Below, piece by piece: positions 1 through 64,000 of a stretch of DNA of 64,000 nucleotides; the stretch's first letter is position 1; each line of letters opens with the position of its first letter. The DNA is from an uncultured Verrucomicrobiae bacterium (GTDB lineage Bacteria; Verrucomicrobiota; Verrucomicrobiia; Opitutales; JABDGR01): positions 320,001 to 384,000 of the forward strand of contig CAVXVB010000007.1 in the NCBI GenBank assembly GCA_963765205.1, written 5' to 3'. The notes under the pieces were generated by a model. The model saw only the letters and a list, made by a program, of their open reading frames with translations. It was not told where the DNA came from and did not search any database. Both the position numbers and the translations under genes were made by a program.

Positions 1-341
1 CACTTTGATAGAGGTGGCGAAATGCGTGGACAGAATCCAATCAAAAGAACGTAAAACTCCCGCTGCGCCGTCTGCCAAAGAGTAATTTTCACAACCCACC
101 TCCGTCTTTGTGTGGGCTAGGGTTAGGACATAACTCCACCCCGGAACCTTCCGGTATTACGTCAACAATTTGCGGCTTCCCTTTAGGCGGGCAATCGCTT
201 TGGATTGCCAAAGGCATAGTTCCGAAGTCTGTCCAACCCAAAAAATATCAGAATCAAACCACGCCTTCGGAAGTCACTGAAATCGAGCAAGTTGGGGCGG
301 CTTTGGGCGAACTTGTCCAAGACTGTCCAAATGGCAAAGGG

Positions 342-425
342 TCCCCGAGGCGGGACTCGAACCCGCACGGCCGTTTAGGCCAATCAATTTTAAGTCGATA
401 GCGTCTGCCATTCCGCCACCCGGGG
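342..425 (-). tRNA. tRNA-Leu (anticodon TAA), CCA not encoded
   Basis: Minus strand reads CCCCGGG TGGCGGAATGGCAGACGC T ATCGA CT TAA AA TTGAT, then a long variable arm, GCGGGTTCGAGTCCCGC and CTCGGGG A; acceptor, D, anticodon and T stems all pair. Confidence 0.95.
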
Positions 426-453
426 AAGGGTTTTTTTGCCGGTCAATCCATTT

Positions 454-480
454 ACCACGGAGGACACAGAGAACACGGAG
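454..480. repeat. 9-nt-period repeat arm (CACGGAGRA family), solo
   Basis: ACCACGGAGGACACAGAGAACACGGAG; same family as 8579-8673 and 63964-63991. Confidence 0.8.
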
Positions 481-665
481 GCCAAGGCAATCCGGGCAAA
501 CCAGCCAACCATGCTCGCAGGCCGCGCCATCCTTGGCAGATAATCGCCCCTCCCGCCAGCGAAATTCATTTGCAATCCGGCCCCGGATGGATACAATACC
601 CAAATATGGGAGTCTGCCCCAAGACCCCGGTTGTGCCGCGCGCCCCCCACGCCGCCGACCTGCTG

Positions 666-1806
666 ATGGAACCGGATGCCGCTCCGGTCCCATCGTCTGC
701 TTTGGCTGTCGAGGCACTGCCCTCCTCCCCCCCCCCTCCCCCCGCCGAGGCGACGCCCTTCCCGCCGATTGCCCCCGAGGAAAAGTCCGCGCGCCAGACC
801 ATCGCCCGCCATCGCCAGCGCATGGACTGGGCTTTGCATGTGCCGGAATTTGAGCCGTTTTTCAAAGAAGGCCTCACCCAACTCGGCCTGCCGCCGCCGC
901 GCCGCGGCATCGGCCTGCGCGGGTTGGTGGACTCGATGATGCTCGAAGCGAAGAAGGATTTGCTGCTTTGGGTGCTGTCCGATTATCGCGGCCTCATGGC
1001 CGGCAACCGCGCCTGGCGCCTGGCCGAAAGCTGGGGCCTCGCGCGCAATGACCTGCCGTGGTTCGATACGGACATGCCCCTAAGCGCCGCGCACTGGCCC
1101 GAATTCACCACTGCCTTGCGCACCGCCATCCTGCGCGAGCATCGACGCTACAAGGAGGCGCAGGAAAAGCTCTACATTTTGCACCACGACCTGCCCGGCA
1201 AACTCGCCCTGCGCCTCGTTTATGATCCGGCCAAGCGCCCCGACGCCACGCAGGAAGGCTGCCTTGGCCTCCTCCATGCGGTGGACAAAGTGGACGACGG
1301 CGAAACGCCCTTTGCCAGCTACGCCCAGCAGTGGGTCACGCGCGCCATCCGCAATTATCTTTTGGGCGAGCGCTTCCCCGTCCACGTCCCCGTCAACCTC
1401 GCCTCGCAACTTTTGCGCGAGGCCAACCAGGCCACGCCCGACGCGCCCGCCCCTGCGCGCCCCGAACGCACCCTGCTGCAGCCCCGCGTTCCCCTCGATA
1501 TTCTCGTCGCCCCCGGCGACCGCCCGCTCGCCCTTCCCGATGAATCCGTGCCCAGCCCGCGCGACCTGCTCAACCGCCAGGAAATCCTCCGCGCCGTGCA
1601 GGACATGATCAACCAGCTTAGCGACAAGCAGCGCGAAGTCCTCGTGCGCCGCTTCGGCCTGGGCGCGGGCCACGAAGCCGAAGACGCTGATGAACATCGC
1701 GCACAGCATCGGCATTTCGCACCAGCAAGTTTCCATGCGCGAGAAGCGCGCGCTCGAAAAGCTCGGCTCCATCCTGCGCCCCGTCATCCGCGAAATGTAT
1801 GGATAA
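666..1806 (+). CDS. Alternative sigma-70 family RNA polymerase sigma factor (frameshift near 1677)
   Basis: Region 2-like DATQEGCLGLLHAVDKVDD..FASYAQQWVTRAI; region 4 LSDKQREVLVRRFGL continues in a shifted frame as KTLMNIAHSIGISHQQVSMREKRALEKL to TAA at 1804-1806. Confidence 0.8.
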
Positions 1807-2474
1807 TCCCGCCGCGGCCGCTCCTTCTGCCGTTCGGCCGGATGAGCCTGCCGGAAAGTTGCCCACTTTGATCCGCGGGGACGCGCGCATCGGCCTCTAC
1901 GGCGGTATGTTCGACCCGCCGCACCTCGGCCATATGGCCCTGGCGCGGGAGGCACTCAGCGAACTCTGGCTCGAACACCTCTTTTTCATCCCCGCCGCGC
2001 AGACGCCCCTGCGCAGCACGCCCGCCGTGGCCTCGGTGGACGACCGGCTGGAAATGCTCCGGCTCGCCATCGCCGAGGCGGCCCATCCGCGCATGGCCCT
2101 GCTCGATATTGAAGCGCGCGCGGGCGGCGTGAATTACACCGTCCACACCGTCCAGCAGTTGCAAGCCGCGTGGCCGCGCGCGCGGATGGTGTTTTTGCTC
2201 GGGTCGGGACCAATTCGCGCACCTGCATTTGTGGCACGAGCCACAGGTTCTGGCCAAAATGGTCGAATTCGCGGTGTTCGACCGCGCCAACTGCGCCAAC
2301 GCCGCGCCCAGCCCGGCGCTCGCACGCGTGTTGCAGTGGCGGCGCGTCTCCGGCGTGCAGCACCCCGCCAGCTCCTCGGAAATCCGCCGCCGCCTCAAGC
2401 AAGGCCGGAAAGTGGACGAATGGCTCCCGCGCTCCGTCGCCGCCTACATCGAGGAAAAGAAACTTTACCGCTGA
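1799..2474 (+). CDS. nadD: Nicotinate-nucleotide adenylyltransferase (frameshift near 2207)
   Basis: IGLYGGMFDPPHLGH motif, YTVHTV, LLGS-(fs)-DQ..WHEP, SSSEIRRRL, LPRSVAAYIEEKKLY; precedes rsfS. Confidence 0.9.
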
Positions 2475-2509
2475 CCCGATTTGCGCTACGCTCCACCCGC
2501 ACCCAACCC

Positions 2510-2890
2510 ATGCCCACCACCACCGCCGCCCCGCCCCGCCTGCTGCAACGCTGCTGCCAGGCCCTTGATGACAAAAAAGCGGTCGAGTTGCGCGTTTTGG
2601 ACGTCTCCGGGCAATCCACGATCACGAATTATTTGATTATCGCCACGGCCACTTCCTCGCCGCACCTCAAGGCGTTGCGCCAGGCGATCAAGGACACGCT
2701 GGACGAGGAGCGCGCGCCCCTGGCCGGCGTCGAATTCAGCGCCGAAAGCGGCTGGCTCGTGGTGGACGCCTTCGAGATCATGGTCCATCTCTTCCTGCCC
2801 GACCAGCGCGACCACTTCCGCCTCGAATCCCTCTGGAAGGACGCCCGTGACCTCGACGTGCGTGATTTGCTCAAAACCCCCAAAAAGTAA
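2510..2890 (+). CDS. rsfS: Ribosome silencing factor
   Basis: ALDDKKAVELRVLDV, IIATATS, GWLVVD, VHLF, RDHFRLESLW. Confidence 0.92.
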   Translation: MPTTTAAPPRLLQRCCQALDDKKAVELRVLDVSGQSTITNYLIIATATSSPHLKALRQAIKDTLDEERAPLAGVEFSAESGWLVVDAFEIMVHLFLPDQRDHFRLESLWKDARDLDVRDLLKTPKK

Positions 2891-2963
2891 AACGAGCAGG
2901 ATTGTGAGTGATGGGAGGAATATGAAGTATGCAGTTGACGTTCACGCCTTGCCTCCGCTCTTG

Positions 2964-3038
2964 ACTCCACACTTCACCCTTCACGCTCCCCACTCTGCCC
3001 TCCGCATTCAGAATTCAGAATTCCGCACTCAGCATTTC
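2964..3038. repeat. 7-nt-period repeat arms (ACTYCAC and ATTCAGA families) directly upstream of the methyltransferase start
   Basis: ACTCCACACTTCACCCTTCACGCTCCCC...GCATTCAGAATTCAGAATTCCGCACTCAGCATTT. Confidence 0.7.
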
Positions 3039-3041
3039 CCC

Positions 3042-3746
3042 ATGAAATCCACGCCTTGGCATAAGCGCCGCAACCGCCGCGAACCGCTCAAATACACCGC
3101 CCTGACCGACCGGCTTTACCGCTACGTCATCCAATGCCGCAGCGGCGTGGATGACCCGGTGCTCGAAGACTTGCGCGCGGAAACCCGCCGTCTTTTTCCC
3201 GAGGCCGCCCCGATGCAAATCTCGCGCGACCAGGGCACGCTGATGACGCTGCTGGTCGCCGCGCTCGGCGTGTATCATGCGATTGAAATCGGCACCTTCA
3301 CCGGTTGCAGCGCCATTTGCACCGCGCGTGGCCTGCCCGCCGGCGGCAAGCTGCTCTGCCTCGACCAAAGCGGGGAGTGGACGACCCTCGCGCGCGAATA
3401 CTGGGTGAAGGCCGGCGTGGAGGAAAAAATCGAGCTGCGCCTCGGCCCGGCCCTCGCCTCGCTCAAAAAACTGGAAAAGAAATGGCGCTTCGACTTCGCC
3501 TTCCTCGACGCCGACAAGACGGAATACGACGCTTATTATGAAATGATTATGCCGCGGATGCGCCCCAACGGGCTGATCCTCTTCGACAACATGCTCTGGG
3601 GCGGGCGCCTGGGCCGGGCGGTCCGGCACCCCGCCGGCCGCGCGATTGACGCCCTCAACCGCAAACTCGCCTGCGACCCCCGCGTCGAGTCGGTCCTCCT
3701 GCCCATCAGCGACGGTGTGACGATCTGCCGCGTGCTGGGGCGGTAG
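3042..3746 (+). CDS. SAM-dependent O-methyltransferase (caffeoyl-CoA OMT-like)
   Basis: MQIS..QG, IEIGTFTGCS, FDFAFLDADK, GLILFDNMLW, LPISDGVT. Confidence 0.9.
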   Translation: MKSTPWHKRRNRREPLKYTALTDRLYRYVIQCRSGVDDPVLEDLRAETRRLFPEAAPMQISRDQGTLMTLLVAALGVYHAIEIGTFTGCSAICTARGLPAGGKLLCLDQSGEWTTLAREYWVKAGVEEKIELRLGPALASLKKLEKKWRFDFAFLDADKTEYDAYYEMIMPRMRPNGLILFDNMLWGGRLGRAVRHPAGRAIDALNRKLACDPRVESVLLPISDGVTICRVLGR

Positions 3747-3791
3747 TTCGCGAACGCTTGCCAAGCCCGTGATTTTGGTTATTTTAGTTTC

Positions 3792-3965
3792 ATGAGCACG
3801 GTGATCGAAATCAAGGCGGCCATTGACCGCCTCACCCCGCAAGAACGGTGTGAGTTGGAGGCCTTGCTGCACCCCTGGCCGGACGATTTTTGGGACGAGC
3901 AGATGGCCGCCGACGCCGAACCGGGCGGCAAATTGCACCGCTTGGCGCACGCGCAGCAGAAGTAG
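3792..3965 (+). CDS. Small hypothetical protein, antitoxin-like (57 aa, not in ORF track)
   Basis: MSTVIEIKAAIDRLTPQERCELEALLHPWPDDFWDEQMAADAEPGGKLHRLAHAQQK; N-terminus resembles the antitoxin at 41373-41576. Confidence 0.6.
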   Translation: MSTVIEIKAAIDRLTPQERCELEALLHPWPDDFWDEQMAADAEPGGKLHRLAHAQQK

Positions 3966-3972
3966 CTTAACC

Positions 3973-4548
3973 TCAATTCACCGACGGGTCCTCCGGGGCG
4001 TCGGCGCGAAAGAGCAGTTCGGGCTTCACCCGCGCGAGGAGGTGTTTCCATAATCCTTCGCCGTGTTCTTGCTGGAGGTTCGGGCTGTCAATCGGCGCGA
4101 GCACCCACGATTTGTGCCGCAATTCGTGTTCGAGCTGCCCGCTCGTCCAGCCGGAATAGCCGAGGAAGCCGCGCACTTCCGTGCCGGGTTCGTTTTCGAG
4201 CAACTCGGCGGCCTTCTCCGCGCTGATGCCGAAATGCAGCCGGAACACGCCCGTCTCCAAATTCCATTGCCAGGCCGAGAGCAGCATCTGCTCCTTCGCC
4301 ACCGGGCCGCCGCAATACAGCTTCACGTTCGCCAGCGGCCCGTAGGCAAATTCGCCGTGCGCCTCGCCGAGCGTCCGCTCGAGCGGCTGGTTGACGATGA
4401 CGCCCAGCGCGCCATCCTCCGCCGAGTGCGCGGAGATGAGCACGACCGCGCGCCGGAAATTCCCGTCGTGCAAATCCGGGTGCGCCAGCAGAAGCGAGCC
4501 GGCGACGGTCGGGACATCGGTGGCGGAGGTTCGCGTGCTCATGCGCAT
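3973..4548 (-). CDS. YqgE/AlgH family protein (UPF0301)
   Basis: LLLAHP.L.D.NF.RAVVLI..H...GALGVIVN.P, GGPV, FLGYSGWTSGQLE.E. Confidence 0.92.
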   Translation of the reverse strand: MRMSTRTSATDVPTVAGSLLLAHPDLHDGNFRRAVVLISAHSAEDGALGVIVNQPLERTLGEAHGEFAYGPLANVKLYCGGPVAKEQMLLSAWQWNLETGVFRLHFGISAEKAAELLENEPGTEVRGFLGYSGWTSGQLEHELRHKSWVLAPIDSPNLQQEHGEGLWKHLLARVKPELLFRADAPEDPSVN

Positions 4549-4581
4549 GGGAGGTTAAAAAGTGAGACACCGCGGGCGGCG

Positions 4582-5110
4582 TCACAGTTGCGTCAATTCA
4601 ATGCGCGATTCCTTCAGCAATTCCCGGACCAGCGCGTCGTTGCGGTAGTCGAGGTGGTATTTGATGGCGCGCACGCCGGCGGCGGCGAAAATTTTCGTGC
4701 AGTTGACGCACGGGAAATGCGTGACGTAGGCCGTCGCGCCGTTGACGCTCACGCCCCGGCGCGCGGCGTCGGTGATGGCGTTCTGCTCGGCGTGGACGGT
4801 CGCCTGCTCGTGGTTGTCGCGCATCCGCGAGATGTGCGGCGCGCCCGGCAGGAAGCCGTTGTAGCCCGCGGCGACGACGCGGTTCTTGTGCTCCCCCGCC
4901 GACACCAGCACGCAGCCCACATGCAGCCGCTCGCACGCCGAGCGCGAGGAAATCAGCAGCGCCATCGCCATAAAATATTCGTCCCACGACGGACCGCCCG
5001 CCCGGCAAATGGGCGACCAGCTCGCGCATCTGCGCCACCAAACCAGCGCCCGCGGGCGACGCGCCGGGCAGCGTGAATTCCGCCAGTTCGGCGGGATCGG
5101 GCAGGGTCAT
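4582..5110 (-). CDS. dCMP deaminase / ComEB family (frameshift near 4997)
   Basis: PSWDEYFMAMALLISSRSAC, GYNG, HAEQNAI and FPCVNC zinc deaminase motifs. Confidence 0.88.
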
Positions 5111-5244
5111 CGGCGGAATCGCGCTCACGCAAAAACAATGCCGGGTCTCGGTGCGCTCCGCAACATTGAAAACGCAGGGCCGGGCCGAAAATAATCTCGT
5201 CAGCCTGGGCGCCCGGGCATATTTTCTCTCGGTCTCCTTACCCC

Positions 5245-6567
5245 ATGAATGTTTCCGGACCAAGCCGGCGTGATTTCCTGAAGCTGGCCGGCGCTGCCAC
5301 CGTCACCGCGTTGTTGCCCTCCCGGCTGCGCGCCGCATCGGCTCCGGCGACCACGCCTACGCCATCCGCCGTGTCGCCAGTCCGTCCCTTTGAAATCGGC
5401 GGCAGTGTTTTTGCCTGGGACTTGCATGATGAGGGCGTCGAGAAAGTGCTCGATAATATGCAGGAGATGTCGGCGATTAACTCAATTTACATCGTCGGGC
5501 TGATGCACCCGGAAAAGCGGCCGCTCACCAGGGGCGTTTTCCCACACAATCCCATGCGCCAGACCTGGACCGCTGAGGACGCCCGCATTTACTGGCACCC
5601 CGACCTCCCGCGCTACGGCCGCATTAAGCCGCGCCTCTCCGACCACGACTGGTTGAACCAAACGGATTGGGTCCACGTGCTGGTGGATGCGGCGCGCAAA
5701 CGCGGGCTGCAAGTCGGCGTCGAAATTTCCCATGCGCTGGTGGACAAGGAACGCGCCGAGGGCGAATTCGCCGACGTGGTCGAGCGCAATATTCACGGCG
5801 AAATCACCCATGTCCGCGATTGGCTGCGCCCTTTGTGCCCGAATCATCCCGACACGCGCGCCTACGCGCTCGCGCTGTTTTCCGACCTCGTGGCGAACTA
5901 CCATCCCGACTTTGTCATGTCCTGCACGGTTTCGATGGACGAAGGCGGCCCGGACAAGGGCGCGTGTTTCTGCGCCGCCTGCAAAAAGGCGGCGGCGGCG
6001 CAAGGCTTCGATCTTGAGAAGGCCCAGGCCGCCCTCTTGGCCGACCCGCGCGCCCAGCCCGCCGCGGACCAATGGCAGAACTTCCGCTGCGATTCCGTCG
6101 CGCGCTATTACGCGGCCATCCACGACGCCATCCGCCCGCTCCAGCCGAACATTGACCTGCGCTACAACATGCATCAAACAGCGCGCAACCCGCTCGACTG
6201 GGGCGTGGACATCGTCAAAATGAAACCGCACCTCGGCTCGCTGCGCATCATGGATTACGCCGAGCAAGCCGGCGTCGCCTCGGCCCTCCTGGCCAAGCGC
6301 CAATGGCTCACCGAGAACCGGCAAAAACTCGGCCCGGATTTCTGGATCGTGTCCGCGGTGGCCGTGCGCCCGAAAGCCACGCCGGACTTGATCGAGCAAA
6401 GCGTCCAGCTCTGCGTGGACTGCGCGATGAACGGCATTGTGCTCGCGCAATACGACGGCGCCGACTTCCCCAACCTGCGCGCCATCCGCGCCGGCCTCGC
6501 CGCCGCAAAAATTCCGGTGCCGCCCGCCCCGCCTGCACCCGCGCCCACATCCACGCCGCCCGCTTAA
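5245..6567 (+). CDS. Tat-exported hypothetical protein, probable TIM-barrel glycoside hydrolase-like
   Basis: SRRDFLK twin-arginine signal; LCPNHPD..AY and CFCAAC motifs; distant paralog of 26697-28220. Confidence 0.65.
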   Translation: MNVSGPSRRDFLKLAGAATVTALLPSRLRAASAPATTPTPSAVSPVRPFEIGGSVFAWDLHDEGVEKVLDNMQEMSAINSIYIVGLMHPEKRPLTRGVFPHNPMRQTWTAEDARIYWHPDLPRYGRIKPRLSDHDWLNQTDWVHVLVDAARKRGLQVGVEISHALVDKERAEGEFADVVERNIHGEITHVRDWLRPLCPNHPDTRAYALALFSDLVANYHPDFVMSCTVSMDEGGPDKGACFCAACKKAAAAQGFDLEKAQAALLADPRAQPAADQWQNFRCDSVARYYAAIHDAIRPLQPNIDLRYNMHQTARNPLDWGVDIVKMKPHLGSLRIMDYAEQAGVASALLAKRQWLTENRQKLGPDFWIVSAVAVRPKATPDLIEQSVQLCVDCAMNGIVLAQYDGADFPNLRAIRAGLAAAKIPVPPAPPAPAPTSTPPA

Positions 6568-6607
6568 CCGCCAGCTTCGGCCATCCAAAAAGTTCGGCAA
6601 AAAGGCG

Positions 6608-6704
6608 ACCACGGATGACACGGATAGCACGGATAAATCCTCCCCCGCCATAAATCCGTGCTATCCGTGTAACTCCCGGCGCGAGCGCCTGGGTTATCCG
6701 TGGT
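6608..6704. repeat. Inverted pair of 9-nt-period repeat arms (CACGGAT family)
   Basis: ACCACGGATGACACGGATAGCACGGAT ... ATCCGTGCTATCCGTGT..ATCCGTGGT, between convergent genes. Confidence 0.85.
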
Positions 6705-6730
6705 AAAAAATCTGCGCGATTTGGTCTTGG

Positions 6731-6775
6731 CCCCTCAGTCGCCTCAGTGCCTTTGTGCCTCAGTCCCTTTGTCCC
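6731..6775. repeat. 8-nt-period repeat arm
   Basis: GCCTCAGT GCCTTTGT GCCTCAGT CCCTTTGT CCC. Confidence 0.65.
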
Positions 6776-6777
6776 TT

Positions 6778-7152
6778 CTACAAATTAAAGCTTTCCCCGC
6801 ACGAGCAACTCCCCTTGGCATTGGGATTCGTGAACTTGAACCCGCCGCCGATGAGTTCCTTCGAGTAATCCAGCACGGTGCCCTTGAAGTAAAGCGCGCT
6901 CTTCGTGTCCACCAACACCTGCGCGCCCGCACTGTGGACGAGGATGTCGCCGCGCTTCGCCTCGGGGGTGAAGCGCATCTTGTAACTCAGCCCGTTGCAG
7001 CCGCCGCCGGTGATGGCCACGCGCAGAAATTCGCCCTGCGCGTCGCGCGCGATCAGGCTGCGCACCTTCTCCCCCGCCGCGGGCGTGAGGGTGACGAGCC
7101 GTTCGTCGCCGACGCGGACGCCCTCGGGCAGGGCTAGGGTGGTCTCAGGCAT
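6778..7152 (-). CDS. HesB/IscA iron-sulfur cluster assembly accessory protein
   Basis: LRVAITGGGCNGLSY, LDY..GGGFKF.NPNA..SCSCGESF. Confidence 0.95.
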   Translation of the reverse strand: MPETTLALPEGVRVGDERLVTLTPAAGEKVRSLIARDAQGEFLRVAITGGGCNGLSYKMRFTPEAKRGDILVHSAGAQVLVDTKSALYFKGTVLDYSKELIGGGFKFTNPNAKGSCSCGESFNL

Positions 7153-7287
7153 TTTCACAACAAACCAGTATCCCGCAACGCGGCGCTATTGTCAACCCGC
7201 GCGCGGCAGTGGAAATGGGCCACTTTGAATATATTGGCCTTGGAATATTTGCTCGACGGAGAATGCAGGGCTTTATAAAGTGTAAAC

Positions 7288-7656
7288 ATGAATTTCGACT
7301 TGGACGCGATCATCTGGTGGGAGAAGAGGCGAATATTATTCAATGTTGTTGTATTGGTTGCCGGGTCAATTACCGTGGCACTTATTGAGGTTATCGGAAG
7401 TCGTTTTGTGAAGCCCGGTGAGGATGTTGAAGAGCCGTTGGGGCTGATTATTGGCGTCGTCGCTTATGCCTTGGCGGCAAATGTCTGTTATACTCTGGGC
7501 TGGATAACTGAACTGCTATGGGGATCCGAAGATGTGGTCGGGCTGGAAGTTAAACGCCAAAAAATATTTCGTTTGGGCATGGCGTTTTCAGTTATCTTGA
7601 CCCTTTCGCCAGCAGTTCTTCTTCCCCTACTTTGGTCTATCTTGGGCGTTTCATAA
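7288..7656 (+). CDS. Hypothetical membrane protein, lower GC than flanks
   Basis: Three hydrophobic segments, WWEKRR and ANVCYTLGW motifs, AT-richer codons. Confidence 0.7.
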   Translation: MNFDLDAIIWWEKRRILFNVVVLVAGSITVALIEVIGSRFVKPGEDVEEPLGLIIGVVAYALAANVCYTLGWITELLWGSEDVVGLEVKRQKIFRLGMAFSVILTLSPAVLLPLLWSILGVS

Positions 7657-7668
7657 GTTTTCGAATGG

Positions 7669-8584
7669 TCATTGCCCCGCCAGCACCCGCGCGAGCGCCA
7701 CGGCGTTCGCAAAACTTTTCCAACTCGCTTTGCCTTGGCCGGCGATGCTGAAGGCCGTGCCATGGTCGGGGCTGGTGCGCACCCAGGGCAGGCCGAGCGT
7801 GATGTTGACCGATTCCTCAAAATCCACCGTCTTCAGCGGCGCGAGGCCCTGGTCGTGGTAGAGCGCGACGACGACGTTGAACTCACCGCGCAGTTGCCGC
7901 CAGAACGCCGTGTCGCCCGGCTCGCATTGCGAGAGCTTGGGAAAACGCGCGCGCAATTTATCCAGCCACGGGCCGAGCCGGTCGCGCTCGTCCCCGCCGA
8001 GCAGGCCGCCTTCGCCCGCGTGCGGATTCAGCCCGCAGACGGCGATGCGCGGCTCGGGCGCGCCCAGCGCGCGGGCAAGGTGCGCGGCCTGCGTCACCGC
8101 GCGCGCGAGGCAGGCTTCGTCGAGCGCGCGGGCGACCTCCATTAGAGGAATATGCCACGTCGCCAGCACGACGCGCAATTTACCGCCCGCGAACCCCATG
8201 GACGGCTCGCCGCCCCAGCGCGCCGCAAAAAATTCCGTCTGCCCGGGAAACGCAAAGCCCGCCTGTTGCATCCAGCTTTTGGAAACCGGCCCGGTCACCG
8301 CCGCCGCGAATTTCCCCGCACGGCAGCCCGCCGCCACCGCTTCAAGCGCCGCCAGCGCAACCGCCGCGCCGGCGACCGTGGGCCGGCCCGGCTCGGCGGA
8401 AAAATCGGCCGGCCCGACGGCCTCGCCCGCGACGTTCGAGCGCATCCAGCCACCGCCGCGGCCCGATGGGCGTGACGCGTGCGGCCTCCGCTAAATTCGC
8501 GCGCAGCCATGCCGCGATGATCTCCGGCCCGACGCCGGAGGGATCGCCGCAGGTGAGCGCCAAAGGCAAAGAAGATTGAACCAC
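7669..8584 (-). CDS. pdxA: 4-hydroxythreonine-4-phosphate dehydrogenase (frameshift near 8460)
   Basis: LALTCGDPSGVGPEI, VTGPVSK, FPGQTEF, GLNPHAGE, YHDQGL, NITLGLPWVRTSPDHGTA; start codon uncertain. Confidence 0.9.
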
Positions 8585-8673
8585 GGAGGACACGGAGAGC
8601 ACGGAGTGAGGGTTTTATAAGTCAGCGCAGAATATACTACATCTTCTCCGTGTTCTCAGTGCCCTCCGTGGTT
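8579..8673. repeat. Inverted pair of 9-nt-period arms spanning the lpxA-pdxA junction
   Basis: 8579-8606 versus reverse complement of 8646-8673: 25 of 28 identical. Confidence 0.9.
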
Positions 8674-9446
8674 ACAACTCGGGTCGGCGTCAAGAATCCG
8701 CGTTTGCCGCCGGCGAAAAACGCGAGGAATTTCTTCCCCGCATCTGTCTGCGCCAGCGGCGCGGCGGCGGCGGCGTTCGCGCGTGGCGCGCCGCCTTGGT
8801 AAACCGTTTTATAGAGCAGCTTCAATTCGGCGAGGGTGGCCGCGTCGCAGCCTCGGCGCTTTAGCCCGACGAGGTTGAAGCCGTGGAGTTCGTTGCGCTC
8901 GGTGGCAAGCGTGAACGGCGGAATGTCCAGCCCGATGCGCGCGTTGCCGCTGACCATGACGCCTTCGCCGATGCGGATGAATTGGTGGAACACCGTGCCG
9001 CCGCTGAGAAAACTTCCTTCGCCGACCTCGATGTGCCCGGCCAGCAGCGCGCCGTTGGCCAGGACGACCTTGGCGCCGACTTTGCAATCGTGCCCGACGT
9101 GGCTATTGCCCATGAGCAACGCGCCCGCGCCGACTTCGGTAAAGCCGCCCGGCTTCGTCGCGCGATGCACCGTCGCGCCTTCGCGCAACACCGCGCCGTC
9201 GCCGAGGCGCACGCCGCTGGGCGTGGCCGGGTCGAACTTAAAGTCCTGCGGGTCGCCGCCGACGACCGCGAAACTGTCCAACCGCACGCCGCGCCCGAGG
9301 ATCGAGCCGCGCCGCACGATGCTGTGCGCCGCGAGCACGCAACCCTCGCCGATTTCCACGCCGTCCTCGACGATGGCATACGGCCCGACGCTGACGTTGG
9401 CGCCGAGTTTCGCACTGGGATGAATAATGGCGGTCGGGTGGATCAC
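8637..9446 (-). CDS. lpxA: UDP-N-acetylglucosamine O-acyltransferase
   Basis: MIHPTAIIHP, hexapeptide repeats, GGDPQD.K, TVHRAT, HVGHDC, LAGH, FHQF, NLVGLKRRG. Confidence 0.95.
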   Translation of the reverse strand: MIHPTAIIHPSAKLGANVSVGPYAIVEDGVEIGEGCVLAAHSIVRRGSILGRGVRLDSFAVVGGDPQDFKFDPATPSGVRLGDGAVLREGATVHRATKPGGFTEVGAGALLMGNSHVGHDCKVGAKVVLANGALLAGHIEVGEGSFLSGGTVFHQFIRIGEGVMVSGNARIGLDIPPFTLATERNELHGFNLVGLKRRGCDAATLAELKLLYKTVYQGGAPRANAAAAAPLAQTDAGKKFLAFFAGGKRGFLTPTRVVTTEGTENTEKM

Positions 9447-9478
9447 AAATTAAGAATTATGAATTAAGATTTAAGAAG
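9447..9478. repeat. 7-nt-period arm (ATTAAGA family) abutting the lpxA start
   Basis: AAATTAAGAATTATGAATTAAGATTTAAGAAG. Confidence 0.8.
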
Positions 9479-9503
9479 TAAAACAAAACCGCGATTGGGC
9501 GGC

Positions 9504-10145
9504 TCACCGCCTGGGCCGGGGGTAGCGTTCGCCTTCAAACAATTCGCCCTGGGGGGATTTGACCATGTCGTAAATTTTCAGCAGACGGATCATTTGCAGC
9601 ACGTCCGATTTTTGGTAGCTGAGGTTGGTTTCGACCTGGTGCAGGAGGTTTTCGAGGATGGAGGGGAACGTCAGGATGGCGTCCACGCCGTGTTCCTGCA
9701 ACTGTTTGATGCTCTCGCTGCGCAGCGGGTCGCTGGTCGGCAGGCTTGGCAGCACCAGCACGCGCATGAGGCCCTCCTGGTTCGTTTCGCTGGCGACCGC
9801 CGGGTCCGCGTAGCCGCTGAAAAATTCGTTGGCCACGTCAATGACCTCCTTGCGTAAAAAATCGTGGATTTTCGAGCCGCTCTTGAGCATCGAAGGCGTC
9901 AGCCGCGACGTGTGCCAGCCCATGACCGCGACAATCGCGCGCCGGATGAGCGGCAGGTCATTGGCGAACAATTGAAAACCCGGCTTGTGCTCGGAGGGTT
10001 TCCAGCCCGGGTTTTGCACGAGCAGGTCAATCTCCTCCACGTCGCGTTTGCGGCGCGAGTGAACCTGGTATTTGTTGAGCTGCCGGACGAGGAAGCCGTT
10101 CAGCTCGAAATACTCGCGCACCAGATTTTCGTCGAAGCCGGCCAT
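9504..10145 (-). CDS. Conserved hypothetical protein, possible PD-(D/E)XK-like fold
   Basis: Host-like codon usage; VREYFELNGFLV, EIDLLV. Confidence 0.7.
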   Translation of the reverse strand: MAGFDENLVREYFELNGFLVRQLNKYQVHSRRKRDVEEIDLLVQNPGWKPSEHKPGFQLFANDLPLIRRAIVAVMGWHTSRLTPSMLKSGSKIHDFLRKEVIDVANEFFSGYADPAVASETNQEGLMRVLVLPSLPTSDPLRSESIKQLQEHGVDAILTFPSILENLLHQVETNLSYQKSDVLQMIRLLKIYDMVKSPQGELFEGERYPRPRR

Positions 10146-10201
10146 GAATAAAGTGGGAAAGGGGAGGGGCGCAGTTTGGAGTTTTTTTTTGAAACTATCT
10201 T

Positions 10202-10282
10202 TTCACCGCTAAGACGCCAAGAACGCAAAGGATGGGTTTAGGGCAAAATGCAACTTTGCGTTCTTGGCGTCTTGGCGGCGAA
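10202..10282. repeat. Inverted pair of CGCCAAGA-type arms
   Basis: 10202-10230 versus reverse complement of 10254-10282: 27 of 29 identical. Confidence 0.9.
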
Positions 10283-10298
10283 CTGTCTTGGGGGGCGT

Positions 10299-11390
10299 CT
10301 AGCCCGCGCCGGCTTTGCGCCAGAGTTCGCGGATGGTTTTCTCCGGCACGTCGTCCACCGTTTCGGCCCGGCCGATGGCGCGCAGCGCGATGAAGCGCAG
10401 TTTTCCGCCGCGCACTTTTTTGTCGAGCTTCATGGCTGCGAGCAATTTTTCCGCCGGCAGCTTCTTGCGCAGGCGCACCGGCAGGTGGCAGGCCCGCACG
10501 ACGCGCTCGATGCGTGCGGCGTCGTGGGCGGAGAGCCAGCCGATTTTTTGCGAGAGGCGCGCGGCGAGCACCAGGCCGAGGCCGACGGCCTCGCCGTGCA
10601 AGTATTCGCCGTAGCCGGCGGTGTTTTCGAGCGCGTGCGCGAACGTGTGGCCCAGGTTCAGCAACGCGCGCCCGCCGCTGGCGTGCAGCTCGTACTCATC
10701 GCCGCCGACGATGGCGGCCTTGATCGCGCAACATTCGCCAATCAGCGACGGCAGCCTCGGATGGTCCCAGCGCCACACCGGCGTGCGCTCGATTTGGTGG
10801 AAAAGATCCGCGTCGGCCAGGAGGCCGTATTTGATGACTTCGGCGAGGCCGGCGGCAAACTCGCGTGCGGGCAGCGTGCGCAGGAACGCGGTGTCAATGA
10901 TCACGGCCTGCGGCTGCCAGAACGCGCCGACGAGGTTTTTTCCCGCGCGCAGATTGACGCCCGTCTTGCCGCCCACCGAGCTGTCCACCATCGCGAGCAA
11001 CGTCGTCGGCGCCTGGTAAAGCGTGAGGCCGCGCAAATACGTTGCCGCGGCGTAGCCGGCCAGGTCGCCAATCACGCCGCCGCCAATGGCGAACACGGCG
11101 CTGCGCCGGTCCAGCCCCTGCGCCGCCATCCAGTCGTAAACGCGGCCCAGTTGGGCGAGCGATTTCGTGCGCTCGCCGCCGCGCAGCAGCAGCGGCGCCT
11201 CGCCCAGGGCCACCACGCGCTTGAGCATTTCCGGCTGCCGTCGCGCAATGACCTGGTCGGCAATCACTGCGACGCGCCGCCCATCGGCCCGCAGCCGCGT
11301 GGTCACCTCGCTGAAAATGTCCCACAAATCCGTGCCGATATAAATCGGATAGCTCCGCTCGGCGAGGTCCACTTGGAGGATTTCCGTCAT
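10299..11390 (-). CDS. aroB: 3-dehydroquinate synthase
   Basis: GE.TKS, GGGVIGDLAG, PTTLLAMVDSSVGGKTGVN, KNLVGAF.QP, LNLGHTFAHALE, HGEAV. Confidence 0.97.
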   Translation of the reverse strand: MTEILQVDLAERSYPIYIGTDLWDIFSEVTTRLRADGRRVAVIADQVIARRQPEMLKRVVALGEAPLLLRGGERTKSLAQLGRVYDWMAAQGLDRRSAVFAIGGGVIGDLAGYAAATYLRGLTLYQAPTTLLAMVDSSVGGKTGVNLRAGKNLVGAFWQPQAVIIDTAFLRTLPAREFAAGLAEVIKYGLLADADLFHQIERTPVWRWDHPRLPSLIGECCAIKAAIVGGDEYELHASGGRALLNLGHTFAHALENTAGYGEYLHGEAVGLGLVLAARLSQKIGWLSAHDAARIERVVRACHLPVRLRKKLPAEKLLAAMKLDKKVRGGKLRFIALRAIGRAETVDDVPEKTIRELWRKAGAG

Positions 11391-11453
11391 AATAGGGAGG
11401 GTGCTATCCTTATCGGTTGCGGGGCGGGTTGGAAAGCGCGAAAGGAGGGGTAT

Positions 11454-11564
11454 CTGATTGCTGAATTCTGAATGCTGATTTCTGAATGCAATCCCGCTGC
11501 AAGATATGGTTCCATCATTTTGCGCTGCTTGCAATTCAGCAATCAGAAATCAGCATTCAGAATT
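11454..11564. repeat. Inverted pair of 7-nt-period arms (CTGAATK/MATTCAG family) between divergent aroB and trpG
   Basis: CTGATTG CTGAATT CTGAATG CTGATTT CTGAATG ... CAATTCAG CAATCAG AAATCAG CATTCAG AATT. Confidence 0.9.
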
Positions 11565-11635
11565 GACCTCCTCCTCCGCCCTTGACCCCGCCGCCTCACC
11601 CTGCGATGCTCACCCCTCGCACCACCGCCGCCGCC

Positions 11636-12199
11636 ATGTTGCTGGTCATAGACAACTTTGATTCCTTCACTTACAACCTCGTCCAATATTACGGGCAACT
11701 CGGGGTGGAGCAGCGCGTCTTCCGCAATGACGCCATCACGGTGGCCCAGGCGCTGGCGCTCAATCCCGACCGCGTGCTGCTCTCGCCCGGGCCGTGTTCA
11801 CCCAGCGAGGCCGGCGTCACGCTTGACATCATCGGCGCCTTCGCGGGCAAAAAGCCCATCTTCGGCGTCTGCCTCGGCCACCAGGCCGTCGGGCAGTATT
11901 TCGGCGGCCAAGTCGTGCGCGCGGGCCGGCTGATGCATGGCAAAATCTCGCCCATCCGCCACCACGACACCGACGTGTTTCACGGGATGCCCAACCCCTT
12001 TCCCGCCACGCGCTACCACTCGCTGCTGGTCGAACGCGCCACACTGCCCGATTGCCTCGAAATCACCGCCGACACCGCCGAGGGCGAAATCATGGGCCTG
12101 CGCCACAAAACCCTCCCCGTCTACGGCGTGCAATTCCACCCCGAGTCCTACGCCACCGAAGGTGGCATCAAAATGCTCAAGAACTTTTTGGAACTCTAA
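11636..12199 (+). CDS. Anthranilate/aminodeoxychorismate synthase component II (glutamine amidotransferase, TrpG/PabA)
   Basis: [38 protein letters not shown]. Confidence 0.95.
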
Positions 12200-12210
12200 C
12201 GGGCTAACTT

Positions 12211-12306
12211 TTTTTGACAGAATTAACAAAATTAACAAAATTTAGAACAGCGTCCCAAAACTCTCCCCATCTTAAATTCTGTAAATTTTGTTAATTCTGT
12301 CTAAAA
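12211..12306. repeat. Inverted pair of 9-nt-period arms (ACAGAATTA family)
   Basis: 12211-12243 versus reverse complement of 12274-12306: 30 of 33 identical. Confidence 0.9.
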
Positions 12307-12347
12307 TTCTTCCTTCTTTCTTCTTCCATCTTCCATTCTTAATTTCC

Positions 12348-12806
12348 ATGAACTGCCCGAAGTGCAACCACGAGGACTCAAAGGTGCTGGACACGCGCAC
12401 CGGGCGGGAGAACCGTTCCATCCGCCGCCGCCGCCAATGCCTCGCCTGCGGCCACCGATTCACCACGCTTGAGGAAACCGTGCGCGAGGGCTTTCTCGTC
12501 ATCAAAAAAGACGGCCGGCGCGAGGATTTCGACCACGCGAAAATCCTGAACAGCCTCCGCAAAGCCACCGAAAAGCGCCCCATCGAGGCCGAGCGCCTCG
12601 AACTGCTTGTCACTGAAGTCACCGACGCGCTCGAAAAGGAATACGATGTCGAAGTGCCCAGCCGCGCCATCGGCGAGCACCTCATGGCCCGCCTCAAGCA
12701 AATTGACCAGATCGCCTACGTCCGCTTCGCCTGCGTGTATAAGGACTTCAAGGACATCAGCGCCCTCGCCGAGGAAATCAAGGCCCTCAAGTCGGCGTTG
12801 GAGTGA
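12348..12806 (+). CDS. nrdR: Transcriptional repressor NrdR
   Basis: [34 protein letters not shown]-cone VIKKDG.RE.FD, D.IAYVRFA.VY. Confidence 0.96.
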
Positions 12807-12862
12807 AATATTTCCTTTTAATTCGAACAGATTCATGTCAAAGCATGGATAAGTTTTCATTC

Positions 12863-13297
12863 ATGTCCGCCAACGCCGATAGTATTCCATCGCTGCGTAG
12901 CCCTAAACGCAATTCACCAACATTAAGAGCGGTTGGCGTGGTTTTGGTTGTCTTGCTTTGTTGCGGAAATTTTATTCTATGGTGGTGGGTCATGCCTAAC
13001 TGGGAGGATAAAGCCGCATCGGTCAGTGCGAGGCTCACAGATTTTCAAATGAAGATGCTCGATTGGTCGCAATATTTGCACTCAAATCTTGCGGATCTCA
13101 TCCCGATTTTGATCGGGTTGCTTGCTCTTCAGATTGTTGCATTTAGGTGGGAATCTCGCCGGATGCGGGTGGTTGCGTGGTCAGCCGTTGCTGTGTTGGC
13201 GGTCTTCGCAGTGATTCAACTTTACTATTTTGGCTGGCCTAATTACGAGACACACGAGGAATTTTTACGTAGATCAGTTGAGCTTTTGAACCATTAG
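12863..13297 (+). CDS. Hypothetical membrane protein, lower GC
   Basis: Three predicted TM segments; start codon uncertain. Confidence 0.6.
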   Translation: MSANADSIPSLRSPKRNSPTLRAVGVVLVVLLCCGNFILWWWVMPNWEDKAASVSARLTDFQMKMLDWSQYLHSNLADLIPILIGLLALQIVAFRWESRRMRVVAWSAVAVLAVFAVIQLYYFGWPNYETHEEFLRRSVELLNH

Positions 13298-13317
13298 ATT
13301 TTCCACGGAAAGTTCCC

Positions 13318-13421
13318 GGTGAATAACTTTCCCTTCTCATCCGGGCCGTTTCCTGTCAATGCGTGGAGAACGATTTCTCCATGCCCGCCCCCGCCAAACC
13401 CTCGCCCCGACGCGCGCTGCA
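13318..13421 (+). repeat. Direct repeat copy 1 of the leader/start region of the gene at 14805
   Basis: 66 of 72 identical to 14742-14813, with weaker similarity continuing to about 13421/14848. Confidence 0.92.
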
Positions 13422-13437
13422 ATTCCTTCACCACCCC

Positions 13438-14726
13438 ATGAAAACCTGCTTGGCCATTGGGCCACTATTGCTCTCGGCCTTGGTGGCCGCCACCGCCGGC
13501 GCGCAAGATGCGCCGCCCGCTCCCGCCCAAGCCGCCGCCTCTGCTGCTGCGTCCGCCCCGGTTGCCGCACCCGCCGCGCTGCCGCCGCTGCCCGCGCCGA
13601 TGAACGTCCCGCAACCCGGTCCCGATACCGGTGCGCCTTATGCCCCGCAGCCGATTTTGCCCGGCGGGGTGGTGGTCACCCTGTTTCCGCCCGGCTCGCC
13701 CTACCTGAACATGGCGCGCGTGCATGAGCCGGAGCAATACAGCCTGGACCGCGCCGTGCCGGGGCGGATCAGCAGCATTGTCAACATCCACAATCCCTCC
13801 ATCGAGGTGCATACGGTGGACTCCAACCTGAACACCGGCGCGGCCGTCATCCTCGCTGCCGGCGGCGGGCACAACACGCTCAACGTTGGCAGTGAAAGCG
13901 CCGATTTCGTCCCCTATTTTTTCAACTACGGCGTCACCACCATCATCCTGCGCAACCGGCTGCGCACCAGTGGCTATGATCCGAAGACCGACGAGGTGTA
14001 TGACGCGCTCCAAGCCATCAAGCTGGTGCGCGCCCACGCGGCGGACTGGCGCATTGACCCGGACAAAATTGGCATCATGGGCTTTTCGGCGGGGCCGAGC
14101 TGGCCACGGCGGCGGCCGTCGAGTTTGCCGACTTTGACCAGAAAAACGACACGCCGGACAATCCGCTGGCAAAAATTTCCTCGCGGCCGGATTTTGTGGG
14201 CGTGATTTATCCCGGCCCCTCGCCGTATAGCGCGGCCAACCCGCCGCCGATTCCCCGCAATGCGCCGCCCTCCTTCATCGCCTGCGCGGGCTCGGGCGAT
14301 GAGCAGCACGCAATGTGGGCGACCGACTATTTCAAGGCCATGCTCGCGGCCTGGGTGCCGAATGTGGAAATTCACATCTATGCGGAAGGCCACCATCCCG
14401 GCGACCAGGTCGGGCCGGACGAGCCGCCCTCGACCGGTGGCCTGACTGACCGCGGTTTCATCCCCTATGGCACCTGGCAAGACCGTTTCATTGACTGGTT
14501 CCAAAATCTAGGATTCCTGGGCAAGCGCGGGGTCGAGACCAAGGCGGCCAAGGACATCGCGGCCTATATGGCGCCACCCCAGCGTGGCGGGGCTGGCCGG
14601 GGGGCCGGTGGCCGCGGCGCCCGCCGCGGCGGCGCGGGAACGGCTGCGGCTTCTGGTGCAGCTTCGGGTGCCTCGTCGTCGCCCAATGCCCCGGTGTCGC
14701 AGGGTGGCGCTCCCGCCAACCCTTAG
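13438..14726 (+). CDS. Secreted alpha/beta hydrolase (esterase-like; frameshift near 14093)
   Basis: Signal peptide, AGGG oxyanion loop, DPDKIGIMGFSAG nucleophile elbow, SRPDF..IYPG, E.HIY..G.H; in-frame upstream ATG at 13381. Confidence 0.85.
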
Positions 14727-14741
14727 GTTGGAAAAAATTCT

Positions 14742-14848
14742 GGTGAATAACTTTCCCTTCTCATCCGGGTGCATTCCTGTCAATGCGTGGAGGACGATTC
14801 CTCCATGCCCGCCACCGCCGAACCGCCCCCGCCCCTGCGCGCGCTGCA
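14742..14848 (+). repeat. Direct repeat copy 2 (leader and first codons of the 14805 gene)
   Basis: Matches 13318-13421; ATG lies 63 nt after the repeat start in both copies. Confidence 0.92.
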
Positions 14849-15278
14849 CACGTTGCTGAGCGTCGCGGTCGGCGCCGACGCCGAACTGGCGCGGCGGGTC
14901 GAGGCCGCCGTGGACTTCACCCTCGAAAATGCCGCGCCCGGCGGGCCGGACACGGCCACGCTTGGCTTCGCCGCCGAGGCTTTGCTGGGTCTGCTGACCC
15001 ATCAGGGGTGCGCGCCCAAATTTGTGCTGCTCGATTTGCGCGAGCAAACCTGGGAGCCGCTCTGGATTCGCGAGCGCGTGCTCGCCGCGCTGCGCCCGCT
15101 GGCCGGCTACCGCGAAGGCGTCCTGCTCACCACCGGCCTGCGCCGTCTGGCCTGCCCGCCCGGCCGGCGGTGGTCGGCGTCGGCACGCGGGCGTTACCAA
15201 TCGGCCATCGCCTACATCCAGGAAGCCGCCGCCATGCACACCGCCCCGACCACCGTGCTGCATTTGCTGTTTTTGTAA
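14805..15278 (+). CDS. Hypothetical protein
   Basis: GGAGG RBS upstream, GC3-rich codons, no recognised motif. Confidence 0.7.
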   Translation: MPATAEPPPPLRALHTLLSVAVGADAELARRVEAAVDFTLENAAPGGPDTATLGFAAEALLGLLTHQGCAPKFVLLDLREQTWEPLWIRERVLAALRPLAGYREGVLLTTGLRRLACPPGRRWSASARGRYQSAIAYIQEAAAMHTAPTTVLHLLFL

Positions 15279-15370
15279 ATGAGATCGTTGCAACAAGAGC
15301 GGCTCCTCATTTCGTCGGCGCGTCAAAATAGTCCCTGTTTCCGCAGTTATCGCATGGAGGAAAACAGCAT

Positions 15371-15769
15371 CTAACGTTGATGATCGCGTTCCGCCGGCTT
15401 CCAGCCATGCGGATAGCGGCGGGCGATTTCGGCATGGTGGTTGGCGGGCGAATCGCGAAAGCCCATGCGCACGGAGGGCGAGCGCAGCAGCACGTCCACG
15501 GAAATGCCCGCCGGTGCGCCGCCGGTCACCCAGACGCCACCGCGATTATACCAATAGGCGCGCAGGCCCGGATCATAATAGACCTCGTAGTCAGGATAAT
15601 AAACCAAACCGCCTTCGATGCCGACATCCGCCTGCACCACGACGGGGGCGGGGGCGATATAAGTTTGGCCGCCGACGGGTTCAACAATGCAACCGGCCAG
15701 GACGCCGAACAGCATGAGTGTGAGCACGCAGCAAATCTCGCGCGTGCGGAAAACATTTTTAGTGGTCAT
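15371..15769 (-). CDS. Hypothetical lipoprotein
   Basis: Lipobox LAGC, Tyr/Trp/Pro-rich mature part (YYPDYEVYYD..YWY..GVWV). Confidence 0.75.
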   Translation of the reverse strand: MTTKNVFRTREICCVLTLMLFGVLAGCIVEPVGGQTYIAPAPVVVQADVGIEGGLVYYPDYEVYYDPGLRAYWYNRGGVWVTGGAPAGISVDVLLRSPSVRMGFRDSPANHHAEIARRYPHGWKPAERDHQR

Positions 15770-15842
15770 GCCGGCCATCCTATCGGGAAAGCGCCATAGG
15801 TGCGATGGGGTGTAACCCTGCCGGGTTTTGTTTTATGGCGCG

Positions 15843-15934
15843 TTTCACCGCAAAGGCGCGAAGGGCGCAAAGAACTAATTCTGTAAATTTTGTTAAAAGG
15901 CCCTCTTTGTCCTCTTGGCATCTTGGCGGTGAAA
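15843..15934. repeat. Degenerate inverted pair (CACCGC.AAG family) enclosing a fragment of the ACAGAATTA family
   Basis: TTTCACCGCAAAG...CTTGGCGGTGAAA; internal 15877-15896 identical to 12275-12294. Confidence 0.8.
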
Positions 15935-15941
15935 ATTGTCA

Positions 15942-17468
15942 TCACCCCAGCCCATCCAAATACTTCCGCAATCGCGCCGCGAGGCGGGGGCCGAGGCCGG
16001 GGACTTGCGCGAGTTCCTCGATGGTCGCGGCGCGGAGGCGGGTGAGGTTTTTGAATTTTTCGAGCAGCGCGGCTTTTTTGACAGGACCGAGGCCGGCGAA
16101 ATCATCGAGCAGGCTTTCGCGGATTTTTTTCAAGCGGAGTTTCGCATTATAAGTGTTGGCGAAGCGGTGGGCTTCGTCGCGCAGGCGCTGGAGGAGCTGG
16201 AGCGCGGGCGAATGGGGCGAAAGTTTCAAATCGGCGCGCCCGTCGGGAAAGACGATGGTTTCCTCTTTTTTGGCGAGGCCGATGAGCGGCGGCGGCGGCA
16301 AGTCGAGCGCGAGAAAGGCCTTGAGCGCGGCGTGAACCTGGCCGAGGCCGCCGTCAATCACGAGCAGGTCGGGAAAAGATTTTTGCTCGCGGTGCAGGCG
16401 GCCGTAGCGCCGGCCGACGACTTCCTCCACCGCTCGGTAGTCGTCGTTGCGAATCGGGCCGCGGATGCGGAAGAGGCGGTAGCCGCCTTTGTCGGGTGCG
16501 CCGTCGCGGAAGCGGGCCATCGCGGCGACGACGAATTCGCCGGAGATGTGGGAGATGTCGAAACATTCGAGCGTGCGCGGGGGCGCGGCGAGGGCGAGAC
16601 ATTCCGCGAGCTGGCGCGCGCCGGCCGCGGCGGTGGGATTTTTCACCGGGTTGCCGCGCAGGAAGCGGCGGTCGCGCGTGGTGTTGGCGGTGGTCCGTTC
16701 GACGGCCTGGAGCAGGTCGCGCAATTCGGCGGCGCGCTCGAACTGGCGTTTTTCGGCGGCGGCGAGCATCTGCGCGCGCAGGCCGGCCAGCCACGCGCGC
16801 GCTTTGCCTTCAAGGAAATCGCGCGCGGCGGCGACGCGCGCGGCGTAGTCGGCGGGGGTGACTTCGTTGGGGTGGCCGTAGATTTCGGCGCGGGCGTCGG
16901 CATAAAGGCGGAAGCGATTTCCTTCCGGCAGCGCCGTGGGCGCGGGCGCGTCGCTAAGGAGGATGCCGAACTGGCGGCGCATCTCGGCGAGGGTGCGCCG
17001 CAGGAAGCCGCCGTTGGCGAAGGGGCCGAAGTAGCGCGCGCCGTCGTCGCGGCGCAGGCGGCTGAGGCGGAAGCGGGGAAAGGGTTCGCGTTCATCCAGG
17101 CGGACAAGGAGAAACCGTTTGTCGTCCACGAAGTCGGTGTTGTATTTGGGCCGCCACTCTTTGATGAGCTTGCCCTCGAGCAGCAGCGCCTCGGTTTCGG
17201 AGCGGACCTCAATGGTATCGAGGTCGCGCACGAGGGAAATCAGAGAAGCGATTTTGGGCTGGTCGAAATGCGTGCGGCGGCCGCGTTGAAAATAAGAGGA
17301 GACCCGTTTCTTTAAATCCTTAGCTTTGCCGACGTAGAGGATGGCGCCAAAGCGGTCTTTCATTAGGTAGACGCCCGGGCGATGGGGCAGGTGGCGCAGC
17401 TTTTCCATCAGTCGCGACGCGGAATCAGCGGCAGGGACGGAGACGGGGGGCTTTTTGACATCGGCCAT
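15942..17468 (-). CDS. uvrC: Excinuclease ABC subunit C
   Basis: GIY-YIG PGVYLM..YVGKAKDL..RV.SYF, UVR domain FE.AA.LRD, ECFDISH, PDL..IDGG.GQ, RDEAHRFA, HhH. Confidence 0.95.
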   Translation of the reverse strand: MADVKKPPVSVPAADSASRLMEKLRHLPHRPGVYLMKDRFGAILYVGKAKDLKKRVSSYFQRGRRTHFDQPKIASLISLVRDLDTIEVRSETEALLLEGKLIKEWRPKYNTDFVDDKRFLLVRLDEREPFPRFRLSRLRRDDGARYFGPFANGGFLRRTLAEMRRQFGILLSDAPAPTALPEGNRFRLYADARAEIYGHPNEVTPADYAARVAAARDFLEGKARAWLAGLRAQMLAAAEKRQFERAAELRDLLQAVERTTANTTRDRRFLRGNPVKNPTAAAGARQLAECLALAAPPRTLECFDISHISGEFVVAAMARFRDGAPDKGGYRLFRIRGPIRNDDYRAVEEVVGRRYGRLHREQKSFPDLLVIDGGLGQVHAALKAFLALDLPPPPLIGLAKKEETIVFPDGRADLKLSPHSPALQLLQRLRDEAHRFANTYNAKLRLKKIRESLLDDFAGLGPVKKAALLEKFKNLTRLRAATIEELAQVPGLGPRLAARLRKYLDGLG

Positions 17469-17469
17469 G

Positions 17470-17712
17470 GGGTGAATTCATTCAAAATTATAGGGTGACG
17501 AGGCCATCTTTTTTCCGGGAAATAAGGGTTATTCCTTAGTCCAATGTAATGCAAATGCTATAAATAGCCCCCATTGGGCGGGATATAAATGTGTAACCAG
17601 CTAAAAAACAAAATGTTACAAACTTTTTATCATGTAAAAAAAGATTGAAATTAAAAAGCCATAAAGAAGGCGATAGTAAACGGACGGTGGCAACTAGGGG
17701 ATTTTTATTATC
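17470..17712. promoter_or_regulatory. AT-rich divergent intergenic region between uvrC and the sensor kinase operon
   Basis: Sharp GC drop with A/T tracts; must hold the divergent promoters; no specific site assigned. Confidence 0.45.
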
Positions 17713-17799
17713 ATGTTAAGGTGGCGGAAAACCACCGATGTGGTAGACTTCAAACGCGCGTTTGGCAAGGGACTTTTCGTTGTCAATGCCGCAATCGCC

Positions 17800-20442
<2,643 letters not shown>

Positions 20443-20456
20443 ACCCCATTCTCACC

Positions 20457-20852
20457 ATGCACGGAAAAACCATCCTGGTCGTCGAGGACAACCCGCAAAA
20501 CCGCGAGTTGGTCTCCGATTTGCTGACGCTTTCCGGCGTGCGGGTCCTGACGGCTGAGGACGGCGAGACCGCGCTCGACCTCCTGGCGCGGGAACTGGTG
20601 GATTTGGTGCTGATGGACGTGAGCCTGCCGCGGATGGATGGGCTGGAAGCCGCGCGCCGCCTCAAAGGTACGCCTGCCACCGCCCATTTGCCCGTCATCG
20701 CGTTGACGGCCCACGCGATGAAGGGTGACCGCGAGCGCATTCTCTCCGCCGGCTGCGACGGCTACCTGACCAAGCCGATTGATACGCGGGGCTTTGTCGC
20801 CGCAGTGGAGCGGTTTTTGCCCGCGACGCCCTCTACTCCGGCCTCGGCATGA
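20457..20852 (+). CDS. Single-domain response regulator (DivK-like)
   Basis: ILVVEDN, LVLMDVSLP.MDG, ALTAHAM.GD, GCDGYLTKP. Confidence 0.93.
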   Translation: MHGKTILVVEDNPQNRELVSDLLTLSGVRVLTAEDGETALDLLARELVDLVLMDVSLPRMDGLEAARRLKGTPATAHLPVIALTAHAMKGDRERILSAGCDGYLTKPIDTRGFVAAVERFLPATPSTPASA

Positions 20853-22057
20853 CCTTGCCCATGAAAACGCTTATTGTTCAAGCCATGTCCAACGCCACGC
20901 TCTCCATGCCCGACGGACCCGCGCCCTGGCCCCGCCCCGCGAAAGACACCGTGCCCGTGGGTGCGGGGCGCGTATTGGTCGTGGATGACGACCCCGCCGG
21001 GCGCATGTTGCTGGCCGACTGGCTCAGCGCCTACGGGCACCACGTCATCACTGCGGCGGACGGGCCGGAAGCCTTGCTCGCCGTCGAGCGCGAGGCGCCG
21101 GACGCCATTGTCCTGGACGTCAACATGCCGGGCATGGATGGCTTTGCCGTCTGCGAGCGGCTGAAGAGCAACCCCCGCACCGCCGTCATCCCCGTGCTGC
21201 TGCTGACGGCGTTGCACGAACGCGAGGACCGCCTGCGCGGGATGCGGGCCGGGGCGAACGACTTTTTGATGAAGCCGGCGGACCTGCCCTATGTGCTGCT
21301 GCGGGTGCGCAACGCCATCCGCCTCCGGCAACTGCACTTGGAAGTCGAGGAGAAGCTGGCGGAGGTCTGCCGTGAGCAGCAAATGAAGGAAAGTCTTTTG
21401 CACATGATCGTGCATGATTTGCGCACGCCGCTGGCCGGCCTTGAGGGATTTTTGCAACTGCTGCAAATGGCGGCGGGCGCGAAGCTGGACGAGCGGCCCG
21501 CGCATTACTTGAAGCAGGCGCTGCACGCCTCGCACAACCTGGCCCACCAGATTGACTTGCTGCTGGACATCTCCCGGATGGAGGAGGGCAAAATGCCCGT
21601 GCAGGCCGTGGCGCATAACTTGGCGGACGTGGTGGACCAGGCGCTCGAGCCACTGCGTCCGTTGTTCGGCAGTCGCCGGCTGGAATTGGAACTGCCGCCC
21701 CGGCCCGTGTCGGCGGTGGGCGACCCGGGGCTGCTCGGGCGCGTGGTGTCGAATCTGGTGGGCAACGCGATTGCCTTCACCCCGCCGCAGGACGGGGCCA
21801 TTGCCGTGCGGTTGCGCACCGGTCTGGGCGCGGCGCGCGTTGAAGTCGAGGACAATGGGCCGGGCATCGAACTGGCGAAACAAGAGGCGATTTTCGAGAA
21901 ATTCTACCAGGTCGGCGAACATGTGCGCAACCGGTCCAGCGGGTTGGGGCTGGCCTTTTGCAAACTGGCCATGGAGGCCCAAGGCGGCCGCATCGGCGTC
22001 GTGTCGCAGCCGGGGGCAGGCTCGCGCTTTTGGTTCGAAGTGCCGGCGGAGGGGTAG
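20849..22057 (+). CDS. Hybrid response regulator/histidine kinase (REC-HisKA-HATPase)
   Basis: VLVVDDD, LDVNMPGMDG, IVHDLRTPL, NLVGNAI, DNGPGI, SGLGLAFC; start codon uncertain. Confidence 0.92.
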   Translation: MTLPMKTLIVQAMSNATLSMPDGPAPWPRPAKDTVPVGAGRVLVVDDDPAGRMLLADWLSAYGHHVITAADGPEALLAVEREAPDAIVLDVNMPGMDGFAVCERLKSNPRTAVIPVLLLTALHEREDRLRGMRAGANDFLMKPADLPYVLLRVRNAIRLRQLHLEVEEKLAEVCREQQMKESLLHMIVHDLRTPLAGLEGFLQLLQMAAGAKLDERPAHYLKQALHASHNLAHQIDLLLDISRMEEGKMPVQAVAHNLADVVDQALEPLRPLFGSRRLELELPPRPVSAVGDPGLLGRVVSNLVGNAIAFTPPQDGAIAVRLRTGLGAARVEVEDNGPGIELAKQEAIFEKFYQVGEHVRNRSSGLGLAFCKLAMEAQGGRIGVVSQPGAGSRFWFEVPAEG

Positions 22058-22065
22058 CTTATTAC

Positions 22066-22179
22066 AACGCTCAACTTTTAACGCTCAAATTGGAAAATCC
22101 TCCTGTGCGATGATGCGTCAAGACCTTTGGGTGCCTCCAAACTTAAACGTTGAGCGTTGAACGTTAAAAGTTGAGCGTT
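22066..22179. repeat. Inverted pair of 7-nt-period arms (AACGCTC family) between convergent genes
   Basis: 22066-22088 versus reverse complement of 22157-22179: 22 of 23 identical. Confidence 0.9.
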
Positions 22180-22220
22180 TTAATTGCTGGCGGCCAGCTG
22201 CCTCAGCTCGCCCGCTGACT

Positions 22221-23975
22221 TCACTTCGGCGTGCTCGCCGGCGCTGGCGTGAGCTTCTGGAGGAGCGTGGCCTTGGTCTCGGGATTGGCGACGGTGTTGA
22301 TCCACGCCAGGACAGCGGCGGGATTTTTTGTCGCCTGCGTCGAGGCAGCCAATTGACTGATGGCGGTGTCGCGAGCGTCGCCGGCGGGCAGCGTGCCGAG
22401 CCAGGTCGTGAAGGCTTGCGGGTCTTGCTTCACCCAGGTGGCGGCGACGGAACCGAGGGCGTTGAGTTGCGCGGGGCCGGCGGGAAGTTGATCAATCAGG
22501 CTCACGGCCTGCGCCGGGTCTTTTTGGGCGGTGGAATTGACCAGGCTGGCCATCACCGTGCCACGTTCGCCGTCATCCGGCAGGCCGGCGGCATAATTCC
22601 AGGCGGAGGTGAAATCCGTTTGGGACCAGGTCGTCAAAACATTGCCGAGGGCCTGGTCTTTGGTCGCGCCCTCGGGCAGGCTGTCGGTCAAGTCCAGCGC
22701 GCCTTGAAGATCAGTCGTCGCCAGCGTTTTCGCAATGGCGGGCGCGGCGGGCAGAAAGTCCGCGGGGTCGTCGGAATTTTCCACAAAATCGGCGGCGGCC
22801 GCGGGATTGGTTTTGGCCAGTGAGGTGAGGATGGTATTGAGCGCGGCGGTTCGTGCGGTGTCATCGGCGTCCGGCAGGGTTTGCGCCCACGCCAGGGCGT
22901 CGTTGGCGTTGATTTCGCTCCAGCGGCTGGCCAAAGCATCAATCGCGCCCGTGCGCGCCCCCGGCTCGGTCACTTCGTCCAATGCGCCCACGAACGGGGT
23001 GGGATTATTGAAGAAAGAAAAAATTTCATTGATGGCATTGTCGTAAGTGACGCCCGTTGCGACTTGGTTGAGCCAATCAACCGCGGCGGCTGGGCGTGTA
23101 TCAAGGTATGTAGCCATCTGATGGATAATGTTGTTGCGCAGGGAAAGGTCGGTTACCAGATTCAGGTAAGATGCGGCGGTGGCCTGGTCGAAGTTGCCGT
23201 ATTGTGCATCTACGACCAAGACGTTTTCGACCAGTCGGTTGAGGACGTTTGCGTCGGTGGGCGGCAGACTCTGGGCCCAACGGAGGGCGGCCGCCGGGTC
23301 GGGGTTCATTAACGCAGCACCCACCGCCTCGAGCGCCGCTGAGCGATTCGGACCGGTCGGAAGGCTGAGTGCCGCGGTCATGGCATCGGTTAAATGCTCC
23401 TGGGCCCAGCCGCTGAAAATCGCACCGTAGTCCATGGGTGCATTAACATCGCTGGACGAAAGTTGCGCCAGCATATTCAAGGCTTGTTGCGGATCGCTCT
23501 CGGCCAGCTTGCCCAGCGCCGTGGAAACGATATACGTTCGTTGGTCGAGGTCCGGATAATTATCGATAAGGGAAAACATGGCCAGCGGATCAGCGGCGCC
23601 CAGCCGATTAAGGAGGTCTCCCAACAGAAACTTTTTGTCAAAGCGCTCCATAATTGACGGCGGTAAATCCGTTATGAGTTTGATGATGGCGGGAAGGTCG
23701 GCCGGGTTTACCCCGGGCAGCAGGGCTTCCATGAAATAGCTTTGCTTATCGTCGGATGACCGATGGGGGTCCGCAAACAGGGCGCGGACTTCGTCGAGCG
23801 TGGTAAAATAAACGGCCGCAGGGGCCGCTGCCGCCTTGGACGTTACGGGCCCTTTTGGGTGGGCGAGCGATGAAGTCCTGGCCTCGGCGGGCGGCAGCAT
23901 CGCCTGCCACCGGCCAAACAGGTAGCAGACCCCAACCATGCTGAGGAGGAAGATGCTGCGGAGAAAAGTTTTCAT
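22221..23975 (-). CDS. Membrane-anchored helical-repeat protein (DPxAAxAW..LP repeats)
   Basis: N-terminal hydrophobic anchor with YLFGRWQ; many DP.AA..W...LP.G..R repeats. Confidence 0.85.
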   Translation of the reverse strand: MKTFLRSIFLLSMVGVCYLFGRWQAMLPPAEARTSSLAHPKGPVTSKAAAAPAAVYFTTLDEVRALFADPHRSSDDKQSYFMEALLPGVNPADLPAIIKLITDLPPSIMERFDKKFLLGDLLNRLGAADPLAMFSLIDNYPDLDQRTYIVSTALGKLAESDPQQALNMLAQLSSSDVNAPMDYGAIFSGWAQEHLTDAMTAALSLPTGPNRSAALEAVGAALMNPDPAAALRWAQSLPPTDANVLNRLVENVLVVDAQYGNFDQATAASYLNLVTDLSLRNNIIHQMATYLDTRPAAAVDWLNQVATGVTYDNAINEIFSFFNNPTPFVGALDEVTEPGARTGAIDALASRWSEINANDALAWAQTLPDADDTARTAALNTILTSLAKTNPAAAADFVENSDDPADFLPAAPAIAKTLATTDLQGALDLTDSLPEGATKDQALGNVLTTWSQTDFTSAWNYAAGLPDDGERGTVMASLVNSTAQKDPAQAVSLIDQLPAGPAQLNALGSVAATWVKQDPQAFTTWLGTLPAGDARDTAISQLAASTQATKNPAAVLAWINTVANPETKATLLQKLTPAPASTPK

Positions 23976-23987
23976 GGGCCGTTGGGT

Positions 23988-25529
23988 TCAGGGCGCGGGA
24001 TTCGGCTGGAGGGATTTGGTCAGCGCCTGCACGAGCGCGGCGCGCTCCGGCACGGGCAATTTTGTGTTCTGCAACGCTTTCGTGGCCGCCGACACGGCGG
24101 CATCGTGCTGGCTGCCCGGCGGCAAAGTGTTTACCCAGGCGGAAAAACCCGCGCTGTCGGCCAGCGCCCAAGTGGAGGCAATCGAACTTGTGGCGCTAAT
24201 TTGGGCGGCTTCCGTGGGCAGCTGCCCCAGTTGGGCGGCGGCTTGGGCGGGATTTTTTTTGGCCAGGTTGCCGACGAGGTTGCCCAGAATGGTCGTCGCT
24301 GTCTCAGTGTCTGTCAAATTCGCGGCATCGTTCCAAGCAGCGGTAAAGTCGGAGGCGGACATACTGACCAGGACACTACTCAACGCCTTGTTTTTCACGT
24401 CGCCGTCGGGAAGGCTATTCGTCCAAGCCAGCGCCGCCTGGGGATCAACGGACGCAAAATTCTGCGCGATGCTCGCGATGTTCTGCTGGAAGATGGCCGG
24501 GTTGGGGGAATTCTGCACGAAGGCGGCGGCGGCGACTGGATCACTCTCCGCCATGTTATTGATGATGAGCGGCAGGGCTTGGTCACGTTCGGCCTGGTCG
24601 GTATCCGGCAAGTTTTGCGCCCACGACAGGGCGGCCTCGGGGTTCGCGCTCCAATAGGTTAGCAGACGGGTAAGCACCGCGCTGCGAACATCCGGCTCGG
24701 TCACTTTATCAATCAAATTGGCCGCCGCGATTGGATTTACTTGACCGAGGCCGGAAAAAATGGCGGTGACGGTGCTGTCGTAGGTTTCGCCCGTGGCCAC
24801 CTGGTCGAGCCAGGCGAGCGCGTCGGCGGGGCCGGTACCCTCCCCGCCAGTATAGAATCCGTTTCCCCAGTAGGTTCCGATTATCTTGATCGCTTGGTTG
24901 CGCGCGGAGGCGTCCGGAAGCTTGTCTAGGTATTGGGCCGCCAGCGCGGGCTGCCAGCTATCGTTGTTTTGGCTCCCAACCGCAATCATGGCTTGTTCGA
25001 GCAAATTCGGCTCCGACGCCAATAGCGAAGTGGCCCAATCTAAACTGGCCTTGGCGTCGGACTCAGCCCAGCCTTCGGTTAACCCCTTCAAGGCGGCGGT
25101 TCGCTCCAGCCCGGCGGGTAGAGCTAGTGCGGCGGCGGCCGCATCGGGGGCATCTGCGGAGTTTCTTGCCCAAGTCGCGAAGGCATCCCGATACATTTCT
25201 TGCGTTTTCGCGCCGGTCGGGAGTTTGGCTAGTTTTTCCAAGCCGCCCTTGGGGTCTTTCGCCAAATTGATATCCGCCGCCGGGTGCGGGTGCAGTTCCG
25301 ACTCAACCCTTTTCTGGACAGCCAAATACTTGGCATAGGCGGCGGCTCTCGCGGCGGTTCGGGCAGCGAGGGCGAGGCTGGCGGGGCTGCGCACTCTCGG
25401 CTCGAGGCGAACCCCGAGCGCGAGGGTTCCCTGCCACCGGCCCGTCAGGTAAGCCGTGGCCGCCAAGGCGAGGTAGAGAACCGCGCGAAAGCATCCAACG
25501 AGGGACGGGCGTCTCATCGGGGCAGGCAA
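23988..25529 (-). CDS. Tandem paralog helical-repeat protein
   Basis: YLTGRWQ anchor; shares WL.QVATG.TYD and DF..AWN.AA.L blocks with the neighbour; start codon uncertain. Confidence 0.85.
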   Translation of the reverse strand: MPAPMRRPSLVGCFRAVLYLALAATAYLTGRWQGTLALGVRLEPRVRSPASLALAARTAARAAAYAKYLAVQKRVESELHPHPAADINLAKDPKGGLEKLAKLPTGAKTQEMYRDAFATWARNSADAPDAAAAALALPAGLERTAALKGLTEGWAESDAKASLDWATSLLASEPNLLEQAMIAVGSQNNDSWQPALAAQYLDKLPDASARNQAIKIIGTYWGNGFYTGGEGTGPADALAWLDQVATGETYDSTVTAIFSGLGQVNPIAAANLIDKVTEPDVRSAVLTRLLTYWSANPEAALSWAQNLPDTDQAERDQALPLIINNMAESDPVAAAAFVQNSPNPAIFQQNIASIAQNFASVDPQAALAWTNSLPDGDVKNKALSSVLVSMSASDFTAAWNDAANLTDTETATTILGNLVGNLAKKNPAQAAAQLGQLPTEAAQISATSSIASTWALADSAGFSAWVNTLPPGSQHDAAVSAATKALQNTKLPVPERAALVQALTKSLQPNPAP

Positions 25530-25607
25530 TCAATACGTGATGATGGCCGCGTAATCAATGGCAAAGACTACCGCCGCAATGACATCCTTGGCGTTGGATG
25601 GGGCGAA

Positions 25608-26504
25608 TTAAAACTTCTCCGTCCGCAGCCAGGCGATGCACTGGGCGTTCCAGAAATCCTTGAGGCCGAAGCCGTGGCCGCCGTAGGGGCCGCGCAGGTA
25701 AACGACCGGGACGTTGTTTTTTTCGAGGGCGGCGACGTAGTCGTCCGAATTGGCGATGGGCACGACGGGGTCGGCGCTCGAATGGCAGATGAAGGCGGGG
25801 GGCGTGTCGCGCGTGACTTGCTTTTCGGCGCTGAGGAAATTCTTGAGGTCGTCCGGCGGATTGGCGCCGAGGAGGTAGGTGCGCGAGCCTTTATGGACGG
25901 TCGCGTCATTGCTCATGGTGATCACGGGGTAGAGCAGGATTTGCAGGTCGGGGCGCGAACTGGCGCGGTCAATAAAATCGGCGGCGTTCGGGTCACCCTT
26001 ATCATAGTGCGTGGCGACGGTGCTGGCGAGGTGCCCGCCGGCGGAGAAGCCGATGACGCCGATGCGGTTGGGGTCCAGCTTCCAGGCTGCGGCGTAGGTG
26101 CGGACGAAGCGGATGGCACGCTGGCCGTCGTCCATCTCAGCGGGGTGGTGGTAATCGTCCTGGCCGAGGCGGTATTTGACGACGAAAGCGGTGATGCCGT
26201 TGCTCGCCAGCCAGGCGCCGATGGTCGAGCCTTCGTTGACCATCGAGAGGTGTTGGTAGCCGCCACCGGGAAATATCACGATGGCGGAACCGGTCGCTTT
26301 GTCCACGGCGGGAAGGAAGGCCTGCATGCTGGGGATGTCCTTGACGGGATCCTGCCCGTGCTGAAGCGGGGCGTCGCCAGTCCAGAGGCGGAATTGCTGC
26401 TGGTCCTGCAGCGGCGGCGTGACGGCGGGTGCGGCGGATGGCGAATCGGCGGCGGACATGAGAAGGGGGGTAAAAAGCAGGGCAAGGAGCGCGAGGGTTT
26501 TCAT
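25608..26504 (-). CDS. Secreted alpha/beta hydrolase (acetyl esterase-like)
   Basis: Signal peptide, PGGGY, GVIGFSAGGHLA, SRPD..ILLYP, D.VVP, HGFG. Confidence 0.92.
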   Translation of the reverse strand: MKTLALLALLFTPLLMSAADSPSAAPAVTPPLQDQQQFRLWTGDAPLQHGQDPVKDIPSMQAFLPAVDKATGSAIVIFPGGGYQHLSMVNEGSTIGAWLASNGITAFVVKYRLGQDDYHHPAEMDDGQRAIRFVRTYAAAWKLDPNRIGVIGFSAGGHLASTVATHYDKGDPNAADFIDRASSRPDLQILLYPVITMSNDATVHKGSRTYLLGANPPDDLKNFLSAEKQVTRDTPPAFICHSSADPVVPIANSDDYVAALEKNNVPVVYLRGPYGGHGFGLKDFWNAQCIAWLRTEKF

Positions 26505-26580
26505 GGGAAGCTGGATAGGGACAAGGCAAAATTTTTAGAGTATGAACCCGCGTTGGCAATGGTAAAGGAGCGATCAGCAA

Positions 26581-26612
26581 GCGTGAAGCGTGGAGTGTGA
26601 AGTGTGGAGTTG
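26581..26612. repeat. 7-nt-period arm (GTGRAGY family)
   Basis: GCGTGAAGCGTGGAGTGTGAAGTGTGGAGT; reverse complement resembles 2964-2990. Confidence 0.75.
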
Positions 26613-26696
26613 TGGGCGGACGGGAATTGACCTGGGGAGAACGGGGGTCATGATGGATCGAGCATTGATGGTTCACTTCCTACCCCGGAGGCTTTT

Positions 26697-28220
26697 ATGA
26701 AGACATTTTCTTTGGAGCGGCGAGACATGCTGAAAGGCGCGGCGGCGCTGGGCGTTTCCGCGGCGCTGGCGCGGACGCGCTTGATGGCAGCGGAAGCTCC
26801 TGCGACCGGTTCGACGAGCTCACCGCAAGCAGGCTCAGGGCCGGCAGCGAAGGTCGCGCCCACGATTGGCATCCAGATGAATGTCGGGGCGCTGGCCGCG
26901 CCGGATCTGGGGCCACTGCTCGAGGATTTGCAAACGCGCGCGGGGGTCAACGCGCTGTTTCCGTTCATTTACAGCAATGTGAACCGCTGGACGGGCCTGC
27001 CCGCGCGGGGTTTTCTCGGGGGCAATTTTGCCATCCCGCACATGCAGTATTACAAGGACACGAGCCTGACTTATGACGATATGCGCGCGAAAGAACTCGG
27101 CGACCTGGACGTGCTGGCGCACACGATTGCGGCGGCGAAACCGCGCGGGATCAAAACCTTTGCGTGGATTTTGGAAAACAACGAGAGCCTGTCGGCCCCG
27201 GCCTGGGCGCCATTGTATGAAATTGATTTTCAGGGCCGGCGCACCGACCGGCACCCGTCGGGGCCGTGCAACAACAACCCCGCGTATATCGGGTATCTGC
27301 TCGGGTTGGTCGAGGACTACGCGCGGTCGTATGACATTGACGGGGTGATGTGGTCCTCGGAGCGGCAGGGGGGCTTGTTTAACGCGCTGGGCGCGTATCA
27401 CAACGGGCAGAGCTCCGATCCGGGGAAAGCGACGTGCTTTTGCGAATTCTGCGTGGCCAAGGCAAAAACGCGCGGCATTGACGCAGCGCGCGCGCGCCTG
27501 GGCTTCGGCGAAATCGAAAAATATGTGCGCGCAGGCCGGGCCGGGCAGCGTCCGCGCGACGGCTACTTTGTCGAGTTCTTTCGCATCCTGCTGAAATACC
27601 CGGAATTGCTGGCGTGGGAGCAGTTCTGGATTGACAGCCGCGGAGAGTTGATGGCGGCGATTTACCAGAAAGTGAAGGGCATCAAGCCGTCGTTGCAAGT
27701 CGGCTGGCATGTATGGCACGCTCTTTCCTTCAGCCCCTTCCACCGCGCGGAGATGGACTACGCCGCGATGGCGAAATACTCCGACTTCATCAAGCCGGTG
27801 CTCTACGCCAATTGCGCGGGCGACCGGATGCGCAGCTTCGCCGACAGCGTGGGGCAAAACGTTTTCGGCGACGCGCCCCGGGCGGAAATGCTCGATGTGT
27901 TTTATGACATGCTGGATTACAAGGAAGCGCCCTACGACCAGGTGCGCGCGGCGGGATTCTCCTCCGACTACATGAAGCGCGAGACACGTCGCTGCCTGGA
28001 TGACGCGGGCGGGGCGGTGCAGGTATGGCCGGGCGTGGACGTGGATGTGCCGGTGCCGCCGGGGGCCAGCAAGCGCACTCCGGAAGGAGTGAAGAACGAC
28101 GTTATTGCTTCATTCCAAGGGGGCGCAACCGGGGTGGTGCTCTCCCGCCTTTATTATGAAATGGACCTCACCAACCTCGCCGGTGCGGGCACGGCGCTCA
28201 AGGAGCTGGGGTTCGGCTGA
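26697..28220 (+). CDS. Tat-exported hypothetical protein, probable glycoside hydrolase-like TIM barrel
   Basis: ERRDMLK signal, PCNNNP.Y..Y, YDIDGVMW..E, CFCEFC. Confidence 0.7.
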   Translation: MKTFSLERRDMLKGAAALGVSAALARTRLMAAEAPATGSTSSPQAGSGPAAKVAPTIGIQMNVGALAAPDLGPLLEDLQTRAGVNALFPFIYSNVNRWTGLPARGFLGGNFAIPHMQYYKDTSLTYDDMRAKELGDLDVLAHTIAAAKPRGIKTFAWILENNESLSAPAWAPLYEIDFQGRRTDRHPSGPCNNNPAYIGYLLGLVEDYARSYDIDGVMWSSERQGGLFNALGAYHNGQSSDPGKATCFCEFCVAKAKTRGIDAARARLGFGEIEKYVRAGRAGQRPRDGYFVEFFRILLKYPELLAWEQFWIDSRGELMAAIYQKVKGIKPSLQVGWHVWHALSFSPFHRAEMDYAAMAKYSDFIKPVLYANCAGDRMRSFADSVGQNVFGDAPRAEMLDVFYDMLDYKEAPYDQVRAAGFSSDYMKRETRRCLDDAGGAVQVWPGVDVDVPVPPGASKRTPEGVKNDVIASFQGGATGVVLSRLYYEMDLTNLAGAGTALKELGFG

Positions 28221-28240
28221 GGGGCGAGAAAATCCCATCC

Positions 28241-29204
28241 ATGAACGCCCGAATAAAATATGCCCTGAAGCAACAGTGGCACCGGTGCGTGCTTCCGGTG
28301 GCGGGCGTCCTGGGAAAGTGGGACCGCCCACGCGGCGGGTTTATGATCTGCTTTTATTCAACCAAGAGCTGGAGCTGCTGGAGACGCGGCTGAGTTATCT
28401 CGACCCGGTGGTGGATGTCTTTGTCATTGGCGAGTCGGAGCAGACGTTTATTGGCGAGGCCAAGCCGCTGTGGTTTGCGCAGAACCGGGCGCGTTTCCAG
28501 AAGTATGAGAAAAAATCCGCCATGTCCTCATTCCGCCGCCGGCACCGGCGGATTATGAAGTGAGCGGCAGCCACACGGGCGTCAAAAGCACAGAGCATTA
28601 CCACCGCCGGATGCTGAGCGCCGGGCTGGCCGACGCCCGGGACCAGGACATCGTGCTGTATTCAGATGCGGACGAAATTCCGAGCCGGCGCGCGGTGGAG
28701 CAATTAATCGGCGTGCTGCGCCTGGGTTACCCGGCGGCGATTTTTCAGATGCACTGGCATTTGTTGTATTTGAACGCGGTGGGCGTGGATTATGTGGGGG
28801 CGGCGGCGGGGCACCCCTGCGAATGGTTTGGCACGGCGGGGACGACGATGGAGAATTTTCGCAAGGTGTATGCGGCGGACGCCAACCGACTGTGGCAATT
28901 CCGCTGGGGCGAGATGAGCAAGTGCTTGATTCGCCTGGCGCCGGGAGGTTGGCATTTTTCTTATTTGGGCGGCTTGGCACGACTGGCGCAGAAGCAGCGG
29001 GACACGGCGTATAAGGTGCGCGATCCGGCGAAAACCGCGGCCTTGCGGCAACACGAAATTGCACAGGTGCGGTTCGAATTCCGCGAAATGGCGGGGCTGT
29101 TTCCCGCCGAATTGCAGGCGCACCTGGGGCCGCTCTTGCCTTTGGCTGGCAGCGAGCAGCAGTTTGCGCGGGAATTGGCGAAATATGAAGTCGGGGCGAT
29201 TTGA
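28241..29204 (+). CDS. GT17 (MGAT3-like) glycosyltransferase family protein, frameshifted (near 28330 and at poly-A 28512)
   Basis: VYD...FNQELELLE.RL..L.PVVD.FVI.ES..TF.G..KPL.F, SDADEIP, GGWHFSY; start tentative. Confidence 0.75.
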
Positions 29205-29358
29205 ACCGGGCGCGCCGCGGGGACTTGTTATTTTATTATAAATTATTAAAGTTATAATTCAAGGCGGGTCCGCACCGCCGATAATGCCCGCGGGGGAGGC
29301 GCTCTTTGGCACAACTCCTGCTTGCTGGATAAGGGTGGATAAACCTCCACGCACCACC

Positions 29359-29562
29359 ATGAAAAAAATCTCACTCTTGACCTTCTTTCTAACCGCAGGT
29401 TTGACCTCGCAAGTTATTGGGGCAAGTGTGCCCAATCTTTCGCCGGCCATGCCCCGCATAATTGTCGCGCAGGATCCAGCGCCTACACCCGCACCGGCTC
29501 CCGATCCAACGCCCGCTCCAGCCCCGGCCCCCATGCCCGCACCTTCTGCGCCGACGAGCTAA
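29359..29562 (+). CDS. Small secreted Pro/Ala-rich protein
   Basis: MKKISLLTFFL signal followed by DPAPTPAPAP DPTPAPAPAP repeats; AT-rich promoter-like tract at about 29228-29260. Confidence 0.6.
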   Translation: MKKISLLTFFLTAGLTSQVIGASVPNLSPAMPRIIVAQDPAPTPAPAPDPTPAPAPAPMPAPSAPTS

Positions 29563-29802
29563 GGTTAGCGGAATCAGCCCAGCAGGGTTTGCCGCCGAAG
29601 CCTCAGGATGCGCCGGGTCTCTATCAGGTGCATCTGGAGGCCGCTGGAGGGTTGGCTCGGACAATTGAAGGACCGGGGCCGCTGGCGACCAAGATGGTGC
29701 TTCGTTTCGGCGTTTGATGGCAAACGGGCACTTGACGACTCGCACGTAAAGGTTGCAAGCGGGGCCTTCCTTGCTAGGATGGGGGGTCTGGTTGGTCAAC
29801 TC

Positions 29803-31020
29803 ATGGACATTCCACCGCCCGCCCTTGACGGATTGCGCATTCAGCGCGCCGCCGCGCCCCCGCCCCGGTCGCTCGGGTGGATCATCGCTGCCGCCATTCT
29901 TATAGTGCCTGGCATGACGGGGGCGTTGTTCTGGCTGCGACTGCCGAAGGTGATTATGGTCCATACGGCGCTTGTGCAGGAAGGCGCGGGGAGCCAGGAT
30001 CGGACGCTCCTTAACGCGTCGGGCTACGTGACAGCGCGACGCGAGGCGACGATTTCCGCGAAAAACACGGGCAAGGTGACCGAAGTATTGGTCGAGGAGG
30101 GTATGAAAGTTGAGGAGGGACAGGTGCTCGCACGGCTGGATGCCACGAATATCCAGGCCGGCTTGGACGAGGCGCAGGCGGAACTGGTTTCGGCGAACAC
30201 CGCGCTCAATGAAATCTCGGCGAACTTGGACCTCGCCGTGCGCGACCAGCAGCGCTTCGAGCAACTGGCGGCCAGCAATTTTGTGAGCAAATCCGATCTG
30301 GACCATTACGAGACTGACGTGAAGGTCTTGCAGGCGCGCCAGGGGCGGCAGCAGGCGGATGTCACGGTTGCGGAAAAAACCGTCGCGGTCTGGCAGCAGC
30401 AACTGAACGATACGATCATCCGTGCGCCCTTTGCCGGCGTCGTCATTTCCAAGGATGCGCAGCCGGGCGAAATGATTTCCCCGATCTCGGCGGGCGGCGG
30501 CTTCACCCGCACCGGCATCTGCACGGTGGTGGACATGGCCTCGCTCGAAATTGACGTGGACGTGAACGAGAGCTACATCAACCGCGTCCAGGCCGGCCAG
30601 CCAGTTGAGGCGACACTGGACGCCTATCCCGACTGGAAGATTCCCGCCAAGGTCATCGCCATCATCCCGACGGCGGACCGGCAGAAGGCGACCGTCAAAG
30701 TGCGCGTGGGCTTTGAAAAACTTGATCCGCGGGTTTTGCCCGATATGAGCGCGAAGGTCGCGTTTGAAAGCGCGGAGCCGACGACCACGACGGCGACCCA
30801 TGATGTGTTGGTTCCGGAGGCGGCGGTGCAACAAGCTGATGGCAAATCCCTCGCCTGGGTTTTCCACGACGGCCACGCCGAACGCCGTGCCATCACCGTC
30901 GGCGACGTGCGCGGCAGCGACATCGCGGTCACGGCGGGCCTGCAAGCCGGCGAAAAAATCATTGTGGACAACGCCGGTGCCCTGGTGGATGGCGTGGCCG
31001 TTGCGGAGGCCAAACCATGA
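29803..31020 (+). CDS. Periplasmic adaptor (membrane fusion protein, MacA-like)
   Basis: TM, LNASGYV.ARR, G.V..V.VEEG..V..GQVLARLD, IRAPF.G, VDVNE..I. Confidence 0.92.
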   Translation: MDIPPPALDGLRIQRAAAPPPRSLGWIIAAAILIVPGMTGALFWLRLPKVIMVHTALVQEGAGSQDRTLLNASGYVTARREATISAKNTGKVTEVLVEEGMKVEEGQVLARLDATNIQAGLDEAQAELVSANTALNEISANLDLAVRDQQRFEQLAASNFVSKSDLDHYETDVKVLQARQGRQQADVTVAEKTVAVWQQQLNDTIIRAPFAGVVISKDAQPGEMISPISAGGGFTRTGICTVVDMASLEIDVDVNESYINRVQAGQPVEATLDAYPDWKIPAKVIAIIPTADRQKATVKVRVGFEKLDPRVLPDMSAKVAFESAEPTTTTATHDVLVPEAAVQQADGKSLAWVFHDGHAERRAITVGDVRGSDIAVTAGLQAGEKIIVDNAGALVDGVAVAEAKP

Positions 31021-31715
31021 GCACCCCCAACGGCGCCCTCATCCGCATCGAGAATGTGGAAAAAACTTTCCAACGCGGATCGGAAAAAATCCATGTGTTG
31101 GCCGGCTTAAACCTGGAAGTGCCCCAGGGCGAATTTCTCGCGCTCATGGGCCCCTCCGGCTCCGGCAAGTCCACGCTCCTGAATTTGATTGGCGGGCTGG
31201 ACCGGGCGACGGCGGGGACGGTGGAAATCGGCGGCGAACAAGTTGGTCAACTGAGCGAGCGCCAACTCGCGGCCTGGCGCGCGCGGCACGTCGGCCTGGT
31301 TTTCCAATTTTATAATCTGCTGCCGGTGATGACGGCGGAGCGCAACGTCGAGCTGCCACTGCTGTTGACGCACTTGAACAAAGCGCAACGGCGCGAGCAT
31401 GTGGCGACGGCGCTCAAAGTCGTCGGCCTCGAGCACCGCGCGCGGCATTATCCGCGCACGCTCTCGGGCGGGGAGCAGCAGCGCGTCGGCATCGCGCGCG
31501 CGATTGTGACGGACCCGACGCTGCTCTTGTGCGACGAGCCGACGGGCGACCTCGACCGGAAATCGGGCGATGAAATTCTGAATCTCCTGCAGGCTTTGAG
31601 CCGCGACCATGGCAAGACGATCATCATGGTCACGCACGACCCGCACGCCTCGGCGCGCGCCTCGCGCACGGTTTACCTCAACAAGGGGCAGCTTTCGACG
31701 GAGATGCCCGCATGA
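31017..31715 (+). CDS. ABC transporter ATP-binding protein (MacB/LolD-like)
   Basis: [36 protein letters not shown]. Confidence 0.96.
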
Positions 31716-32869
31716 AGTATTTCCGCCTCATCGCCGCCAACCTCAAGCGCCACAAGACGCGGACGCTGCTCACGCTGCTGTCCATTCTGGTCGCGTTCTT
31801 GCTCTATGGGTTTTTGTGCGCGATCCAGCAGGCGCTCACCGGCGGCGTCAGTATGGCGCAGGCGGACCGGCTGATCACGCGGGACAAGGTCTCGATCATC
31901 CAAACCCTGCCCGAAAGCTACCAGGCGCGGATTGCGCGGATTCCGGGCGTGGCGGCAATTTCGCACCAAACCTGGTTTGGTGGCATCTACCAAGACCCGA
32001 AGAATTTCTTTTCCAACATGCCGGTCGTGCCGGAGGATTTTTTGGTCATGTATCCGGAATACAAGCTGCCGGAGGACCAAAAGCAAAAGTGGCTGGCCAC
32101 GCGCAACGGCGCGATTGTCGGCCGCGCGACCGCGACGCGCTTCGGCTGGAAAATCGGCGACCATGTGCCGCTGACCTCGCCCATCTGGGGCCAGCCCGCG
32201 AAGCAACCCGCGTGGGATTTTGAGATCTCCGGCATCTACGATGGCGCCAGCAAAGGGACGGACACGACTTCGTTTTTTTTCCGCTACGATTATTTCGAGG
32301 AAGGCCGGCAGGAGAACAAGGGCATGGTCGGCTGGTATACCATTCGCATCCAGGACCCCTCGCACGCGGCGGCCGTGGCGGCGGCGGTGGACGCGGAGTT
32401 TGCCAATTCCCCGTATGAAACCAAGACGGAGCCCGAGGGCGCGTTCGCCCAGGGCTTCGCCCAGCAAATCGGCGACATCGGGACGATTTTACTTTCCATT
32501 CTCGGCGCGGTGTTTTTCACAATTCTGCTGGTGGCGGGCAATACCATGGCGCAGGGCGTGCGCGAGCGCGTGACCGAAATCGGCGTGCTCAAGGCGCTGG
32601 GTTTCAGCGGCGGCCTGGTGCTCGGGCTGATTCTGGCCGAATCGTGCTTGATCACCGCTTTGGGCGGGCTGACGGGGCTGGGCCTGGCCTGGCTGGTGAC
32701 GGCGGGCGGCAGCCCGGTACCCTCCATTCTGCCGGTGTTTTTTATTCCCACGCATGACCTGCTGGTCGGGGTGGCGCTAGTGTTTGCGCTCGGTTTGGCG
32801 GCGGGCTTGCTGCCGGCCTGGCAGGCGATGCGGCTGCCGGTGGCGGTGGCGCTGCGCCGGATGGCGTAA
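31712..32869 (+). CDS. ABC transporter permease (MacB/FtsX-like)
   Basis: R.K.RTLLT, NTM...VRER..EIGVLKALGF. Confidence 0.93.
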   Translation: MKYFRLIAANLKRHKTRTLLTLLSILVAFLLYGFLCAIQQALTGGVSMAQADRLITRDKVSIIQTLPESYQARIARIPGVAAISHQTWFGGIYQDPKNFFSNMPVVPEDFLVMYPEYKLPEDQKQKWLATRNGAIVGRATATRFGWKIGDHVPLTSPIWGQPAKQPAWDFEISGIYDGASKGTDTTSFFFRYDYFEEGRQENKGMVGWYTIRIQDPSHAAAVAAAVDAEFANSPYETKTEPEGAFAQGFAQQIGDIGTILLSILGAVFFTILLVAGNTMAQGVRERVTEIGVLKALGFSGGLVLGLILAESCLITALGGLTGLGLAWLVTAGGSPVPSILPVFFIPTHDLLVGVALVFALGLAAGLLPAWQAMRLPVAVALRRMA

Positions 32870-32891
32870 AATTGTTTTCTGAAGATTTTCC

Positions 32892-34082
32892 ATGTTCAAC
32901 TGGCTCAACCAAGTCGCGTCCGTCACGCTATTCAACCTGCGCACGATCCCCATGCGCCGGGCCGCGGCGCTGGCCACGGTGGTGGGCATCGCAGGCGTGG
33001 TGGGCGTGCTGGTGGGTGTGTTGTCCATTGCCGAGGGCTTTCGCCAGGCGATGACGGCGTCCGGCTCGGATGATGTGGCGCTGGTACTGCGCAGCGGTGC
33101 GGACAGCGAAATGACGAGTGGCCTGACACACGAAGACGCCCGCACCATCAGCGACGCGCCCGGCCTCGCGCGCAATGCGGACGGCCCGCTGGCCTCGGCG
33201 GAATTATTCGTGGTGATCAACCTGCCCAAGCGCTCGACGGGCACGGATGCGAATGTCCCGCTGCGTGGGGTGCAACCGGCGGCGTTTCCCGTGCGCGGGA
33301 ATATCCAGATCGTGGCGGGGCGCAACTTCACGCCCGGCCGCAACGAGTTAATCGCCGGTGTGGGCGCAGCGCGCGAATTCGGCGGCCTGGACCTGGGCAA
33401 ACAAATCCGCCTCGGGCAGACGGATTGGACGGTTGTCGGGATTTTTTCCGCCGGCGGCGGCGTGGCCGAATCGGAGATTTGGACGGATGCGGCGGTGCTC
33501 CAGCCGGCCTATCACCGCGGCGACAATTATCAGGCGGTTTACGCCAAACTGGCGACGCCCGGCTCGTTTGCTCAATTCAAAGACGCGCTGACTTCCAACC
33601 CGCAGCTCAACGTCAAAGTCGTCCGGCAGACGGATTTCTACGCCGAGCAATCCACGCAGGTAACGGCCTTCATCCAGGGCATCGGCGTGTTCGTCGCGGG
33701 CATGATGGGCCTGGGCGCTTTGTTTGGCGCGCTGAACACGATGTATGGCGCGGTCGCCGCGCGGGGGCGCGAAATCGCCACACTGCGCGCGCTGGGCTTT
33801 GGCGCGGGGCCGGTGATTTTGTCGGTGTTGTTCGAGTCGCTGGTGCTGGCCCTCGTGGGCGGCGTTGTGGGCGCGGCGGTGGCGCATTTTATTTTCAACG
33901 GCTTCACCGCCGCGACCATCAACTGGCAAACCTTCAGCCAGGTGGCGTTCGCCTTCTCCGTCACGCCGAAAATCATGCTCAACGCGATAATTTTGGCGGG
34001 CGTCATCGGCTTGGCCGGCGGTCTTTTCCCCGCGCTGCGCGCCGCCCGCCGCCCGCTGGCACAGGCGCTGCGCGAGACGTAA
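32892..34082 (+). CDS. ABC transporter permease (MacB/FtsX-like)
   Basis: LNTMY.AV..R.REIATLRALGF, FPA.RAAR. Confidence 0.93.
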   Translation: MFNWLNQVASVTLFNLRTIPMRRAAALATVVGIAGVVGVLVGVLSIAEGFRQAMTASGSDDVALVLRSGADSEMTSGLTHEDARTISDAPGLARNADGPLASAELFVVINLPKRSTGTDANVPLRGVQPAAFPVRGNIQIVAGRNFTPGRNELIAGVGAAREFGGLDLGKQIRLGQTDWTVVGIFSAGGGVAESEIWTDAAVLQPAYHRGDNYQAVYAKLATPGSFAQFKDALTSNPQLNVKVVRQTDFYAEQSTQVTAFIQGIGVFVAGMMGLGALFGALNTMYGAVAARGREIATLRALGFGAGPVILSVLFESLVLALVGGVVGAAVAHFIFNGFTAATINWQTFSQVAFAFSVTPKIMLNAIILAGVIGLAGGLFPALRAARRPLAQALRET

Positions 34083-34100
34083 AGAAGTTTCCGGCTGACA

Positions 34101-35192
34101 TTACTGGGCCGATGTGGCCGGCTTCGCCGCATCCGGCGCGGGTGGGGCGGATTTGAGCGGGGGCTCCGGCTGGCTGACATCCACGGCGGGAATGTCCTTC
34201 GCCTTGTCGGAGAAATAAGGGGCGAGGGGATTGTCCTTAAGCGCCTTGAGGCCGGAAATGACGCATTCGGCGTTGGCGATCGCGCCGTCCCAGCCGGTAT
34301 GGAGAGTTTCGCCGGTGGGCTTGGCAGCCGTCGGCCAAGGGACGTAGAGATGGTCCACCGCGGCCTGGCCGAGCTGGTCATACTTGCGCTCGATGAGTTC
34401 ATAGAGGTTGACGAACGGCGCGTTGGTGTCTTTGGCGACCTGGGCGGCCCAGGCGGCATGCGTGGTGTCATCGCGGCGCAGGTGGCCGTCGGGCAGCCAG
34501 TTTTTGCGCGGGGTGAGGGAGCAAATGATGCAGGTGCCGCCCTGCGCGCAGGTTTCCGCAACGAATTGCTTGAGATACCAGCCGAAGCTGTGGAGCGTGG
34601 TCTGCCCGCCCCGGCCAGCGACATCCTGCGTATCGTCGCCGGTGCCGGGCAAATCGGCCTGTGCGTTGTCATTGGCGCCGAATTGGAGGATGACAAAATC
34701 GCCTTTTTTGATTTGCGGCTGCAAGTTTTTCCAAAAGAAACCTTCGTAGAAACTCCGCGCACTGGTGCCGCCAAAGGCGCGGTTGACCACGTTGATTTTC
34801 TTCGCGTCGAAATACCACACGATCGGCGCGCCCCAACCCCATTGATCCATATTGCTCACGCCGTCGCCGAGCGTGCCATTGCGCACGGTCGAGTCGCCGA
34901 TGACCCAGAGGGTGGGCAATTTGGGATCAGCGGGGACGGGCGGGAAATAGCGGCCACTGCCGGGCGCGCCAGCCACGGCGACGGTGCCCATTTGCGTGTA
35001 ACGCGGGATGTCATTCTCGTGTTTGTCGTGCGGGGGTTGCGGATAAGCGGGATTATCGCTCGGCGCGGGCGCGGCGTTGGTCGCCGGGGCAGCGGCAGCA
35101 GGAGCGGAAGCGCTGGTCGAACCGGGTGCAGAAGTTTGCGCAAACGCGACGGCGGCGTTCAACAGGGCGGCGGCGACAAAGATTTTTTTCAT
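34101..35192 (-). CDS. Secreted SGNH esterase (rhamnogalacturonan acetylesterase-like)
   Basis: IGDSTV, GWG, NRA.GG.S.RSF, LQFG.ND, HT...GA. Confidence 0.88.
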   Translation of the reverse strand: MKKIFVAAALLNAAVAFAQTSAPGSTSASAPAAAAPATNAAPAPSDNPAYPQPPHDKHENDIPRYTQMGTVAVAGAPGSGRYFPPVPADPKLPTLWVIGDSTVRNGTLGDGVSNMDQWGWGAPIVWYFDAKKINVVNRAFGGTSARSFYEGFFWKNLQPQIKKGDFVILQFGANDNAQADLPGTGDDTQDVAGRGGQTTLHSFGWYLKQFVAETCAQGGTCIICSLTPRKNWLPDGHLRRDDTTHAAWAAQVAKDTNAPFVNLYELIERKYDQLGQAAVDHLYVPWPTAAKPTGETLHTGWDGAIANAECVISGLKALKDNPLAPYFSDKAKDIPAVDVSQPEPPLKSAPPAPDAAKPATSAQ

Positions 35193-35271
35193 GGGACGAA
35201 TCGGCGCAACTTTATTTGGCCGAAGCGGCGGCGCTGCTGAGCGCGGCCTCCGCCGGTTTCGCATCGGCTGG

Positions 35272-36219
35272 CTAATCCCCCGCGAAATTTTCCGTGACAT
35301 ATTTCGCGTCGGCCGCTTCCACGGCTTTGCCTTTGTCGGAGAGCATCGCGGTGAAGGGGCTGTTCTTAAACGCCTTGAGGCCGGAGACGATGATCCGCGC
35401 CACAATGTTCGCTCCGGTGACATCCGTGTGGTTGTGGTCGGTGTAATTGACCATGACTTTTTCGCGGCCGGTTTTCTCATAAACGTCGGCTTCGAGGTTG
35501 GTCAAATCCAGCACCGGAATGTGCAACTGCGCGCCGACATCCTTCGTCCACTGCGTGTAGCGGCCGTTGCCGGTGCCGCGCTCGATGCGGTCGTCCTTCG
35601 GGTCGTAACCATCCTGCTGCGTTTTGATCGTGGCGTCCGTGAAGGTGGCCTTCGGGTTGGTCCAGATGTCGCGCGCGGTCACCGTCAGCAGAAAAACATG
35701 CGCGCCCTGGGCCTGCGCGTCGGTGGCCATCTTGGACATATACCAGCCGTAGGTATGCGCGCCCTGCGCGTTCACGTCGTCGCCGAGGCCGTTCGGCGTG
35801 GTGCCGTCGTTGATGCCGAAAACTTCGAGCACATAATCGCCGGCCTTGATTTGCGGCAGCACCCGCGGCCAGTCGCCATTGTAATAAGTGTGGGACGAAG
35901 TGCCCGCGTGCCCGACATTGTTGATCTTCACCTTGGCGGGATCAAAATAATCCGCGATGGGCGTGCCCCAACCCTGCATCTGCCGGGGCGGGTCGGTTTT
36001 GGTTTTATCGTTGTTTTTCGCGGTCGAGTCCCCGCAAACAAAAATCGTGGGGAGCGCTGCGGTGGTTGGGGCGGCGGGCGAGGTGGAGGCAGCCGACGGG
36101 GCGGGGGTGGAAGGGGTGGCGGGTGGAGCGGTCTGGGGGCGCGCGTCGGCAAAAATCAACAGGAGGCTCGCGACGGAGACACAACGCGGCCAGGAAGTGA
36201 ACAGGGGAAATGTTTTCAC
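35272..36219 (-). CDS. Secreted SGNH esterase (rhamnogalacturonan acetylesterase-like), tandem paralog
   Basis: CGDSTA, GWG, N.GHAG.SS, FGIND, DHNHT...GA. Confidence 0.88.
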   Translation of the reverse strand: MKTFPLFTSWPRCVSVASLLLIFADARPQTAPPATPSTPAPSAASTSPAAPTTAALPTIFVCGDSTAKNNDKTKTDPPRQMQGWGTPIADYFDPAKVKINNVGHAGTSSHTYYNGDWPRVLPQIKAGDYVLEVFGINDGTTPNGLGDDVNAQGAHTYGWYMSKMATDAQAQGAHVFLLTVTARDIWTNPKATFTDATIKTQQDGYDPKDDRIERGTGNGRYTQWTKDVGAQLHIPVLDLTNLEADVYEKTGREKVMVNYTDHNHTDVTGANIVARIIVSGLKAFKNSPFTAMLSDKGKAVEAADAKYVTENFAGD

Positions 36220-36416
36220 AGCGGGGGTAATTGGGGGTGTTGGCGGAAAAGAACGAGGCCTTCAATATGGGCGTATCTACCGGAGGAACAAGCCGTTTTT
36301 ATACCTAGCCGCGCTCTGGCTCCTCGGAAAGTGCCGCCGGGGGGCTGGATTTTTCCGGGATATGCTGTATATTAGGGACTTGCGGAGGATTAACCTGCGC
36401 GGCCTTTGTTTCATTT

Positions 36417-37704
36417 GTGAAAAAACTCGATCTACTGACCTTGGGTGACGAATTGTTGCTTGGCCTGCGCGTCAACGCGCACCTCGATTATCTGGGTGGC
36501 GAGTTCGCTCGCCATGGTTTGCCGCTGCGCCGCAATCTGGTCGTGCGCGACGAGGTGAGCGAGATCGAAGCCGCCTTTTGCGATTGCTGGCAGGGCGCGG
36601 ACATCGTCGTCACCACCGGCGGCCTCGGGCCGACTTCGGACGACAACACGCGCGAGGCCGTGGCGAAGGTGCTCGGGTTGCCGCTGGAGTTCGACGCATC
36701 CGCCGAAGCGGCCATCGAGGAGCGGTTTGCGCGCGTGGGCCGCAAGATGGGCGCGGACGACCGCAAGCAATGCTTTCGCCCGCGCGGCGCGCACTTGCTG
36801 CGCAACCGCTTTGGCACCGCGCCGGGAATTTATCTCGAGCACACCGGCAAAATCCTCGTCATGCTGCCCGGCCCCGCGAATGAATTGCGCCCGATGTTCG
36901 AGGCCGAAGCGCTCCCACGCCTGCAGGACGCCGGCGTGCTGCACTCCGGCGAGGCGTATTTGCAATTGCGCACCGCCAGCCTGCCCGAAATCCATGTCGA
37001 GCGGCGCATTCGCCCCGTGGTGGATAAATATCCCGGACTCGGCCTCGCTTTTTGCGCGCACCAAGGCATGGTGGACGTGCGCATCGCGCCGGGCGCGCGC
37101 GATTTCGGCCCCGCGGAACTCAAGGCTATCGGCCAGGAACTGCGCGTGGCGCTCGACGAGGACTTTGTCTGCTTCGGCCGCGCGACGCTGGCGCAGGTGG
37201 TGCTGGATGAATTGCGCGCGCGCGAGGCGACGCTGGCCGTGGCCGAAATCCTGCACCGGCGGCCTGCTCGCCAGCGCGCTCACGGACATTCCCGGCGCGT
37301 CGGAAATTTTTCTCGGCGGCGTGGTCTCCTACACCGACGACGCGAAGGTGCAACTGCTCGACGTGCCGGAAAGCCTCCTCGCCCAGCACGGCGCGGTCAG
37401 CGCGGAGACGGCCCTGGCCATGGCCACCGGCGCGGCGGAACGTTTCGGCGCAGACTACGCCCTCAGCGTCACCGGCCTGGCTGGCCCGACGGGCGGCACG
37501 GCGGAGCTGCCGGTCGGCACCGTGTTCCTCGCCTACACGTCGCCCAACGGCGCCTGGTCGCGCAAAATGCGTTATGCCGGCGACCGTCTGACCGTGAAGG
37601 CCCGCGCCACGCAAGGCGCGCTGGACTGGATGCGGCGCAAATTGTTGAAATATAAAGTCGAGGACTTGCTGGCGGCGGAGGCGAGCGCGGAGCATGGAGG
37701 GTGA
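36417..37704 (+). CDS. cinA: CinA family competence/damage-inducible protein (frameshift near 37250)
   Basis: GDELLLG...N, TTGGLGPT.DD.TRE, GTAPG, LPGP..E, AVAE-(fs)-SCTGG, HGAVS, VTGLAGP.GG. Confidence 0.9.
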
Positions 37705-37730
37705 AACATGGAGGGTGAAGTGTGGAATTA
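37691..37730. repeat. 7-nt-period arm (GTGRAG family) overlapping the cinA stop
   Basis: AGCATGGAGGGTGAAACATGGAGGGTGAAGTGTGGAATT. Confidence 0.65.
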
Positions 37731-37845
37731 AAATGCTTCCGAAAAAATTTCGCGCGCAGAGCCGTGAAGGAGGGATTTTGTAATGGCGTCGCTCCTACAA
37801 CTGACAATTCTTCTCTCTGCGTCTTTGCGCGAGCCATTCGATCTG

Positions 37846-40493
37846 CTATTTCTTTCCCGCCTTGCCCGCAGGCTTATCGGTTTTTTCAGGCGGGGCGGCG
37901 ATCTCCATCGCCAGCTCGCCTTTTTTCGCGTCCACGGTGAAGCGGACTTCGTGGCCCTCGCGCACGTCGCCGGCGATGAGGGCGCGGGCCAGGCGCGTCT
38001 CAACCTGTTTTTGCAAAAAGCGCCGCAGGGGGCGCGCGCCGAAGACAGGGTCGTAGCCTTTTTCCGCCGCCCAGTGCTTGGCCGCGTCGTCGAAGACGAC
38101 GCGCACGCGCTTGTCCGCCAGGCGCTTGTTCAAATCGGCGAGCAGAAGGTCCACGATTTTCGTAATTTCGTCGAGTGAAAGGGGCTTGAACAGAATCGTG
38201 TCGTCAATGCGGTTCAGGAATTCCGGGCGGAAGGCGCCGCGCAATTCGGCGAGAACGCTCTCGCGCACGCTCTCGGGGATTTCATTACCGGTGACGCCTT
38301 CGAGCAGGAAGCGCGAGCCGATGTTCGAGGTCATGACGATGACCGTGTTCTTGAAGTCCACGACGCGGCCCTGGCTGTCGGTCAGCCGCCCATCGTCCAA
38401 AATTTGCAGGAGCGTGTTGAACACGTCGGGGTGCGCCTTCTCGACCTCGTCAAAGAGCACGACGGAATAGGGCTTGCGCCGCACGGCCTCGGAGAGCTGC
38501 CCACCCTCGTCGTAGCCGACGTAGCCCGGCGGCGCGCCGATGAGCCGCGCGACGGAATGCTTCTCCATGTATTCGCTCATGTCGAGGCGCACCAGATTGT
38601 CCTCCGAGTCGAACAACGCGGCGGCCAGCGTCTTGGCCAGCTCCGTCTTGCCGACGCCGGTCGGGCCTAGAAAGAGAAACGAGCCGATGGGCCGGCGCGG
38701 GTCCTTGATGCCCGAGCGCGCGCGCAGCACCGCCTCGGCCACGAGCGTGACGGCCTCGTCCTGGCCGATGACGCGCTCGTGCAGCACGTCCTCGAGCCGC
38801 AGCAATTTTTCCTTTTCGCCCTCGAGCAGCCGCGTGACAGGCACGCCCGTCCAGCGCGCGACGATTTGCGCGATTTCCTCGCCCGTGACGGTTTCCTTGA
38901 ACAGCGTGTTCTTGCCCTCGATTTTTTCGAGGCGCGCCGATTCGGCCTCGAGTTCGGAATCGCGCCGTGGCGCAGTTCGGCGAGTTTGGTCAAATCGTAG
39001 GCGCGCTCGGCGGCCTCCATCGCGCGGCGCGCGGCCTCGAGTTCCTCGCGCACTTTTTGTTCGCGCCCGCGCTCGGCCTTTTCCGACTCCCAGCGCGCGC
39101 GCAGGGCCGCGGTCTGGGTGCGGATGCCGGCCAATTCCTTGCGCAGCACATCGAGCCGGCGCTTCGAGGCCTCGTCCTTTTCATTCTTGAGCGCGGCCTC
39201 CTCGATTTCGAGCTGCAGGACGCGGCGCGACAACTCGTCCAGTTCCTGCGGCATCGAGTCCATGTCGGTGCGGATCATCGCGCAGGCCTCGTCCATGAGG
39301 TCAATCGCCTTGTCGGGCAGAAAGCGGTCGGCGATGTAACGGTGCGAGAGGACGGCGGCCTCGACGAGCGCGTTGTCGGTGATGCGCACGCCATGGTGCA
39401 ACTCGAAGCGTTCCTTGAGGCCGCGCAAAATCGAAATCGTGTCCTCGACGTTCGGCTGGTCCACGATCACCGGCTGGAAGCGGCGCTCGAGCGCGGCGTC
39501 CTTCTCGATGTGCTTGCGGTATTCGTCGAGGGTGGTCGCGCCGATGCAGTGCAACTCGCCGCGCGCGAGCATGGGCTTGAGCATGTTGCCCGCGTCCATC
39601 GCGCCCTCGGCCTTGCCCGCGCCGACGATGGTGTGCAGCTCGTCAATGAACAGCAGCACGCGCCCCTCGGAATTTTTGATTTCGGCGAGCACGGCCTTGA
39701 GGCGCTCCTCAAATTCGCCGCGGTATTTCGCGCCCGCGAGCAGCGAACCCATATCGAGCGAGAAAATCGTCTTGTCCTTCAGCCCCTCGGGCACGTCGCC
39801 GCGCACAATGCGCTGCGCGAGGCCCTCGACAATCGCCGTTTTGCCGACGCCGGGCTCGCCGATGAGCACCGGGTTGTTTTTGGTTTTGCGGGACAGAATG
39901 CGGATGACGCGGCGGATTTCCGCGTCGCGCCCGATGACGGGGTCAATTTTCCCCTTCTTGGCCTGCGCGACCAGATCAATGCCGTATTTGCCGAGCGCGT
40001 CGTAGGTCGCCTCGGGATTTTGCGTGGTGACGCGCTGGTTGCCGCGCACGGATTTGAGCGCCTCGAGGATTTTGTCCTTGGTCAAACCGAAGCTCTTGAG
40101 AAATTTCCCAAACTCCGCCGAACCCGGCGCTTCGACCAGGCCGAGCAGCAAATGCTCGACGGAAATATACTCGTCCTTGAGCCGCGAGGCGGCGGCCTCG
40201 GCCTTCGTGATGGCGTCCTGAAAACCCTGGGTGATGTAAATCTGTCCCGCGGCCGCGGGACCGGTCACGCTCGGCAGGCGGGAGAGCGCGCGTTCGAGCG
40301 CGACCTCGACCGCGTTCGGCGACACGTCGAGTTTTTGCAAAAGCGCCGGCGTCAACCCCTCCGGCTGATGCAGCAGCGCGGCGAGCAAATGGGCATTATC
40401 CACCTGCTGGTGCGAACGCCGCCGCGCCTCGGCCTGCGCCTCAGTGACGGCCTCGCGCGCCTTTTCGGTGAATTTGTTGAGGTCTAGGTTAAT
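37846..40493 (-). CDS. clpB: ATP-dependent chaperone ClpB (frameshift near 38958; start codon unclear)
   Basis: Clp-N repeats, [22 protein letters not shown]-domain coiled coil, [23 protein letters not shown]. Confidence 0.95.
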
Positions 40494-40595
40494 GGGATGG
40501 CATCCAGTATTTCGCAGGAAACGCTTCCCGCCAACGCTTATTTCTCTTACGACTTCAATCAATAATGGTGAGGCATTTTGAAATATGGCAACGCG

Positions 40596-40649
40596 GGTAT
40601 GGACGCCTTTCCGAGGCGTCCGCGGACGGCTCGGAAAGGCGTCCCTACC
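40596..40649. repeat. REP-like palindromic doublet (GTAG type)
   Basis: GGTATGGACGCCTTTCCGAGGCGTCC GC GGACGGCTCGGAAAGGCGTCCCTACC: two inverted units, each itself a hairpin. Confidence 0.8.
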
Positions 40650-40688
40650 AAAAAACATCAACACCCAAGCAGCCCATACGCGCTACAT

Positions 40689-41055
40689 TCACGCCGCCAG
40701 CAATGGCCCGGAAGCGACCAGTTTTTTCTGGCGGGCGTCCACGCGCAGGCCCATCCCCTCCAGGTCGCGCGCCCAGGGTCGTCAAATCGCCCGGCTTGGC
40801 AAACACCACCTCGTCGGTCGTGAAATATTCGTCAAAGCGAATGATGGCAAACCCCACGCTGCGCGTGATGGTCTGGCCATTGGCCATGAGAAACGCCAAA
40901 TCCTTCTTTTCGCGGGCCACGCCAATTTTCTCCAGCGTCGTCGTCGGAATCCAGGTGTATTCGCTCCCAGTGTCCACCAACAGGCGCGGTACCGCCGCGG
41001 CCTTGTGCCGGTCAACGTGGTTCTCCAAACGGCAATTGATATGGAAGGTGCCCAT
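40689..41055 (-). CDS. Retropepsin-like (clan AA) aspartyl protease (frameshift near 40765)
   Basis: LVDTGS catalytic motif, ANG, LGA-(fs)-LEGMGLRVD..QKKL. Confidence 0.8.
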
Positions 41056-41112
41056 GACACTGCCTATTTTTGCGTAAAATGGCTTTGAGGCAAGTCTGGA
41101 GAGGCCACGAGC

Positions 41113-41376
41113 TTAGCGATAAACCTCGCGGCGGTGACCGATTTGAATCACGAGCACCAGCAGCCGCTGATCCTGGATTTTGTAAATCACCCGGTGATCG
41201 CTCACCCGGATGCGGTAAGTATTTTCCATCCCGCTCAGAGCCTTGCAAGTGGGCGGACGGGGATTGCCGGCCAAGCTGTCAACCGCAAGTCCGATTCTTT
41301 CCTTCAGGCGCTCGTCCCGCAATTTGTGCAAAAACTTGCGCGCATCCTGCGAAAGCTCAACGCTCCAGGCATTCAT
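41113..41376 (-). CDS. RelE/ParE family toxin
   Basis: V.LS..ARK.L.KL, L..NPRP, L.G....YRIRV.D.RVIY.I.D..L.VLV..IGHRREVYR. Confidence 0.92.
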   Translation of the reverse strand: MNAWSVELSQDARKFLHKLRDERLKERIGLAVDSLAGNPRPPTCKALSGMENTYRIRVSDHRVIYKIQDQRLLVLVIQIGHRREVYR

Positions 41377-41576
41377 TTCAGGCCAATTTCCTTTTTGACC
41401 TGCGCCCAAGGCGTGGTTGGCTCGCCCACCGCGATTTTTACCGCCACCGCTTGGGCGGCCACGCGATCCACTTCGTCCTCGCGCTGGGTCAACTCGTGAT
41501 CCATCCATGCGAAAACCTTGCGGCGTTCGCGGCTCGGCAGCTTTTTAATCCGCTCAATCAGGACCGTTGCAGTCAT
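41373..41576 (-). CDS. Putative antitoxin
   Basis: 67 aa, ATGA overlap with the toxin, C-terminal PW.QVKKE.GL. Confidence 0.8.
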   Translation of the reverse strand: MTATVLIERIKKLPSRERRKVFAWMDHELTQREDEVDRVAAQAVAVKIAVGEPTTPWAQVKKEIGLK

Positions 41577-41635
41577 GAGACTTACGGTAGGACAATTTGG
41601 CGATTAATGCAAGCCTGCGCCGAACCCCTTCTCCA

Positions 41636-43702
41636 CTATATCAGGTCCATCAACTCGGCCAGATTCATCGTCGGCGGGGCGCATTGGGTGCCGACGCAGA
41701 GTTGCAGGCCTGCGGGTTGCGCGGGGTCGTGGGCGGCGACGAGGCAGAGCGGGCGGTATGGTTTTTGGGCCAGGGCGGCGCGGAGCGCGTCCCAGTCGCA
41801 GGGGCCTTTGATTTTTAAGACGGCCACGCCGACGGCGTCCCAGGTGAACGCGGCGAGGGCGTGCGGGACGCCCATGGGGGCGCGCTGGACGAGGCCGGTG
41901 TAGCATTTTTTCAAGTCCGCGAGTTCCGCGGCGTAGGCGGCCTCGCCGGTGAGCGCGTGCAGGCCGGCCAGCGCGTGCGCCAGCGCGGCGTGGCCGCTGG
42001 GCTGCGCGTTGTCCCACCATGCCTTTTTGCGCACGGCGAGTTTTTCCTGGTCGTCGGCGGTGAAGAAATAGCCGGGCTGCGTGGCATCGCGAAAATGCGC
42101 GCGGATGGTTTCGACGAGCGCACGGGCGCGGGCGGTATTTTGTTCGAGTAACGCGGAACCCGGCTGCGCCCAGTCCGCATAGGCCGCGAGCGTCAGCAGG
42201 GCCTCGGCGAAGAAGGCGTAATCGTCGAGAAAGGCGGGTGTTAGTTTCGAGTTTCGAGTTTTGAGTTTCGAGTTGTCGGCGGCGGCGACAGTTCCATCGG
42301 TCTCGTAAAAAATGGCGCGGAGCCGGCGGGTGCCGTCGCTGCCCTCGAAACTCAGATTTTTCCACAACCAGTCGGCGCATTGTTGCGCGGCGGCGAACCA
42401 ATCTTTTCGTCCGAATGTAAACGCTGCCTCCGCCAGGCTGCGCACGAGGAGCGCGTTCCAAGCGAGCAGAATTTTCGAGTCGCGCGCCGGTTGCGGGCGG
42501 GTTTGCCGCGCGGCCAGCAATTTTTCGCGCAGGGGTGCGAGTTTCGCACGGATGGAAAAATCCTCCTCGACGAGCGCGGGGTTCGAGGTGCCGTGCTCGA
42601 AATTGCCTTGCTCGGTAATGTTATAGGCCGCGCAGATGGCGCGCGCGCCCCCGTCGCCGAGCACCTCGCGCACCTGCGCGGGTGTCCAGACATAGGTTGC
42701 GCCCTCGTGACCGGCGCTGTCGGCGTCGAGCGCGGAATAAAACGCGCCGCCGGGATGGCGCATTTCGCGGCACAGCCAAGCGACCGTCTCCTCGCAGACA
42801 GCGGCGTAAAGTTCCTTGGGCTGCCGGCGGTGCGCCTTGGCGTAAAGATCGAGCAACAGCGCGTTGTCGTAGAGCATTTTCTCGAAATGCGGGATGAGCC
42901 ACTGCGCGTCCACGCTGTAGCGGCAAAAGCCGCCGCCGAACTGGTCAAACATCCCGCCGTGGGCCATCGCGCGCGCGGTGGTGTGGACGACGGCGTCAAG
43001 CCGCGCGGCCAAACCGGGGGTATGCTCGGCGGCGGCGGTCGCGCGCACAGCAAGGAGAAAATCCAGCGTCATCGCGGGCGGGAATTTCGGCGCGCCGCCA
43101 AAGCCGCCCCAGGTGTCGTCGTGCAGGGTGCAGATGGATTGCGCGGCGGCGACGAGCGCGCGGTTGTCCCATACGGCAGTGGCGGACGCGCCCGGCGGTT
43201 CGTTCGCGTGGGTGAGGTTTTTAACGATGTTGTCCGCGTTTTCGACAAGGGCGGCGCGGTTTTTCGCCAAATAATCCGCGACGCGCATGAGCAGTTGCGG
43301 CCAGGGAATGGTGCCGCGATTAGTGTCCGTGGGCGGAAAGTAGGTGCCGCCGAAAAACGGCCGCCCGTCGGGGAAGCAAAACACGTTGAGCGGCCAGCCG
43401 CCATGCTGGGTGAGCATTTGCACAGCCTCCATGTAGATTTGGTCCACGTCGGGCCGCTCCTCGCGGTCCACCTTGATGCAGACGAAATGGCGGTTCATCA
43501 AATCGGCGATGTAGTCGTCCTCGAAACATTCGTGGGCCATGACGTGGCACCAATGGCAGGCGGAGTAGCCGATGGAGACGAGGACGGGCTTGTCCTCCGC
43601 CCGCGCGCGCGCCCAGGCCTCGTCGCCCCAGGGAAACCAGTCCACGGGGTTGGCGGCGTGCTGGCGGAGGTAGAGGGAAGGCTCGTGGGCGAGGCGATTC
43701 AT
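41636..43702 (-). CDS. Thioredoxin domain-containing protein (YyaL/SSP411, DUF255)
   Basis: [60 protein letters not shown]. Confidence 0.95.
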
Positions 43703-43908
43703 GAAGGAATGAAGGATGAGGGATGAGGGATGAAAAAGGAAGGATGAAGGATGAGGGATGAAAATTTTGATTACTGATTTCTAATTGCTGAATGCTGCGG
43801 CACCAAGCACCAGTCGCCCACCTTGGGGACTTTTGATTGGTTCAGGAACCAGCGTTCAGAAATCAGCATTTCGTGCTTCATCCTTCATCCCTCATCCCTC
43901 ATCCTTCC
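43703..43908. repeat. Nested inverted 7-nt-period arms filling the divergent yyaL-mutL intergenic region
   Basis: Outer GATGAGG/CCTCATC arrays, inner CTGAWTK/MATTCAG arrays, about 50-nt unique core. Confidence 0.9.
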
Positions 43909-43911
43909 CTT

Positions 43912-45769
43912 GTGTCCCGCATTCGCATCCTGCCTGATCGCGTTGCCAACCAGATCGCCGCCGGCGAAGTGGTCGAGCGGCCCGCGGCCGTGGTCAAGGA
44001 GCTGGTCGAAAACTCCCTCGACGCCGGGGCGACGCGCCTTGAGGTCGAGTTCCGCCACGGCGGCAAAAGTTATATCCGCGTCGAGGACAACGGCGCGGGC
44101 CTGGCGCCGGACGAGGCGCTGCTCGCGCTCGATGCGCCATGCAACCTCGAAAATCCGCGAGGCCGCCGACCTGCAGGCCGTGCGCACGTTTGGGTTCCGG
44201 GGCGAGGCGCTGCCCAGCATCGCCAGCGTGTCGTGCTTCACGCTCAGTTCGCGTCCGGCGGACGCCGCGGCGGGCACGGAAATCCTGATCAACGGCGGCA
44301 AAATGGTGCACCAGCGCGCATGCGGCTGCCCGGCGGGGACGCGGATCGAGGTCACGCACTTGTTCAACGCCGTGCCTGCGCGTCGGAAATTTATGAAGAC
44401 GGACGACACCGAGGCGGCACACATCACGCGGCTCGTGCGGTTGTATGCCATCGCGCACCCTGGCGTTGCGTTCAGCCTGTTGGAAGACGGCCGCCTCATC
44501 TTCCGCTCGCCCGCTTGCCCGGACTTGCGCGAACGCGTCGCGGAAATCTGGGGCCGCCGGTTGGCCGAGGAATTGGTTGATCTGCCCGAAGCCGCCGATG
44601 CGAGCGAGGGCCTGCGCCTGAGCGGCTTGATTGGGCGGCCCGGCCTCGGCCGGCCCACGCGCGACGGGCTGATCACGCTCGTCAACCGCCGACCCGTGGA
44701 CAGCCGCACGCTCTCCTACGCGGTGCTCGAAGCCTACCACACCCACGTCCCCAAAGGCCGCTACCCGCCCGCGATTTTGTTTCTGGAAATTGACCCGGTG
44801 GCGGTGGACGTGAACGTCCACCCGGCCAAGCGCGAAGTGCGCTTCCGCGACGAAGGGCGCGTGCGGCAGTTTGTGCTGGGAGCGGTGCTCGCGCGCCTGG
44901 GCGCGCTTTCGGGTAGTAGTGCACAAAGTCCAAATGTTAAGCTTGAGACCCCAACGTTTAACGCTCAACGCTTAACGCTTAACGCTCAAGTAAAGACACC
45001 CGCTAGTAAAACCACCGAAGCAAACGCACCTGTTGTCAGCCACACCTCAACTGCGATAACCTCCGAAAAGCCCTCTTCCTTAAACGTTGAGCGTTCAGTG
45101 TTAAGCGTTGAACGTTCTCCGCTTCATTCGCCCCAACCTGAGACCCAAAAACTCGAAACCCGAAACTCGAAACTCGAAACTCCCCTGCGTTTCACCTGGC
45201 GGCTGCTGGGCCGCTGGCGCGGGCAGGTATATCTCTTCGAGACGCCCGGCGGGCTGGTGTTGTTCAACGCGCGGGCGGCGCATGAGCGCGTGTGGTTCGA
45301 GGAATTGCAGGCGCGCTTCGCCAGCGCGCGCCCGCCCAGCCAGCGCCTGCTCTTTCCGCTCCCACTGGAATTCGACCCGCCCGCTGCCGCCGCGCTCGAG
45401 ACGCACCGCGCGTGGCTCAACCAGCAGGGTTTTGCCCTCGAAGAATTCGGCCGCAATTTTTATCGCCTGGAAGCCGTGCCGGACTGGCTCGACCCCGCCC
45501 GCGCGGAACATTTTCTGCGTGACCTCGCCGAGCTGGCCCGCGAGCGCGGCGGCTCGCCACTGCGCCACGACGACATTGCGCGCCTGGCCGCCACCCGCGC
45601 GTTGCGCTTGGGCGACCAGCCCGCTGAACAGGAAATCCGCGCTCTGGCACAGCGCCTGCTCGCTACCAAGCAACCGCTCACCTGTCCGCGCGGTCGTCCG
45701 ACGTTCCTTGAACTGTCCGCTGGCGACCTTTATCGGCGCCTCGGAGGGGATCCGGATGCGCTCGAGTAA
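43912..45769 (+). CDS. mutL: DNA mismatch repair protein MutL (frameshift near 44130)
   Basis: [66 protein letters not shown]. Confidence 0.95.
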
Positions 45770-45908
45770 CATCCAACATCGAACATTCAACTTCCAACAT
45801 CGAATGAAAATGCGGACGCGAATTTCATCAATGACTCGTGCTTCATTACCGATGCTAATTTCATTTCTACATTCGATGTTGAATGTTGGATGTTGAGCGT
45901 TCGATGTT
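45768..45908. repeat. Inverted pair of 7-nt-period arms (AACATYS family)
   Basis: AACATCC AACATCG AACATTC AACTTCC AACATCG AATG ... CATTCGATGTTGAATGTTGGATGTTGAGCGTTCGATGTT. Confidence 0.9.
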
Positions 45909-45978
45909 GCAGTGTTGCGGAATCGTCACTCATTTCGCGCTTCTCCCGGCGGCCCAAAACACTAATAATCTCAGGCCC

Positions 45979-48843
45979 ATGCCCAAAATTGCCACGGCCT
46001 CCCGCAAACCAGCCACCCGTGCGCCCGCGAAAACCGCGCGCGTCAAGCCCGTCGTGGACGGGGTGGCTCCGGCGCGCCATGTCGGCAATAATACCCGGCC
46101 GATGCCACTGACGCGCGCGCCGATGAAGCTTTTCTCTGGTGCGGCCAGCCCGCATCCGGCCCCGGCCGCTCACAAACCCACCCCAGTGATGCCGCTGACC
46201 CGACCGCCAATGAAAATGCGCCCGGGGGTGGCCACTCTGCGGCCCCATTCTCCCAAGCAAATGCCCCTGACGCGCCCGCCGATGAAAAGAGATCCCGGCA
46301 CGGCCCCGCACCCGGCCACCGCGGTGCCGACCGACGCAGGTCCCGCATTCAGCGTGGAAGGCAGCACCCACGGCTTAAAAATCTCGATCCTTAACCACCT
46401 CAAATTCTCCCTCGCGCGCGACATTCGCACCGCCCGCCCGCGCGATTGGTGGCTCTGCCTGTGCCTGTCCGTGCGCGACCGCATCCTCGAACGCTTCATC
46501 ACGACCCAGGGCGCGCACAACCGCCATAACGTCCGCCGCGTCTATTATTTGTCCCTCGAGTATCTGATGGGCCGCCTGCTGCGCGACGCGCTGCACAACA
46601 CCGGCCTTTACGAACACGCGCGCGAAGCCATCGAGGAACTCGGCCTCAACTTCGAGCGCGTGGTGGACGAGGAAGTGGACATGGGCCTGGGCAATGGCGG
46701 CCTCGGGCGGCTCGCGGCGTGCTTCCTCGACTCGCTGGCAACGCTGGATTACCCGGCCGTCGGCTACGGCATCCACTACGAATACGGCCTCTTCAAGCAA
46801 ACCTTCGTCAACGGCCGGCAATTTGAACTGCCCGACAACTGGCTGCGCTTCGGCAACCCGTGGCAAATCGTCCGCCCCGAATACCGGGTCGAGGTGCCGC
46901 TCTACGGCAAGGTCGAATCGCACTTCGACTCGAAGGGCGACTGGAAGCCCGTCTGGGTGCCCGGCAGCAAGCTCCTCGGCATTCCGTGGGACATCCCCAT
47001 CCCCGGCTACGGCGCCGGCACGGTCAATTTCCTGCGCCTATGGGAGTCCCGCGCGCAACACGAATTCGATTTCCAGACGTTCAACCAGGGCGGCTACGTC
47101 GAGAGCGTGCATGAAAAGGCGATGGGTGAGACCGTCTCGAAGGTGCTCTACCCGAATGACAAGACCATGTCGGGCAAGGAACTGCGTCTGTTGCAGCAAT
47201 TCTTCTTTGTCTCCTGCTCGATGCAGGACATCATCCGCCGCTTTCACAAACAAAATGAAACCTGGGACGCCTTTCCCGACAAAGTCGCCATCCAGCTCAA
47301 CGACACGCACCCCGCCATCGGCGTCGCGGAATTGATGCGCATTCTCGTGGACGACAACGACCTGCCTTGGGACGACGCCTGGGCCATTTGTAAAAAGGTC
47401 TTCGGCTACACTAACCACACACTGCTGCCCGAAGCCCTGGAAAAATGGCCGGTGCCGCTGTTCGAGCGCGTGCTGCCGCGCCACCTCCAAATCATCTACG
47501 AAATCAACCGCCGCCACCTCGAGGAAGTCGAACGCAAGTGGCCCGGCGACGGCGGTAAAAAAATGGCGCTTTCCATCATCGAGGAAGGCGACCCGAAGAT
47601 GGTGCGCATGGCCTACCTCGCGGTGGCCGGCTCGCACTCCGTCAACGGCGTCGCGGAGTTGCACACCCGCCTGCTCAAGGAATCGCTCCTGCACGATTTC
47701 TTCGAGCTGTATCCCGAACGCTTCAACAACAAAACCAACGGCATCACGCCGCGCCGCTGGCTGCGCACCTGCAACCCCGAATTGGCCGCCCTCCTCGACG
47801 AAACCCTCGGCGGCGACCACTGGACGACGAAACTCGAACTCCTCCGCGGCCTCGAAAAACACGCCGGCGACCCGGCCTTCCAGGAGAAATTCATGGCCGT
47901 CAAGCGCCACAACAAGGAACACCTCGCCAAACTCATCAAGGTCGAATGCGGCGTGTCGGTGGACCCCACCGCGCTCTTCGATGTCCAGGTCAAACGCCTG
48001 CACGAATACAAGCGCCAGCACCTCAACCTCCTGCACATCCTCACGCTCTACCGGCGCCTCCTCCACAATCCGAATCTGGACATCGTGCCGCGCGTCTTCA
48101 TCTTCGGCGCCAAGGCCGCGCCGGGCTACGACCTGGCCAAGGACATCATCCACGCGATCAACGCCGTCGGCGCTGCCATCAACCGCGACCCCCGCCTCAA
48201 CGGCAAGCTCAAGGTGGCCTTCCTGCCCAACTACTGCGTCACGCTCGCCGAGCAAATCATCCCCGCCGCCGACCTTTCCGAGCAAATCTCCACTGCGGGC
48301 AAGGAGGCGTCGGGCACGGGCAACATGAAGTTTGCCCTCAATGGCGCACTGACCATCGGCACGCTTGACGGCGCCAACATCGAAATGTATGAGGAATTCG
48401 GGGAAGACAATATCTTCATCTTCGGCCTCACGGTCGAGCAGGTGAAGGAACTCTGGAAAAACGGCTACAATCCGTGGGACTATTACAACTCGAACGACGA
48501 ATTGCGCGGCGTGCTCGACTGGCTCGGCTCGGACTATTTCACGCCCGACGAACCCACGGCCCTCCTCCCCGTGCGCCAGTCCATCCTCGAGCACGGCGAC
48601 CCCTACCTCCTCTGCGCCGACTACGCGGCCTACATTGCCCGGCAAGCCGACGTGGACTGCGCCTTCCGCGACCGCCAAAAATGGGCGCACATGGCCATCC
48701 TCAACACCGCCCGCTCCGGCAAATTCTCCTCCGACCGCACCATCCACGAATACGCGCGTGAGATTTGGCACGCCCGCCCCTGCCCGGTCGGCCCCGACTC
48801 AACCCAAACCCGGATGCCCTTCAGCACGCAGGAAGGGCACTGA
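45979..48843 (+). CDS. glgP: Glycogen/starch phosphorylase with N-terminal extension
   Basis: [55 protein letters not shown]. Confidence 0.97.
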
Positions 48844-48941
48844 GGCGACGAAGGGGTGGAAGCAAATGGCTGATTACTAAATGCTGATAGCTGAACATTC
48901 AAAAACCCGATTACCATCGGGTGCAATTCAGACTGGGCAAT

Positions 48942-49729
48942 GGTAGTGCAACAATTTTAATCCTAAAATTTTACTTTGGGATGGGGTCCTTCTGGCTTGT
49001 GGTTAAAGTTGCTTTATGCCTATTCGAAAGATAAATGACAAATACAAACCCATTAAACACACCGCGAACCTTGGATGAGCAACGCCGCGAGTTTGCGCAG
49101 CGTCGTGGTTTGGCGATGCCTCTGGCTGGAGCGGTGGCTTGGACGATCGTCGGCGTGGCGGGCGTTTTTGTACCGCCTGGCTTGGAGGTCTGGGTGCTCT
49201 TTGGAGCCATCGGTTCCATCCTCTATCTAGGCATGTTCTTCTCCCGCTTTACGGGGGAGAATTTCTTGGACAAAGAGCGGCCCAAAAACGTGTTTGATGG
49301 GCTGTTTCTGCGCACCGTCGGCGCGGCGGTGCTGGTTTACGCCATCGCGATTCCCTTCTTTCTGGCAGACTACACCTCGTTGCCTTTGTCGGTTGGCATC
49401 CTCAGTGGTTTGATGTGGCTGCCGTTCTCTTGGATGATCGAACATTGGATCGGCACTTTCCACGCCTTGGCGCGCACCGCCCTCGTGACCGCAAGCTGGT
49501 ATTTGTTCCCAAGTTTCCGCTTCATCGCCGTGCCGGCAGTGATCGTGGCCGTTTATGCAGTGACGATCGTTGTCCTTGAAGCCCGCTGGCGGCGCATCCA
49601 CCGCGCCTAACCGGGCGATGCAGCGAACCGCTGCCGCTCCGCATTATAGCTTTCGAAGGCTTCGCCGTTCAACCATGAGCGGCGCGCACCCTCCCCTCAC
49701 CAACGCTCGCTTCAAATTGTATCACTACC
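48942..49729. mobile_element. Non-autonomous IS1-like element (no transposase) carrying a passenger gene
   Basis: TIRs GGTAGTGCAACAATTTTA and (reverse complement) GGTAGTGATACAATTTGA, 15 of 18 identical; perfect 8-bp TSD TGGGCAAT at 48934-48941 and 49730-49737. Confidence 0.85.
49035..49610 (+). CDS. Hypothetical multi-pass membrane protein (passenger gene)
   Basis: About 6 TM segments, AMPLAG..W and GLMW.PFSW; stop codon lies in GCCTAAC. Confidence 0.85.
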   Translation: MTNTNPLNTPRTLDEQRREFAQRRGLAMPLAGAVAWTIVGVAGVFVPPGLEVWVLFGAIGSILYLGMFFSRFTGENFLDKERPKNVFDGLFLRTVGAAVLVYAIAIPFFLADYTSLPLSVGILSGLMWLPFSWMIEHWIGTFHALARTALVTASWYLFPSFRFIAVPAVIVAVYAVTIVVLEARWRRIHRA

Positions 49730-49850
49730 TGGGCAATAATCAACTTCACCCCGCTCTGCATCCTCAGTCGCTCCGCCTTTTCCAGCTTTTTCCTGATTTC
49801 GCTTGCACCGGCACACCGCGCGGCTAAATCCTGTCGAGGTTTTCGCTGCC

Positions 49851-50276
49851 ATGCTCATTCACCGCCCTGCCGACGAGGCGGACTTGGATCTCCTCGCCGA
49901 GTGGAACCACCAGCTCATCCGCGATGAAGGGCATCGCAACCCGATGACCGTGCTCCAATTACGCGAGCGGATGAAAGGCTGGCTGGCCGGCGAATATCAA
50001 GCCGTCATCTTCCTCGCTGGCGCCGAAGCCGTGGCGTATGCCTTGTATAGAGAGGACGAAACAGAAATTTACCTGCGGCAACTGTTTGTGCGGCGCGACC
50101 AGCGCCGCCAGGGCTTCGGCCAAGCCGCCCTGCGCATCCTGCGGACGCAAATCTGGCCCCGCAAGCGGCTGACCGTCGAAGTGCTCTGCGCCAACACCCA
50201 AGCAATCCAATTCTATCGCCGCCTCGGCTACCAGGACTATTGCCTCCGCCTGGAAATCGTGCCGGATTCTCAATGA
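49851..50276 (+). CDS. GNAT family N-acetyltransferase
   Basis: LRQLFV...RRQG.G, N..A..FYRRLGY. Confidence 0.9.
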   Translation: MLIHRPADEADLDLLAEWNHQLIRDEGHRNPMTVLQLRERMKGWLAGEYQAVIFLAGAEAVAYALYREDETEIYLRQLFVRRDQRRQGFGQAALRILRTQIWPRKRLTVEVLCANTQAIQFYRRLGYQDYCLRLEIVPDSQ

Positions 50277-50405
50277 AAGCGCGTCCCGTTATCCTTAGTG
50301 GCCTCAGTCGCTTCCGTCGCCTCCGCTTTTCCTGATTTCGCTTGCCCCGGCGCGCCGCGTCGCCAAAACTTGCCGGAATTTTTCGCCGCTGTTGCCCGCT
50401 CCGCC

Positions 50406-53636
<3,231 letters not shown>

Positions 53637-53692
53637 GGATGGAAAGGGGTTTTGCCTTGAAAAAATTCGGCATACACGTATCATGCACGCAT

Positions 53693-53923
53693 ATGGTCAG
53701 GAAATTAACAATTACTGTCGAAGAGGATGTTTACCAAGGACTTCATGAAGTCATGGGGCGGGGGCATATTAGTAGTTTTATCGAAAAGCTCGTCCGGCCG
53801 CACGTCCTTAAGCGCGATTTGACCGCAGCCTATCAGGCGATGGCCCAAGATGAAGCCCGTGAGCGCGAAGCTTTGGAATGGGGCGAGAACCTCATCGGAG
53901 ATGCCTTTCATGAAGCGCGGTGA
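53693..53923 (+). CDS. Putative ribbon-helix-helix antitoxin
   Basis: KLTITV.E.VY.GL..ISSFIE.L, AY.AMA.D.ARE.EALEW; overlaps the toxin start. Confidence 0.8.
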   Translation: MVRKLTITVEEDVYQGLHEVMGRGHISSFIEKLVRPHVLKRDLTAAYQAMAQDEAREREALEWGENLIGDAFHEAR

Positions 53924-54053
53924 AGTCTGGTGGGTGAATTTCGATCCCTCGGTGGGTGGCGAGATTCGCAAGCAGCGCCCCGCCGTGATCATCAGCAATT
54001 ATTCGGCCAATCGCTTTTTAAACCGCGTGCAGGTTGTGCCGATGAGCAGTCAG
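53910..54053 (+). pseudogene. Truncated PemK/MazF toxin
   Basis: MKRGEVWWVNFDPS.G.EI.K.RPAVIISN...N....VQVVP.SS; similarity is then lost and the frame runs antisense into birA. Confidence 0.75.
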
Positions 54054-54099
54054 ATGGGCGTTCGGGCATCTTCCGGTTGGGTGAATCCGAAAAATTCGA

Positions 54100-55164
54100 T
54101 CATGCGTGAGACGATGCAGCCCCAAATGGCTTGCCCGCATTCAGCAAATAACCGCCCACGGTCACGTCGCCGGATTGGATGAGGCGGGTCGCGCCATCGG
54201 GCAGCGCCAGACGCAGCGCGCCGCTCGGGTCGAGGCCCGCCGCGCGGCCTTTGATTTCCCCGGTTGGCAGCGTGACGGTGATTTCGCGCCCGCGCAACGT
54301 GTCGTAGCGACTCCACAGTTCATCGAATTCCGCCTCGCAGCGCCCCGCGATAAAATCCGCGTAAGCCCGCGCGCCGGTGAGGACGACGTCCGCCGCGACC
54401 GCATTGATCGGCAGCGGCTGCCCGTGGTTGAGTTGTTGGAGCGTCCCGGCCACCCGCGCCGCCGCCGCGCTCCGCGCCCCGCCGGCCCATTTCGCCGGGT
54501 CGCCGTTGACGTTGAGGCCGAGGCCGCAAATCAGCTCGCGCATCAAATCGGCGTCCATGCGCGCCTCCGTCAGCAGGCCGGCGAGCTTGCGGCCGTCATG
54601 GACCAAATCGTTCGGCCACTTTACGCCGACCGGCAGGCGGAAATTTTCGTTGAGCATCCGGCACAGGCGCAGCGCCATCCACAGCGTGAACTTCGGCATC
54701 CGCGCGGGCGGCAATTGCGGGCGGAAGGCGAAGCTTAAATACAAGCCGCCCGCCTCCGCGCTGTGCCACACGCGCCCCAACCGCCCGCGCCCCGCCGTCT
54801 GCCGCGCGGCAAAAACCACAAAAGGTGCGCGCGCTCCGGCGGCCAGGCGCCGCTCGGCCTCGAGGTTCGTGCTGTCAATCTCGGGCAGGAAAATCACGTC
54901 GAGGCCCGGCGGCGTTTTCGCGCGGTGGCGCAGCCGGATATACGCGGCGAGCACGGCAGGGTGCAGCGCCGCCGGCTCCGCGCGCAACCGGTAGCCGCGC
55001 CCGCGCACCGCCTCGCAGGCCAGCCCCTCGGCCCGCAATTTTTTCAACCGCGCCCACACGCTCACGCGCGACACGCCGAGCCGCCGCGCCAGCTCCTCGC
55101 CGGACACAAAGCCCCTCGGCCCGGCATCGAGCAAAGCAGTCAACAGCGTGGTCGGGTCGGGCAT
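54100..55164 (-). CDS. birA: Bifunctional biotin ligase/repressor
   Basis: N-terminal HTH SGEELA..LGVSR..VW, DSTN, QTAGRGR.GR.W, KWPND, KLAG.L. Confidence 0.95.
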   Translation of the reverse strand: MPDPTTLLTALLDAGPRGFVSGEELARRLGVSRVSVWARLKKLRAEGLACEAVRGRGYRLRAEPAALHPAVLAAYIRLRHRAKTPPGLDVIFLPEIDSTNLEAERRLAAGARAPFVVFAARQTAGRGRLGRVWHSAEAGGLYLSFAFRPQLPPARMPKFTLWMALRLCRMLNENFRLPVGVKWPNDLVHDGRKLAGLLTEARMDADLMRELICGLGLNVNGDPAKWAGGARSAAAARVAGTLQQLNHGQPLPINAVAADVVLTGARAYADFIAGRCEAEFDELWSRYDTLRGREITVTLPTGEIKGRAAGLDPSGALRLALPDGATRLIQSGDVTVGGYLLNAGKPFGAASSHA

Positions 55165-55205
55165 GGGCGAGGGGAATTAAGAATTAGGATTTAAGAATTA
55201 AGAAG
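55161..55205 (-). repeat. ATTAAGA-family arm plus leader shared with cls (inverted copy at 57831-57873)
   Basis: 41 of 45 identical, including the ATGC. Confidence 0.88.
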
Positions 55206-55246
55206 TGGAACGCAAGAAACGTACGCTGTAAAGCTCGGTTGTTCGA

Positions 55247-56290
55247 TTACTTAACCACGCCGGCGCGTTCCCGAATCCGCCCCACCGCCCACTGGGCGTG
55301 TTCGGCGATGATGGGGTCGGGGTCGCATGCGGCGATGTTGAGCGCGGGCAGGTCGTCCGCGCCGCCGATGTTGCCGAGGACGATGGCGGCATTGCGCTTA
55401 AGGCGGGGCAATTTCAGGCGGGCGAGCGGTGTTCCTTGCGTGTGCGCGCGGAAATCGTCCTCGTTACACGCCAGCATCGCGCGCAGATCGGGATACTCAC
55501 GCGGGGCCAGCGCCGCTTCGCGCGTGGCGACCGCCCATTTGTTCCACGGGCAAACGTCAAGGCAGTCGTCGCAGCCGAACAGCCGGTCGCCGACGGCGGC
55601 GCGGAATTCCTCCGGGAGGGGGCCGTGGTGCTCGATGAGCAGGTAGGCGAGGCAGCGCCGCGCGTCGAGTTGGTAGGGCGCGGTGATGGCGCGCGTCGGG
55701 CACACGTCCACGCACGCGGTGCAGGCGCCGCAATGGTCGCGCATCGGCTCGTCGGGCGGCAATTCGAGCGTGGTGGCGACCACGCCGAGCAGCAGCCAGG
55801 TGCCGAGCTTGGGATGAATGAGCAGGGTATTTTTCCCCTGCCAGCCCAGCCCGGCCTGGGCCGCGAGCGGCTTCTCCAAAATCGGCCCCGTGTCCACGTA
55901 GGCGCGGCTTTCGCCGCCGTGTTCGCGCACCACGGCCGCGAGTCGGCGCAGGCGCTTGAGCATGAGGTTATGGTAGTCCCGCCCCAGCGCATATTTGGCG
56001 ATGCGGTAGCGCCGCGGCGGCTCCGTCTGATAATAATTCATCCCGACAAATATTAAACTCTTCGCCCGCGGCCCGCCCTCCGGCGCGGTCAGCAATTTCT
56101 CCGGCGCGAGCCGGCGGTCGTTGTTGCGCTCCAGCCACGTCATGCCGGCATTTTGCCCCTCGGCCAGCCAGCGCGCAAAATACTCCCGCCGCAGCGGCGC
56201 GCTCGTGGCCGCCACGCCGAACGCGGCGAAGCCCAGCCGCGCCGCCTCCGCGCGCAGGAGTTCCTTGAGTTGCACCGGGGAAACCGCCAT
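55247..56290 (-). CDS. queG: Epoxyqueuosine reductase
   Basis: YA.GRDYH, VDTGP.LEK, AGLGW.GKN, CG.C.AC...CPT, FGCD.C..VCPWN. Confidence 0.95.
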   Translation of the reverse strand: MAVSPVQLKELLRAEAARLGFAAFGVAATSAPLRREYFARWLAEGQNAGMTWLERNNDRRLAPEKLLTAPEGGPRAKSLIFVGMNYYQTEPPRRYRIAKYALGRDYHNLMLKRLRRLAAVVREHGGESRAYVDTGPILEKPLAAQAGLGWQGKNTLLIHPKLGTWLLLGVVATTLELPPDEPMRDHCGACTACVDVCPTRAITAPYQLDARRCLAYLLIEHHGPLPEEFRAAVGDRLFGCDDCLDVCPWNKWAVATREAALAPREYPDLRAMLACNEDDFRAHTQGTPLARLKLPRLKRNAAIVLGNIGGADDLPALNIAACDPDPIIAEHAQWAVGRIRERAGVVK

Positions 56291-56326
56291 GCCGCCAGCC
56301 TAACGCCTCGTCGCAAATTTGGCAGT

Positions 56327-57736
56327 TTAATTAGCGGGCTGCGCCGGCGCAGCCGGTGCGGGTTTTTGAAGCTCCAAAGCCAGCGTGGGTTGTTCCTTGT
56401 CGGTAAAGGGATCAACGTCGTCCGGATTGGGCACGGATTTAACCAAATACTTGCTGCCCCCGTTGTCTTTGAGCGAAACACCGACGGAATAAACCAGGCC
56501 CCGCGCCGCATCGTAGCGCAACGGCTGGCCGTCAAAGGGGTCCATTGGCACTTCGGGAATATATTGCGGCACCAGCTCGGCCAGTTTCGCCGGCAGGGCG
56601 TGGTGGTCGTCGTAATAGTGGCGCAGGGCAAAGCCGGCCTGCATTAAGCGATCGGTCGCGGTAGCTTGATATGCCGTTCCAAGAATGCTAGCAAGTTGCG
56701 GCAAGTTGATGGAGAGAAAATAGCGACCTCCTCCATTGGGCAATAGAATTTCCCACGGCGATATTTTCCTGTCGGCTTCGGTCAACGCCTCCGACTTTTC
56801 CCGTAGCAACGCCGCATAGGTTAATTCGGCCCCGGTTACGCCGGCCCGAAAATATTCCGCGGTTATATATCTCGTCTCGTTAAGCTTGATATTGGATACA
56901 ATGAGACGCCAAGCCCAATTGTCTTGGCTGTCACTCAGCTTGGCGACGACTTCCGGATGTATCATTGCTGTGTTTAGGCACGCAAGAGAGTATTGGTATT
57001 CGAGTCGAAAGGCTTGTTGATAACAGGGAGTCCAATCAGTTTCTTGCCCAAAAACATGGGCGAGGGAAGCAATCATGGCGGAAGAAGCTTGGGGATCGTT
57101 CAACCAGCGTATGGCTTCCCTTTGTACCAAATGGTTAATAGTCACGGCGGTAAGCGCATGGAGGATCATGCCATGACTTCCTGCCAAACGGTCACTCAGT
57201 TGTTTGGCCAGCAGGATTTGTCGCACGGCGGTTTCATAATCGCCTAGATTCTTGGCCTGCCGCGCCGTGAGTAGCAAAGACTTGCCGCTGTTGAGCAAGG
57301 GTGCGACAGGAGCCAGAGTATCAACATGCACTTGACTTGAAAATTCAAAGTAAGGTTGCGTAACGGCGGCCTCGACTTGGGCCAGCGCCGGTTGCGCCTG
57401 AGCCAAAAACGCGGAGATGAGTGCCTCGTTCGCCTGTTCGCCCAATAGAATTTTCCTCGCGGTTTCATCATCAACATCATGGGCATTAGCGAAAAGGACA
57501 AAGTCGAGTTGGGCAAGAGTGGATTTATCGAATTTCTCAATCGCATGTAGGCCATTCTGTTGGTCGGGCACGGTGGGGCTGGTGACCAGCAAGTCTGCGT
57601 CGTCGGGCAACGTCCTATCGTAGACGTAGACATATCCGATGGCACTATAGATGGCCACGGCAAAAATCACCGCCCCCGCCAGCAACCACAGCAGGGCGCG
57701 GTTGCGGCGCGGTTTTGGTTTGGGGGTGGCGGCCAT
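56327..57736 (-). CDS. Hypothetical membrane-anchored protein with pseudopilin-like C-terminal motif
   Basis: N-terminal TM; C-terminal LP..L.ELVP.Y...VP.DPF.G.PL.Y......YSVG...D.GG; lower-GC core. Confidence 0.75.
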   Translation of the reverse strand: MAATPKPKPRRNRALLWLLAGAVIFAVAIYSAIGYVYVYDRTLPDDADLLVTSPTVPDQQNGLHAIEKFDKSTLAQLDFVLFANAHDVDDETARKILLGEQANEALISAFLAQAQPALAQVEAAVTQPYFEFSSQVHVDTLAPVAPLLNSGKSLLLTARQAKNLGDYETAVRQILLAKQLSDRLAGSHGMILHALTAVTINHLVQREAIRWLNDPQASSAMIASLAHVFGQETDWTPCYQQAFRLEYQYSLACLNTAMIHPEVVAKLSDSQDNWAWRLIVSNIKLNETRYITAEYFRAGVTGAELTYAALLREKSEALTEADRKISPWEILLPNGGGRYFLSINLPQLASILGTAYQATATDRLMQAGFALRHYYDDHHALPAKLAELVPQYIPEVPMDPFDGQPLRYDAARGLVYSVGVSLKDNGGSKYLVKSVPNPDDVDPFTDKEQPTLALELQKPAPAAPAQPAN

Positions 57737-57869
57737 GCCCCAGCGTAACACTCGGCGAAATTCCGAGTAAAGAAGGAATAAGCAACGTCCAGCATCGCGT
57801 GGCCTGATTTTCCCGACCCCGCCCTTTTTCCTTCTTAATTCTTAAATCTTAATTCATAATTCCCCTCCC

Positions 57870-59354
57870 ATGCTCGCCGCCATTTCCACTGCCCCCGCCG
57901 TCTTGCTGGCCGAGCCGGCACATTGGGCGCACGACGTGTGGCTGATCGCCCTGGATTTGCTCGGGCAGCACTTGCGCATCTTCATCGGCTTTGTGCTGGC
58001 GCTGCTGATTGGCGCGCGGCTGATGCTGGAAAAACGCACGCCGAGCAACGTGTTCGCCTGGGGGCTGCTCATTTTTTTCATCCCCTGGCTCGGCGTGCCG
58101 CTGTATTTTTTGTTTGGCGGCTACAAAATCCGCGGACTGATGCGGACGAAGCTCCAGGTCAACGCCTTCGCCGTGCAACTGGCCGCGGGCCTCGCAGTGG
58201 TGTCGCCGCCGCCGGCCAGCACGCGGGCGCTGGTTTCGTCCCGGCGCAAGTTCGCGCACAATTCCTTCGCGATGCAGCCCGACGGCGTCACGGCCTTCCA
58301 GGCGCTGCGTGCGGAAATCGCCCGCGCTGAAAAAACAATCCATTTACAAACCTTTATTTTCGGGCACGACGAGCCGGCGCGCCAGATCATGGATGATTTG
58401 ACGGCCCGCGCCCGCGCCGGCGTCGAGGTAAAGCTCCTGCTCGATTCGCTCGGCAGTTTCGGCGCATGGGGGCGATTGGCCGGGCCGCTGCGGCGCGCGG
58501 GCGGGCGCGTGGTGCGCTTCCTGCCCGTGCTGCCGCTGCAAACCAAAGGCTCGGCCAATCTGCGCAACCACCGCAAGTTCGCGATTTTCGACCGCGAGCG
58601 CGTCCTCGTCGGCGGCCAGAACATTGACCGGCGCTTCATGGACGCCCACGAAAACCCCGGCCTCTTTGTGGATTTCGGCGCGCTGATCGCGGGGCCGGTC
58701 GCGGCGGAGTTCAACCGGAATTTTGTCAGCGACTGGTGCTTTGCCTCCGGCGATTCGCCGCGGGATTTTAGCGACTTGCTCGCCTACGCGCCCCCCGCGC
58801 GCGGCGACGAGCAGGTCGAGGTCGTCGCCAGCGGGCCGGACGTCGCGGGCGACGTGCTCTGGGAACGCCTGCTGATCCTGACCCAGCAATGCAAGCGCGA
58901 GCTGACGATTGTAACGCCCTATTTCATCCCCGACGAGGTGCTGTTCCGCTCGCTGCTCATCCAGGCGCACCTGGGCCGGCGCGTGCGGCTGATTCTGCCG
59001 GAAAACTCGAACCACCTCCTCGCTGATTTCGCGCGACACTATTATTTGCGCCAGTTGCACGACGCCGGGGTCGCGGTGCTGCTCTACCGCCCGAAGATGA
59101 TGCACGCCAAACTTGTGCTGGTGGACGGCGAAGTCGCGCTCATGGGCTCGGCCAACATGGATTTGCGCAGCTTGTTCGTCAATTTCGAGATCGGCGTATT
59201 TCTCTATTCGCCCGAACCCATCCGCCAACTGACCGCGTGGACCGAGACGATTTGCCGTGATTGCGTCACCTACCTCGATTCCGGCCACGCCGGCGCCGGG
59301 GCCAACCGGCGGCTCATGGAGGATTTCGCGCATTTGCTCGGGCCGCTGTTGTGA
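57870..59354 (+). CDS. cls: Cardiolipin synthase
   Basis: Two N-terminal TMs, RNHRK..I.D and MHAK..LVD HKD motifs, SGPD, TPYFIPD, GSAN.D.RS. Confidence 0.93.
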   Translation: MLAAISTAPAVLLAEPAHWAHDVWLIALDLLGQHLRIFIGFVLALLIGARLMLEKRTPSNVFAWGLLIFFIPWLGVPLYFLFGGYKIRGLMRTKLQVNAFAVQLAAGLAVVSPPPASTRALVSSRRKFAHNSFAMQPDGVTAFQALRAEIARAEKTIHLQTFIFGHDEPARQIMDDLTARARAGVEVKLLLDSLGSFGAWGRLAGPLRRAGGRVVRFLPVLPLQTKGSANLRNHRKFAIFDRERVLVGGQNIDRRFMDAHENPGLFVDFGALIAGPVAAEFNRNFVSDWCFASGDSPRDFSDLLAYAPPARGDEQVEVVASGPDVAGDVLWERLLILTQQCKRELTIVTPYFIPDEVLFRSLLIQAHLGRRVRLILPENSNHLLADFARHYYLRQLHDAGVAVLLYRPKMMHAKLVLVDGEVALMGSANMDLRSLFVNFEIGVFLYSPEPIRQLTAWTETICRDCVTYLDSGHAGAGANRRLMEDFAHLLGPLL

Positions 59355-59483
59355 GGTCAAACTGGCCCAGCGGCGCTGTCCCTGTCGCGTTCTTGTAACT
59401 TGATTCGCGTGCTAATGCCTTGCGGCGGCGCGGCGTTGCCCTCAATGTCAGTGGGTTGGCGTTGATGTCTTCGTTGACCGTGT

Positions 59484-60710
59484 ATGAAATCCGGAAAGCA
59501 AAATTCTCCATTGAGCCTCCTGTTGGCCGTCAATGGCGGATCCTCGAGCTTGAAATTTGCCTTGTTTAGCGATGGCCATCCACCCACGCGGCGAATGGCG
59601 GGCGAGATCGAGCGCATCGGCTTGCCCACAGCGCGGTTTTCGCACCGCGTGGGCGCGCACACGCCCAAGAAAACCCAATCGCTGGTCGCGCCGAACCATC
59701 GGGTGGCGGCGGATTTCTTGATCCGCTGGCTCCGCCGGCAGGTTGGCTTGGAAAAAATTACCGCAGTGGGGCATCGCATCGTTCACGGTGGCGCCCGGTT
59801 TACCGAGCCTGTGCTCGTCACGCCAAAGTTATTAAAGGAACTGCGCCGCTTGAGTCCTTTTGACCTCGAACACCTGCCGGCGGAACTGGCGTTGCTGGAA
59901 ACTTTCCACCGGCAGTGGCCCGCGGTGCCGCAAGTGGCGTGTTTTGACACGGCCTTCCATCACGATCTGCCCCGGGTGGCCCAAATGCTCCCGCTCCCGC
60001 GCCGCTTGGAGGCCAAGGGCGTGCGGCGCTACGGCTTTCATGGCCTTTCCTACGAATACCTGCTGGAAGAATTGACCCGGTTGGCCGGTTCCCGGGTCGC
60101 GCAGGGCCGGTTGGTGCTGGCGCACTTGGGCAATGGCGCGAGCATGGCGGCGGTGCAGGGCGGTAAATGCCAGGACACCAGCATGGCCTTCACGCCGGCG
60201 GCCGGCCTGCCCATGAGCACCCGCTCGGGAGATTTGGATCCCGGCCTGGTTTGGTTTCTGGCGCGAACCGAAAAAATGACGCCCCGGCAGTTTAACGATA
60301 TGGTCACCAAGGAATCCGGCCTGCTCGGCCTTTCCGAAACCAGTTCCGACATGCGCGACCTGCTCGTGCGCGAGGCCGCCGACCCGCGGGCTGCGGAGGC
60401 CGTCGCGCTGTTCTGTTACCAGGCCCGGAAATGGATTGGCGCCTACGCCGCCGCGCTCGGAGGGCTGGACACGCTCGTGTTCGCCGGCGGTATTGGAGAA
60501 AACGCCCCGGCCATCCGTGAACGAATTTGCGCGCGCCTGGATTTCCTGGGCATCGTCCTGGACCGGCCCAAAAACAATAAAAACAGCGGCATCATTTCCG
60601 CCCGCGCCAGCCGGGTCACCGTTCGCATCATCCCCACGGATGAAGAGGTGGTAATCGCCCGCGCAACTCGTGCTATATTGGAACAGTCGTCCCAACCTCC
60701 CTCGCCATGA
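59484..60710 (+). CDS. ackA: Acetate kinase
   Basis: [54 protein letters not shown]. Confidence 0.95.
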
Positions 60711-63094
60711 ATAATCCCCTGACCGAAAACGAACTGAAGCGCCTGGATGCCTATTGGCGCGCGGCCAACTACCTCGCAGTCGGGCAGATTTATCTTTATG
60801 ATAATCCGCTGCTCAAGCGCCCGCTGGCGCTCGCGGACGTGAAGCACATGCTGCTCGGGCACTGGGGCACGACCCCTGGACAGAACTTTATATACGCGCA
60901 CCTGAACCGGGTGATCAAGAAATATGACCTCGACATGATTTATGTTTCCGGCCCCGGCCACGGCGGCCCGGCTGTCGTGGGCAACACCTACCTCGAAGGC
61001 ACTTACAGCGAGATCTACCCCAACATCAGCCAGGATGAAGCCGGGCTGCGGAAGTTGTTTTTGCAGTTTTCATTTCCCGGCGGGATTCCCAGTCATGCTT
61101 CGCCGGAGACGCCCGGCTCAATCCATGAGGGCGGCGAGCTGGGTTATTCGCTCAGCCATTCGTTCGGCGCGGTGTTTGACAATCCTGATCTCATCGTCGC
61201 CTGCGTCGTCGGCGATGGCGAGGCGGAAACCGGGCCGCTGGCCACCGCGTGGCATTCCAACAAGTTTCTCAATCCGGCCACCGATGGCGCGGTGCTGCCC
61301 ATCCTGCATCTCAACGGCTACAAAATTTCCAACCCGACCATTCTCGCCCGCATCACGCGCGTGGAATTGGAACAGTTGCTCTGCGGCTATGGGTGGACGC
61401 CCTATTTTGTCGAGGGCCATGAGCCCGGGCCGATGCACGCGGCCATGGCCGCCACGCTCGATATCGCCGTCGAGCAGATCAAAAAAATACAGCAGGACGC
61501 CCGCGGCCACGGCAACCTCACGCGCCCGCGCTGGCCGATGATCGTCCTCAATTCGCCCAAGGGCTGGACGGGGCCGAAGATGGTTGATGGACTCCAAGTT
61601 GAAGGCACCTTTCGTTCGCACCAGGTGCCGCTCTCCGACCCGGCGGCGCATCCCGAACACCTCAAGCTCTTGGAAGACTGGCTGCGGAGCTACCGGCCGG
61701 AAGAACTTTTCGACGAACAGGGCCGACTGAAACCGGAACTGGCCGAACTGGCGCCCAAGGGCGAACGGCGCATGGGTGCGAATCCCCATGCCAACGGCGG
61801 CATCCTGCTGCGCGACCTGCGAATGCCGGATTTTTGCGACTACGCCGCGGACGTGCCGGCGCCGGGCGTGCCCGGCATTGGCGACACCCATGTGCTCGGG
61901 GCTTTCCTGCGCGATGTGGCGAAGCTCAACCACGAGCAGCGCAATTTCCGCGTCTTTGGTCCGGACGAGACGCTCTCCAACGGCCTCGAGAAAATTTTTG
62001 ATGTGACCCAGCGCCAATGGGACGCCGCGACCGTGCCCAACGACGAATTTCTGGCCCCCGCCGGCCGCGTGATGGAAATGCTCAGCGAGCACCAATGCGA
62101 AGGCTGGCTCGAAGGCTACCTGTTGACCGGGCGGCATGGGCTGTTTAATTGCTACGAGGCGTTCATCCACATCGTGGATTCGATGTTCAACCAGCACGCC
62201 AAGTGGCTGAAGGTCACCTCGCATCTGCCGTGGCGGCGGAAAATCGCCTCGCTGAATTACCTGCTGGCCTCGCACGTCTGGCGGCAGGATCACAACGGCT
62301 TCACGCACCAGGACCCCGGCTTCATTGACCATGTTGTGAACAAGAAGGCCGAGGTCGTGCGCGTTTATTTGCCGCCCGACGCGAACTGCCTGCTGTCCGT
62401 GATGGACCACTGCCTGCGCAGCCGCCATTACGTCAACGTCGTCATCGCGGGTAAACATCCCGCGCCGCAATGGCTGGCGATGGACGCCGCCATCGAACAT
62501 TGCACGCAGGGCATCGGCATCTGGCCGTGGGCGAGCAACGACGACGGCGCCGCGCCCGACGTCGTCATGGCCTGCTGTGGCGACGTGCCCACGCTCGAGA
62601 CGCTCGCCGCCGCCTCCATTTTGCGCGAGCATTTGCCCGTCCTGAAAGTCCGCGTGGTCAATGTGGTGGACCTGATGAAGCTCCAGCCGCAACTCGAGCA
62701 CCCGCACGGGTTGAGCGACATGGATTTCGACGAGCTGTTCACCAAGGACAAGCCGGTCATCTTCGCCTTTCATGCCTACCCGTGGCTCATCCACCGGCTG
62801 ACGTACCGCCGCACCAACCATGATAACATCCACGTCCGCGGCTACAAGGAAGAGGGCACCATTACCACGCCCTTCGACATGACCGTGCTGAACGAACTCG
62901 ACCGCTTCCACCTTGTGATGGATGCGATTGACCGCCTGCCGCAGACCGGCGAACCGGGCCTCTATTTGAAGCGTCAGCTCAAAGCCAAGTTGATTGAACA
63001 CAAGCTCTACATTGACAAAAACGGCCAGGACCTGCCGGAGATTCGGAACTGGAAATGGCCCGGAACCATCCCGCAAAGAACCGAAGCAAAATGA
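60707..63094 (+). CDS. xfp: Phosphoketolase (XFP family)
   Basis: [51 protein letters not shown] overlap with ackA. Confidence 0.97.
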
Positions 63095-63162
63095 ACCCGA
63101 CCCCCTGAATTTCAGGGTTGGATTGGAACGCGGATTTGTTTAAGTTCACAAAAAAGCCGCTT

Positions 63163-63507
63163 ATGGAACTAAAAATCATCCGGTCGGACGACCACGTCAC
63201 CCACGTCGTGCTGGCGGGCAAGCTCGACCTCGCGGGCGTGCAGCAGATCGAAATGAAATTCACCGCCGTGGTCGCCTCGCGCGGCAAGCCCGCCGTCGTG
63301 GATTTGTCCGAGACCACCTATCTCGCCTCGCTCGGCTTGCGCATCCTGCTGTCCACGGCGCGCGCGCTGGCCGGCCGCGGCGCGAAGCTGGTGTTGCTCA
63401 ATCCGACCGAGCCGGTTTTGCAAGTGCTTCAGTTGGGAAAACTTGAAGCCATCATGCCGGTGGAGACCGACCTCGCGCACGCGCTGGCCACGGCGGGCGT
63501 GAAGTAA
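63163..63507 (+). CDS. STAS domain protein (anti-sigma factor antagonist)
   Basis: L.GKLD, VVDLS..TY.AS.GLR.LL, G.KLVL. Confidence 0.9.
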   Translation: MELKIIRSDDHVTHVVLAGKLDLAGVQQIEMKFTAVVASRGKPAVVDLSETTYLASLGLRILLSTARALAGRGAKLVLLNPTEPVLQVLQLGKLEAIMPVETDLAHALATAGVK

Positions 63508-63609
63508 TCGGGCAAAATAATATGGCAGCGGGCGGCGGCCTTTCACCTCCCGCTTTCACCCACCAATTCTTTCTTCGCCTTTCCGGTTTTCTTGTGTTAG
63601 CAAGCCGCC

Positions 63610-63954
63610 ATGCCGGACAAGACCATCTTCCAGCGCCTTATCGAGCGCGAAATCCCCAGTAGCGCCGTTTACGAGGATGACGTGTGCTACGCATTCCGCG
63701 ACATTAACCCGCAGGCGCCCACGCACATCCTCCTCATTCCGAAAAAACCCATTGCGCGCCTCAACGAGGCCAGCCCCGCCGACCAGTCGCTGCTGGGCCA
63801 TTTGTTGCTGACGGCGGCGCGCATCGCCCGCGATCTCAACCTGGGCCGCGGCTACCGCGTCGTCATCAACAGCGGCGCCGACGGCGGCGAGACCGTGCCG
63901 CATTTGCATCTGCATCTCCTCGCGGGCCGCTCGCTGCGCTGGCCGCCGGGATAG
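63610..63954 (+). CDS. Histidine triad (HIT) nucleotide-binding protein
   Basis: TIF...I..EIP, AF.DI.PQAP.H.L.IPK, HLHLH.L.GR...WPPG. Confidence 0.95.
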   Translation: MPDKTIFQRLIEREIPSSAVYEDDVCYAFRDINPQAPTHILLIPKKPIARLNEASPADQSLLGHLLLTAARIARDLNLGRGYRVVINSGADGGETVPHLHLHLLAGRSLRWPPG

Positions 63955-63963
63955 AGAAATTTT

Positions 63964-63991
63964 AACCATGGAGAGCACAGAGGACACGGAG
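63964..63991. repeat. 9-nt-period arm (CACGGAG family) at the window edge
   Basis: AACCATGGAGAGCACAGAGGACACGGAG. Confidence 0.75.
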
Positions 63992-64000
63992 AGTTTGTAA

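What the first reader, a model, noticed from the sequence alone, without database searches (positions are those of the whole stretch)
13318..14848. Recurrent 'borrowed leader' architecture: an accessory gene sits behind a duplicated copy of its downstream neighbour's promoter/start region
Seen: the esterase gene is flanked by a direct repeat (13318-13389 vs 14742-14813, 66/72 identical). The repeat covers 63 nt of leader plus the first codons of the downstream gene (MPAPAKPSPRRALQ vs MPATAEPPPPLRALH). The same layout recurs at GNAT/carB and hypothetical/queG, and inverted at birA/cls. Inference: three to four cases in 64 kb suggest a lineage-specific gene-acquisition route, such as insertion at a gene 5' end with a long target duplication or duplication followed by replacement. 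The new gene would immediately inherit the resident gene's expression signals. These repeats are far longer than IS target duplications, and no integrase or transposase is nearby.
Basis: partly seen in the sequence, partly recalled or inferred. Interest (0 to 1): 0.8.

Follow-up and report, generated by a model that had tools for sequence, protein, structure and literature searches.

The report
Inserted genes duplicating neighbours' gene ends
An esterase gene was slipped in front of a conserved gene, and about 100 bases of that gene's start region were copied so that it stayed whole; this is a known kind of insertion scar, found here at about two dozen gene starts and gene ends in one bacterial genome.

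Summary
The repeat is real (66/72; 87% over 107 nt). carB/GNAT holds, queG is inconclusive, birA/cls is a dispersed heptamer repeat. The pattern is not leader-specific: after removing paralogs, spare gene starts lie upstream and spare gene ends downstream (22 cases against 3 reversed, among 2546 genes), and some cargo faces the other way. This is 'insertion with long target duplication' (Furuta 2010), which already notes repeats spanning start or stop codons; here the cargo is not restriction-modification. Other genomes of the order show it too (0 of 636 E. coli genes did), and this scan noted it before on other DNA. Likeliest: enzyme-free recombinational insertion, probably homology-assisted, filtered by selection for an intact resident gene. 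Expression from the copied leader was not tested. New member of a known kind; added value is the census, the polarity and the repeated use of one target.

The parts
12348..12806 (+). nrdR (upstream core gene); adjacent to X in empty-site relatives
   Evidence: Pfam Zn_ribbon_NrdR and ATP-cone; synteny
12803..12879 (+). L0: oldest, decayed copy of the X leader and first codons (63-64% to L1/L2; 15 GC>AT vs 1 AT>GC changes); supplies the hypA start
12863..13297 (+). hypA: small low-GC (47.6%) membrane protein; its first ~12 codons derive from X; weakly similar proteins (17-30%) sit at this site in G003 (two), G007, G008
   Evidence: no Pfam or NCBIfam hit; the G008 protein has sub-cutoff PilC/GspF hits
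13318..13421 (+). L1: upstream copy of the X leader (63 nt) plus about 14 codons; its ATG at 13381 is in frame with the esterase
13438..14726 (+). alpha/beta-hydrolase (BD-FAE-type) esterase gene with own ATG; insert is the ORF plus about 17 nt 5' and 15 nt 3'; the frameshift near 14089 is probably an assembly error
   Evidence: Pfam BD-FAE, sub-cutoff PaeX/AxeA1 hits; intact 88-92% orthologs at other loci in G003, G006, G008; short-read contig has one more base there
14742..14848 (+). L2: resident copy of the X leader and first codons
   Evidence: 65-78% to congeners' single leaders, 90% to L1
14805..15278 (+). X: conserved gene of unknown function (matches in 29 of 41 genomes searched), intact
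   Evidence: no Pfam, NCBIfam or convincing Atlas hit
49762..49851 (+). upstream copy of the carB promoter region, directly before the GNAT ATG (second real case in the window)
   Evidence: G004 has glgP-carB adjacent with one copy
49851..50276 (+). GNAT acetyltransferase cargo gene
   Evidence: Pfam
50302..50391 (+). resident carB promoter-region copy (closer to relatives' carB leaders than the upstream copy in 6 of 6)

Best explanation
Each site is the scar of a gene-sized insertion with a long (about 30-135 bp) target duplication, made by recombination and not by an enzyme encoded on the insert. SHOWN: direct repeats bracket the cargo; one copy continues into an intact resident gene, the other is a truncated spare; relatives have single-copy empty sites; spare starts lie upstream and spare ends downstream; at X this happened twice, the younger cargo (esterase) lying next to X. 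INFERRED: insertions inside a gene end survive only if the duplication hands the gene back a complete start region or stop, which gives the polarity; a same-strand cargo then sits behind a spare leader as a by-product. INFERRED, about even odds: the usual route is homology-assisted illegitimate recombination of DNA taken up from a close relative (crossover in the conserved gene, illegitimate joint 30-100 nt inside its end), which leaves the old end as the spare and makes similarity stop at conserved edges. For L1 the two copies began nearly identical (own lineage or a very close donor) and the upstream one has decayed since.
For: Polarity 22 vs 3 after the same paralog filter, p 1.6e-4, mid-gene 0 of 3, random regions 0-1. 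Empty sites: nrdR-X in G001, G004, G005, G006 and one more contig; glgP-carB in G004; pilT in 4 of 5; purH in 3 of 5. Independent repeat of the event: G008 has a different cargo and a 49-bp, 96% copy of the pilT start. L1 and L2 share 20-23 states against each congener, with 0-4 the other way; 8 of 11 differences are derived in L1. For the homology-assisted step: 10 of 14 3' blocks end within 5 nt of the stop codon (4.35 expected under a conservative null, p 0.0008); several spares carry a different stop codon (fabG, rny, ubiE) and ilvC differs by 7 synonymous, 0 replacement changes; five 5' spares begin at or near the ATG; ComEC matches in 10 of 10 family genomes; no Ku (0 of 10) and no IS1634 transposase over cut-off (0 of 10); hypA-like genes sit before X without a leader copy in G003, G007, G008, as a donor would. 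Precedent: PMC2853133 section 15 (repeats often span the start or stop, leaving the target intact; mostly naturally competent species).
Against: No relative has the esterase beside X (0 of 7 family loci seen), so the donor for L1 is not observed. Over 25 curated pairs only 91 of 223 coding differences are synonymous (41%), near my rough expectation for plain duplication and decay; resident-vs-relative ends gave 78 of 151 and resident-vs-spare 13 of 31, which does not separate the models. Inserts at the gltX site in 4 of 4 relatives, and at purH in G003, carry no duplicate, so most insertions leave none. The fabG spare is kept before acpP in G000, G001, G004 and G008 and looks like the acpP promoter: an old, selected duplicate, which can explain an edge at the stop without a donor. 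ComEC also rings in 10 of 14 control genomes, so its presence says little. No conspecific genomes were available.
Confidence: 0.55

Rival explanations
1. In-situ duplication: break repair or replication template switching copies a gene from elsewhere and resumes 30-130 nt before the point it left, so both copies come from the same chromosome. Same class and same selective filter, no donor version of the target.
For: L1 is sister to L2 and most changes are in L1; L1/L2 coding differences 1 synonymous, 4 replacement; the esterase is native to the family and sits at other loci; overall 41% synonymous.
Against: Does not by itself explain the pile-up of 3' edges at stop codons, stop-codon swaps or ilvC 7/0 unless later turnover trimmed them.
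Confidence: 0.27
2. Tandem duplication of a gene junction first, then insertion into or replacement of the middle; no single insertion step.
For: The clpP-end/clpX-start junction is duplicated with no foreign cargo; tandem paralog arrays exist at queG/cls and nrdR-X in G003 and G008; PMC3457768 (passages) offers this as an alternative route.
Against: Needs two or three events at each of about 22 sites; no longer remnant of the resident gene is left in those inserts by tblastn.
Confidence: 0.12
3. A dedicated, lineage-specific machine that targets leaders so that cargo borrows them, or an IS1634-like transposase acting in trans.
For: Repeated use of the X and pilT starts; same-strand cargo starts 1-34 nt after the spare at X, carB, purH, hemL and one more site; 17 tyrosine-recombinase matches exist elsewhere in the genome.
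Against: 3' ends equally affected; opposite-strand cargo in 3 of 13 5' cases; variable lengths and unrelated targets; IS1634 not found; no inverted repeat at the esterase insert ends; seen in other families.
Confidence: 0.05
4. Assembly artefact or chance.
For: The assembly has probable one-base errors (esterase, clpB).
Against: Copies differ at 14 of 107 sites; short-read contigs match nrdR-L0-hypA and hypA-L1 with no difference; scores far beyond random.
Confidence: 0.01

Closest known systems
Insertion with long target duplication (Nobusato et al. 2000, seen only as a reference; Furuta, Abe, Kobayashi 2010, PMC2853133: passages and sections 14, 15, 18 read)
   Same: Direct repeats over 30 bp, unique in the genome, around an insert without mobility genes; single-copy empty site; repeats span translation start or stop and leave the target intact; gene fusions occur (here X start fused to hypA); mechanism unknown.
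   Different: Cargo here is not restriction-modification: esterase, GNAT, toxin-antitoxin, RDD, methyl- and glycosyltransferases, a sensor kinase. About two dozen sites in one genome, with measured polarity and serial use of one target. Empty sites are from congeners, not the same species.
Homology-facilitated illegitimate recombination (as summarised in PMC2884548 and invoked for serial arrays in PMC5361080; passages read)
   Same: A conserved gene as anchor, foreign DNA joined illegitimately, newest module next to the anchor and older ones displaced.
   Different: In those passages the outcome is replacement or displacement; a short duplication of the anchor's end is my inference. Not shown here by experiment.
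IS1549 / IS1634 long variable direct repeats (PMC2266710, passages)
   Same: Variable target repeats in the same size range (8-514 bp).
   Different: No such transposase over cut-off in 10 family genomes; no terminal inverted repeats seen at the esterase insert.
Integrative elements that carry a replacement gene end (e.g. SXT/R391 at prfC; recalled, no call)
   Same: Target gene restored by a second copy of its end; ilvC (7 synonymous, 0 replacement changes) looks like this.
   Different: No integrase in the esterase or GNAT inserts; nearest tyrosine recombinase match about 89 kb away; many unrelated targets.

Membership tests
Insertion with long target duplication | Direct repeat longer than 30 bp flanking the insert | tested here: met
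   107 nt at 87%
Insertion with long target duplication | Repeat not dispersed in the genome | tested here: met
   only the local copies
Insertion with long target duplication | Insert under 20 kb with no transposase or integrase | tested here: met
   1.3 kb, esterase only
Insertion with long target duplication | Empty site with one copy in a relative | tested here: met
   G001, G004, G005, G006; congeners, not conspecific strains; G003, G007, G008 lack the esterase but hold hypA-like genes
Insertion with long target duplication | Cargo of restriction-modification genes (Furuta's search criterion; PMC3457768 says the mechanism is also recognised for other DNAs) | tested here: not met
   no R-M family among the cargo scanned; so a member of the structural class, not of its R-M subset
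Homology-facilitated illegitimate recombination | DNA uptake machinery | tested here: met
   ComEC 10 of 10 family genomes, pilT present; competence itself not shown
Homology-facilitated illegitimate recombination | Donor with the cargo already beside the anchor gene | tested here: inconclusive
   not seen for the esterase (0 of 7 loci); seen for hypA-like genes (3 genomes) and the purH cargo (G003)
Homology-facilitated illegitimate recombination | The two copies are two versions of the locus | tested here: inconclusive
   ilvC and stop-codon swaps for; L1 and the pooled 41% synonymous share neutral or against
Homology-facilitated illegitimate recombination | RecA and anchor dependence | not testable with these tools
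   needs a cultured, transformable relative
IS1549/IS1634 insertions | IS1634-family transposase | tested here: not met
   0 of 10 genomes over cut-off; assemblies 50-96% complete
IS1549/IS1634 insertions | Terminal inverted repeats on the insert | tested here: not met
   no inverted hit at E<0.01 in 13300-14850; very short ones would be missed
Integrative element with replacement gene end | Integrase on the element | tested here: not met

The most novel reading that the evidence does not exclude
In this order, enzyme-free, homology-assisted capture at gene ends is a routine way of adding single genes: about 1% of genes carry a spare start or end, similarity stops at the promoter edge, ATG or stop codon because the spare is the displaced old end, and favoured targets (X, pilT) are reused, building small polar arrays in which each same-strand newcomer is expressed from the spare leader. 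That would extend 'long target duplication' from restriction-modification units to a general route and give a testable mechanism for it.
Probability: 0.25. Interest if true: 0.65.

Novelty: new member of a known kind. Interest (0 to 1): 0.36.

Why it matters
[quoted passage not shown] A genome with about two dozen sites, a clear polarity and edges piled at stop codons gives a set on which the rival mechanisms make different predictions. The architecture itself is published and was noted before by this scan, so a specialist would not be very surprised.

Tried and rejected
birA/cls as a borrowed leader: dispersed heptamer array. queG: the insertion is real (queG-cls gap about 200-250 nt in G001, G004, G006) but the leader match is marginal, and the gene family forms tandem arrays at this site in G003 and G008; left open. 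Leader copies before hypA-like genes in G003, G007, G008 and before the insert in G019: not above shuffles. IS1634 and Ku: not found. A sigma-70 consensus scan found no promoter in L0, L1 or L2 and no terminator at the junctions; my own motif was too crude, missing carB and purH, so no promoter is demonstrated. No RNA holder listed. X: no Pfam or NCBIfam family, Atlas hits <=0.81. attC-like string after the DUF7010 gene: fold no better than shuffles (z 0.61). Seven of 16 5'-up and five of 18 3'-down raw hits were tandem-paralog remnants and were dropped, as were 5 of 6 and 1 of 3 in the reverse directions; one kept 3' hit (C4:232006) is weak on realignment. Searches for this pattern in Verrucomicrobia and for a non-R-M census found nothing relevant; 7 searches of an open-access library do not show that it is not in print, and Nobusato 2000 and Furuta's supplements were not read. 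Scripts gave no answer; outputs 28 and 32 were cut, and counts come.

Full report
Observation. The window is G000:C7:320001-384000 of a 4.02-Mb, 12-contig assembly. The label Opitutales comes from earlier notes, not from a call of mine. The repeat is as described: 66/72, extending to 107 columns at 86.9%, with no other strong copy in the assembly. It covers 63 nt of leader and about 14 codons of X (14805-15278), a conserved gene of unknown function (29 of 41 genomes). A third copy lies right after the nrdR stop and provides the start of hypA (48/69 to L2; 0 of 5000 shuffles). The layout is nrdR-[L0]hypA-[L1]esterase-[L2]X. Short-read contigs of one run, which may be the source sample, match 12418-13196 and 13202-13424 with no difference and carry one more base behind 14089, so L0 and L1 are not assembly products and the esterase frameshift probably is. 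L2 was not covered.

The other three cases. GNAT/carB is real (78% over 90 nt; 0.003% of random pairs) but covers only the promoter region; G004 has glgP next to carB with one copy. Hypothetical/queG scores 31.3, which 0.22% of random pairs reach: inconclusive. birA/cls is the dispersed TTCTTAA array: 27 of 3226 leaders match it about as well, in line with earlier notes on heptamer repeats in this genome.

Relatives. Of five congeners with X, four (G001, G004, G005, G006) have nrdR and X 78-121 nt apart with one leader; G003, G007 and G008 have one or two small membrane-protein genes weakly like hypA and no detectable leader copy. A further metagenome contig is empty; two others repeat G005 and G003. 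None of the 7 family loci holds the esterase; intact orthologs (88-92%) lie at other loci in 3 of 9 family genomes. The insert is the ORF plus about 17 and 15 nt, so the gene arrived without, or lost, its own promoter. L1 is sister to L2 (90%, against 65-78% to congeners; 20-23 shared states vs 0-4), and 8 of 11 differences are derived in L1. L0 is older, of the genus type (54-64% within the genus, 42-44% to other genera), with GC>AT decay. Whether hypA was gained here or lost in the four empty genomes is not settled.

Genome-wide tests. I called 3666 genes with my own caller (starts approximate). Non-paralog neighbouring leaders on the same strand score >=40 in 18 of 2222 pairs against 0.79 expected; opposite-strand pairs 2 of 4292 against 1.5. 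A directional test on 2546 genes sought spare copies of the first 60, last 60 or middle 60 coding bases in non-coding DNA within 5 kb. After one paralog filter on all lists (score >=35): starts upstream 9, downstream 1; ends downstream 13, upstream 2; middles 0; 22 vs 3, p 1.6e-4. Adding cases by hand (hemL, carB, purH and others) gives 13 5' and 14 3' sites; clpP and clpX are one event. Targets are often core genes: gltX, hemL, purH, pilT, thiH, carB, carbonic anhydrase; rny, fabG, ispG, ilvC, ubiE (gene names are my reading of the Pfam hits). Cargo is varied, and in 3 of 13 5' cases the first cargo gene is on the opposite strand. So the rule is 'the resident gene is restored', not 'the newcomer borrows a leader'.

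Recurrence and range. pilT is adjacent to its neighbour in 4 of 5 relatives; G008 has a different cargo with a 49-bp, 96% copy of the pilT start. Against this, inserts at gltX in 4 of 4 relatives carry no duplicate. On 20-kb pieces, hits in the predicted direction (score >=40, not paralog-filtered, gene-score thresholds differing) were G000 24 of 2392 genes, G008 3 of 552 (800 kb of 4.4 Mb), G019 1 of 284 and G040 4 of 288 (400 kb each; two G040 hits are tandem paralogs and two are one repeat), E. coli K-12 0 of 636 (800 kb). Fisher p: 0.46, 1.0 and 0.005. It is therefore not shown to be specific to this genus or family, though it may be commoner here than in E. coli K-12.

Mechanism. No integrase or transposase lies in the window's scanned ORFs, IS1634 and Ku were not found in 10 family genomes, and ComEC was found in all 10. 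Ten of 14 3' blocks end within 5 nt of the stop (4.35 expected; p 0.0008), some with a different stop codon; ilvC differs only synonymously (7/0); several 5' blocks begin at the ATG or just before an apparent -35. The pooled synonymous share (91 of 223) does not favour it, the fabG spare looks like an old, selected acpP promoter kept in four genomes, and L1 fits simple duplication and decay equally well. I give the homology-assisted form 0.55, in-situ duplication 0.27, duplication then replacement 0.12, a dedicated enzyme 0.05. The first two share the class and the selective filter, which I hold at about 0.8.

Known or new. [quoted passage not shown] Furuta et al. 2010 (PMC2853133; passages and sections 14, 15, 18) state that the repeats often span the translation start or stop and may leave the target intact, and that most cases are in naturally competent species. 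PMC3457768 (passages) says the mechanism is recognised for other DNAs too. PMC2266710 (passages) gives 8-514 bp repeats for IS1549/IS1634. PMC2884548 and PMC5361080 (passages) describe homology-facilitated recombination and serial arrays. PMC2654758 only cites the class. Earlier notes of this scan report the same class in several other genomes, one with about 27 duplicated ends (unchecked by me). What this locus adds is three serial copies at one target, a measured polarity, and edges at stop codons. Verdict: real, partly as read, a new member of a known kind; interest 0.36.

Noticed in passing
window 14089 (esterase); window 37846-40664 (clpB in two overlapping ORFs): Probable one-base assembly errors: a short-read contig has one more base at the esterase break; clpB domains are split over two frames (not checked with reads).
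   Followed up: partly
L046:1950-2030 (G000:C5:164954-164983) and G001, G004, G008: The spare fabG 3' end is kept about 45 nt before acpP in four genomes with different inserts and reads like a promoter (TTGACG, then a -10-like word over the old stop): a gene end that doubled as the next gene's promoter, split by duplication.
   Followed up: partly
L054 (G000:C9:1420500-1421230): The clpP-end/clpX-start junction is duplicated, giving a 64-aa ORF that is only the ClpX zinc finger.
   Followed up: no
L048 (G000:C9:470396-475244): ilvC 3' end repeated after a 4.7-kb island with a transposase and an ECF sigma gene; 7 synonymous, 0 replacement differences.
   Followed up: partly
window 14742-14752 and 14805-15278: X is a conserved unknown gene after trpG-nrdR across the order; its leader core GTGAATAACTT is kept in G007 and G019 too and, read backwards, resembles a DnaA box (recalled, untested).
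   Followed up: partly
window 49035-49720: A DUF7010 gene is also inserted between glgP and carB, followed by a string recalling an integron attC start (recalled); folding gave no support.
   Followed up: partly
window 56327-57751; L080, L083: The hypothetical gene between queG and cls belongs to a family present as tandem arrays at this site in G003 (about four copies) and before cls in G008 (two).
   Followed up: partly
L096:13475-14809 and L087:2778-6443 (G008); L135:2729-4521 (G019); L152:8480-12627 (G040): Further gene-end duplications in other genomes: 105 bp at 98% (promoter plus start of a sugar-kinase-like gene), 90 bp at 92%, 42 bp at 88%, 162 bp at 91%.
   Followed up: partly
L079:1157-1231 and 2462-2536 (G008): A 75-bp, 81% direct repeat brackets an AT-rich gene inside the insert before purH; not a core-gene end.
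   Followed up: no
window 55169-55205, 57831-57867, 9448-9484: TTCTTAA heptamer arrays directly before start codons form a genome-wide leader family (84 occurrences of one 10-mer).
   Followed up: partly
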